DNA of 63,015 bases, filler included, from Basidiobolus ranarum (Eukaryota): NCBI GenBank assembly GCA_040143965.1. It is 6 parts of 6 records of this genome, joined end to end, with 100 filler letters (N's around TTAATTAATTAA, not from the genome) between each part and the next. Parts side by side here need not be neighbours in the genome. Positions count along the whole stretch, not along the records: positions 1 to 10,454 come from JASJQH010007580.1; 5 more parts are not named here. One strand, 5' to 3'. Positions 1 through 63,015 of this stretch are shown in pieces (the stretch's first letter is position 1; each line of letters begins with the position of its first letter). Under the pieces are notes generated by a model. The model did no database searches and was not told where the DNA came from. It saw only the letters and a program-made list of their open reading frames with translations. The position numbers were made by a program, and so were the translations under genes.

Positions 1-544
1 ACCGAAAGTACCACGAGTCTTGATGGGAGCGACTTCACCAATGTATGTGGGCAAGATGACAGCGCCGTGACCGCAAGCAAAACCAATCAAGAAACGACCG
101 CAAATCCACATACCAGGGTTAATGGACAAGCCCATCAAAAGACCACCAATTACGAAGAAGAAGTTGTTTCCGATCATAGCAAGACGACGACCATATTTCT
201 CTTGAGTGTAACCAGCCAACATACAACCGAAAATACCACCGAGAGCGGCGTTACCTACGGCGAAACCCCACAACCAACTGCCCATATCGAAACAATGGGG
301 GAATCTGCCATTCAATTTCACGTTGTTTTCAGGACAATTGTGCATGGAATCGGAAGCTAAGAAGTAATAAGATAAATAAGAGGCGCACCCAAAATAATTG
401 CTCATCTCACTTACTGATATTGGTAGAGGAAGTGGTGAAACCACTGGAGAACATCACAATGCAAGCTACCAAGGTACAAAATATGGCATATGGAGGATAG
501 TTGCTATCCCTTGAGTCGTTGGCGTTACGTCTTTCCTCGGACAT
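1..544 (-). CDS. MFS sugar porter (GLUT-like hexose transporter), N-terminal part, truncated at the window start; exons 544-415 and 356-1
   Basis: Manual minus-strand translation (missing from the ORF track): MSEERRNAND...AIFCTLVACIVMFSSGFTTSSTNI, then a GTAAGT..TTAG intron at 414-357 (phase 1), then ...GFAVGNAALGGIFGCMLAGYTQEKYGRRLAMIGNNFFFVIGGLL...GRFLIGFACG...LPTYIGEVAPIKTRGTFG. The GRR loop and the P.YI.E.AP...RG motif are sugar porter signatures. Confidence 0.92.
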
Positions 545-1413
545 AATGGAGTAAAGCTACTAGCTGTAAGAATAGAGTTCCGAAGACGGTAGCGGGTTTG
601 TTTTTCTAAAGCCGTAGAAAAACTTGAATTTGTTTGATTTGAGGTGGGTCGACCGGTTACTTTTAATTGTTTCTGATCCCGGACGAGCTGCTATTTGAAT
701 TCCCGAACGATCGTTTATGGATAAAAAATGCAACCCGTCTCGGTAACTAATTGGGCTAGGTTATGGTCGGAGATCGAAATCGGGCCTGTCTCTCTATATT
801 CTTAACTGTATTTGGATGTTTCCTCTGGCCATATAGAGCACATCTATCTCATTATGCAAGGTACAGCTCCTATTTCAGCGCTGTCCAGTGTGGCTTTAGT
901 TTCAAGCAACAACAAAAAAGTATTTTATTATACTTCCTTCGTCCGAAAGTGAAACATTTCCTTCAATAGGAGGCCGAGCGTCTGGTATGATCTCTAAAAA
1001 CTTCATACCCCTCTTTTCCATCTGCTCATGGAGATCCTCGAATGATCTAGGGTGACAGTAAGGTCACGGATTGGCTTGACATGCCCGATCCACTTAAAAT
1101 GAAGAACTCATATATAGCATCCTTTAGGCTCTATGATTAGGTTCTATCGCCATTGGCCAGCTAGGATCTAGGGACAACAAGATGGAATACCACAGTCATA
1201 TTGGGTTATGTCAACTGACTAGGATAGATAGTTGTATTTGTAAGTCAAAATCACCGCGGTTCAATTTTCCGCTCAATTTTCCAAAATTCAAGAGTTGTCA
1301 AAACAAAACTTGCTTTGTGTCAATCAATGAATTAGTTCGATTGTTGATTCTATTATCTTCAGTATTTGAGGAACCCGAAGGCTGTGCATCCACGTCTGTC
1401 TGCATATCACGTG

Positions 1414-1814
1414 TTATCTACCATCAAGAATGACAACACCTACAAGACCAACTCCATCTTGGGGAACAGTTTGGATATCAGCGACTCCACTTGAACCGAC
1501 CGCCAAATGTTGAAGCGTATCTGTCACATGATTGGTCGTAGAGCCGCTAGACTCGCTGGCGCTGGTTTGACCGCCAGGATCTGCTCAAACAATCAGTTAC
1601 CATTGGTAATGACGGCTCTCTGTTCGAGTTCTACCCTGGCCTTGAGGGCAACTCGACAGAAGCCATGTGCGAATTACTTGGTGCTGATCTTGTGGAAAAC
1701 TACCTCAAGCTTACCATGGCCAAAGACGGTAGCGGTGTTGGTGCTGCATTGGCTGCCATGGTCGCCTTAAAGATCAAAAACCAACTCACCTACCCTACAC
1801 CCCCAACCCCATAG
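1414..1814 (+). pseudogene. Hexokinase C-terminal fragment (pseudogene)
   Basis: LSTIKNDNT...DST*TDRQMLKRICHMIGRRAARLAGAGL with an in-frame TGA at 1492. A frameshift near 1578 leads into VTIGNDGSLFEFYPG...LKLTMAKDGSGVGAALAAMVA. RAARL, DGS.FE.YP and DGSGVGAA are hexokinase C-domain motifs. No N-terminal domain is visible upstream. Confidence 0.88.
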
Positions 1815-3029
1815 ACAATAGGATGTGATAGATTTTGCATAAAGTCCAGATCTCCACCTACTATCTTGTGTGCGTATTCCATTGTTTCTTGTTGATCCAC
1901 TATTAAAGTGTGCTACGCTGCCGTATTTATCCAGTGGGTGTCCATGTTTCGGGGGTTAATGAACCATTCAACAAGATCGTAACAGAAAGCAACGAATGTG
2001 TCGATCATTTGGATCCCTGATACATATTCCCCAATATTAAAGGGAGAACAATCATCATCTACGCAGAAAAGGACCATGAATTTTGGAGAATACGACAATA
2101 AGGTTTGGGAAGTATAAAGCTTAAGAGGTGACAGAAGACCAACAGGAGTCATCCCCTGGGGTCTGGATGTTACATCTAGTGAATGCGTGTCACCGACCCT
2201 TTTCCGCCACACTTTGAGTTGGATCTACTTCCTCTGCCACCGAAGTTACCTGGTGCCACAGACCTTGGTAACAACTCGTCGCGTGGGATGTCCATTAACT
2301 CACCCTGGTGATAAAACCAACCCTGTCGGATGAATTTCTCCCCCACGACTTAGCATCCATCTAGAATGATCGGATCACGATTGTAGTGATTTCTGGATTT
2401 GGGCTGTATGTATAGCCGAGTGACGAGGGCAGAGGGAATATCCACTTTAAAACCTCTACTTGGACATTGTCTCAGCTTCACCGAGGTGCCTCGGGGTTGC
2501 CAAATGTGTTGAATCCTTTCTTGGTTACCAAACCTCTAGAGTACATGATGTGGACCGATATGGGAGCGCGAGTGCGTGAGATGAAATCCCATTGGTGACC
2601 AAGTCAACCTCAATAAGGTGAATCCTTTATTCGGACCTCTCCAATTCCGGTTGGTAATTTATGTGATTCCAAATTAGTAAAGATTCAGACAGGATATGGT
2701 CTTAATTCTCAATATATAGACCATATAGTGTCTAGATCTAAGGTAATTCTGGGTAGACCTAAATCCAATAGATAGTACCTATCATAGAGTATATTAAGAC
2801 ATTTTTGTATAACACAACTGTTTATTTTGCATAAAATACGACACATGTAGTCTACTACTTATTCTGTATATATTAGGATATATATATCCACTCACCATAA
2901 TACTCAATTTGAGCACCACTGATTTGGGTGGATGGATCCATAAAAGAGTTATCTATTATAGGGAATTGTGAGTATCTAATAAATTTTTCCATACTGTAAA
3001 GCCGAAACTACCGGATGTCATAGCGCGCT

Positions 3030-3074
3030 CATTACCCATCACACATTACCCATTACCCATCATACATTACCCAT
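3030..3074. repeat. 21-bp tandem repeat, about 2 copies (CATTACCCATCA[C/T]ACATTACC)
   Basis: Read directly from the sequence. Confidence 0.8.
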
Positions 3075-3169
3075 ATACTTGATGTTCTTCTGAAATTTGT
3101 GTAATTACCGGTGATCATTACATTTTAACTATTGATACTATCCTGACTGACATTCATTATAGTACTTAT

Positions 3170-3990
3170 TTTAGTGTAGGCAACACAGTCATTAGTGCCA
3201 TACAACAATATATCACTGTAACTAGCACTATCGTAATGTGGTTTACGACATTTCCCACTGTCTATGATTTCCTGAATCTCACCATAACCCAGATAACAAC
3301 TCTCTTTGTTACATCTACTAAGAGTAGCTCCTTTGCTGGTGAAGGTATACGCAGATCCATCACAATTAGCATCACTCTACCAGAATGCTCGACCGTAGCT
3401 AGCTACACCCATAAGATCTTGTTGGAACTCATCACAACTTTGACGATCATAGTCAGAGCGTTGGTAGTCTCTGGTTTGCTAACGTGAGATAAAAGCGAAT
3501 GAAGTTTAGTTACTTCAAATCTATGTCTACTCCATTTAAGTTGTTCTGTATGGCTATATTTATCAGATTAGTCAGAGCAGAATCTCCAAAGATAGGTCTA
3601 ATCTTTCCACACATAGAAGTAGAGTCAGCGGTAGGTCTAGGTGGAGAACCTGCTGAGACATATATTCATGTCTAGCTGGATATTCTCGCAACCTAATCAT
3701 CCCCAAGTTTGTTTATTGTACTGAAATAGTTGATCGTTAGTAATTCCAAAGTAAGCGGCCATAGCGTTGCAATAATCTCCATTCTTGATATTGTAATTGG
3801 CACAAGACCCATCGGGGTTAGGTGTAAGTGGTATACCTTCAACGTTGCAACAAACCTTCTGACCAGCAACCAATTTACTGAAATCACCTCCAACTCCCGG
3901 ATTATAGCTATAGAACTTGTTGATATCTATCTTACACGCCTTAGGCAACCCAGCACAGTATGTACTGTCCTGGCTTTTACACTATAAAGC
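3170..3990 (-). pseudogene. Decayed LysM-LysM-GH18 chitinase (subgroup C / killer-toxin alpha-like)
   Basis: Two LysM repeats (YSVKPGQ...CKIDINKFYSYNP...LVAGQKVCC; PDGSCANYNIKNGDYCNAMAAYFGITNDQLFQYNKQTWG*LGCENIQLDMNICLS). A decayed catalytic motif LNGVDIDLK* lies at 3539-3510 (canonical LDGVDIDWEY). The GH18 C-terminal part reads SHVSKPETTNALTMIVK...SNKI/MGVASYGRAF...YDSASYSDILLYGTNDCVAY. Stops, frameshifts and large internal deletions are present. Confidence 0.85.
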
Positions 3991-4937
3991 AAATACCCAA
4001 GTCAGGTGGCGATAATAGCAATGGAACGAATAAAAGCATTTCGCAGCTAAAGGTATTACGTATTTTAAAAATCTAGTTATGGATCAATTCTATATTACGT
4101 TTCAATCGAAAGGCTTTTCCAGACCTTATCGATAGAGTCGATCCGTCTTTTAAGATACCATTCGTCAATGTGATTGCTAGGTCTCATCCTGTTGCCTATA
4201 GTGGTTCCATGTTCCAAGGACCGTACCCGGCATTGTATGTCTCCAGGGGACAAGTAGGAGATTTGTAGATACCATTGTAGGTCTTACGAATGTAGATCTG
4301 GATTGTCTCTGATAGTTCTGATTTTGGTTCCATAGTCATCTCTGAACGGTTCTCCTCTTATGACTTTACCTATGATATCTTTGTAGAATTCCATGTTATA
4401 CTGACAGGAATCTCTTCTGACTAGCATAACTCACTTGTAATGGATCTTGTCGTTGTAGTCCAGAGTGATATATATCTTCTTACCTTACCATGAGCCTTTT
4501 GTAAATGGCCTCGTATTTCATCTGGATAGGATACTGGAAGAGTGAGGTGACTTTAGCTGTAATGTTCTCATGTTCAGGGGTGAATTTTCTACGATTGGTT
4601 TAGTTACAAGAATCAGTATCTCCATATATCACAACGTAATTATTATCTCTGAGCTCTAAATTCCGATTTTCTACTTGATCATTTCTCAGAAATTAATTTT
4701 ATACAATGTTTTGCTAATTCTTATCCCATTGTTGCTCTTTATTTCAGCCATTACTTGTGACAGTTATTGTACATTTAGTTCAAGTCAACAAATACCATTG
4801 CTTCATGGATATCCACACTTACATGCGCTCTTAATTCACTGAACTTAAGCGTCTATATAGTCTTATAGTTAGCTATCTAAATTTTCAACTGGACATTTGA
4901 ACTATTACCATTCAGCTGGCATTGAATGTAGCATAGA

Positions 4938-5617
4938 TGTTGAAATAAACATAGCCCAAGTATCTATATAGTCATATATGTTGAGATTAGCATTGCCTAA
5001 GCACCTATATATTCATTTATAGCTTAGTATTTAGCTATCTTATATTTCACCAAGATATTACCCATTATTCTCGTCAGGAATTTGCTTAGAAGTTCTCAGC
5101 TATATCAATTCTTCAAGCTTGTGCTAGAGGTCCCCAACATTGCACACATATTCATGGAACCTTCTTTAACACATTGTACATGTTAGCTTGCTTACATTTT
5201 TACAAAAGTATAAATGTCAGCTTTCATCTCAATAAAGCGACAAGTGGACGCCACCAATTTCACTAATTCTCCAAGCCACTTCCAACAAGCTCTCAAAAAG
5301 TTTAACAACATATATCTTAGTATCTAGTCATTTCATATATATCTAAGATATTACTCACTATTCCAATTGGAATTCACTTATAATATTTCTATCAACTTTG
5401 AAGTTCTCAGATATATAGATTTTTGAAACTTGCCCTAGAAGCCCCAAATCATGCTCACATATTCCCAGAACCTTTCTCTACATACCCACATGTTTGTTTG
5501 CTATCTCTTGACAAAACTCAAAATGCCAACCTTGTACTCAAGATATCAGTAAGTGTAACCCACCAATTCTTGTAGTTCTCCAAAACCCTATCATCAAACT
5601 CCCAAAATACTTCAATA
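4938..5617 (+). mobile_element. Copia-family solo LTR (outer copy), interrupted by a second LTR
   Basis: Starts TGTTGAAAT, resumes after the insert and ends ...CCCAAAATACTTCAATA. Flanked by ATAGA/ATATA (imperfect 5-bp TSD). Homologous to the LTRs at 43507 and 44777. Confidence 0.8.
4979..5307 (+). mobile_element. Copia-family solo LTR nested inside the LTR at 4938
   Basis: TGTTGAGATT...AGTTTAACA (TG..CA termini), flanked by ATATA/ACATA. Shares the family core GAAGTTCTCAG and CCACCAATTTC. Confidence 0.85.
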
Positions 5618-5727
5618 ATATATACTATACATTTGGTAACATATGCTTACTCTCAGCTACTTTTGTCATGCCCACTTCTTGCACTTGAACAAAGCAGCTG
5701 AGGCTATGTGGTATATATATGCACTTA

Positions 5728-6140
5728 CTATTGACCTATTTTAAGAGTTTGTTAGAAGGGGTTTGGAGAACTAGGAGAATTGATGGTTTTTGTTTAACTA
5801 TTTTGGGAGCCTATTGGAGGTGGTTTGAAGAATTAGAGAAATTGGTGGTTTATACTCATTAATTTATTGAATAAAAGTGAACACTTTTAGTTTTGTCAAA
5901 ATGTAAGCAAATAAACATGTGGGGACCCAGAAACATGTGTGCAAAGTGTGGGGCTCTTAAGACAAGTTCTCAAAATCTATATATCTGAGAACTTCTAAGA
6001 AAATTTCTCTTGAGAATAGTGGGTGCTATCCTAGATCAACATGGAATAACTAAATACTAAGCTATGTATGACTATATAAATGTTTAGACTATGTTAATTT
6101 CAACATTTACTTGGATGTATAAAAGTGTTTGTCATCTCTA
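5728..6140 (-). mobile_element. Minus-strand Copia-family LTR (5791-6105) nested in a partial LTR of the same family
   Basis: 5791-6105 is the reverse complement of the family LTR (ends ...TTAATTTCAACA on the + strand). Flanks 5728-5790 and 6106 onward continue another copy of the same consensus. Confidence 0.75.
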
Positions 6141-6727
6141 TATATTAGAAGTGAATTACTCCAAGAAGTCCCAGTAGAAGTCTGGCATCCACCGGTACAG
6201 TTTTCCTACAAAGAAATATCAATCATCTGTACTTGTATGAAAGGCCAGTACAAGAATTGGGTCACATGAATTCAGGGTAAAAAGCCCATCAGAGAATCGC
6301 ATGAGGCTAACTACATTCCCCACAAATTACAGATACTTCCGAGTACTTTTTAACCCTGATTCCTTCTTGACCCTCACCCATTGGCCAACACTTCTTGGGC
6401 CTCTTTCCTACTGGAGACCTAGTAATAACTAAGGTTGTAATATTGCAGTTATCATGATTGTACTTAATCAATATTGAAAACTAGCGATTGCCCTTAATTC
6501 TCTTTTTGTTCAGATATCAACTATTTACATGGATTCACAATATCCAATTTTCACAAGCTGTCAATTCGAGTACTACCATTTAATGCTCACCAATGTGAAC
6601 TGAAATATGCTGAAACACATAGTATATATATGTTAGGAAGAGAGGTTTATTGATTCGCAGAGTTTGAAACATTTCAAAATCATATATGTTACACGTATGG
6701 TATGAGAATTGAAAGGTATGAGAATAG

Positions 6728-7618
6728 CTAAATTCGACTGCTACGACGACCAATGGTTGCAGTAATATATCCAGAGAAATCAGTGATGGGAGAAAAGATA
6801 GTCATTTCTTGACCAGAATTTGGAAGCTTAAATGGTGTCAAATTGGTAGTGAAGTGATGACTGTTGGGAAGGGCATAGTGAACATCCTCAACCTCAGGGA
6901 ATCGCTTCAAGATCAACTCGGCCATACGGTACATGGTGGCTTGAACCGAGGCAGAGTCATCATGAGCAAATACATCCAAGGTTGTCTTGCGAACTCCATC
7001 AAAAATACGATCAAATGGAACGTTCTCAACTCCAGCTGAGGTATCAATGTTGTAGTGAGCTCTGACAGTGGTAGAAAATATACGGTCATCGGCATCTTGG
7101 AGAGTCGTGTTCTCGCAGAGATGAAAGTTGGTGAAGGATGATCCAGTGGTCTTCAACACAAGCAGACCTTCCAAGCCTGATTTGATACTGACACCATCGG
7201 CGGTGACAGTCAACCAAGTTTCTCTAGTTTCGGCTCCATCGCGGTAAAAGGAGTGAGGGTGAGGCTCACCATTAACATTAATTCTAGCCCAACGCGATTG
7301 AACAATGTGGACACTGGCGTGGGTTACATGAGAGTATTTGTTGACAAAGTGTTTACCGAGTTCGTAACCATAACGCTCAATGGTTTGAACATGGTTAGAT
7401 TTCTTGGCAATGACATAACAAGTGTTTCTGACTGTGTCAGTTGGAACTACCATACTGTTGTCAGCCTCAGTGTAGGCCTTCTCAAAGGCGCCCTCAAGGA
7501 GCACTTGGCAGGTAAGCTCGACAATATCGTTCCATTCGGTGGTGTGGCGGATAGCTTTAGTGACTCTAACCTTAGCTTTACCGTAAGCCTGGCGTTTCAA
7601 TTCAACAGAGGAAGACAT
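6728..7618 (-). CDS. UOX: Uricase (cofactor-independent urate oxidase), copy A, 296 aa, C-terminal -SRI (PTS1-like)
   Basis: Intronless ORF with the motifs YGK.KVRV, VPTDT, LKTTGS.F, DRIFST, SASVQATMY and LPN.H. Confidence 0.97.
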   Translation of the reverse strand: MSSSVELKRQAYGKAKVRVTKAIRHTTEWNDIVELTCQVLLEGAFEKAYTEADNSMVVPTDTVRNTCYVIAKKSNHVQTIERYGYELGKHFVNKYSHVTHASVHIVQSRWARINVNGEPHPHSFYRDGAETRETWLTVTADGVSIKSGLEGLLVLKTTGSSFTNFHLCENTTLQDADDRIFSTTVRAHYNIDTSAGVENVPFDRIFDGVRKTTLDVFAHDDSASVQATMYRMAELILKRFPEVEDVHYALPNSHHFTTNLTPFKLPNSGQEMTIFSPITDFSGYITATIGRRSSRI

Positions 7619-8278
7619 GATTGATTAGATACCTGATCAAGTAAAGAGCTCTACTTTACGGCTTTATATAGTGTCAAACTATAAATTTATGCCCTCGTTA
7701 GCTATTTCGATACTTAGTATGATGAGAATATATCGATCATATGCTACTACTAGTTAACTTGCTTGAATACAAAATATCTCTACATTTTCAATCTGGTCTG
7801 GACCGTCAAAAAGATTAGATTATATTGGCAATCTGTAATAATTGAGACCAATCAGCTAAATAGCCACGTATTATATGTATTGCTACCTATAGTTGTCACC
7901 CAGTTAAGTCTCTGGACAGCTAATAGCATTATTCATATAGTGTCCGCTCACTTATGCCGTTGCATGAATCTCATTACTGGACAAATTTACGTATATTTAG
8001 AGATTTACCGAAGTTGGTTTAACAAGGTCTATGTAGATATCCATCCTTTAAATCTAATCTACTTTGGTCCCTGAGAATTCACTCATCAATATTCGTTACA
8101 CAAGGGACGTATGAAGGCCGAGACTACTTTACAAAGGCTATTCTTCATTGAAAATCGGATCTGTCAATATTCAAAAGATCTAGTGTAACTATCGATAGAA
8201 TCTATACTCTATATAAAGTTTAACCATGCCCCAAGTACCATCATAGCAGTATCAACTACTGGCCACTAATCACTAAAT
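7619..8278. promoter_or_regulatory. 660-bp divergent intergenic (promoter) region between the two uricases
   Basis: Head-to-head ATGs. TATATAAA-type elements lie on the minus strand near 7663-7670 and on the plus strand near 8210-8217, each about 45-65 nt upstream of its ATG. Confidence 0.6.
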
Positions 8279-9169
8279 ATGTCTAACAACGCTAACGCCT
8301 ACTTGAAGAAGCAAGCCTATGGCAAAACCAAAGTCCGCGTCACTAAGGTTATTCGCCATACCAGAAATTGGCATGATGTAGTTGAACTTACTTGCCAGGT
8401 TCTTCTTGATGGTAAATTTGAGACCTCATACACCGAAGCTGACAACAGCTCTATTGTTCCTACCGACACTGTCAAGAACACTATCTATGTTCTTGCTAAG
8501 AAATCTAGTAATGTCCAGACTATTGAACGGTTCGGTTATGAGATTGGTCAGCACTTCATCAACAGATACTCTCACGTCGATGATGTTCACATCAAGATCA
8601 TTCAGCACCGTTGGACTCGTGTCAATATCGATGGTCAGCTTCATCCTCACTCCTTCTTCCGTGATGGTGAAGATACCAGACGTGTTGAGTTGCTTGTTTC
8701 TCGCAGTGGTAATGTCACCATCGAGTCTCGCCTTAAGGATCTTCTTGTGCTCAAGTCCACTGGCTCAAACTTCACCAACTTTCATCGTTGTGAGTACACT
8801 ACTCTTCAAGATGCTCATGATCGTATTTTCTCCACCAGTGTAGATGCTAAGTGGACCTACAACTTGGACAAGTCAAAGATTGAGGCCATTCCATTTGATG
8901 AGATTGCTTCTGGTGTTCGCGAGATCACCCTTGGCACCTTTGCCACCGATGATTCGGCCTCAGTACAAGCCACCATGTATAAGATGGGAGAGAGTGTGTT
9001 AGCTCAGCACGTTGATGTCAGTGAGATCAGCTATGCACTCCCCAACAAGCACTACTTTAGTGTCAATCTCAAGCCCTTCAACCTGCACAATGAAGGTAAA
9101 GATATGAACATCTTCCAACCTGTCAGTGATCCATCAGGCTATATCACTGCTACCATTGCCCGCCGCTAA
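8279..9169 (+). CDS. UOX: Uricase (cofactor-independent urate oxidase), copy B, 296 aa, no PTS1 (ends -IARR)
   Basis: Intronless ORF with the motifs YGKTKVRV, VPTDTVKNT, LKSTGS.F, DRIFST, SASVQATMY and LPNKHYF. AATAAA lies about 20 nt after the stop. Confidence 0.97.
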   Translation: MSNNANAYLKKQAYGKTKVRVTKVIRHTRNWHDVVELTCQVLLDGKFETSYTEADNSSIVPTDTVKNTIYVLAKKSSNVQTIERFGYEIGQHFINRYSHVDDVHIKIIQHRWTRVNIDGQLHPHSFFRDGEDTRRVELLVSRSGNVTIESRLKDLLVLKSTGSNFTNFHRCEYTTLQDAHDRIFSTSVDAKWTYNLDKSKIEAIPFDEIASGVREITLGTFATDDSASVQATMYKMGESVLAQHVDVSEISYALPNKHYFSVNLKPFNLHNEGKDMNIFQPVSDPSGYITATIARR

Positions 9170-9823
9170 ACATCTATCTACAATTGTAACAATAAAACAA
9201 TATAAAGAGTTATTTCTGTTTAGCTTATTGAAAGGAAATAACTAGTAGCAAGGAGCAATAATATGTAACTTAAAGTGATATTACTGGAGCCAAAGAATTA
9301 TGAGTATTTCTCTTCAATCCAATAATCAGGTTCTTTATTGCCTTGGAAGTGAGAGCATATTAATATTAAATGAGTGATACATATCCATTTTATTTAGAAG
9401 TTCAGTTCTGTCATTTTAGCTATGAGTGGTTGAATCAATGTTGTCGGTTTTGAATTTGTTCCAATTCAATAATCTGCTTAGTGCAGTACAAGGGGTTCAT
9501 TAGATGTTACAAGGAATTTGGAGACAAATTGATTTATTGGGGGAGATCAATTAGTTAACTCGGGAGATGTATCTTTCTCCTGTCCGTCGAGCATTTGACA
9601 GATGTCTCATCGATTTATTAAGCCACCATTGAACGTCCTTTTCGACAGGGTTAGTGATACAGGAGCAGTAAAGTGATATACTAGCAAGCAATAAAACAAC
9701 CAAGCATTGAGAGCGTTTAATGGTTTTTAGATGAAACTTCTGAGTAATCATTGCTATAAAGTGTTCTCTCTCGGACAGTTCAATAGTATATTTTTCTGTA
9801 CTTCCTCCACTTATCCGAATAAC

Positions 9824-10454
9824 ATGAGATATAACATCGCAGTTACCTTTTGGGCTATAATCTCGGCTACTAATGCGTTACCAGCATACAATGCTCCAAA
9901 GCCAAGCCCAAGCAAGTACTGTACGGGCTTAGTGGACAAACTCAACACTCTTGGTGCTGATTTAGATGTAGCAGTCTGCGTTGGAAAGCCCGAGAAACCT
10001 GGATTTACCCCTACGGATCTTGATAAGATGAGCTGCCAAGAGTTAGTGACTACTGTTACAGCATTAGGGATCAAAGTGGATGCGGGTATTTGTACTAAAA
10101 GTGATAAGAAGTCTTCTGACTATGGAGACGGTGATAGTCAATCTGGGAAGAAAGGGGGCACAGGTCCTAAAGCAAGCTCCTATTCCGACAAGAGCTCTAC
10201 TACCCCAAATCAACATGGAAAGGATAGTAGTGGGAGTGGTACCTATCCCAGTGTAAATCCAGGTGATAAAGGCAGTTTAATAGGACATCAAAACTCAGCT
10301 GGTGGTGAAACTAGTGATAAATACACTGCTCCTGCCAAAGGTAGTAGTCCCAGTGACTATAAAAGTCCAAATAACCATGGTGATTCTAGTGCTACTCCTG
10401 ATAGTGGGAATAAAGGCAGCAAGGAAAATGATAGCTACAAAAGTCCGGCTCCAG
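9824..10454 (+). CDS. Predicted secreted protein with two C-x18-C repeats and an S/G/K/D/P-rich low-complexity tail; 3' end cut by the contig end
   Basis: The ATG at 9824 gives a signal-peptide-like start, MRYNIAVTFWAIISATNA-LP. Repeats CTGLVDKLNTLGADLDVAVC (9920-9979) and CQELVTTVTALGIKVDAGIC (10034-10093). The frame is open to the N spacer. Confidence 0.75.
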
Positions 10455-10554
10455 NNNNNNNNNNNNNNNNNNNNNNNNNNNNNNNNNNNNNNNNNNNNTT
10501 AATTAATTAANNNNNNNNNNNNNNNNNNNNNNNNNNNNNNNNNNNNNNNNNNNN
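10455..10554. other. Artificial contig spacer (N44-TTAATTAATTAA-N44)
   Basis: 100-nt linker with stop codons in all six frames, identical at five positions. Confidence 0.98.
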
Positions 10555-11208
10555 ATGTTGATAATGATACTCTGCGCTGGCACTATTAGTTTTATACATT
10601 TGTCTTTTGCCCTTACTTCCTGGTCCCCATTGCCTGGATTAATTAGTTTGGGATGCATGTCTGCGCTTTATGCTTCGGTAAGTTGATATTGGATAATTTT
10701 TTGTACAGTCATGGATTCCTTCTCACCTGGGTACTAGTTTTTTTGGCCTACGATTACACTTTTTGTGGAGGAAAGTTACCTCGCAACCGCTTATGCTGTG
10801 GCTACGGCCATTTTAAATACTTTTCTCAGTCTTGCTCCGTTGATCGTGGCTCCGTTAGTTATACAGGACTCCCAGTACGTCTGGGTAGAAACCTTCCTAG
10901 GATCAGTGGTCTGCTCCGGGTTAATTGGCCTGCTTGTTCTTTGGCTAGTGGATTCATGGTGGGGAAGCTGTATTCTTTCCCGAACCATGTGTAGTAGAAA
11001 TCCATTTCAAGATGACCTAGATTTCTCTGATACCGATGACGATTATTATGAGGAAACGGAGGAAGTTTACGGAGATCCTGAGGCCCACGCCGAAAATTCA
11101 CGGCATAGTTGTGATGAAAATCGAATTACAGTTGGAACTTGGCGTAGAGAAAAAGCCCCATTAATTCGTACCGCCGATTTCCCAATCTTCTATGGAACTG
11201 CTTTATAA
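10555..11208 (+). CDS. MFS transporter, MFSD1-like, C-terminal part (5' truncated); exons 10555-10677 and 10738-11208
   Basis: ...HLSFALTSWSPLPGLISLGCMSALYAS, GTAAGT..CTAG intron at 10678-10737 (phase 0), then FFWPTITLFVEESYLATAYAVATAILNTFLSLAPLIVAPL...YVWVETFL. The WP....V....L.TAY......N pattern resembles the last helices of MFSD1, followed by an acidic tail. Confidence 0.7.
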
Positions 11209-12166
11209 ATGAACTCCTATAGAAGAAATCAATTTTGCTTGACAATTCCCTAACACCCAACACCACTTTAAACGAACTTTATAATTTACGTATCGCAGAT
11301 GGTACTCAATGAGGAATCCCTATCTTAATTTAACCATGATTTAATTATATGTCTACTGCTTGTCTGGCAAAGGAAGTCTTTTTTCTTGTCATTAGGGTGG
11401 TATGCAGAGTAATTATCCTATATATTCTTGTTCATTCTTTTTCTCTCCCTTGTAATAAGTCATGTACCTTTCATCACACCTTTCACTCTCCTCACCCGCC
11501 CCAAAAATTTCCCATTGTTTTATATTCACTTGACGATACTACTCATGATAAGAGCCATCCTTTCTTGAAGACTAATAACTAGAGAAGCTTTGCGGCTTCA
11601 GTTTCCATCATAGGTTTTTAATATAAAAGTAAAGATTCCATATTATTGCACTGAAGATCAGTCACCATTCAACCAGAAATGCATTTACCATCCCAGAGAA
11701 AATAGATCTACTTCCATATGGTAGTAAGTAATTTAATGGAACATCCTTTTATTCTTTCCCGGATTAACTTTCACTTATTATCATTTGGATGTTTGAGAAG
11801 GATGAATGATTCCAGATGAATGGTAAGGTAAATTGATCCATATTCATCTGAAACTTCAAATGTTGGTAACTTCCAATCTTCACTTGATGATTGGTTTATG
11901 GGATTTCTCGGTTAGAGGTTCACATAACATCCAGGAAATGTATACCTAGTTTAATATTATATATATCTGTATATTACTATCCATTGTAGAATCCACAAAA
12001 TAATCATGGTGAAATAAAAGTTGTCTTGGATGGTGATCGAACATAGAGGCAATATTGAAGTGGAGCTGGTGATTTCACTGATCAAGAGATCGAATATAGG
12101 GGGTGAGTTCGTGGCTAAGTGAAGGAAATTCAGTGGAGGAGATGGGTGAAATTCGGGTGCAGTGAA

Positions 12167-12847
12167 CTAGGAATGTTCACAGAGCTTCTGGAAGATTGGG
12201 AGTCGACATGCCCTACTATAAGTCGAGATGCGATCTTCAGGGCCGGCAGGGCTTGTCCATTGAAATTCATTACTTTTGGAGAAAGTGGGTGAACAGTGTA
12301 GAGATGGTGAATCAAATATTGTATCATTGGAATTTATCCACCACACATTCATCGAGTCAGTGGTTGGAGTAGACAGGTATTCTGAACAAGAGAAGCTTTC
12401 TAAGCTTTCAGCATCACTAAAGTTACTTTCGGACGGATCGGTATCGGAGGAATTAGAGGAGATGTGAACAAAGCAGCATCGCTGACCATAAGGGCAAGAT
12501 CCCTGTTCCCAAAATGCTTTACAAAGGAGCGTTTTGTATTTCGGATGACGGCTAACTGGACGTAATTCATGTTCTCCGTGAGCAAACTGACATTTTGTAC
12601 CATAACTAATCCATTGGATTAGGTTAGTTCCATAATATTTGGGAGATTTACCCATTTCAACTTACCGACAAGTCGCCGTCTCTCCAAAACTACGACAAAG
12701 TTCGGTCTTATAGAGAACTATCATCTTATTTATACGTCGTCCTTCCTTTTTTCCAGGAGCCGAGTCTTTATGAGGACTTCCTTGGTGCTTTCTCTCTGGA
12801 TGTGATTCCGTTAGTAAGTGTATGTTAGGGATAGTGGTGTTAGCCAA
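12167..12847 (-). CDS. Tandem CCCH zinc-finger mRNA-decay protein (TIS11/ZFP36/Cth-like); intron 12665-12606; 5' end uncertain
   Basis: [26 protein letters not shown]...[29 protein letters not shown] joined across a GTAAG..TTAG intron, with a C-terminal RLPIFQKL resembling the NOT1-binding motif. An in-frame TAA at 12859-12857 leaves the start codon unresolved. Confidence 0.9.
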
Positions 12848-13694
12848 TAAGATCTGTTAGAAACACCTAGGTACCTTTAACTGTGGTCCATTCACATTTA
12901 TGGTTAGTCCAAGTAAGCGAGGCTTCACAACTGAGGCTGTTAGCTGACATGGTTATCCAAAAATATCGAATGCTCAAAGGTTGACAAACCAAGCTGGAAT
13001 GTTTGTACACCAGGGCCATGATGTATATATAGAGAAGCGAAAATATCGCGACTCTGGGAGCAATGATTTAAACTTCCTCTTCAAGGTGTTGATCTTTATT
13101 AAAGACCGTGTTTAATAGAATTAACTTTCCAGAAGGGGTAATGTTTCCTTACAATATCATACAATTGCGCATGGTGAATACTCATCTTTCGCATAACTTT
13201 GAATGGCAGAAGAGAATTGTATCATCCTTGATCAATATGATTTCCATTAATCAAAGCTGAAACAGGATTCCTTTTAGTTAGTCTTTTGCAACCGGTAGAC
13301 TATCATTCCACTGGGTCCCAATTAAACAAATCTTGATCTGGAACTTTTGGCAAGTAGATAAGCTACTTTGATCAGGTTCATGGGTGCATTGTAAGATCAG
13401 TGAATCCCATCAAGATCTCTAATATTCGTCCAATCTGACATCCATGTGATGACTGGCTAATTTGGATGATTGCTTACTATAATCACGATTGTCTGAATTA
13501 AATGTTAATGGAGTCTACCTGGGATAACCATAAATCTTTTAAAAAGGAAGTAATCACATCCATCAGACAAGCTAATCATCTTATCACCCACCTAAAGTCA
13601 TTTAAACTTGAGAAATGATTTTACACTGATTTCTGTTGAAAAGAAGTGCTATATATAACGAAGATGTTGTTGCGTGCGTTATGCTGCTTATGCC

Positions 13695-14112
13695 TGTTAG
13701 GTATACCCTAACGTAGCCCATTTACAGTCTTCTCTTCTTTTCTCCTGGTTATCATTTTGTCATGAACATCGAGAAAATCAATCAGTATACCTATACTAGC
13801 TCGAGAGTTGCTTTAGTGCCTTTCACCCCCGAAGGAAAAGAGCCCTCTTTATCTGCTATTGTTGTACCTCTTTATTTTTGGAGATGTATAGGTGATAATA
13901 CTAAGATACTCTAATAATGCCTTCCTCTGGTATCGCTTCCCTCATCAAGTATATGTATATATAGCGTACAAGAACGTATGGCTGAACCGTGGTGTAGGAA
14001 TAGCCAAGTGTATACATATATAGATAATTAAGGAATGCGCGCTATTCGGCTCATCGGCTGCTATTCCGTTGAGAGATAGAGATGTACATGACGTTAGGCC
14101 GCCAGCCAAACA
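13695..14112 (-). mobile_element. Possible solo LTR or TIR-bounded element of a second family
   Basis: Bounded by TGTTAGG..CCTAACGT and ACGTTAGG..CCAAACA (imperfect terminal inverted repeats, TG..CA), with minus-strand AATAAA and TATA-like runs inside. No TSD and no second copy in the window. Confidence 0.35.
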
Positions 14113-15277
14113 TCAGTGATGGGCTTAATTAACACTGTTCATTCTCTACACTCTCAGAATTTTAGAATAACCAGATAGTACAGTGGTTACAGCTAGATTT
14201 TCTTAAATAGAAGGCAACCTTTGAGTCTGAGAATTTTGTACTGCCCAACTGTGACAATACAATTGGCTGTTCTTGATGAGGATGATCGGACTTTGGACTG
14301 ACATCTATTTTTGGAAGTGATTCGAACTTAATCTACTGTTGTGCTGGTTTTCAATCTCAATCAATCTCACCTTATATCATATTAACTATTGAATTTGGTA
14401 GCTTCGGCTAAAAATCGGAAACTATTCTTACAAGGTATGGAGAGTCCAGATGACTCGGAAAGGGTTAAATCGGAATAATTCATTGATCTATGGGCGGAGT
14501 TTATGAATTCGTATATCGCAGCTTCTTATTGTATTCCCCATGGTCAACCCTAACCCTAATCCTCACCTCTCACACGTTTCCAATTTGTAACATTCACCGA
14601 AAATGGATTCAGTGGCTTTAACTGATAGTTTAACCATTTATGGGAATCAAGGATTCTATTAAGAAAGCCAAATTGTAATTTCGATAATTGTGTGAATGTC
14701 GTAGATGTTCTCAGTGGGTATTGTGAAAAATTACTGACCCAAGACTGCAATATCCAATTGCTAACAGAGTTCTATCTAGGAGCACAGAAAAGTATCCATA
14801 TCTAGGTTGTATGATGTATAAAGAAACATCACTGGTTGAATGTTGTACTCATAATACGCTATGATGTTAGTGCGCCAGTTATACTCATCAACATAGCGAA
14901 GTTGTAATTGCTATAACAGGTTCTAATAATCTAGTTCCAAGAGAGAGGGAGTTTACTAATGAGGCCATATAATATATAGCCGCCCAAATGAGTAGGAAGG
15001 CTGGAAACTTCTTTTATAGTGACCATTGATGCCTTGACAACGGAGGCCTAAATTCTGAAATGTATTTACGATTTCCATTAATATCCTGGTTCTATTAGGT
15101 TCTTTCGATCTCTGTGAACCAAGTTACTTAGGGTTAATCCCTTCTATGGAGCTGATTGGCTTATAATAGGGGATGGCTGATTTCCTTTGAATATCAGAAT
15201 GTAATAAATAGTTCGGCTCGTTGATCGATGAAGCACCAAGTTCAGCTCACACTCATATCTTCACTACAGTAGTAATC

Positions 15278-16630
15278 ATGTCCAAGTTCCAAGAAATCAA
15301 ATCACAACTCGCCCTCTCCCCTGAAGGCATCAAAGATGTCGTGGCTGATATCATGGAGGATTTGCAAGAAGGTCTCGATTCTACTGATCCCTCTATCATT
15401 GGGCAGATTCCCTCCTATGTCACCGCTCTTCCTACTGGTAAAGAAACTGGTACCTATCTGGCTATCGACCTCGGAGGTACCAACTTGCGTACTGCTGCTG
15501 TCACCCTCCTAGGTGATGGTCAAGTTGGAGTCAATATGAAGAAATATGCCATCTCCAAGGACATTCGCACTGGTACTGGTGATAAGCTTTTTGATTGGAT
15601 TGCTGATTGTACTGCTGAGCTTCTAAATGATGCTACTCTTAATATTGGTACCGCTAATTTACATATGGGTGTTACCTTCTCTTTTGCTCTTGATCAAACT
15701 GCTGTCGATCGCGGTATAGTTGCTAAGATGGGTAAAGGATTTGATCTCACTGGCGTTACTGGTAACGATCTGAAGGATCTCCTTGAATCAGGCTTCAAAC
15801 GCAAGGGTATCAACAATATCATCGTCTCAGCCATTATTAACGATACTGTAGGTACCCTTGTCTCCCATGCTTATGCCTCTCCTACCACTAGAGTTGGCCT
15901 CATTCTCGCTACTGGTACCAATGCCGCATATCTCGAATCTGGCGATAAGATTGCCAAATATAACGGACCAGCGGTTGAGAAAATGATTCTTAATACCGAG
16001 TATAGTGTCATGGGTAAGAGATTACCTATTACCAAATACGACAAGGCTCTTGATGATGCGACCGTTATTCCAGGTTTCCAACGTCTTGAAAAGATGGTAT
16101 CCGGTATGTATATGGGTGAAGTTGCTCGTCTTATCTTTGTTGACCTATGTGAAAATGGGGAACTATTCAATGGTAAACTTCCCCAGAACCTTGAGAAGCC
16201 TTATGAATTCAAGACTCTCTTTATGTCTACTATTGAAAGTGATCCTAGTGAAAATCACGAGAATATCTCCGCTTTATTTGCCAAGCACTTCCCTACTGAG
16301 GAACCTCTTACTGTTGAAGATAGTAGTAAGATCCACCAAATCTGCAAATTGATCGCTACCCGTTCAGCCAATATTGTTGGTGCTGCCGTTTCAGCTTTAC
16401 TTCTTCAAGCCAATGGCAAAACCGTATTTTTAGATGGTGATGAAGTAACCACTGTTGGTATTGACGGATCTGTCTATGAATTTTATCCATACTTTTCTCA
16501 ACGTATTCACCGTTCTATCGAGCTCTGTTTGGGCAAGGAGCGCGCAGATAATGTTAAGTTAGAATTGGCTCGTGATGGTGGTTGTATTGGTGCTGCTCTT
16601 ATTGCTATGGTTGCCTCTACTAAACAATAG
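15278..16630 (+). CDS. Hexokinase-family sugar kinase, atypical (MGKGF type), 450 aa
   Basis: LAIDLGGTNLR, TFSF, INDTVGT, ILATGTNAAY, EKMVSGMYMGE, IDGSVYEFYP, DGGCIGAA. Intronless. First ATG at 15278. Confidence 0.95.
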   Translation: MSKFQEIKSQLALSPEGIKDVVADIMEDLQEGLDSTDPSIIGQIPSYVTALPTGKETGTYLAIDLGGTNLRTAAVTLLGDGQVGVNMKKYAISKDIRTGTGDKLFDWIADCTAELLNDATLNIGTANLHMGVTFSFALDQTAVDRGIVAKMGKGFDLTGVTGNDLKDLLESGFKRKGINNIIVSAIINDTVGTLVSHAYASPTTRVGLILATGTNAAYLESGDKIAKYNGPAVEKMILNTEYSVMGKRLPITKYDKALDDATVIPGFQRLEKMVSGMYMGEVARLIFVDLCENGELFNGKLPQNLEKPYEFKTLFMSTIESDPSENHENISALFAKHFPTEEPLTVEDSSKIHQICKLIATRSANIVGAAVSALLLQANGKTVFLDGDEVTTVGIDGSVYEFYPYFSQRIHRSIELCLGKERADNVKLELARDGGCIGAALIAMVASTKQ

Positions 16631-19309
16631 ATAATATCATGCCAATCCGGAATCTCCATTCAGGCAGATTCTAAAAATTTATAGGTCAAGTCACAGCTGT
16701 AAATAACCTATTTTGTTTGCCATGGATCATTTTGATCCAATAAAATTCTTGAAATCTCTGGGATTTATCATATAATATTTATTTACCAACAAATTCCTCC
16801 AAACCAACTTCTTTAAATAAGACTTGATTAGTTAAACTCTTATGTAAGTGAAATTAGTATGTACGTTTGTCCATGAAATGCGAATGATTTTCGTATTTTT
16901 ATCAAGATATTATGTGTATAATTCTAGATTAATGAGTAATTTAATCTGGATGATGGAAATCATACTTGACGCTTATCTCAGTTATTAGAAATGATGATAA
17001 CTACATCCATTTGTGACGGGTTTATCTGGATGAATGGTTGTCTTACGGGAACCATGATGAATTATACCAACTTTCTTTTCATACTAATTCTGCTAGTATT
17101 TCTCTTCAATTGCTTCTACGTTACGTGACCCTCTGGTATTCTGACGACTGATTGCTTAGTGTTACTATTTTATCGTTAGCTAGGATCCTTCAGTTGGTAG
17201 CTCTTTGAATCAAGGAATACGTGTCACTATATCTAAATATATTATGAGCGGACACACCAGTTCACTGAAACGTTCAGGTTTCAGTTGTACTGTTGTCATA
17301 TTTTGCAGAGTAATGTTCGATAGAAGAATTGCCACTGTTTCGTATATCAACTACCATAAAATAGTCAATTTGTACCCAAAAGTAAAAAAAAGAATGAATA
17401 CAGTCTGGCCAGATTACTAACATGTTGATTTTCTACATTTTATATAGAATTTCATTAAATTAGCTATTGAATGAATGAACTCTAGATGACTTGCAGTTCT
17501 ATTATGTCACACTCGATTATTGAAGTGATGAATCTTTCGATTGCACCATGAATCAATGCTTTCTACTCAGCAGTACTTTGGTGACTAAATGTACTCATTT
17601 CAACAGAGTTTAGATTTCCGTGAATCCATAGCGCGCAGTATTAGTTCTGCTGGTACAACAGCATCAAAATATGTATTATTATGGGGACTTGTATTTAAGA
17701 AGACTGTTTCTATGAGAAATAGTTTCATGATAAGATATTAGCACATCTATTCATACACAAATTTGAGTGTAACAATGTGAGAAGTGGTGCATGAATACAT
17801 TTCATTCCATCAGCCTAGCATCAGTTTGTTAAATTTATAGAGTAACTACCAAAAGAAGAAACTTGACATGCATATTCTCATTCCTGGTGGAATAGTATTC
17901 AGCCTTCATATACTGAACATTAGCATCTGAACAACTGAACATATTAAACACAATCCCGGTGTTCATATAGCAAGCTACTTAGTGTGATTTTCACTTGACA
18001 GAAAGTGCTCATACCATCATACGGTCTAGAATTCCATATTGCCGATGGATCTCCTGCGGCATATATACTTATTATATCACTAACATTCTTTAGCTGCACA
18101 TTCATAAAAGGGAGAGCACCGAATCTTTCCAACAGCCTTTTAAGTTGTGCTACATAAGGGGAAATGTATAACACTAACAAGCATCCGACTTGTATAAATT
18201 AAGTAAATGTGGTTCAGTGGAGACTACAAATTTAACTGCATTGAGTCAATTAGCGTACACATCAAGGGGGTAGATTAAAGATATCCGAGAGATACAGAGT
18301 GCACAAACGGGGTTAATAATAAGCAAATCTAAAACCAAAATTTCACATCCAATACATGTGATAATCAATACGTAATGAAGAATCCCAGAATTGCACTGAT
18401 AACATGGTGTCATTGCTATTCCAAGAAATATTTGCAGTCGTCATGGACATTACGTTATCCATCGGAGCCAAAATAGTCAGCTGTACTGTTCCCTCCTTGA
18501 CATAACCATTTCAACAGAAGATGATGGATTGATCGAAGCTGACCGAAGATCCATCTCAAAAATGGAGAACTATGTCAAAAGGTCGATGATGTAGCTCGCG
18601 CGTTTTGCCAGCTATACAACTGATAAGTGCCGTATTTGTTACAAAATGACATATTCTTGGATTATCATTCATCCGAAGTAGAGTTACACCATTGTGAATC
18701 TACTTGGCTAAAATTGGTGTCGCTGGTATCAGTTGGGTCTTGTTTCTAACAATAAGTGACCGCTCGATTTGAGACCGCTAGACAATCCAAGGCATTCAAA
18801 GTACACTGGTATCTTCAACTTCTTACTTAGCGTACGATACAATGTCACCTGAAGTGAATCTTGTCGTCATTACCGATAGATAATCTCAGGCATTGCTTAC
18901 CACATACTTCCATGTAGTCACGCAGCATGGCTATACTAATTCGCTCTATAAAGTTAGATCTTTACCTGAAGGGCATTTGAAACGGAGATTCTAAAACTGT
19001 CCTTGAAATTGCATGCAGTACGACGAGTGAATTGAAACCTGCTATGTGAATTTGGAATTCAAGGATAAACTATCACCTGAGACAACATCAGATCAGCCTG
19101 ACTCATGATTGTTACACTCAACACCAGACACACACTTCATTCCGGAGCGAGCATGATTATTACGGGAGCTATTTAAGCTACATCAGGTATCTAATGGTTA
19201 TTTAGTTTTTGTTTGGGTGAGCACCTTAGGTTGAGAATTCTTTTCTTGAGCTTATTCTGCAAATACCTGATATCTCTACTTGCTCTATAATTCTGCATTG
19301 TTCGTCCCA

Positions 19310-19759
19310 ATGGCCTTGTCAAGCGCTTCTCGTTACGATGTATGGGTTCCTATCCCTGAAAGAATGATACAGTCGGCGACACATTATCTAAATACTCTAC
19401 CAGTAAAGCGGTCCACTCGTACAGATCTTTTTCAATTTGTAAAGCGTCTAGTTTATAGAGGAAAGGTGTCAATGGTTGTCTTAGCTTCATCGTTAGTGTA
19501 TCTCGAGCGATTGACTACCATCCGCAAGTTAAACGCATTCAAAATCAATTCATTAGAGCTTGCCTTTCTGGTTGCCATTTTATTGGCCAGTAAGTTCCAT
19601 GAAGATAGGGCTCTTTCCGTGTTCAAAGTTGTAAATATCGCGCGTGACGAATGGACCACCTCCGAGGTTAGCATGATGGAACGCGAGTTTCTTCATCATT
19701 TAAACTACAATCTTTGGCTTGAGATGGAGGAATTAAAAAAGTTCATTACCACTGAGTAG
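19310..19759 (+). CDS. Pho80/Pcl-type cyclin (149 aa)
   Basis: Cyclin box: LFQFVKRLVYRGKVSMVVLASSLVYLERL...FLVAILLASKFHEDR...EVSMMEREFLHHLNYNL. Confidence 0.88.
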   Translation: MALSSASRYDVWVPIPERMIQSATHYLNTLPVKRSTRTDLFQFVKRLVYRGKVSMVVLASSLVYLERLTTIRKLNAFKINSLELAFLVAILLASKFHEDRALSVFKVVNIARDEWTTSEVSMMEREFLHHLNYNLWLEMEELKKFITTE

Positions 19760-20567
19760 ATTTCTTAGTTTAAATGAATACACATGTAAATAGCCTTCAC
19801 TCAATTAATCCATGCATGATTCTAACGAATAGCCCTCCTATTTTCTGCTTAATATTATGCATCAACTTGATGATCATTCATATCAATTGTACATTGACCT
19901 TCATTTTCTCATGATGACTTCAATAAATATTTCTCCGTTCCGGAATCTCTTACATCATGTGATATTTCTCTGACACCTTCCAGAATAGTTTATTTCCCTA
20001 CGTCATACATATATTATGGTGATTTTCATGCACATATGAATATTGAACTAATCTTGTGACTGGATTCGAGGAATACTTTCACCTTTACTTTATACCCAAT
20101 AAACTAGCATGAGGAATGTAGAGATCTAACAAGTTCATCGTCTTAACTTTTAATAATCTATTTTTTTGATGGTTTTTGAAGATTTCCCTTGATCACGAAA
20201 TTGGCTAAATTCCATCCACATCCAGTTTATATTGCTTCTCTAGCCCAAATGGTATTTTTTAGGTAGCAACACCACCCAAAAGTTATCCCAAACTCGAAGA
20301 ATTTGGAGAACCATATGTTCTTAAATCCATCTTTTCAGTAGCATATGTAGGTATGTAGGAATAGTCAGTACACGCCCAAGGGTATATTTTTATTACGGCA
20401 AAGGACTTAAAGGGATATAAATTATAAGCAGCTCTCTTATAGCTAACCATTTTCACTCATACTTTGAATAACTTGATATATATATTGTAATTTTGAGAGA
20501 TATAGAAAGAGATCATGAAACACAGGGTATATACTCAACAGCAAAGTCAGTACGTAAAATCATTTAA

Positions 20568-20750
20568 GACCTTCCCTAGTACATTCGGTATGTTTGTTTG
20601 ATTATATCTTGAACAAACTATCAAAGTAAGCTTTTAACTCAATCAATCAACAAGTGAAAACCACCAATTTCTTTAATTCTCCCAACCACCTTCAACAGGC
20701 TCCCAAAGTAACTTCACAGGTTGGGAGCCCCAAGCTTGCACCCACTCTGG
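20568..20750 (+). mobile_element. 3' part of a Copia-family LTR followed by a PBS
   Basis: Family LTR end ...ACCACCAATTTC...GGCTCCCAAAGTAACTTCACA (ends 20718), then GGTTGGGAGCCCCAAGCTTGCAC, which matches the post-LTR sequence of the element at 44776. Confidence 0.7.
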
Positions 20751-20998
20751 TGTCCATCAATCAAACCTTAGGTTTGATAATTAATCTTTATTCAACATCA
20801 TAGTTAACTTTGGTTATGATACATATATCAGAAACAGAAAGCAACATATCTATAGCCCCTATATTCCAAATAGGAATATCTCTATATCTATATAACAAGT
20901 ATGTGTTATTACCTCCACTTATCTATTATATCCTATTACACCAAATCCTGAATATCTCAAACAATTGATTTACTTTTCTACTATATAAGTCACCATAT

Positions 20999-21098
20999 NN
21001 NNNNNNNNNNNNNNNNNNNNNNNNNNNNNNNNNNNNNNNNNNTTAATTAATTAANNNNNNNNNNNNNNNNNNNNNNNNNNNNNNNNNNNNNNNNNNNN
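20999..21098. other. Artificial contig spacer
   Basis: N44-TTAATTAATTAA-N44. Confidence 0.98.
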
Positions 21099-21719
21099 GC
21101 TATTCCCAAGACATATATTAGTTAGATCTGCTCTGCTTATATATCCTGCTTAAACAGTTCTAAGATTTGGCACTTAACTGTTTCTTTGGTTCAGTAAAGT
21201 TCAAGACTTCTTATCCACTTTTCTCTTGGACACAACAGCAATGGCATATAGCCAGAATGTCTCCATCTTGGAAAAATGACAAACATGAGAGTGTGCTCAT
21301 CAAATGTTGAATTCTGTTTGAGCAGCCAATACAACTTATCAAGGGAGATATCAGTCTTCATACAATAGCAGAAAATTCTAAAAAAGAGTAGCTTAAATGT
21401 CAAACTATGCTTAAAAAAAAAGTATTTTGTTATGGACTGTGTTTATTGTCATAAAACAAGTACAAAGGTTTTATAAAGATTCTTAACCCACAATCAATGG
21501 ACAATCTATTGGATTGATGGATTGGGTGAGCTTAAAATAAGCTTTTCTTAGTTGAAAGTCAACTTTCCTCCTTTATTGTGATAGGTTTTCAATGGCAAAT
21601 TAGGATCAAGTGAGAATTTTACCAACTTTTTTCTGGTTTTTAACTTGCATGCCTCACAAGGAATATGTCCTACAATAGATCTCCTGTATTCCATTTGTTT
21701 TCCTCAATTTACAGTAGTT

Positions 21720-21825
21720 TAAATTCATAGCTCCTACCAAATATGCCATCTCTGGTTGTGTTCCAAGAATGAAATACATCAAACTGCCACCATAGATTGA
21801 TAAGGGACTTCTAACTTTCATTTTC
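21720..21825 (-). mobile_element. Ty1/Copia reverse transcriptase remnant
   Basis: EVPYQSM/GSLMYFILGTQPEMAYLVG (frameshifted) matches the Copia RT C-terminal motif PY...VGSLMY....TRPDIAYAV. Confidence 0.7.
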
Positions 21826-22265
21826 AACACTAGGACAAACACTTACTCTTAATGCAATAATAATAATAAAGTGCGTATCATATATTGCTTGAATCATTCT
21901 GAACACTATCGATTCATCACAAATACACACAACACATAAGTCATTTTAGAACGTAAGTTAACACGATCAGATACTTACGTTGATTAAGTGGTAATTGGAT
22001 AGTTCATGCAACTTGAAATATTGTTAAACAACACCAGCTTATAATTCACAACAAGAATATTCTCCTCTTTGTAAAGCTGCTCTCAACTAGGCAATGAGGA
22101 GATATCTTTGGCAACAATAGAGAATAGCATATTTCATATTTATGCAAAGTTCATCTTGCCATTGGTATTGGCACCACAAGCTGAGGTTTAAAAGTATTTA
22201 TTAAAAGAGATTATATAATGATCGCTAATACGGGATTTACTATTAGCTACATTGGGAGTGTCTAC

Positions 22266-23069
22266 TCAGTTTGCTTGCCAGATAATGTTAGGGATATCAT
22301 AATAATACTTGGTGTAGGAAGCAGGGAAATTATAATTAGGGCCAAATCCTTCACCGTCAATAGCCAAGTACAAGCCGTTACGTTTAGTATTTAATCCTGC
22401 ACCAAAGAAGGTATCCTCTAATTGAGTATATGTAAAGGTAGTGCCGAGGGCAGGAAAACATGATTTATTACCCAATTGACGATAACATTGACCACTATAA
22501 ACGCCACGGCGTGTTTGGGTGGTATCATGGCCAAAGTTTTCTAGGAATTGATAGTGGTAACCCAAGCCCTCATTGCCATAGTCAGGGCCGAGTATCTTCG
22601 CAATCAGGAACCACTTCTTGTCTAGCCAAAAGTATCCAGAGTAAATAGTATCGTTACCACTGAATTCGGCGTCAACTCGTAAACGCATCTTCTCACCGGT
22701 TTTCCAGTTGTAAGGTAACCAAGCGTGGACTCCAGTACCTTCATGGCCAAAGGTAGCATTCAATACACCCTTCCCAAGTTCGATAACCTGAGCGAGATTA
22801 TCAGCATCTTTGTTCCACAATGAGAACAACACACGGCGGTCGGTAGGCGATGCGGTTTGTATACCCATGTAGCCACGATTAAATCCATTTGTACACCAGT
22901 AGGTGTGGCTTGGGGCGTAACCTTCGGTGACCTCGATATCACTTTCGAAGCTAGTGAATGGTACGGATACAGGTGACAGCATTGGATAGCTATAGATAGA
23001 AGTTCCTATAGAACTGACATGAAGAGGAAGTATGGCAGCAATTGCTGCAACAACGGTAGTAAACTTCAT
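22266..23069 (-). CDS. Secreted DUF3472-like protein (267 aa)
   Basis: Signal peptide MKFTTVVAAIAAILPLHVSS. YW..NGF..GYMGIQ..SPTDRRVLFSLW, FGHEGTG, YNWKTG, W.LIA and FLENF match my recollection of the bacterial DUF3472 family. Intronless. Confidence 0.75.
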   Translation of the reverse strand: MKFTTVVAAIAAILPLHVSSIGTSIYSYPMLSPVSVPFTSFESDIEVTEGYAPSHTYWCTNGFNRGYMGIQTASPTDRRVLFSLWNKDADNLAQVIELGKGVLNATFGHEGTGVHAWLPYNWKTGEKMRLRVDAEFSGNDTIYSGYFWLDKKWFLIAKILGPDYGNEGLGYHYQFLENFGHDTTQTRRGVYSGQCYRQLGNKSCFPALGTTFTYTQLEDTFFGAGLNTKRNGLYLAIDGEGFGPNYNFPASYTKYYYDIPNIIWQAN

Positions 23070-25996
23070 GGTGGCTGTGCTAAAACTAATTCTAGTAGTT
23101 ATGAATATTTATACGTGTTGAATTGAAAATCTCCACATGTCTCTTCCAATGAGACGGCTTGAAAACTCACCCTCAGGAAGAATCAAAATACCGGAAATTC
23201 TTATTCTTGATGAATCGTAGATCTTATCTTGGTATCGTAGATTTGTTACGATCTCCTTTGGGATATGAAATACCAAAGCGTACGAGCACGCTTTTCCATT
23301 TTGAAAGTGTCGAGATGCAGTGAATCTTCTATTTCTGAAGGAACTTTTGGATTGAGACTACTCCCTTTTTCTGTGCCAAACATTTACCAATAGAAGCTGT
23401 AAATACTTGGGGCTTAACTTTGGCCATCATAGTCTAGACTTCGGATGCTTAGATCCTCATTGGTAAGTAGATGTAATTTAGATGGCCCATTAGTTATATG
23501 GAACATTCGAAGAGTGGCTATTGACAGGCTGATGAAATTTCACTTGTTACATAATGCTTGCTGTATGCCTCCCCAAGGGTACGTATAACCCAAATACTCG
23601 AGACAAACGTGTGTACACATTGAATTATATGAAGTAACTGGATAAATTGGGCTGATTGTTGCTCAGATGAGGGTCTAGCTCATGTAGGGCAGTAGTTGTG
23701 GAAAATTTTCATTCAAATTGATGTTCACGGCTTAACCGAGTAATTGATTGATGCCGTGTTCCTAAGTGGTCTGAAATGATAGAACATGAGTGAACAAAGG
23801 CAGTAGTAATATCACGTCAAACCTACTAGTGTGGGATACAGCCTATCCATGAGGAAAATCATCATGTAAGATCCGAATACATTTGCATGTGCGCCACAGT
23901 CATAAATCTGATATCTGCCATAACTGGAACCGAATTAGCCGCAGGGGTCAGACTATTGTGGCTGAGAAACATCAACTGGATGAGTATCTAAAAGAGTAAT
24001 AGCTGTGAGCAAAACCAAATGTACATTGATTTTTCTTATCGTACATGAACAATCAACCTAAATGAAAATTGGTCTTAATCGCATCGAATTCCCCAAATAT
24101 CTTGTACATGATACCAGAATAGTCTTCTATCTTGGTGGTGTGTTTATCCCATCCCCAATGTTATTGATTATGGTAGTAATTTTTAGATTTAAGCAACTCT
24201 GTTGGGTTGATTCGAATTATACTGATACTTTCGCGCTTAACAATGTACAAGTAAGCTACACAATTTGAAACTTATAGTATGAAGGAGCATACAAAACCTA
24301 ACCTCAATTATGAAGACTCCCCAACCGCAATAAACCGTTTACTTTGAATCACACTGATGCCATTTCTCATCATCAATTTTAATGACTACAGCCTATCTCT
24401 TCCATATATTTCTTGTGCATAAACAACAAAAGCTGTTCGCATATTCTATGTGTTGCCTGCTTTAAACATATGGCTAGTTAAGCACTGAAAGTGGCAGGCA
24501 TTTGGCCTATTTTTAAATGCAAATTTCATCCAAATACACCCATAACAAAATGCATATTTCATGATTACTGCGTCTATCTACAAATTTCATACTATTTATG
24601 CTCTCATAATGAATTCCTTCAATGCTTAACATATTTCGCCACTGGACACAGAGATGGAAGCTGATAAATACAAGAGTTATGATGACATGCAAGGACTTTT
24701 GTTCATAGTTGCTAGCTATGAATAATACATACACCCCATGTTATATGAATGGGGTATGGACACTCGGAGTGATAGAACTGGTGAATATATGTTAATTTCC
24801 AGGCTAGGTTTTAGAATATTGAAATTAGATTTGGTAGGCATCATGACTGTATTGCCAAAAGTTGGGAAAATTAATGAAATTTAAATCACATTATTAACAA
24901 CATGCATACCAAGTTACAAACTTAAATCACAAGACCACAGCAATCCCAGATGCCCCAACGTCTTATTATGATATATATAATAGTTGTTTTAAATGAAAAA
25001 CCTACCAATTTGAATTCGCTGTGCTAAATAAAGATCGCATTGCAATAATTGGCTGGAAGATATATACATGCACTGGTCCCAACAGGTCAATTTGCTCAGA
25101 ATCCACTTGCTAAACGCTTTGGCCACTCCGATTATAATGATTTGTTCACCAATCAGGCGAGTTAGGACTCAACCAGATGATACCCCATGCTAGGTGTGAA
25201 GGCTCAGATATCATTTCATACAAATTCTGTCTGGCAGTATCAATGGCTCAATCTTGCTGCGAATTAAACCAAAGGTTGGATACCATTAGGTTCGATTTGT
25301 AAAACCGAACCACACCTGCGAGAATCCATAATCTTCAACCCTAGTCCCACATATAAGTAGTCTTCGATGAAGCATGGATGACAACAGCTATACAACAGAT
25401 ACTAATTTGCGATGTCTATTTAATCCTCTCTTTTCCCAAGTAGGCCATAAAGGATACCTGGGTGAAGTTCTAATGTTTCTATCGACAGGTCAATAGATTG
25501 TTTTCCCACCACAATCAGTGGACTTCAACCGAAACCAACGAGTATCACCAAGTTCCTACTTTGAGTATGGCTTACGGTTGCTCACTAGTTGCTAAGGAAC
25601 TTTCCATACTCAAAATGAGAAGCCACATGCACCGCAAATTCCATGCAATCTCCACTAGTAATTCATCACTGAACCTGCTATCAGCTGTTAGCTCTTTGTC
25701 GATGGGCCGTGTAACTTTGTTTATCACCTTTGAAAGCCAAAACTCGCATCTTGAGGTGAAACCTAATGACTGGATAATTCCACACCGTATCCCATAAGTG
25801 GTCTTAACGAAGTGGATCCAGTGCAGCCTATTCCGAAATGAAAATAAATTGATTACTGGCTAGATGATACCATTCAACCTGCTTATTTGCCAATAGCTCC
25901 GCATCGTGAGAAATCAGATTTTGTGATGGATTCGCCCATTGTGCAGTCTGCTATATATACCCATTGTGCCAACCTACACACCACATCAGCAAAACA

Positions 25997-27176
25997 ATGA
26001 CAGTATCAATCGAAGCCATCCCTGTTCTCGACTTGTCCCTTTGGGCATCTTCAGACCCGGAGAAGAGAGAAGCCTTCTTGAAATCGCTTCGCTATGCTCT
26101 AATTCATGTGGGCTTTTTTTACGTAAAGAATCATGCAGCTTCGCCAAACTTGTTGAAGGAAATTCTCCTGCAAACAAGGAAGTTTTTCCAACTACCAATT
26201 GAAGATAAACAGTCTTTACGGATTGAAAACAGTCCTCAATTTCGTGGTTACACCGCTATGAGTAAGTACAATATTGGAAAATCGCAGTATGATGAGGAAG
26301 AGTTACCTAACTGATGTTCAACTTTTCAAGAGCATGAGGTAACCGATCATAAGTTAGACAATCGCGAGCAGATTGATTTTGGATCAGAATTACCCGTCAA
26401 TCGCAATTTAACCAGCGACATGCCTCCCTTCTTGCGTCTAACGGGCCCTAATCAATGGCCCGACCATAACTTGTTGCCAGAATTCAAACCAACCGTGCTA
26501 GAATTCATGGAGGAAACTGAACGCATCGCGTTGAGCTTAATTCAGGCCATTGCTGAAGTACTTGGCTTACCCAACAATTTCTTTGATTCTACATTTAGCG
26601 AAGAGCCCTACTATCGTCTTAAAGTTGTACGTTACCCTTCTATGGGCGACCCAGTAGATCAGCCAGAAAACCATGGACTAGGAGTTGGACCACACAAGGT
26701 AAGGCATGATCATTGAGGTGTAGCCTTTTAATCGACATGTAACTTAGCTCTTTATTAAGGATTATGGATTTCTTACCATTTTGCTCCAAGATGATGTGGG
26801 AGGTTTGCAAATTCAAACGCAACAAGGCAAATGGATTGATGCACCCTCAATCCCTGATACATTTGTTGTTAACATCGGGGAGGCTTTTGAACGTCTAACA
26901 CAACGCTGTTTCATAGCTACTACCCATCGTGTTCTCAACAACAGGTCGGGTAAGGATCGTTACTCTGTCCCATTCTTCTTTAATCCATCACTTTCTGCTC
27001 GCGTACCTGACATCGTCGTACCGGAGGATATTTTGGCCGAGTCCAGTCGAACATACGTCTCGGATGTCAAACAACATCAACTACTTCAAGATCCAGCATA
27101 TGGTATAAATGCCCTTGGTGGTCTCTGTAGATCACATCGAGCTGTTGTGGAGAGGCATTATCCGGAACTCTTGTAA
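25997..27176 (+). CDS. 2-oxoglutarate/Fe(II) dioxygenase (IPNS/DIOX_N-like); exons 25997-26261, 26331-26698, 26760-27176
   Basis: IPVLDLS, VGFFYVKNH, FRGY, GPNQWP, GVGPHK|DYGFLTILLQD (HxD across intron 2), VNIGE, THRV and RYS (RxS). Two GT-AG introns keep the frame. Confidence 0.93.
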
Positions 27177-30100
27177 ATTCTTCGTTGTCCCTTAATAGTG
27201 GAAGAATCTCCATATTTTAAATCATCGTAATAAACGAAGCTTACGTCGCATAAACTCCTAATTTTCGATAGATTAGTTATTCTATTACCTTTCCCTTACG
27301 TCACTTTGGCTTGTAGCTACCTATGGGGATGTTGCTGAGTCTTGTGCCTGATAGCGCTCTGTTCATACTGAATTTTCATACTCGATGTGCAAAAGCCACA
27401 CCGCTCTGGCCGAATATATACCTATTCAACGGGCTGCCCTTGTGACGGCAAGTCAAGTCCTTGGCTCCTAGTCCATGGAAGTGTTCTATAGTAGCTGATT
27501 GCAAACGGTAGAAAGAGGAACTGGAAGCTTCATCATAGAATTAGTAATATTTCACTTACATTAACTGAGAAAAGATGATTTTCGTGGGATTGAGAATTCA
27601 GCTGATATTTCATATTTTCACTACGTTGAGCAGAAATAATGGTATGAGTGACTTGACGGCCATCCTTCCTACAAGTCCTTGCTCTTCATGAGTGTCACCC
27701 GTGTAAATTCTGGCATACTTGACCAGAGTTGTAATTACAAGTTTACGCTAACACTTTTCACTCAATATAGGAAATTTTACTGGAATCAATGAAAGGGATA
27801 ATTGTAATTCTTGTACTACCAATGGAAGTCAGTCCTAATTTATAGTGGTACAACTCTCAAGCTGGTATTCTCAAGGTTTTGGTAGAAGTGTATCTGGAGT
27901 CAATGATGTTCAGTTCTCAGGTCTTTGTACCAAATGGAGGATAAGAGGAATGCATTCGGATGCAATGAATACTCTAACTCACTGATGCATTTTGATAATG
28001 TTTGAAGCGAAAATGGATCAGTAATGAGCCACAGTACTGAGACGTTGTGCTACGAATCTTTGGACGCTTAGTGAGTGGCTTAAAATAGGAACGATAGGAC
28101 CTATCGATTCATTTGAAATGTAAATTTCAATCATGGTATTCTATAATAAGTGACGTAGAGAGCATTTTTCGCTCCAACAACAATTGATTGTGATAATTCT
28201 TGAATTCAAACCAGAAATTAGTAGCCAAGAATAGCTATGCAGGAGCAAGAAATGGTGAGGAGTTGGGTGAGAAGAACAATGGAAAGTCACAGCCATCTGG
28301 TGATCAAGGAATTTCCTATATTGGTCAGCACTAACCATATAGAGTGAAGATACTATGTGCTCCCACCCTGGTCATAACACTCATGTTGACCATATTTCAG
28401 TCGCAATATTGCGTAAGAGTGTAAGGTGGTGCAAGGATTTTAGTGCATACTGTGTGAGCTATGTTAGTTACCTAATCACCAAATTGATGCGGTTGTTGCT
28501 ATGAATAAAGCCAGTTTTGTTACTCAAACAAATAAAGATGATATTATGTGTTTAAGAACGAGGAGATCTTCAAAATCTATTCCCTCAATAAGGTTTGGAC
28601 TCCCACATTACTTAGGTGCCTAATTTTGGGGCTGAGTTTGGTAAAATCTACTTGCTGTTTGCCACTGGTATGTACCAGTTTCTTGCATCCCCTTTTGCTA
28701 TCAGGACACACTTGCCTCTTAACGAGAACAACGAGGCGGATCAATTCTAAGAGTATATTTGATACAACGAAGATGTCTACAGAGAGAATGCGAATCTAGT
28801 GATATGTATTGCGATCTAAAAGCAGTGATCAGATTCTGGCTCAAACGAATTTCTTCAGCATAGTTTCTATTGAAAAATGGACTTTCGTTGCGTTAGTGCA
28901 AGGCTCGGATCTAACTTAGACAGCATTCTTGATACATTGCCAGAAACCCCAGAATAGCTTATTCTATCCCCTAATCAAACCGTGGTCGAGACATCCCCAT
29001 CTCACAAGGTCCTAAAAGCCAATTGATGTCCTTGTGTCAGGCTGCTAGGATACTTGCTGCAGATATGATATGAAACAGTGGGCTTAATATGGATTCCATG
29101 TAATTACATACTGTGGGAGAAAGAGGTCACAAATACCAAACATTGCAGGACATCACCAAACTCAACGCTCTAATGATAGCAATCAGTTTATTGACTCATC
29201 ATGGGACTTCTTGCCGAACTCCAAAAAAAAACTAGAAAGCACTCACTTCAGCCGTATTCTTTGCAAAAACACCCCGATGATTGTACAGTACGAAGTGCAG
29301 TGAAAGAGTACCCGACATTGATGGTGCACATGTCAGCGCCATACGGCTTGCTCTAAAAGCAGTTTATCGTAAATATTGTTTGACATCTTTGACCACCTCT
29401 TTTAAGTGATTTTGTTGATCCAAAATATTTAGTTGTAGCTTATATTATACTGATGAGATGCGCAGTCGGTCACGTTATTAGATTAACACCCAGTTAAGGC
29501 ACCTCCATCACTTCTAAACTGCGAGCCGTATACGGTAGATACCGTTTTGAACTAGCAATAGCTACTTCTAAGTTACTAACTCCGGTCACTCAACCAACTG
29601 GATGCATCACTGATATATGTAGGATTTGATAGTCTATACCATATTTGTTACACTAGAATGTCACGAGGAGCTTGATTCACTGATTCATGAGCACTGAGGT
29701 GGCGCATCATTTTATTTGATGTGATGAGGAATGTTTGGCTGATATTCCTCATGTACTCCATGTATGGTGTAACTTGAAATTTCGAAGTATAGCCACTGAT
29801 TAATTGCCGTGGTTAGCATGTTGCTAATCCGTAGTAGAAGATAAACTTAGTTATAGAATACTTTACCAAATGACTATGTTCCTAGGCATGTTTCTGCTAA
29901 TTTATATTGTGTTCATCAAATAGGTTTAACTCAATATTATAACTACTCTCTGAGTGGAGAGGAATATTGATTTCTACATATTGCCAGAATTTTACTAGTA
30001 CACAAATGATCTATATACGATCATGATAGTCTTTCAACAAGCACAGTGTGTTAGCAATCACATTTTACTTATGTGCAAGAGATAATCAAAGCAACAGATA

Positions 30101-31393
30101 TTGAAAGTACAATATTCAAATGGATTGCAACTCTCTCTCTATATATATATATGTATACATTTTGTTCATACTAAGATAGATTAAACTCCAGAGATAGATG
30201 CTATAGTAAACCTTTGCCGTAAATACATCAAGTCTCGCAAGAAATGAAAGTTTCTCATAGTGTCGCTATTCAAAAATGGTAGAGTTAATAGTGTGTAACA
30301 GGTTATACTTCATTCAATATTTTAATGGCTTTCCAACATATGATAGAAAAAGCGTATAAATTCCACCTTGTGTTTATTGATTGCACAATAGGTATTTATA
30401 AGCAGGTCGGGAATGGGGAAAAGTCGGTTGTTTTTAAACTGCCGAGGAAATTGGAGAGAGCATCCCGAAGTATTGAATAAGTTCGAAAATACTGTCTTTA
30501 CTCAATACTTTTAAGATATATCTAAAGCAATAACTCAATTTAACTTCAACAGTCAGCAAACAAACATTGAATAGCTCATACTTGAATGAAGAATAATTTG
30601 GTTTTTAACACTACTATTTAAACACATTACTAAGCTAAAAAATTGGATCTCCTAGTCCTGAGTTACTTTATATTTCTACATATTTGCCTAAAGATTTAAT
30701 ACAATGTCTGCTACCATTTATTTATTTGAATAGATCATTAAGATCTGATTTAGTGTGCATGGTCTGGTAGAGTGCTGTATGTCACTCTAAAAACAACGAT
30801 AGAGAATTCTAAATTGTTAATCCTCCAATACTTGCATCTTGCAAAATTCGAAACAAACATCATTGAACTAGTCTTTTCATGATATTTCCATACAAGCAAT
30901 GTTGACTGGTAAAGAGTTAGGATTGATGTAGGGCATCATTATTGAATGCTCAACTAGTGTGTTAGTATGAAGCTTATTTTTCCATTCTTGAAAGAAATAT
31001 GTTCAGAAGTAAGTGTAAATTATTCAACTATAAGTACTATCATATATCTATTACATCTCAACCTTTTGACTATTAGATTGTGCATGCAAAATTATTTAGT
31101 GGTATTTTTATCAACTGGCCTAAGCTGTAATGAAAAATCATCTATCTACGTGTGTGACAGTACCCTAAAAATTCAGAATGAAACTAGCAAAATAGGGTGA
31201 ATGATTATTGCAGTAGTAGATCATGTATACAATGTGCTTTGAATGCTTGGGGTGGAAAATATATATGCCTTGATTGGAGATGAAATAAGAAATCAGTTGT
31301 ACTCCTGGAATTCAGCACATAGCAACATTATGTCAATAATAACTTTTGAGAAAGCCCATGAAAATACACAATCACAACGATTTAGGGTCTATG

Positions 31394-31518
31394 TGTTGTA
31401 ATTAGCTTTGCCTAAACACCTATATAGTCATATATAGCTTAGTACTTAGTTATCTTATAATTCACTAAGATATTATCCATTATTCTCATGAGGAATTTAC
31501 TTAGAAGTTCTCAGATAT
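31394..31518 (+). mobile_element. Copia-family LTR, truncated by the contig end
   Basis: TGTTGTAATTAGCTTTGCCTAAACACCTATATAGTCATATATAGC...GAAGTTCTCAGATAT matches the 5' third of the family LTR. Confidence 0.85.
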
Positions 31519-31618
31519 NNNNNNNNNNNNNNNNNNNNNNNNNNNNNNNNNNNNNNNNNNNNTTAATTAATTAANNNNNNNNNNNNNNNNNNNNNNNNNN
31601 NNNNNNNNNNNNNNNNNN
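31519..31618. other. Artificial contig spacer
   Basis: N44-TTAATTAATTAA-N44. Confidence 0.98.
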
Positions 31619-32641
31619 TGCGGGGACGGAGCTGTCTTCTGACAAGAAAGACATGGCAAGTGTCTGCAAATATACTGGTATATTACTTTTTCTATTATGA
31701 AAGGAGACAAGTGAAGCCTAATATACGCTAGATGATCTAGTCATATTAGATATATTTCTGAGTGAAGATGCGATTCAATCTAATTGGTAAATCCACTTAC
31801 TACGGATTTTCCACTTCTGATAAAATTGTATTCATGTCAATATTTGCACTCACATTTATATCCATATGCGTTTACATTTCAAACGATACAGGCACATCAT
31901 CCACCGATTGGGATACCTATACGATAGATATGAGAGTGAACCCCAAAGTAGAAATAAGCCTAAATATGGATAGCGAAGAAGTTGACATGGGAAGCGACTG
32001 GGATTTATGAATAGACACCACAGTAAACGATACCGAGTTCCTATTATCATGGTCACTATCCTACTGTTGAAGAACCAAGAAGTGAAAAACAATTCACCCA
32101 CTAGCTTTGCTTTGCATAACCACTAGCTTTAAATATGCTCACACTTGCACGTCAAGGTTGAGACGTACAATTCACTAATACTACAACAAATGATAGGTCT
32201 GTGAGTGTAGTTTCATCGTCTACAGATGCATTGGTAGCGATTATATACTACAGATAGATAAAAATGAACCCAATAATCCACTTGAAATGAGAGGTAGATA
32301 GTAACCTAGAATACTACAGGGACAAGACTCATAAACTACTAACTTTGCCAACTGTTGGAATGAGTAACACCACTAATAGAAGCATTGAAGACATTACTAA
32401 AATGAATCCTATGCAAGTTTAACGCAAATATGATCTTTTAATGAGTGAAATATTATTTATACTGTACAGACAGTTCATCATGCAACTTTCGCTTTACATT
32501 GGGGGCATTATCAACTCCTGTATGACATGTCCTGCTGAAATCCTGAAGAGAATATGACGACTAAAAGAATAATTGGAAGCTAACTGAAAATATACAATAA
32601 GAGATGAAGTAGTTCCGTGTGGGACGCGTGCCAAGGATAAG

Positions 32642-34895
32642 CTATATTTCGATATTACTTCCTGGTAGTTGTGCTTGATTAAACATCGATACAAATACAT
32701 CCCAAAGCTCAAAATCATACTCAGTGGAGTCTTTAATGTCTACATCTTCAAAGAGCGACGAGCTATTTACAGTCTTTTCAGTTGATTTCAAAGCATTCAT
32801 GTCGGTAAGTGGAGGGGTTTGGTCCGAATCACCTTCTGATATTACTTTTAGTTCCGTTAATGCCACGAGGTTAGTACTAAAGGTAGGATCTGTAGAGGAG
32901 GATGAAATTGAAGGTGAACTAGAGGATCGAGAATGTGGAGAGTGCTCTGGAGTGGCTGTGCGCACGTTAGCATAAGTTTGTTGAGGTTGTACAAGCAAGC
33001 TTTCAGAATCGTGTCGAGAAGGCAGACTGGCTAGATAATCGGCTGTAGAAAGTTGTTCGTTGGACGGGGAATAGATCACTGGCTGCTGTGAGTCAGACAC
33101 CATGTCTGAAAGTCCATGAGACTGGATCATATCCTCGACGAAGAGTAAGTTTCGGTAGAAGATTGATGAGTGGATATCAAGTTTCTTAAGGATGTTAAGG
33201 TTGACAATCAGATTAGCCTTGGAGGCATAAGCCAAATTAGAGTCCGATGAAGTTATGTTCATCATGTGAATAGTATTCGCACAGAATATAAATGTCACTT
33301 TGCCTTGTATCTCATGCAATAAACATGATGTGGGGATATGATACAGAATATAGGAAATGATGCTAGCCGATTTAGCACATGCTTGGAGTGCGAGATTATT
33401 GAATGGAGATGTGTTGTCGCCGGAAGGTGCAATGTATGGGCGATTGGTCAAGATGACGGTGTAGTGGTAATACAGTGCCAACATGGTGACATATTGGTTG
33501 TTCGGTCGACTAAGAGTAATGTCATACCAGAACTCTGGTAGAAGTGTAGCATTCCAATCGCTTAGCAATTTATTGAGATGTAGGAGTGTATCACGCGCTT
33601 TCAGTTTGCTCTGTTTTGCTACTCCATAAACAGTACGAAGAGTTTGTGCCAAGATCGTGAATAAGCGAATAACCTGATTGAAATAGCGAACACTTCCGGC
33701 AAATTCATCTTCTCTTGGGTTTTTGTCGAAATTTTTGTAACGAACATCTACAGGGAGTTTAACATCACAATCCTCATCATCAATGAGCATAGGTCTTCCA
33801 AAAATTGCACTGCTTAGCCGGTCGTAGAAGAAACATCCCCACCAAGCAAGTTGTCGATTTTGCGCCTGCACCAAATCCATCTTCTCCAGATCGAAATTTC
33901 GATGAAGTCCTAACTCTTGCCCTAATCGAATGGCCATACCACTAAATATCCAACCTCCTTGCGGATAAAGAGACATGAGGATCAATGCTTGAACCGTCTG
34001 TACAGAAGGGGTTAGATATTCTTTATGGAGGTAGGCCTTTGCTTGAGAAAAAAAGTAATTTTTTACTCTCGTATGGGTTTCTGCATCATCAAATATGTCA
34101 CCTATTTGAACATGTAGGCAGACCAAAGCATATATTGAGTTCAATAAGGCCAATGACACTTCCTTTCCCGAGTTGATTCGATCCTGAAAATCGACCTTGT
34201 TGAAGATAGGAATGTATCTATGATATCTATCAAAGTAAATCGACAGTAACCGTGTGGTGAGTTCTTGCAATGGGAAATCGTTTGATAATGCCAGTGGAAT
34301 ACTACCACTACTGTTTAAAGGGGATTTTTGCTCTTGTATTAGTCCTTCTCGGTTGTATCTCCCACCCTCTAAAGCGTATATCCCCGAACTGCTTCCTAAA
34401 TATCGAAAAGATTTCCTTTTCTCCAGTGCTAAATCACCCAGGCTTTTGGTGATCTTTAACAAAGCATTTTCTTCTTCATCCTCTTCTTTGAGAGAGACAT
34501 CTGCACTCTTTGAGTTTGAAGGGACAAGGTATTAATTTTAAATTTAGTAAATATTGTTGAAATTGAGAAGAACTCATTTTCAGCATGTGTAAATATTTTA
34601 CCTCAGGAAAGAGTCGTATTTCCTCATGTACTCTCATGTGATTTTCTTCTACTAGAGGTAGTATTAGCATTTCTAGTCTTTCTAAACGACTCTCAAGCAA
34701 CCTGTTCTGTGAAGGATTAGGACCCCTTTTTTTACGTTTATATGTAAAAGTACAATCATATCCAAAAGAAGCACAATGAGAACAAGCCGGTGTTGCTCCG
34801 TCACATCGGCTTTTTTTCCTACGGCATATATCGCATGCACGAGAAGATTTTGGTTTTCTCGCGGGAAAAGAGCTATATTCTGGCAAGAGAGACAT
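32642..34895 (-). CDS. Zn2Cys6 + Fungal_trans transcription factor, copy 1; exons 34895-34602 and 34507-32642
   Basis: RACDICRRKKSRCDGATPACSHCASFGYDC zinc cluster, coiled coil LESRLERLE, a phase-0 GT-AG intron, the middle homology region GMAIRLGQELGLHR...RQLAWWGCFFYDR...GRP, and an acidic C-terminus. Confidence 0.93.
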
Positions 34896-35889
34896 ATCAG
34901 GTTTCTATGAATATGATTGTGCATCACCTCTTTAATTATGATATCAGGAGGGTTATTAATTTTCATACCAGTCAAGTTGATGCAGCCCTATTAGGAATTT
35001 GTCGGTACATGATCGTCGGAATACTATGGCGGGAAACTGCGATTCATGTATATTTACTGCGGATTCTCATGAATTCTACTGTGTAAGTCAACTGCTGCCA
35101 AATTTTGGCGATATTTGAAATCAGTTGGCTGAGCAGGGCTACCTATGGGTGAGTTAGTAGAAAATATTCTCATCAAAACATATGTCACGACTTGAAACCA
35201 TTATCCTGCACCATATGGCGACTCACTTGGGTAACGATCGATCAATTTGGATATTGTAAGTTGTTGCAACCTGAAAGGTGAACTAAACCTGAATAGGATA
35301 AGAGACCGTAAACTAATCTTCCAATTTGAACCCAAGGGTGAAGGATCGAGCAAACCAAGTTGCTGGTTTTTATCAAAACTTCTCTTTGGATACCAGAAGC
35401 TTATTGTACAGTTTTATGGTAAACTATCTGAAATTCTTAGGGACATTTTCAACATATTTCCAAATCTTAAGTATGATTATCGAATATGAGCTTGTAGTAA
35501 GCTATGTTTAATATGCCGAACTGCTCATGTGGAACGGAATGTTCAACTAGGGCCAGGAAAATACATTCAGTTAGATATCGTAAAAGGTGATAGCGAGTTC
35601 TGCTATTGCCACAATCTTACTGTATGATAATAGCAAATCTAATCTAAATATTAACTTGTCAAATGACAGATGTATGTATACATTAAACATAATTTCCATG
35701 TAAACTTTAAACACGAATGTCGCCTTCACTGTCCAAAAACCCGTATTGAGCATTCTCAGCTCATCTACGATATACACACAGTCGATGAACCAAAGGAAAT
35801 AGGTTGATAAGAAGTATGGCTCGAAAACTAACTAAAAATGTAAAATAATGGTTGGTGCAGCTCAGCGTAAGACGTGTGTGATAGATGAG

Positions 35890-38106
35890 CTACTGCCCAG
35901 CATTATAATTTGGTAGTTGTGCTTGATTAAACATAGAAATAAATACATTCCATAGTTCAAGGTCCAATTCAGTTGAATTTTCATTATCATCATTTTCGGG
36001 AGTTATAGTATTGTTTACCCTCGACTCTGGCGAGTTCAAAGTATTCTTAGTTGTTGGTTCTTCTCCAGGACATACACGTGGTTCTGTTACTGTTCCAAGG
36101 TAAGTACTCGTGGGGTAGGTAGAGAGGAGTGAAGTTGAAGGCGAGTTAGAGGGTTCGAAATGCGGGTTATGTATTGGCATGGTAGTAAGCACCTTGACGC
36201 ATGGTTGTCGGGGTTGTACAAGTAAGCTTTCAGAATCGTGGCGAGAAGGCAGACTGGCTAGATAATCGGTGGTAGAAAGCTGTTCGTTGGACGAGGAATA
36301 GATCACTGGTTGTTGCGAGTCAGATACCATGTCTGAGAGTCCATGAGACTGGATCATATCCTCGACGAAGAGTAGGTTTCGGCAGTAGATTGATGAGTGT
36401 ATATCGAGTTTCTTTAGGACGTTGAGGTTAATAATCAGATTGGCCTTAGAGGCATAAGCCAAATTAGAATCCGACGAGGTTATGTTCATTGTGTGGATAG
36501 TACTCGCACAGAATATGAATGTCGCTTTAATTTGTATTCCATGCAGTAAATTAGAGGTCGGAATATGATAGAAGATATAGGAAATGATGCTGGCCGATTT
36601 AGCACACGCTTGGAGTGCGAGATTATTGAATGGAGATGTGTTGTCGCCGGAAGGCGCAATGTATGGGCGATTGGTCAAGATGACAATGTAGTGGTAGTAT
36701 AGGGCTAGCATTGTGGCGTAGTGGCTATTTGGTCGGCCGAGGGTGATATCATACCAGAATTCTGGTAGAAGTGTAGCATTCCAATCACTCAGTGATTTAT
36801 TGAGATGTAGGAGTGTATCACGCGCTTTTAGTTTGCTTTGTTTTGCTACTCCATAAATAGTACGAAGGGTTTGTGTGAAGATCGTGAATAAGCGAATAAC
36901 TTGATTGAAATAGCGAACACTTCCTGCAAATTCATCTTCTATCGCGTTCTTGTCAGAGTTTTTGTTACGAACATCTATGAGAAGTTTGACATCACAGTCC
37001 TCCTCATTTATATACATTGGTCTTCCGAGAACTGCACTCACTAGCCGATCTAAGAAGAAACATCCCCACCAAGTAAGTTGTCGATTCTGCTTCTGTACTA
37101 AATCCATCTTATCCAAGTTTAGATTACGATGAAGTCCTAACTCTTGCCCTATTCGAATGGCCATACCGAGATATATCCACCCTACTTGCTGATGAAAAGA
37201 CGTTAGGATCAAAGCTTGGACCGTCTGCACAGTAGGGGCTAGATATTCTCTATTAAGGTAGGTTTTTGCTTGAGTAAAGAAGTAATTGGTCACGCTAGTA
37301 TGGGTTTCCGTATCAACAAATACATCACCTCTCTGAGTGTATCGGCATACCAATGTATAAATAGAATTTAATAAGGCCAGTGACACTTGCTTTCCAGAGT
37401 TAATTCGATCCTCCAGATCAACCCTGTTGAAGATTGGAATGTATCTGTGAAATTTATCGAAGTAAATTGATAGTAATCGTGTGGTGAGCTCTCGGAAGTG
37501 GGATTCATTTAATAGGGCCCGCGGAATACTGTCAATGTGATTTGGGTGAAATTTTTGCTCTTGTACCAGTCCGTCAGGATTGACCTTCCCACCCTCTAAA
37601 GTATATAGCCCTGAACTACGTCCTACATATCGAAAAGATTGTTTACCATCCAAAGCCAAATTACTGAGGCGCTGAGAGAGTTTTAACAAAGCGTTATCTT
37701 CCTCGTCTTCCTCTTCTTGTGAGGCATCAGTACTCTTTAAGTTTCAAGGAGCAGAATATAAGTATTGACTTGGGTGAATATTATTCAAAGTAAGCAACAA
37801 GTATGAACAATTTACCTCAAGGAGCCGTGTTTTCCCACGTCCTTTCGAGCGAGTCTCCTCTACTAGTGGCAGTATCAGGGTTTCTAGTTTTTCTAAACGA
37901 CTCTCAAGTAATGTTATTTGTGAGCGGTTAGGCCCTCTTTTTTTGGGTTTATATGCAAAAGTACAATCAAATCCAAAAGCTGCACAGTGAGAACAAATTG
38001 GTGTTGCTCCATCACATTTGACTTTTTTCTTACGACATGCATCACATGCGCGTGAAGATTTTGATTTTTTTATAGGAAGAGGGCTGCATTCTGACAGGAA
38101 AGACAT
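35890..38106 (-). CDS. Zn2Cys6 + Fungal_trans transcription factor, copy 2; exons 38106-37816 and 37734-35890
   Basis: RACDACRKKKVKCDGATPICSHC. Same intron position and domain order as copy 1. Confidence 0.93.
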
Positions 38107-39148
38107 ATCCAAAGTCTACCTGTATGATTAAATATGTGTATATATTTATATATTGCTTCTTCCTATTAAGATGTCATCAGGGCCGATTTCAAGAGTTTGG
38201 TTCACCTGGTCACATTGGGAATTTACTCGGTGTGCGATCGATCGCCGAATAATTTTGAAGGAAACTGCGGATCAACTTCACTTACTGCTTGACACTTCCG
38301 AATTCGATATCCAATCTCCCTGTGAATAGCAGTAAGATCTCACGCTTCAGCTCAGGTGCACCATGGACTGGTCATATTCTTTTGATAAATTGAGATGAGA
38401 TGTTTGCTGGACCTGATATTTCGATGATAGATTTTGCAACCCGATTGACGAACTTACTAACCTAAGCCTAAATAGTGTGTGAGATTACTGTCATAAAAAC
38501 TAATCTTAAATTTGATAGTCAGAATCGCTACTAGAGCAAGAATCATTTAACAACTGTCGTCCGTAGATAAAGCTCATTGAGTGGTTACTTGAGGTAAAGC
38601 GAAAGGCGAATGTAACTGTAGATACAAGATCCCTTTTATCTTCAACTTCATATGTGTCACGCATGTTCCTTTATTAAACGCGACCATCGAACAGATAGGG
38701 CATTCTGAACATATTCTAAATATGCAATACGTGAGTTTCTCCAGTGAACTCTGTTCATCGAGAATGAGTATGTTTAGTGCACAGAGGACAATGTGAATCG
38801 AACTGAATATGCAGCCATAGCTCCTGGATAAGCTTTCCTTTAGCCACCCCACAAGGTAATAATGAATTCCAATTATGATGTCCAGAATCATATCAATAAG
38901 TGTAAAAGAACATCGCATATTAGCTCCTTGAAGGCGTCACCAAGGTTGAGACGCGCAATTCAGTAAAGCAAGAGTGTTATCTCTGAAAAGCATTACGGAA
39001 TTTATTTTATACAAACGGTTTAGTACAAAGCTTGTACTATACTTGTGGGTATTCTCAGCACCTATATGAGATGTTCTGTCGAAAGATTGAAGGGTATACG
39101 CCGAATAAATATACAAAAACTAGCTAAAATTATAGGAATTTCAGTGGA

Positions 39149-41394
39149 TTACTTCTCTGCATTACTTGCTGGTAGTTGTGCTTGATTAAACATCGATATA
39201 AATACATTCCACAACTCAAGGTCAAAATCAGTGATGTTTTCTTTGTTATCATCTCCAAAATGTATGGTATTATGTACACCCAATCCTGGTGGATTGAAAC
39301 TATTCACATTTGTAACCGGTAAGATTTTTCCAATATCTCCCTCTGTATATACTTCTGAAGTATTGCGGTCAGTGCTGCTGGTAGGATCAGTGGGAAAGCA
39401 TGAACCTGAAGGCGAGCTACGAGACTTCAAATGTAGTGGGTGTTCCACTGGAGTTGTTGGCGAGTTGGTGCACGTTTGTCGAGATTGGAAAACCAAGCTT
39501 TCGGAGTCATGCCGAGAGGGCAAACTGGCTAGATAATCAGTGGCAGAAAACTGTTCGTTGGATGAGGAATAGATCCACTGGTTGCTGCGAGTCAGATACC
39601 ATGTCTGAGAGTCCATGAGACTGGATCATATCCTCGACGAAGAGTAAGGTTCGAAATAAAATTGTTGAATGAATGTTGATCTTCTTAAGGATATTGAGGT
39701 TAACAATCAGATTGGCCTTAGAGGCATAAGCCAAATTAGAATCCGACGAGGTTATGTTCATTGTGTGGATAGTACTCGCACAGAATATGAATGTCGCTTT
39801 GATTTGAATCCCATGTAGTAGGCATGATGTGGGGATATGATACAGAATATAGGAAACGATACTAGCTGATTTAGCACACGCTTGGAGTGCAAGATTATTG
39901 AGTGGGGATGCGTTGTGGCTTAATGGCGCAATGTATGGGCGATTAGTCAAGATGACGGTGTAGTGGTAGTACAGCGCCAGCATGGTGACATATTGGTTGT
40001 TCGGTCGACCAAGAGTAATGTCATACCAGAACTCCGGTAGAAGTGTAGCATTCCAATCGCTCAGCGATTTATTGAGATGTAGAAGAGTGTCACGCGCTTT
40101 CAGTTTGCTCTGCTTTGCTACTCCATAAACAGTACGAAGAGTTTGCGTCAAGATTGTAAACAGACGAATGACTTGATTGAAATAACGAACACTTGCGACA
40201 AACTCATTCTCTCTTGGGTTCTTGTCAGAACCTTTGTTACGAACATCTATGAGAAGTTTGACATCACAATCTTCCTCATTTATATGCATTGGTCTTCCAA
40301 CGATTGCGCTCACTAGCCGATCTAAGAAGAAACATCCCCACCAAGCAAGTTGTCGATTTTGCTTCTGTACTAAATCCATATTATCCAAGTTTAGATTACG
40401 ATGAAGCCCCAGCTCTTGCCCTATCCGAATGGCCATGCCACTATAGATCCAACCTACTTCCGGTTGAAAAGCCATTAAGATCAATGCTTGGACAGTCTGC
40501 ACAGTAGGGGTTAAATATTCTCTATCAAGGTAGGCCTTTGCTTGGGTGAAGAAATAATTCGTAACACTCACATGGGTTTCTATATTATCAAATAAGTCAT
40601 CCATATGAACATGCAGGCAAACTAAAGCGTATATTGCATTCAGTAAAGTCAATGACACTTCCTGTCCAGAGTCAATTCGATCCTGAAAATCAATTTTGTT
40701 GAAGATTGGAATGTATCTATGAAACCTATCAAAGTAAATCGACAGTAATCTCGTGCGAAGCTCTGGGAGAGGTAAATCTCTTGATAGGACCAGCGGTATA
40801 CCGCCATTGTCATGTGAGCGGTACCTTAAATCTTGGCATAGTCCGTCTTGGTTATACTTGCCACCTTCTAAAACGTATAGCCCTGAACTACTTCCTAAAT
40901 ATCGAAAATATTGTTTTCTATTCAGTTTTAAATTACTAAGACTCTGTGAGATTTTCGATAGAACATCGCCTTCTTCTACTTCCGCATCGTGGAAAACATC
41001 TGTATCCTTTGACTATTAAAGAATAGATCGTAAGTATTGACTCGGATCAATATTGTCTATAGTAAGAGAATTCGATTTCTGACTAGTATAATCCTTTTAC
41101 CTTAGAAAAGAGATTGGTTTTTCTACATCCTTTCGAATACTTCTCTTCTATCATGGGTAATATCAGCTGTTCTAGTCTTTCTAAACGATTCTCAAGTAAG
41201 GTTTCTTGTGAGGGATTAGGTCCCCTTTTTTTTGGTTTATATTCAAAAGTACAATCATACACAAACGCGGCGCAGTGAGAACAAACTGGTGTTGCTCCAT
41301 CACATTTGACCTTTTTCTTACGACATACATCACATGCGCGTGTAGCCTTTGGCTTTTTGGTAGGAATGGGGTTGTATTCTGACAAACTTGACAT
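39149..41394 (-). pseudogene. Zn2Cys6 + Fungal_trans transcription factor, copy 3, with a 1-bp insertion frameshift at 39575-39576; exons 41394-41101 and 41006-39149
   Basis: Same architecture as copies 1 and 2. AGATCCACTGG replaces the AGATCACTGG of the other copies, giving a premature stop at 39537. The original C-terminus (ELWNVFISMFNQAQLP) survives in another frame down to 39149. This could be a sequencing error. Confidence 0.8.
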
Positions 41395-42023
41395 CTCTAA
41401 TCTCTTCGAATATGTTTATATATCCCTTGTATTATTGTTTCCAGAAGTCATGAAGCTGAGTTTTATGAGTTGAAGTGACCCGGTTATGTTAGAAATTTAT
41501 TAGGAAAATAATTGATGTGCAAGTGTGATTAGAGGATCACAACGGTCCAACATCACTTGATTGGTACGTTTGTTCACTACGGATTCTCATAAATCCCAAC
41601 TAAAACGAGTGGATGCATAATTATAGGTGGATTGCCAATGTAAAAGCAGTGAGTATATACTGTAAATAAACAATATGTAGGAGAAAACACAGTGATATAT
41701 CCACAAATCAGATATCTTCAAATAACTTGCCAAATAATAAATACGGATTTACTACTGAGTTCGCTAGCAGTGAGGATAACTCATAATATTAGTGATGATA
41801 CCGACTAACGGAACAATTGATTCTCATTTAAGTATACAGCTTGGGTATCACCTTTCAATGTGTAAAATGACATATATACTGCGCTGTACAGTCAGTTTAA
41901 TACAAAACCTATGCTACAAGTTGTAGTAATCTACAGCACACTCTATGTGAATACGAAAGGTTCAGCTCGAAGAGTATCTAAAATATACAATAACGGATAG
42001 TGTATTTTATGGTAAGAAGAGCA

Positions 42024-42123
42024 NNNNNNNNNNNNNNNNNNNNNNNNNNNNNNNNNNNNNNNNNNNNTTAATTAATTAANNNNNNNNNNNNNNNNNNNNN
42101 NNNNNNNNNNNNNNNNNNNNNNN
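42024..42123. other. Artificial contig spacer
   Basis: N44-TTAATTAATTAA-N44. Confidence 0.98.
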
Positions 42124-43149
42124 CTCGCTACGGTCGTCAATACGATGAGGAGGAGCGCAGTATTATTGTTTTAGCCATGGGGTAATCTATTCAAGCAATG
42201 ACACATCTACTTGTGGCAGGACATTTGTTGACTGCAAGCCAGGGATATATTGGCTGAATTCACTATGGAAATTTGCCAAACTCCAAGAGCTTATTCTCAT
42301 TGTGAATGGTAACAAGAGTCAGCTATTTGCCAAGTGTCAGTGCTATTCAAAGTTTCAGATGTTTAGCAGTTTTTCCACCGTTAGTTTGCTGGTAAAGCAT
42401 ATTGATATTGTTGAGTTATGTCTGATCAGTCAAGTTTGTGTATATGTAGAGACTAAACACAACAAGATTCTTGTATTTTTTATTCTCATTATGGCTGGAA
42501 TACAAAGCCTAAAATATCTAAATAAAGGCATGCATATTAATTTGAATTCCTACAGCATTAAACCCAGTAATTTGCCATTCAAAATCATATTTTTACAAAA
42601 ATTGCGGGATATTGAATAATGCATACCAAATTTGAGGATCAATATTTTAACATGTATGAATACCATTAAGATACCAGTAATTCTAACATTCAAAGTCTTT
42701 TGGTTAGCTGGTCTTTGTAGAAGTATTCTACCTTCACATGCCAAATCAATTTGTGTTATTGTGTAGGCTAAATGGTCAAACTCACATTCTGCTCTGCTAT
42801 GCTGTCATGGTAGGATTTGTATGTGTGGTGTGAAATTGATTGAAATCCAGTATGAGAATTCACAAAGGAAGCAGCATGTAGCTGTTGCTCAAGTACCAAA
42901 CTATGAAGGTATTGTAGCATTGTTGAGTGACTCTCTAACTGATGAATAGTTGCTTCAAAACACTGTACTGATTGCAATATTGCTTCCTTATTGCTTGTCA
43001 ATGCCTATATAGCAAATCTGTAGCTTTTTCTTATGATATCATATATAGCATACCCTAAATATCATCCTTATGTAGTGTGTGTTCATTTTTATATACCAAT
43101 ATCCTTCTCATGTCACAAGACCATTGTTTATGGAAGACTTACTATTATT

Positions 43150-43290
43150 ATTCACCAGTTCTTGTGCTATGAAAGCTGAAACCTTCACAGCAAAGATAAT
43201 AAAAGAAGCAATGTGGTTAACAAACCCTTGACATATTTTGGCTAAACTTAAAGTGCATCAGCAATATTATTTCAAGATAATCAAAGGGGG
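43150..43290 (+). mobile_element. Ty1/Copia RNase H remnant
   Basis: SCAMKAET....IIKEAMWL......ILFQDNQ resembles the Copia RNase H pattern S..EAEY.A....KEA.WL...I..DNQ. Confidence 0.6.
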
Positions 43291-43329
43291 GAGCAGCAAG
43301 AAGCAGGGCCCATGCATCATCACAGGAGT

Positions 43330-45123
43330 CGATGTGATTAAATGTCTTTTTCCACCCATTGACAAATTTTTCATAGGTCTACCAAAATCTAAATGAACTA
43401 GATCCAATATTTTGACAGATTTGATTAAACCAGAGCTCTTGAATGGTTGGCTGGCTTGTTTTCATGTATGCAACCCTCAAAATCTTCCATTTTGGGTGGG
43501 GGTTGCTGTTGAAATTAATATTGCCTAAACACTTGTATAGTCATATATAGCTCAGTACTTAGTTGTCTTAAAATTTGCCAAGATTGTATACATTATTCTC
43601 AATCAGGATTTGTCTAGAATATTTTTACCAGTATAGAAGTTCTCAGATATAAATATTTTTCAAACTTGTGCTAGAAGCCCCAAACTTTGCACATATGTTC
43701 CTTGGACCTTTCTTAGAATATTCTATATGTTGGTTTGTTTACATCTTGACAAAACTATAAATGTCAACTCTCTACTCAATAAATGAATAAGTGGAAACCA
43801 CCAATTTCTCCATTTCTCCAAACTACTAACAACAGGCTCCCAAATACTTTAACAGTTACTTTGAATTCCTGAAATTATGTAATGTTTGATCATTTTGCTC
43901 AAATAAATAAATCCAATATGCCCAAATCTCTTATGTCATAATTGAATAATTTCCTGATTTGAATAACTTATATTTACACCAAAATATCTTGGATTATATG
44001 TTAGTTTGTATAAGTTCTGATATTTTTCTCCCAAAGTTAAATAATTCCCATATTGATCAGTGATAGTGCAATGTGACTTATCAAAATTGAATTTTTGCCC
44101 TTCTGAGGTGGCCTTGCCTACAGTTATTAAATTCTTAGCACCAGCTGGAACATATAGTACATCCTTGACAGTATACACTTTCTCTTCAGAAGCACCAGTT
44201 AAATAGACTTAATTTGCTCCCATTTCAATGGCATCCAATATCTGGTTATCTCTAATAAAAACCTTTCTAAATGGGATTTCTTCATAATTCTCAAACCAAT
44301 GTTTTTCATTTGTGAATTGTTGGGAGGCTCCAGGATTAATATACCATGTCTGAGAATTCTTGTTGGGAGTCATAGATAAAGCAGATAGGTACAAGTGAAG
44401 TTCTGCTGCAACCACATATCCAGATTCACTATGTTTTTCCTCTTCAACAATTACTTTAAAGCAACCTTTGCTTAAATAGCCAGTTCTTTTACAGTAATCA
44501 CAGAATGTGTTACTTTTCTTCTTAAAGTGCTTTTCACCTTTATAGGAAGGTTATCCATAGCCTTTTAAAGCATTTTCTTTATTCTTTTGGTTGCATCCCA
44601 ATTAGCATAAATATCCATCTAGGCATCTACCAAATACATAATTTGAGGTCAAATTTTCAGTTCTTGATTCTAGAGCGAATAGTAGGCTCTGAAATGTATG
44701 TGGCAGACTATTCAGGACTGTTTCAGCCACTTAAGTAGTAGATATTACAGAGAGTGCAACCTTGGGGCTCATAGCTTGCTAAAGTATTTAGGAGCCTGTT
44801 GGAAGTGGTTTGGAGTATTAGAGAAATTTTAGGTTTTCACTTGTTAATTTATTGAGTAGAAAGTTGGCATTTATACTTTTTCAAGATGCAAACAGATTAA
44901 CATGTAGAATGTGCTAAGTAATGTCCCAGGAACATGTGTGCAAAGTTTGGGGCTTCTAGAACAAGTTTGAAAAATCTATCTATCTGAGAACTTCTAAGTT
45001 GGTAACAATATTCTAAGTAAATTTCAATTGAGAATAGGGGGTAATATCTTAGTGAAATATAAGATAGCTAAGTACTAAGCTATATATGACTATTTAGGTG
45101 CTCAGGCAATGCTAACTTCAACA
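43330..45123 (-). mobile_element. Decayed Ty1/Copia retrotransposon, 5' part: LTR (45123-44777), PBS, gag, protease, GAG-pre-integrase, start of integrase
   Basis: LTR, then PBS AGCTATGAGCCCC. gag VLNSLPHTFQSL and zinc knuckle CDYCKRTGY...C. Protease WYINPGAS and DVLYVP....NLITV. *HKRFGH, EGC, LDLVHLD...PM...S.GG. Many stops and frameshifts. Confidence 0.92.
43507..43854 (+). mobile_element. Solo LTR (348 bp) inserted antisense into the GAG-pre-integrase region of the Copia element
   Basis: TGTTGAAATT...TACTTTAACA, flanked by GTTGC/GTTAC. The host reading frame resumes on both sides. Confidence 0.9.
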
Positions 45124-46032
45124 TTATGGCTAAAGTTGATTAAGATGTTGAATAAAAATTAACTACCCAACAATATTAAATGGACAATCTGGTGAGTTGG
45201 TAGTTTGGGTGTGTTGCAAATCAACTTTTCACAGTCCAAAATCAGTGTTCCTCCCATATTGTGATAGGATTCTGCTGGCAAATCAGGATCAACTGAAATA
45301 TGTGGCAATTTCTCTCTGGTATTTCAACTTGCATTCATAGAGTATTATTATTCTCAATTTCTGTGTGGGGAAGTGATATGTCATACTCAACAAATGGGTG
45401 ATTATCACTTATTGAGTATATAGTTGGTTTTCAAACTGAAGTCAAGAGGTAAACAAACAAATTTGTAGGATGTGTTAAATGTAAAAAGCTTGGAGTCTTT
45501 TATATAATGCTGAAACTTCGAAGCAAATCCATGGTGATGATATTTCATATAGACATAATTTAATATAGGATAGCAAAATAGTTAAGCTATTTCTATTTTC
45601 AACATTTCCTGCACACATTATTGTTGGAGTAGAAGAGAGAATAGAAAATATATGTTACTAAGTTCTTCTAATGATCTTTATTTTTCTAATTAACTTGCCG
45701 AACCTTTATATTTTCATCATCAACAACTTCCCTAGACTTGGTGTAATTTGTACAAGAGCGACGCTCACAGCATTCAAGCATACCAAAGATTTTCATCAAT
45801 CAGAGTTCATAGGGAATATCATAATTACTGGTTTTGTCCTAGGTTGTGTAATTACCGTACATATCAGAACCCACTATTGCGATTTGAACCCCACCATATA
45901 TCGTCTAGATTGTACTTGCTACAAGCACACAATGTATTAAATGCATAATAGTCATGCAAATTATTCGGCATAAATCCATGAGTTATGGCTTCATTTTTCT
46001 TTCCATCAAGCCCATACTAGCGTAACTGACGA

Positions 46033-47751
46033 ATGAAGCGGTTGCCAATGCTTCAAATACAGGACTTTTCGGAAACCTTGGTCGCTTCCTTACCCTTTGA
46101 AGTACAAGAACTATTATTCTTCCATGTAGGTGATATATTTCTATATTTCGACGTGATCCAGTGCCCTAATGGTCGTCTCAGGGCATTGGTAGCCTACAAC
46201 GATGGACCAGGCTTTATATTAGAAAAAGCGATTAAAAGACATCATGAGTCTCTCCTGCAGTGGCTCTTACAAGAATACAACTTTCCAAAAGACTATTTGC
46301 TTGCAAGTGCTGCCAATTACGGTGATGTTAAAACTTTGCAATACATTACTTCGCTAATGGGTGAGGATTACAAAAAATATGATATACCAGCAAAATTATT
46401 TTGCATTGCAGAAGGCAAAATGTCCCAATTGGAATACTTGTATCAAAGGAACCCTACTTTCAAAAGTATGTGCGAATATGTAAGCTGGTATATTGTTATT
46501 GGAATGTATAATTCTCAAGAGATTTGTTCTTGGTACGTGAAGAATAAACCAACTACATATGAAATTAGCGAAGTGGACCTCATTCGAGGGTATCTACAAA
46601 ATAATGACACCACTGGAGCCTCCGAGCAGATTGATTCCAGTGACCTTAGTAGTTTGATGAAAGCGTTATCCGCTATCCGGTCCGGAAACGAAGCAACATT
46701 TCGATGGTTGATTGCCACCTATCCCGATGAAGATGTGTTAGTATTTGTGGCAGATGCATGCGCGAGGATAGGATACCCAGACACACTGGAAATACTTTTT
46801 AACGAACCATACAATGTTCATGTGGAGTACGGCTTTTTTGAAGCGATAGCCAATTTGGCAGTAGCTCAAGTATTGCACAAATATGCATACAAAAGAAACA
46901 GTATCTCCAGGCTACTGTACAAAGGCGTACTTCGAAAGGGTAAACCTCGTTTCAAGTATTATTGCACTCCTAACAACTACTCCATGCTCTTAAAGAAATT
47001 TACACAATCCTATGAAAGCTCTGAACGTCGGACGTTTTCTCATTTCTTGGCCAGACCCTCAGAAGATGTGTTGATGTTTTTAATGGATTTAGCGGATGTA
47101 ACCTCGAACGTTGAGGAATTAAATACATATGTCAAGTATGCCATCGAACATGGACACTTGGGAGTTCTGCAGAAGTTGCGACCACACATGCGAGAGGAGG
47201 ATGTAAGCACTCTCGCACGACAAATTGAAGCGAGATTAGTAAACGTGTATTCAAGTTCTAGTCCAGCCATGGTTGAATATCTCTTAGAGTGGGGGATGAC
47301 TCAGAAGCAAGACGTAGATCTTTTGATACCTAAATTCGAACTGAAGTTCATTCAGAAGCTTGTGGAAAGGGGACTTGCTACAGATTGCCATCATAACTTG
47401 TTTGAATGGAACTCTCAAACTCAAGACACGTTGCAAAAGCTGATGCTAAGAAGCATCGGCGGGGGTTTTATGCCAAATCATTTCGAGAATACGGCGACTT
47501 TTCTAGAGATGGCGCGCTCGTCATATGTTGGATTTTATGAGCAAAATAGCTTTGACAATATTGAAATATGTAATTCTCAAGTTACATTTTCTACGGATCA
47601 TTTAATGAGGTACCGAACATATAGAGTAACTAGCCTTTCAAAACAAACCTGCACCCTTGATAAAATTGTCAGAATGATCAAACAAAATTTAACAGCAGTT
47701 CATATACATCTGCTACTTCATGAGTTGAACAATAGGGTGAAATGCAAATAG
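46033..47751 (+). CDS. Degenerate ankyrin-repeat-like protein (572 aa), possible F-box-like N-terminus
   Basis: Long intronless ORF followed by AATAAA. Repeated A(A)..G...L..L units (SAANYGDVKTLQYI, AIRSGNEATFRWL, CARIGYPDTLEIL, YAIEHGHLGVLQKL). N-terminal SLPFEVQELLF. Confidence 0.65.
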   Translation: MKRLPMLQIQDFSETLVASLPFEVQELLFFHVGDIFLYFDVIQCPNGRLRALVAYNDGPGFILEKAIKRHHESLLQWLLQEYNFPKDYLLASAANYGDVKTLQYITSLMGEDYKKYDIPAKLFCIAEGKMSQLEYLYQRNPTFKSMCEYVSWYIVIGMYNSQEICSWYVKNKPTTYEISEVDLIRGYLQNNDTTGASEQIDSSDLSSLMKALSAIRSGNEATFRWLIATYPDEDVLVFVADACARIGYPDTLEILFNEPYNVHVEYGFFEAIANLAVAQVLHKYAYKRNSISRLLYKGVLRKGKPRFKYYCTPNNYSMLLKKFTQSYESSERRTFSHFLARPSEDVLMFLMDLADVTSNVEELNTYVKYAIEHGHLGVLQKLRPHMREEDVSTLARQIEARLVNVYSSSSPAMVEYLLEWGMTQKQDVDLLIPKFELKFIQKLVERGLATDCHHNLFEWNSQTQDTLQKLMLRSIGGGFMPNHFENTATFLEMARSSYVGFYEQNSFDNIEICNSQVTFSTDHLMRYRTYRVTSLSKQTCTLDKIVRMIKQNLTAVHIHLLLHELNNRVKCK

Positions 47752-48778
47752 GTATTTCTGCCAATGGATTGGAATATTAACTAAAAATTAATAAAAGTTG
47801 TGCTTTTGCTATCAAAAACGCTCCGTGTACATTAAGCCTTAAGTGATACTAAGGAGAATGGTGTTAGGTTGAGTGTGGAGCCAATATAATTGATATATTT
47901 CTATTCTTAAAACTAGTCGGAAAATATTTGGATGTCAGATTTGGTGGCTTTCATTTAACAATTTATTGAGTATTTAATTGGCATTTATCCTTTTGTTCGG
48001 AAGCAAATAAAACAACATATAGAATGTGTTAAGTACTTGATAAATAACTAAATGGTCTGTTTTATTCTCTGTTTTCTTCACAGCACAATGCAATAGTGTG
48101 CCTTCTGTATTTCTTTCGAATGTATAAATCTGTTTTAATGGTCTCAGATTAGTAACCTCTAATACAACCCAAATTATTGTTAAAGGTTTCATGTAGACTA
48201 AGATCACATTATCTAGTATATCAGACCTCAAGGGAAGTTGTGTATGCCACAAGAACTTTCTAACTGTACAACTGGCTATGAAAAATAATACTTGCTATGA
48301 TTGTAGGATATACAATAGGGGCATTGAGCTTAAAAGCACTTTGGAGATAATGATTCTCAATGCATTGAACAATCTTATATAAATATCATTCAAGGAATGC
48401 ACAGCAGCTATATATATAACCAGATGTCATCTCAACTTTCCAATTAATTTAGCTAGTGTCTCCTTGCCTATAGTGGATGCTGGCAATCTTAGTGCTTACT
48501 TATATATATATATATATATACAAAACCGTGAAGAAATATTAGTTATACCTTTGAGGACTTTATGGACAGAGAAACACTCCATCAAATTTCATCAGCATTG
48601 AGTGACATATATTGTGAGTACCACTTGAATGATCAACCATGGAACTGACAAACTTGCACTATTTTCTAAACCCTAAAATTTGAAATCTCTTCAAAGTGGG
48701 CCAATATCATCTACTATGGCTAAACCTCAGAGTCTGGTGACAATATTATCACTCTGATGATAATATTGTTCTACCAGT

Positions 48779-48850
48779 TGCTAAGGTATTTTGGGACAGG
48801 TTTGGAAAATGTGTATATCTGAGAACTTGTAAATAAATTCCAATTGAGAA
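48779..48850 (-). mobile_element. Internally deleted fragment of the Copia-family LTR
   Basis: TGCTAAGGTATTTTGGGA joined to ...GAAAATGTGTATATCTGAGAACTT...CAATTGAGAA. Both blocks occur in the LTR at 44777-45123. Confidence 0.55.
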
Positions 48851-51648
48851 CTTTTGGAATCCCAAGTTGATTTGGCTGTACCTTCTAATCCCAGCAGTAA
48901 CTATTAGGGCCAGGTGAAGCTCAGATGCCTTGACTGAAGTTTTAGGCTAAATAGCTGCATCTGTAGTAATGCTATTTCATATTGCCATTGTTACTTGAGT
49001 ATTAGTTGTTGAATCACATGGTACAGGAATTCTGCCATATGAAGTGCCTACTTCATACATGAGTACTTAAATTCACCAACAAGTAACCAATGACTCTGAT
49101 GGGAGGTTATAGTAAAGAGAATATTATAATGGTCATAAACTATCAACACATTGAACATAAAGAAATATGATCTAGATCTGCCAATATGGTGAGTATTTGT
49201 CATGAATTTGAAAGGTGAAAATTATTAGTGGTAATATGGGACATATGCTTCATATTTTATAGAATTGCAGTCAAATCTTTCTATCCCAAAGGATAATTCA
49301 AAGTATACACTAGGGGTTGTTAATGAGATTGAATATTTTCTTTCCCTCCATTTCTGAGATATGTTTGAAATATAGACTTCCTTGGATTATGGAAGTATAG
49401 AGTTATCAAATCCTAAAGTAGCTCAATATAAAATGGAGATAGTTTGACATCGATATAGTATTCAACAGTCATGAGGGAAGTAATTATTTGCTTGAATTGC
49501 AGCCGCTGGGTTCCCTTATCCTATCATCACAAAGCCGGCCTCAATGTCTAGCCTGCCATATATGTGATCTGTTAATCTCTATCAGTTGTTTATTATAACC
49601 ACTATTCTGGACAACAAATTGATTATTACTGAGCAGATATGGATACTGAAGTAATTAATATAGGAGCACAGAGAATGAGGCCAAGGATAATATTCAACAA
49701 GCAGGTAACCTAATGAAAAGACCTCAATAAGGGAAAGAGTTAGCACGTCTAATGTTTACAAAGCCAGGATTGCTAAAATACATCAAGGTAGGATCGAAAA
49801 CCCTACATATGTGGGTGGAAAATCGCAAGTTACCGAGTAGGGTGATTACCCTTAGTAAGGCTAAACCAAAACAAGGTTTTTTATAAAAACTCTACCGCTG
49901 GTAAAGTAATCATTTGTACCGTTCTATAATGCATTGAGACATAGACAGAAGAGTTTATTCACAAATTTATGAATTAAGATGCTGATGAGTACGCGTGAAG
50001 TTTGGTGCAATCTGATTGGGACTGAAATTTGCTCAATGGGTGCTACATTTATCTGAAGCAATAAAAAACTACCACTGACAGATAGAACTATGGTTGAGCC
50101 TATCCGTTTTGGTGACAAAAGCCTCATGCTTAGGAGCTGCATGATATGAGTTGGTGAATATTGTATCCGCAGAATTGTTGGGGAACTAGATGCAAAGTAC
50201 AGTATTAGTATTTTGAGGGACGTACTGCAGGCGACTCCAAAGGATGCATGGTGGTTCTATATTTCAGCTGGGTTCAATGCATGCGACAAATAATGCTTGC
50301 ATAAACCATGAGAGCGAGTTATGAAAAGATGCTACCTGAGCCATTTCAAATTATTGGATTAAAACCTATTAAAAATTTATGAAATTTGTTAAGCATATAA
50401 TATAAAAAAGTACAAAACTTCAAAAAAGTAATGGGGTAGTTAAGACAAGGCTACTTTGCTATAAAAGGTAGTTAAGTAAGGCATAAAAAGGTATGTCTCC
50501 CCATGTGTACAGAGCCCAAAGTCAATATGAAGTCGAAAAAAGTGAAGAATGCATGTAGAGATCTTTCCGAAATAAAGCAGGCACTATCAATAGTGCTATG
50601 CTAAGGAATAGGGTTTTCAGCATTCGTTTGCATAAAAACAAGTGAAGCCATAAACTCGTTGTACCTATCACTTGTAGCCTTCCACAACCGACAATTGGTT
50701 GTAAGTGGTAGTGAATGTTTGTTATGAAGAAACCTACCGGAACTATATGGATGATTTCCTATTCCACATAACTGAGTCTAGAATTCATGACTATCTATTT
50801 CGAAACAATATTGGTCGGAACTCCTATTTATGTTGAAAACTGTGTTACATCACAAGACCATTTCAGATTTCGTAACACACATGGTCAAATTTCTGGAATA
50901 GCGAGTGATTAAATATCATCTGTGCTCCTTGTGCATTCAATTGACTACCTTTTCATCTACTGATATGTTTCGAACATTACTACTCTCAGATGCAACAATA
51001 TAGTTCAATATTCCACTAATAAAAGCATGCACTAAGCCAATTGTCAGAAACACTTAATTCTTGATGGGATGATCTTAAAAATACATCACTCCTTCAAATA
51101 GACCTAGGCAATCATGGAGTAGGTACCATGGGCAAATAATGCAGGCTAGAATTATTCGATTTACATCACACCTGCTCAACACAACTATTGCTAGCTTGTT
51201 TGCAATTCCCAACAAACAAGGTTTGGGTGCTTCAAAGCAGATTAGGTATATCGACATAACGAATAAACTTAGAGAACTCGATGAACACCGAATTAATTTG
51301 TTAAACATTGAAATTTTGTATCATGCTGCACCTATTGGCTGTCCGTCTTGACTGACATTTGAAATCAGACTCTTAGGACTTTGCGCGGTGATCCCATCAT
51401 AATACTTAATATCAATACTTTGGACATAGTGATCAGTACCTTTCTAATTCCCATCATGGTTAACATCATTAGATACGAAAATTTATTGGTAAAAATTGGT
51501 GCAGGTTGCTAAATATCAATATGTACACGGAGTTGCTTAGATGTAATCCATAATGTTTGTTCAGCAGAAATGATTGATGCTCACTACCGAAATCTAGTAT
51601 TAGTAGCAACACTTGAAGGTCAATATCGAACCGTCATAAACTCTGTAC

Positions 51649-52474
51649 TTAAGGACATGTGCCGCTTAAACTGTATGGAGGAGCGCTGTAACCAGCCTGA
51701 CTCCAAGTGGTTAGGTTGGGATTGCTGTAAGCATTCCAATGCTTGTTAATGTATTTAGCCGTTGGGAAGTCAGGTGGATTGCATCCGATATTAATACGTT
51801 CAGGATGTTGATAAAGTCGAACATAATCAATTCTCATAATGGATGGGAAAACAAGTTTATCCCATTGAATATTCTCGGTAAAACTTGTGGATATCGCCAA
51901 GTTCATGATCATATACATCGGTTCTGCTGCGATCAAACGTTGGGCCACTTTGCTCTTAGGATTGGGACCTAACGCCGCTGCATCTAGACGCCAAGTAGGC
52001 TTCCCGTTCATAAGCCAAGTAACGTATCCCGTTGGTCCAGGTTCATACTCAATTCCATATGTTTGATAACCTTTGCCATCGTATACGTCCAAAGGAACTG
52101 TCGTTAAAGCAGAGGCAAATTGTTGAAGTGGAGTACCACGATATTCATTCAGTGTAGTGATGGAATCATCGTATATTTTAGTGTATGCCTGGTTCATTAA
52201 TTGGCCACTATCAAATGGAGCAATTTGATGAGTTTGGGATGCTTTTCCAGGGATTCCTTTGTCGTGACTACCAACAACTTCAATGATATCAATTTCTGGA
52301 GCAGCACGACCTTTGCCAGGAGAGGGATGATCTTCACCAGAGCAAACACATTTATTCAGTCTTTGACCTGGAAGGCCAGATAAAGTCTCCGTTATGGACT
52401 GATTTAGAGTGACTCCAGTATCACAACTGTCATAGCTATATGGCCAAACACCCTCTGTGGTAGCACCATATCCA
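51649..52474 (-). CDS. KRE6: KRE6/SKN1 beta-glucan synthesis-associated GH16-like protein, last exon only (5' part lies beyond the contig end)
   Basis: After the acceptor at 52475: GYGATTEGVWPYSYDSCD...LPGQRL..C.C.GEDHP..GKGRAAPEIDIIE...APFD...LNEYRGTPLQQ...EPMYMIMNL...MRIDYVRLYQ...C.PPDFPT..YI..H..AY.NPNLTTW. Confidence 0.93.
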
Positions 52475-52524
52475 CTAAAATTGTTTGTTAGTTTCTATTA
52501 CCAAAAGAATATCTTCCATCAAAT

Positions 52525-52624
52525 NNNNNNNNNNNNNNNNNNNNNNNNNNNNNNNNNNNNNNNNNNNNTTAATTAATTAANNNNNNNNNNNNNNNNNNNN
52601 NNNNNNNNNNNNNNNNNNNNNNNN
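52525..52624. other. Artificial contig spacer
   Basis: N44-TTAATTAATTAA-N44. Confidence 0.98.
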
Positions 52625-53066
<442 letters not shown>

Positions 53067-53615
53067 ATAGTAGAGTAGAAAATTTCGTTAAACCCTTAAC
53101 CTATATTTACATTTATTTGTTTATTTCTATTTTTATTTGATTTCATTATCGATGGATAATATGCCTGTATGGTCAACTTTGGAAATATCAATTTCTTCTC
53201 AGTAGTTTTACTCTCAATATTCTTGTACGTAACTAACATAGTTACATCCGATTACCTATATGGTGAAGTCCGTTCATAGGAGCCGTGTACTCTAAAAACC
53301 TCTTTTATTAATCTATTTTCATATGCCAACCTAACTATTGAATAAACTCCTCTTACTCTAAATACTGATTACGCTATATTGGAGTTTCAAGATACTGTTT
53401 ATATATCAAATCCACTACTTTGAAGAAAATGACTACGGTCTCAAAGGAGCTGAAGCAATGGCTGATTTCTACGCTGCTTTATACATTTTCAAAGGTCATT
53501 GGAAAAGCATGCTTAATATAGTCAAGATTGAAATAAAACTGAATATTCTTTGATAAAGTGAGTGAGAAAATACATAGATGTATGAAAAGATATTGCAGTG
53601 GTGACGGCGTAGGTA

Positions 53616-56232
53616 TCACTTTTTGTACCACTGCTTCTTGAACAGCGGATGATGCTCTCCAGAAGAAGCTCCTCGCGAGCCACCACTTCGAACCGCTCTG
53701 TTGGGCTCCATGTAAGCCATATCATCTCCACCAGCCAGTGACTTCATAGATCCTGCACCACGTTTGACCAAGGGTCTCTTAGATGACCGAGAGGACACAT
53801 CATCAGCATCAACGGGTACATCTAGATCTGCCTCATCATCATTTGCCATTAGGACACTTTTTAGAAGTTCCATTTGAGACTCCTTGGATCTATACACAAG
53901 ATTAGGATCAGCCTCCATACCCTCAAGGTGAGTGATAACTTTGAAAGCATATCCTTGATCGATCAAGAACTGTTGACGCTTAGTGGAATAGTACATTTCT
54001 TGGGTATCTTTAGAAACAAGTGAGTAAAAGAAAGCATTGAATCCCTCATCATTACGGCGCTTAGCTCTGAGGATACGCCCTAAACGCTGGGCTTCTTGAC
54101 GTCTAGAACCATAATGAGAGGAGATTTGAATCAAGCATGTTGCCTCTGGAAGATCGATAGAAGTATCACCAACTTTGGACAGGAAGATCGTACTCAATTG
54201 TGGATTGTGCTGGAATTGCTGTAGAATTCTAAGTCGTTCTTGCTGCCCAGTACCACCATAAATGTAAGGTTTCTTTAGCTTGAGGGCATAGGCCTTCAGG
54301 GCATAAACGTTATCTGAGAATACGATGATCTTATCTCCTCTCCTCTCATGATAATCAATCAAATATTGTGCAGCCTGGAACTTCTTAGGATTCATGACGT
54401 AGAGCAACATACGCTTTCTCGAACTCTCGCCCAGATATTCTCGATAAAACTCTGGAGTCATTGGACACCATACTTCAGCACACTGTACAGTGGCAATATG
54501 TCCTTGTTGAGAGAGCTCCATCCAATTCGCTTCATAGAGTTTGGGACCAATCAAGAAATTAAGATCGTCAATCTTCTCATCTTCACGTACAAGGGTCGCG
54601 GTGAGACCAAGTTTAGCGTGAGCGGCAATAGTACTGACCACTTTACGAAACATGTTCGCGGGAACCACATGTACCTCATCTAAAAGAATGAAACCCCACT
54701 CTCGGCTGGTTAAGAAGTCCATCATCTTTTGTGCATCATGCGAGCGATTACGAGTATTGGCAACCATGGAGTATGTAGACACAACGATACCGGATTCACC
54801 CGAGAATCTCTCTTTCTGTTCGGAAGTAAACACGGCTATTTGACGCTCACTAATGCTTGACCACTGAAGGTACTGTTGTTTCCACTGATTTACCGACACA
54901 GAGGAAGTACAAAGCACCAGGGTGCTCTTTTTAATTGTGCACGTAGCTGTAATTCCAACCAATGTTTTACCGGCTCCACACGGAAGCACAATAATACCCG
55001 AACGAGCACGGCCGTTACCAAACATTTTGCTGAGACTCTTCTCTTGATAAGGACGAATAGCGGTAATGGGCTTCAGATCGATCTCCAAGTTAGGATTGAT
55101 GGTGTCATTACGGAAATCGTACTCTTCCAACATGGGATAATCAAGTTCGGTACATCTTTTCTTGACAATTTCTACGAATCCAGGGTCAATTTCGAAAGAA
55201 TGTACTTGATCTCCGTCGTCCTCTTCCTGGTCGTCCTTGTCGATATCAACCACTGCAAAGATCTCATCCTCCGTGCTTGCCTTTTCTTCTGTGGTTTTCT
55301 CTTTCTGATCTTCTTTGCTTTTTATACCTGGGATTTTGAGATCTTTACCCGAAGGCGCTTTAGACGAGATCAGGTCCTTTCCCTTGTCGTCGGAAGAAGC
55401 GATTCGGGATTGTGCAATGACTTGGTCTCGGAGAAGTAGCTGAAGAATCTCTGGGTGTGAAGATTCGACAAAATACCGATTATGATTCAAAACCAACTTG
55501 ACCTTGCCGTATGATAGGGTACACTGTCTAATGAACTGGATGATGGGCTCAGGTACTGGGGCCTAAAAGACATTGGAAATTATGTTATGGGTATGGTTTC
55601 TATTATTATGAAATAGCAACGCAACTAGGTACCTTTGATAATCTGTTTAGTACGTCAATAATATCCTGCGTTTCCAAACCGACAGATACAGCAGCATATA
55701 AAGAGTAAGGAGTCAACCGGTATTCATGGATATATGATGGTCTAACCGAAGATTACAAAGAGTGAGCTTACAAATGGAAAAAAAAAATGGATTTTTTCAG
55801 AGGAATGTTGAAATAATACCTGCTCACTGGTTCACTAATTGCAATCAAGAAATCTTGAGCTTGTTCAGCAATTGGCGAGAACCCTTCTAGAATGATGTGA
55901 CCATTCTCCGGACTGATCCAAAGAGGTCGAGATTCGTGATCTGGCTTTAATGGTAAATAGGTGTAATCTTCGTCACCAAAAATGTGTGACACTGAATCAC
56001 GATTTATATGAGCCTTTTGTGGTGCGATGGAGCTTACTTCCAGCGTAGCATTTTTGGGCACTATTTTAGAAACAAAAACAATAGGATTAAATCCAATTTT
56101 CATTCAACCAGAAATTCCCTAGTTTCCAAAATAAAATAACATACACATTGCTTGTGCTTGAGCAAACAATTCGTCCTCAAAATCCTCATCATCAAGTGAG
56201 GGTGACCCTTTACGCTTTTGACTAGTATTCAT
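53616..56232 (-). CDS. SSL2: TFIIH helicase XPB (SSL2/RAD25); exons 56232-56145, 56060-55820, 55741-55633, 55562-53616
   Basis: [88 protein letters not shown]. Three GT-AG introns keep the frame. Confidence 0.97.
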
Positions 56233-56977
56233 TCTTCAAAATCCAATAATTAAAACCACCTTTTTCGCACACTTCTCACTGGTGATATAATGCAGTAAGT
56301 AAAGCTTGGTGTTTCGACAAGTAAATAACTATGCTTTATGCTTCAAGAAGGAGAAGTGAAGCAAAGATGTATTTTTGGTTCATACAAATTTGGTGCTTAT
56401 TTATACATGAAAATCCATGTCCGCAGTTATGGAGTTTTTAAACTATTGGTGCTTGATTAATTTGATGAGAAATTTATTAAAACATGGTCACTAGGTACAT
56501 ATGAGATTATTGAATAGACTTTGATTGATTATGACTAAGCATTGAGTACAGATATGTGCACATTGATGTACTCCTGGGAATTCTTAGATTGTCTATAAAT
56601 TTGGTTGCCGCTACTGTAATCCTACTATAGAAATCGTATATTATTAGGGCTCCTTGAAAGTTGCCATAATCGATAATTTAGTTCACTCAAGGCCAGAATA
56701 TTCAGCAACAAGGCGTGCTCTCGATTTACCTCTAGGCCACCAAACACAAATTCACATATGTTGTTGAATAGAATCATGGACTATTCTGGTTGAGAATAAA
56801 TGGTTGAAATTAGAATAATCAAAATAACCATGCTGTAATGAGTAGATCAGACAGAACTGTTATATTAGCATCGTTTGAGTTAAAATAAATCTAAGGGTGA
56901 GTGACATGAAGAAAGGGACATGAGTGGATTTGTATAGGCATAGGTATAGGACAAGTGATGGCCGAGTTGAGGTGCTT

Positions 56978-58853
56978 CTAGGAGATTTTGGGACGCTTAG
57001 AAGGCGACTCTGCATTATCGGAGGCAGATTGGCGTTTAGTAATCGCATCCGAACTGCCATCACCCGACCCGGGATCGCACAGTGCCGTCTCAGGTGATAA
57101 TGTTGTATGAACTCGGCTGAACTCTTGCTTTAACGTATTGATATAAGGAGCGGTGGTTGCGTCATCCTGTATCCGATCTTCAATCTGGAAGAGACAAACT
57201 ATTAGCAACAATAATGAAGAGGAAATACAAGATGTCATTTACCTTCATCCATGGATGGCTTAGGGCCTCGTCTACGGTCAACCGTTCCTGCGGATTCACT
57301 TGCAAAAGCTTCTTCACTAAATCAATGGCTTCAACAGGCTTTAGTACACGGCAACCGATGGATAAAGAACATGGACACTACCTTCAAAAGATATGTTATC
57401 CCAGTAGGGTGAGGGGAAATTATATATCCCTTCTTTGATCTGAGTCTGCATACTGGGAGGTCCAAGCTCATCTATTACCAAGAGAGGATTAACGAATACT
57501 CATTGAGCATTACTATCAACGTGTCATAGTTAAATTACCAGAAAAAGGTGGGAAACCGCACAAACAAATGTACAATATTACACCCAAGCTCCACAAGTCA
57601 ACCCCTTTGGAGTATTGACGATGCTGTGGTAGTTGTAACACTTCGGGGGCAACATAGTTTGGAGTTCCACATAGTGTTTGAATGAACGATGCCTCGCCAA
57701 CAATCTTTGCTAGGCCAAAATCGGATACCTTGACTCGCAATGGACCCTTCGAGTCCAAAAGGATATTCTCCGGCTTCATGTCGCGATGGGTGATTCCACG
57801 GTCGTGTAAATACTTGATAGCTTGAAAGAGTTGGTAAAAGATGAATCTTGCCTCAGGTTCGGAAAAACGTTGTTTCTTTTGTATGAGATCAAAGAGTTCT
57901 CCGCCATCTACCAACTCCAAGATAATATAAAGGAAATCCTGCTCATCGTAAACACCGTGCGTTGAGATGATACACGGGTGCTTGATTGCCATAAGAATCG
58001 CAATCTCGCGTTGTAGGGCTTCGTTTAGCTTTGGCTTATGTCTAAACCGAAGTTTATTAATGATTTTGACTGCGAATTTTTTTCCAGTTGATCTCTCTGT
58101 AGCCACTTTGACTTCAGCGAAGTTTCCTTGACCTAAAGTTGCCCCAATGAAGTACTTTTCGTTGATGGTCGATTTGAACTCATCATCTTGCATGATTTGT
58201 TTGAAAAGGAAAAAATTGTTGTCGAATGTTCCCGCTGACTTGGAACTAGTAGAGGTTAGTTGTATATGATCTCCACTAAATATCTGTCTACGTTGGTTAC
58301 GTCCAATCTTTTTCCCATTCACCCGAGTACCGTTAGAACTTAAATCCTCGATAAAGACACACTCTTGAGGGCCAGTTTGAGTATCTATTTTGTTTTCTTT
58401 AAAAACCAGACAATGCCTATTACTTATTTGTGGATGGTTAATGGTTACATCACATTCAGGATGTCTTCCCAATAAATACCCTTTACCATCGGTTTTACTT
58501 AAATGAATGGTTGGAAGTACTGAACTGAAAGATTGTAAGATCCCCCAACTTTCAGCAGTTTCCTGTGTTTCTTGTGTCACCTCCGGGGAGACATTGATTG
58601 GTGAAGAACCCTCAAACTCAGGTGTATGAACAACCTCGGAAGCCAAGTCTTCAGCTTTTTGGAGGAAAGATACTTGAGAGTGGGTGTGCAATGAGACTTC
58701 AACATCCTCTTCTTCAACGTTGGGGTTGTTGCCGGAAGTCCCCAACTCTGTTTGTGAGGCCATTAAAGGTAAATCATCCGTGGCCATACTGGAACCTTTG
58801 GAAAACAGTGGGTCTTCAAAAGAGAATGGCAGACGTTGTTGTTGTTCAGCCAT
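56978..58853 (-). CDS. CHK2: Chk2/Cds1-like checkpoint kinase (SQ/TQ cluster, FHA, kinase); exons 58853-57539, 57471-57382, 57328-57243, 57184-56978
   Basis: N-terminal SQ/TQ sites (VTQETQE), FHA domain (GR..ECD, ISNRHC, DLSSNGT), kinase domain (LGQGNFAEV, HRDMKPEN, DFG, TLCGTPNYVAPE, DLWSLG). Three introns near the 3' end resolved manually. Confidence 0.9.
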
Positions 58854-60790
58854 TTAGGTGATATTTTTCCCTTTATATAGAACTATCGATGCTTATGTAA
58901 TCGGCTCTTAAAGAAGTCAATGATAGCCAGGAAAGACAAACGATTGAAGCGGGAAATACTCTGTACGATAACAGTTGCCTGGTATTTAAAGAAATGTAGT
59001 GCAAAAGAAGGTACCTTTTAAGTTGGTGCTATTGATAATGTATCATGCCCTTTAGGATTACAGTTTTTGAATCAAAAGTGTACGAATTTGTTGACAAATG
59101 AGTGGAAATAGGAAATAATTAGTGGAATAACCAATTTGATCACCTAAAGTCCGAAAAGCCGAACGACTTCGGTCTTTTCTACTGACCGGTATTTCCTTGC
59201 TTATATCTGGATCGAGAATCAAATATGCTATGGATTTCGTGGATTAGAAATTGGAAATGTTCCATATCTCATGCCTTGATCTCTCAAGCAGTCTCAAAAA
59301 AAAAGAAAACATTGTGATGATGACTGCGGCACTCCCTAGTAATCTAAACCCTAATCCACGAATACGACAGTTGATTAAACTAGGTAAACTTTGCTTAAGC
59401 CTAGATCTGTTCAACGGAACTAACTGAAATAGTATTCTGGGGATGAAGAATATGATGTTCAGGGGTAAGTAGGAATAAAGTTTGATAATCTACATTTCAC
59501 ACCAACTCGATTGAATGAAAACATACTAAACGAGCTATTCATGAAAGTATATCTCCGTATGATAAGTAGAAAGCGAACGAATGCTGTGAAAGCACTTTAC
59601 ATCGATTAACCCTTCAAAAAGACAAGGATATAACCATATATATAGAATATATCTCCGTAATTTGCACTCTTGGCTATAGTCTTTAATCTTAATATGTACC
59701 AAAGTGCTTGAGTTGCCAACTGAGATGGTAAGTAGTGAGATACTTGTGCCAATTCCATCCAATCGTTGACTGTAAGCAGATGGAGTAGGTGCTACCAACT
59801 CACAATATAGCGCCAGTACTACTAGTTATCATTGATCAGTAGATGTCGTCAATATCTTCTAGAACGTTGCCTTATAGGGTGTACAGCACTAAACCAGCGG
59901 CCAATGAAGCATCACGCAGAAGTCAAGGGAACTTCTAGAGTATTACCAAGCTTTTACGGATATATTAAGGGGTGCTCTCGACTTTGTAATTGACAAGCAA
60001 AAATCCCTCATCTCCAATAGATTGTGCTGTATGGTGATTATTCCAGAGCATTTCCATATTGGGAAGGCTTCTTTTCCGCTCTCTGAGGTGTAGCAAAATT
60101 CACTCAATCATGTACGACATTGCTTGGGGCGAATGAGATATGATTGGGAAGAGTGCAAATTAAGGGCTGCACATTTAAGCAACGGTGTCGGTTCTTTTGC
60201 AAGAAAGGGGCCTGTATTGGCATCTTCATGGTATATTAAATCACTGTGAGCTCATGTTTCAACCTATGAGTAAGGAACTGTTGCTGGAGTTCAAACCAGC
60301 AAAAATGCCGCATTGATTGCTCAAGTTTACTGATTAAGATCACGTAAGTGCCATCAGCCCAGACTCTGTCGTAATTGGGCTTGTCTCAGAAGGACTAATG
60401 TGCAATTTGAAAAAGGGAAATGTGTGGAAGTTTTCCATGGGATTCCGCGATTCCAATAGATGTAACATTGGATTACTTATACTGATCCCACAGGGTTGAA
60501 TTGGTTGGCTGGCCATTGATTGTACTCACATAATCCCGTCTCAGGGTGACTCTAGAGTTTTAGAATAGTTCGACAATCGAATGAGGGATATTTGCTGGTG
60601 CAGAAGTTGAGCGAATTTTGCTGCAGTCAGATTTTCTCTTATAAAGGATGGGGAGAGACAATGTCTAGTTCTAGATTGTCACTTTTTCTTACTTTTATCG
60701 AAGCCCACCTACTTGATCTACTCTTGATTACTTTGTTTTTCACTCTCTCCTACAACTTATAATAGCGCTATATTCGATTTCACCTGCATT

Positions 60791-62145
60791 ATGTCGAAAA
60801 AAGCTATCTTGGACAGGGAAAGCTCCCGTTCCGCTTCTAGAAGTCCTCCAGCTAAAGAGGATCCAAACTCTTCTGTGAAGACACAAACTGCCTTTGTTGG
60901 AAAACTCTATACGTAAGTACCATTATGGAGTTCGTTAGTCAAGTAACGTCTGTGCTAACTTGTCCTGTTTTTCACAAAAAGAATGGTGGAAGATCCTTGC
61001 ATTCAGACCCTTATATCCTGGTCGAAAACCGGCACTACTTTCTTGGTTCACGAGCCCACCGAGTTCTCCAAGAAAGTCCTCCCTATATATTTTAAGCACA
61101 ACAACTGGCAGAGTTTTGTCAGGCAACTCAACAGTAAGTCGCTTTTACCTTTAGAAGATAACTAGCACCAGTGACTGACTTGTTTTCTTGTATTTATTCA
61201 AATTACTAGTGTATGGATTTCACAAAGGTATGTAAACTTATCTGTGTATAGTTCTTATTGGTTGACACTAACCCTATATTTGAATTTTTCTTAGTCAACA
61301 ACGTTTTTCATACGAATAGCCCTATTGATGGTCAACCTTGGGAATTCGAGCACTCGGATTTTCGTAAAGGCGCACAGGAATTACTAAGTAATATCAAGCG
61401 AAAGGCTCCAAAGTCCAATAGTCAAGCCATACCACAGTCAGCCTCAGAGGTGCCAACGAATCAACCAAAACCGATTCGAATTGCTACTCCAGAAGCTACA
61501 ACTGACTTAGACCCACGAGATGCAGTTATTGAGCAATTGACCCAGAAGGTGAGCCGCTTAGAACAGAGCCTGGAGAAAATGCACAATTCTTACGAGCATT
61601 TGTCATCCGAGGTGTCTTCATATCAATCAGCTCAAGCTAAGAGCTTTCAACTCATTGCTCGCATGACCGATATGCTTCAATCGCTTGCAAAAGATGATTT
61701 GGATGATTTTCATGCGTATCGTAAACGTAAATTTGATAACATCAACGATATCAAGTACGAGGTAGCAAATCTCATGAATTCCGAACCATCTGGCTACTCA
61801 ATAGCGCTTCCTCCCAAGGAGAGCACTTATGTCATACCCCCCACTCGGATACCAGAGCCTCAATCTGATTTTAGCACCAACCAGCCTCACGCAAGACATG
61901 GAGAAGGACGTCATCTAACACCGCCCTTCCATTCTTCCACCAGTTCAAGCTATGGTCAATCTTATCTGCCTTCTATCCAGACCTCGACCAAGTATCCCCT
62001 TTCCCCAAGCTCAAACCCTCGCGACGGCAAGTCATCTTCTCCAGTATTTCTGCCTTGCGCCAACATCACCCTCCCACCACTAGCAGAAATGGCCTCTCGT
62101 AGTAACTACAATATGCCACTGTCAAAGCAGCCTAGATTAGCTTGA
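60791..62145 (+). CDS. HSF-type DNA-binding transcription factor; exons 60791-60912, 60982-61133, 61210-61227, 61295-62145
   Basis: AFVGKLYT|MVED...LISWS..G..F.V...EFSK.VLP.YFKHNNWQSFVRQLN|MYGFHK|V...WEFEH..F.KG..ELL..IKRK, followed by a coiled coil. Confidence 0.93.
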
Positions 62146-63015
62146 ACTGGATCGTTAGATTTAGATCCAAAGAAAGAAGAAATATAATGTATAGTAGTAG
62201 TTACCTAGTCTACATTCGTTAGTAGACCATTTCTTTTGATGTAAATATATTATTGCTCTACTCGCTCGAAACTGTGTACACTTCGCCTAATAAATCAGAC
62301 CAACAGAATGCGCCAACATACGGAGACATACTAGATATTTCGAAATTTTTCTTAGTAGAACAGAATGATGTGCTTGTTCTATTTGTAAATATATTTTCAC
62401 GATTGTCCTTATTTCTTGTTGTCTAATTATCAGAGAAGCATAGATTGTCAAGATTTCACCAATTCATAAACCCAGCTATATTGAATTTGAGGTATATTGG
62501 CTGTAGGTGTGATGATGTAATGCTTGGGTTAGGATGCAGGAGAAGTGTGTTAGTATCTGAATTAAAGTTACGCTACAGACTCACTTCAAATAAACGAATT
62601 GTTAGCTGTGCATATAAAGCCGAATTAATCACTCAAGTATAATATGATGGAAACTAAAGTGCAGTAAATTTGGTTGAAATTTTGAACCATTTTCGGTGAG
62701 TGAATTAATAAGTAATGTGCAATAAAAGAGGTAAACATCAAGACAATCAGATACATTGATTATAAGCAGGTTTTTCGGTGATTTATGCCAACATTCAAGG
62801 CTTGCTTTACGTCTACATTTTACATTACATTAGTGCATAAGATAGATACCAGTTGGGTTACCTTTACTATAAATATCGAATAATGAAGACACTTTCATAT
62901 CAGTAACATTCATCTGGATCATCACTTTTGGCATTCCACATCGCATTCATCATATCATGCATTTCTCTAACATCTCCATCGCTGTTCTCTTATCCTTCGT
63001 ATCAGCCGTACTTAC

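Follow-up and report, generated by a model that had tools for sequence, protein, structure and literature searches.

A two-cysteine module recurs in an undescribed and so far Basidiobolus-only family of predicted secreted proteins

Among described fungal proteins, the hydrophobins (PF01185, PF06766) are close in kind to the genes considered here: they are small-module, secreted, disulfide-containing proteins with an amphipathic element, as the products of these genes are predicted to be. The family that we describe differs from them in being modular, with lengths of up to 582 residues, in carrying long disordered linkers and in lacking the eight-cysteine pattern. A second point of comparison is provided by the Kex2-processed repeat proteins and the repellents, which resemble the family in that a signal peptide, or in the family a signal-like N-terminus, is followed by tandem short units. 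Like the family, they are abundant in Basidiobolus meristosporus, which is reported to have more Kex2-processed repeat proteins (43) than any other strain (PMC7329392). A third is the hyphosphere proteins, a named family of surface-active small secreted cysteine-rich proteins; as presented in PMC8596622, they indicate that lineage-limited secreted cysteine proteins outside the hydrophobins can tune fungal surfaces, and the analogy to the present family is one of kind only. Set beside these systems, the family is a lineage-specific variant of the familiar secreted, disulfide-containing fungal repeat proteins.

We analysed 63,015 nucleotides of Basidiobolus ranarum (assembly GCA_040143965.1; the window), made up of six pieces joined by runs of N. 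The genus dwells in the gut of amphibians and reptiles, is dispersed by insects and occasionally causes human infections. Domain libraries offer poor coverage of early-diverging fungi, and little is known of the wall and spore-surface proteins of these fungi. An earlier note on the window had reported four cysteine-bracketed C-x18/19-C modules in two genes on separate contigs. Every letter of the four modules was confirmed (Cys 33/52 and 71/90 in gene 1; Cys 61/81 and 119/138 in gene 2), as was their placement, gene 1 ending the first of the N-joined pieces and gene 2 beginning the sixth. Both genes are fragments, truncated at contig ends. The features of gene 1 are as follows:

9824..10454, + strand: gene 1, 5′ fragment of 210 codons; ATG at 9824, frame open through the last base, 10454
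9824..9877, + strand: signal-peptide-like N-terminus of gene 1, residues 1-18, MRYN followed by a hydrophobic core and T-N-A; cleavage site placed by eye
9920..9979, + strand: module N1, Cys33-Cys52, C-x18-C, CTGLVDKLNTLGADLDVAVC; 25.7 bits with the module HMM
10034..10093, + strand: module N2, Cys71-Cys90, C-x18-C, CQELVTTVTALGIKVDAGIC; 35.5 bits with the module HMM
10094..10454, + strand: low-complexity hydrophilic linker of gene 1 (S 22%, G 15%, K 12%, D 10%, P 8%; ILVFMW 2.5%), open at the contig end

Because the contig ends there, gene 1 stops within its linker; the N run follows directly after 10454, where piece 1 of the six-piece window finishes. Measured against the paralogue P0005 (289 aa), about 80 residues are missing, the C-terminal di-module included. 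Residues 1-95 of the product are 100% identical to the NCBI record P0003 (K7432_010338) from B. ranarum, and four paralogues in the same assembly are 73 to 83% identical over these first 95 residues. The end of P0003 is different (...NNHGK); the read-through frame of gene 1 is backed by the paralogues P0005, P0006 and P0007. Judged by a simple rule rather than a trained predictor, the N-terminus combines a basic start, a 9-residue uncharged hydrophobic window and T-N-A before L19. N1, an 18-residue spacer and N2 together form a four-cysteine di-module, C-x18-C-x18-C-x18-C. The complete architecture can be read from P0005 and P0007: a signal-like N-terminus, this same di-module, a linker of ~140 residues rich in S/G/K/D/P and a second di-module at the extreme C-terminus.

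At the second locus, the start of piece 6, the following features were found:

52626..52712, + strand: match to cytochrome c oxidase subunit 1, 29 codons at the contig start that share the frame of gene 2; outside the family
52716..53066, + strand: gene 2, 3′ fragment, running from an A/P/G linker through two modules and an 8-residue tail to the stop codon
52806..52868, + strand: module M1, Cys61-Cys81, C-x19-C; 26.7 bits with the module HMM
52980..53039, + strand: module M2, Cys119-Cys138, C-x18-C; 33.4 bits with the module HMM; followed by the C-terminal LPDIKIQL tail of its subfamily

The frame of gene 2 is open from the first base of the piece (52626-53063) and closes with a stop codon at 53064-53066. 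To judge from the full-length relatives P0023 (B. meristosporus), P0045 and P0046 (both B. ranarum), the fragment represents the last ~115 codons of a protein of ~400 residues. These three relatives share one order of parts, namely a signal-like N-terminus, a long acidic His-/Arg-rich region, a lone module, a G/S/P/N linker and a C-terminal di-module that ends in ...VVCLP[DE]I.I... The 5′ end of gene 2 is absent from the window, and all three relatives pass the simple signal-peptide rule. The cytochrome-oxidase piece matches PF00115 at profile positions 386-414 with E 2.8e-7, although its 30.2 bits fall under the Pfam cut-off of 34.8. Its GC content is 0.374 versus 0.511 downstream, and it is probably an assembly chimera or a mitochondrial insert. 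The genes that neighbour gene 1 and gene 2 give no hint of function: a uricase gene lies upstream of gene 1 (8270-9166, +), an XPB/RAD25 helicase gene downstream of gene 2 (53619-55562, -), and a fragment of a KRE6/SKN1-type gene closes piece 5 (51652-52494, -).

The earlier note held that the same module is common to the two unlinked genes. Compared directly by BLASTP, the two products are only weakly alike, with a best local E of 0.005 and 9/25 identities. An HMM of 13 modules from gene-1 paralogues ranked the gene-2 frame second only to gene 1 among the 2025 six-frame ORFs of the window (E 4.1e-4), with the next ORF at only E 0.12. Gene 2 scored 18.4 bits with this HMM, the maximum in shuffled controls being 9.4, and none of 2000 shuffles reached its score. 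With an HMM of 83 distinct modules taken from family members, gene-2-type proteins being left out, gene 2 scored 42.8 bits (shuffle maximum 11.2; 0/2000 reached it) and E 1.2e-11 over the 2025 window ORFs; gene 1 scored E 2.4e-17, but its own modules were included in the HMM. The shared module thus holds up against shuffled controls, and we conclude from these profile scores that gene 1 and gene 2 are related beyond chance.

To define the range of the family, we compared a profile built from seven di-modules (A1) with 1.84 billion representative proteins. It had 27 matches at E≤1e-3, of which 14 were at ≤1e-10 and 5 at ≤1e-30. Traced to source, 24 of the 27 are family members, 17 from B. ranarum (the gene 2 of the window included) and 7 from B. 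meristosporus CBS 931.73. The remainder were two bacterial-type metagenome repeat proteins and one insect protein; the latter (P0030) has no modules and is not a family member. No other fungus, including other Entomophthoromycotina, appeared at E≤1e-3 in this search. A second search, with a 25-row profile and longer proteins only, gave 19 matches, all named Basidiobolus and 8 of them new; it was non-exhaustive, since only 8000 candidates were scored and known members were missed. With cluster members included, we collected 42 distinct records, 26 of them from B. ranarum and 16 from B. meristosporus, and each contains between 2 and 14 modules; this agrees with the suggestion in the earlier note of an expanded family. 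Family genes share contigs in both species: three from B. ranarum have consecutive locus tags on one contig of 5956 bases, and most genes for a group of B. meristosporus proteins of 107 residues lie on a single contig.

The two bacterial matches, P0020 (E 1.7e-10) and P0031 (E 2.3e-4), raise the question of whether the module was acquired from bacterial cell-surface repeats, such as the gliding-type proteins of Bacteroidota with GCDSIVTTNLTVN...VDASIC units. Besides their place among the 27 matches, the ends of the units are alike, C-D-S-I-V and V-D-A-S-I-C. However, the bacterial units score only ~8 bits each against the module HMM, and hhalign of the family with the bacterial repeat aligned 11 columns at a probability of 46%, the shared part being the V-D-A-x-I-C end only. 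The bacterial units also have a Cys spacing of ~22, match Ig-like domain models and are Thr/Val-rich in the first half, where the fungal modules are Ala/Arg/Leu-rich; the Ig-like CHU_C-associated repeat model PF19081 had no match in the 33 family records scanned. On the module scores and the profile-profile comparison we judged P0020 and P0031 to be non-members, and we consider a bacterial origin of the module very improbable.

The family also appears to be undescribed. Pfam scans of 33 family records (E up to 10 or up to 1) were empty and there was no PDB sequence match, in line with the earlier note, which recognised no domain in the module. Three PDB sequence matches were treated as chance, one to a bundle-forming pilus subunit (19 bits, E 0.0074) and two to a proteasome beta subunit and triosephosphate isomerase (12-13 bits, E>1), the proteasome segment being a local look-alike only. 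The full-text literature searched contained no account of the family or its accessions, and the Basidiobolus passages of a zygomycete secretome paper (PMC9391592) do not mention it. In the ESM Atlas, P0005 and P0013 led to one Zoopagomycota cluster at a score of 0.76, below the level of a usable lead, and the Atlas has a structure model for neither protein. Uncharacterised members are nonetheless public: ORX77975.1, ORX80994.1, ORY04317.1 (P0013) and ORX94181.1 (P0023) from B. meristosporus CBS 931.73, and KAK9745760.1 and KAK9688550.1 from B. ranarum. ORY04317.1 has the architecture of gene 1 and ORX94181.1 that of gene 2. These public Basidiobolus members resemble the window genes in the module, the four-cysteine pairing, the signal-like N-termini and the low-complexity linkers, but differ widely in module number (2 to 14) and linker composition. 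On the combined profile evidence, we assign both loci to one undescribed family that is so far Basidiobolus-only.

Across the family, the module is ~20 residues long with the consensus C-x2-[ILV]-[VI]-A-x-[LAV]-x2-L-G-[IL]-x-[VA]-[DN]-A-x-[VI]-C. All four window modules score between 25.7 and 35.5 bits with the module HMM and show the C-x18/19-C pattern with L-G at positions 11-12. The 42 records contain 131 HMM-supported Cys-bracketed modules, 96 of them distinct, in which the spacing between the two cysteines is 18 (97/131) or 19 (34/131). The spacers between successive detected modules run from 13 to 355 residues, and the raw inter-module Cys spacings reach down to 8 (P0011). Module brackets account for 262 of the 388 cysteines, the rest lying mostly in degenerate modules or in the Pro/Lys-rich C-K-x-C linkers of one subfamily. 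Between the cysteines, the following residues recur in the 72 distinct x18 modules:

Position 5: Val, 68%
Position 6: Ala, 70%
Position 11: Leu, 83%
Position 12: Gly, 93%
Position 16: Asp or Asn, 77%
Position 17: Ala, 76%

No aromatic residues suggestive of sugar binding are conserved in the modules. P0023, P0045 and P0046 contain lone modules flanked by Cys-free stretches of over 90 residues (the spacings in P0023 are 18, 91, 19, 42 and 18). The combination of a fixed spacing within modules, free linkers and distant lone modules is as expected if one disulfide closes each module. The cysteine pattern is consistent with such a bond in every module but does not show it.

Modules mostly occur in pairs, giving a four-cysteine unit of 60 to 80 residues; such units lie at the ends of proteins or follow one another in arrays that reach 14 modules. 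Both the regular alternation of x18/x19 modules and of linker lengths in P0009, P0010 and P0011, and the conservation of the C-x18-C-x18-C-x18-C unit in both Basidiobolus species, point to the module pair as the repeat unit. An attempt to separate the two members of a pair into distinct classes placed 40 of 46 modules correctly; shifts of the pairing register in long arrays confound this figure, and we set it aside.

The cysteine pattern bears directly on whether these proteins could be divergent hydrophobins, that is, true relatives of the eight-cysteine fold. Two members (P0014, P0042) carry the UniRef name 'Hydrophobin', the family, like the hydrophobins, is predicted to be secreted, and the motif L-G-[IL]-x-V-D-x-x-V-x-C bears what we take to be a loose resemblance to hydrophobin loop sequences. 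Nevertheless, the C-CC-C-C-CC-C pattern is absent: the window genes have four cysteines each, none adjacent, and a Cys spacing of zero occurs in none of the 34 family records with listed spacings. The hydrophobin Pfam models match 0/33 family records (E up to 10 or up to 1). The automatic names carry little weight, as UniRef also applies 'Xylose isomerase-like TIM barrel' to a further member. With neither CC doublets nor an HMM match, a relation to hydrophobins failed on both points, the earlier note having likewise seen that the spacing departs from the eight-cysteine pattern, and we regard it as highly unlikely.

A signal-like N-terminus, by our simple home-made rule, is present in 27 of the 42 family records; those failing the rule are mostly fragments or models that start inside the protein. 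Most complete gene models start with a signal-peptide-like N-terminus, from which we infer that the family proteins may enter the secretory pathway. No C-terminal hydrophobic tail resembling a membrane anchor is visible, the products ending right after the last module (with a short tail in the gene-2 type). There is therefore no sign of covalent attachment to the wall.

The linkers are long, low-complexity, fast-changing and hydrophilic, being nearly without hydrophobic residues. Their composition varies by member, from S/G/K/D/P/Y in gene 1 to P/D/Y in its B. meristosporus relative P0013 and P/K in another subfamily. Between the two species the linkers are not conserved: P0013 retains 50% identity in the di-module, but its linker is Pro/Asp/Tyr-rich instead of Ser/Gly/Lys-rich. 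The earlier note described the linkers as flexible and rich in G/P/S/N, which fits in part: the spacer between the two modules of gene 2 is partly hydrophobic and not purely G/P/S/N-rich.

If the linkers were cut, the family could instead consist of precursors that release ~20-residue disulfide-cyclised peptides, pheromone-like or antimicrobial, in the manner of Kex2-processed repeat proteins and the Ustilago repellents. P0009 and P0011, with a signal-like N-terminus followed by tandem near-identical units, have the layout of such precursors (the model of P0010 starts inside a module and has no signal peptide), and the number of Kex2-processed repeat proteins in B. meristosporus cited above would fit. 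However, KR or RR occurs in only 14 of 91 inter-module linkers, irregularly placed, and inspection of the P0009 and P0010 linkers by eye revealed no regular KR/RR site. Furthermore, many members have just two or four modules with linkers of >100 residues between them, and 0/11 of the B. meristosporus family accessions appear in the supplementary lists of PMC7329392. The repellent analogy raised in the earlier note is not upheld in this form, and a peptide-precursor role is unlikely.

The earlier note pictured each module as an amphipathic hairpin, a picture that held for one half of the module and not for the other. Positions 13-20 alternate between hydrophobic and polar residues, with a moment at 180 degrees of 0.76 versus 0.28 ± 0.21 in shuffles, and this strand-type, two-residue periodicity exceeds the shuffles' 95th percentile in 72% of modules. 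Positions 2-12 are hydrophobic-rich, but their helix amphipathicity is no different from that of shuffles (0.30 versus 0.29). AlphaFold2 gave low-confidence models both for full-length P0005 from the single sequence (mean pLDDT 37.4) and for the window di-module from a 25-row alignment (pLDDT 55.4, pTM 0.37). In both, the first half of the N-terminal modules is helical; strands appear on three second halves in the single-sequence model, and the alignment-based model has none. A Foldseek comparison of the alignment-based model with the PDB returned 0 matches at E≤0.001 (best E 5), a result that is meaningless at that model quality. The following picture is an inference, since only the sequence pattern and weak predictions stand behind it: the module would begin with a short helix across its first half, turn at the conserved Gly and continue as an amphipathic beta-strand across its second half, and paired modules might pack their hydrophobic sides against each other.

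An amphipathic strand in each module would also allow a more specific role, in which the two-cysteine module is a new self-associating, surface-active or adhesive building block that does in Basidiobolus what hydrophobins, repellents or adhesins do elsewhere. The amphipathic strands of the many modules per chain could zip together at the spore surface, with the Ser/Gly/Lys/Tyr/Pro-rich linkers as a hydrated or cross-linkable matrix. Basidiobolus forms discharged conidia and sticky capilliconidia. We find this role unlikely.

We see about an even chance that the two genes represent one undescribed, Basidiobolus-only secreted family whose products act as extracellular 'beads-on-a-string' proteins of the wall, the spore surface or an adhesive matrix. 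Contacts or cross-links would form at the small disulfide-closed units, with the Ser/Gly/Lys/Pro/Tyr-rich linkers acting as spacers that are hydrated and possibly glycosylated. Small Cys-bracketed units on disordered hydrophilic linkers typify proteins of the extracellular matrix, the wall and the spore surface as well as adhesive proteins, and it is for this reason that the wall or surface reading is favoured. The assignment to wall or surface is the weakest step, one that we infer from the architecture.

The same architecture would fit an interaction or effector role equally well. The proteins might be secreted for interaction, as effectors broadly understood, with modules that are multivalent binders of an outside partner rather than parts of the fungus's own wall; candidate partners are gut mucus, insect cuticle, microbial surfaces and proteases, or more broadly host, prey or microbial material. 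The family is genus-restricted and tandemly duplicated, predicted to be secreted and variable in module number, as proteins at the interface of an organism usually are, and conserved modules beside fast-changing linkers fit multivalent binders. Against this, no homology to a binding domain was found in the Pfam scans or PDB sequence searches, and no conserved aromatic or charged patch was identifiable without a reliable fold. We hold such a role to be possible but doubtful.

In summary, an unrecognised expanded family is supported, and the structural idea is plausible but unproven. A compact and easily recognised module defines at least 42 proteins of one genus, predicted to be secreted, and no counterpart outside Basidiobolus was accepted among the 1.84 billion representative proteins searched with A1 at E≤1e-3. 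A profile of the module would allow these genes to be named for what they share, in place of misleading labels such as 'Hydrophobin' and 'Xylose isomerase-like'. If self-association or adhesion turns out to be what the module does, it would represent a new small disulfide-closed scaffold; otherwise, these genes would make up an ordinary lineage-specific secreted family.

P0003, the public gene model for gene 1 (187 aa), has the C-terminus ...NNHGK. In the window, the open frame of gene 1 runs on over 10370-10454 (+) as ...NNHGDSSATPDSGNKG... up to the contig end. The same read-through is seen in the paralogues P0005, P0006 and P0007, so the contig edge appears to have given P0003 an artefactual end.

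At the other locus, gene 2 lies in frame with upstream codons that match cytochrome c oxidase subunit 1. This match and the neighbouring genes in the window are as follows.

Features around the two genes
52626-52712, + strand: cytochrome c oxidase subunit 1 match, first 29 codons of piece 6 (PF00115, E 2.8e-7, with a score under Pfam's cut-off)
8270-9166, + strand: uricase (E 2.2e-71)
51652-52494, - strand: KRE6/SKN1 beta-glucan synthesis protein (E 6.6e-110), a fragment truncated where the contig ends
53619-55562, - strand: XPB/RAD25 helicase (E 3.2e-128)

The GC content of the cytochrome oxidase piece is 0.374, compared with 0.511 downstream, and the piece probably stems from a chimeric assembly or from inserted mitochondrial DNA. 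The start Met of the gene-caller product, P0008, falls within it. The uricase, KRE6/SKN1 and XPB/RAD25 neighbours are ordinary.

Several family members carry database names: in UniRef, P0014 and P0042 are both labelled 'Hydrophobin', and P0010 is labelled 'Xylose isomerase-like TIM barrel domain-containing protein'. Pfam gave no match in support of any of these names. The fungal profile also matched, by way of a short end motif in common, three metagenome proteins, P0020, P0031 and P0040, which are bacterial gliding-type proteins containing tandem units of ~52 residues (GCDSIVTTNLTVN...VDASIC...LPDGS). These were judged unrelated to the family.

Within the family, P0041 of B. meristosporus (739 aa) contains two full copies of the gene-2-type architecture, has a signal-like stretch midway, and shares a contig with P0023, a full-length gene-2 relative. 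P0041 looks like two tandem genes fused in one gene model. Immediately after the signal-like stretch, two subfamilies (P0009, P0016, P0017, P0023, P0045 and P0046) have in common a short V/A-E-R-[GDA]-Y motif, which may mark a site of processing or represent a conserved N-terminus of the mature protein. One subfamily (P0014, P0024 and P0043) has Pro/Lys-rich linkers, in which P-P-[VT]-[YN]-P-P-T-P-E-[KE]-P and C-K-[TS]-C recur; these linker motifs recall extensin-like or adhesive repeats.
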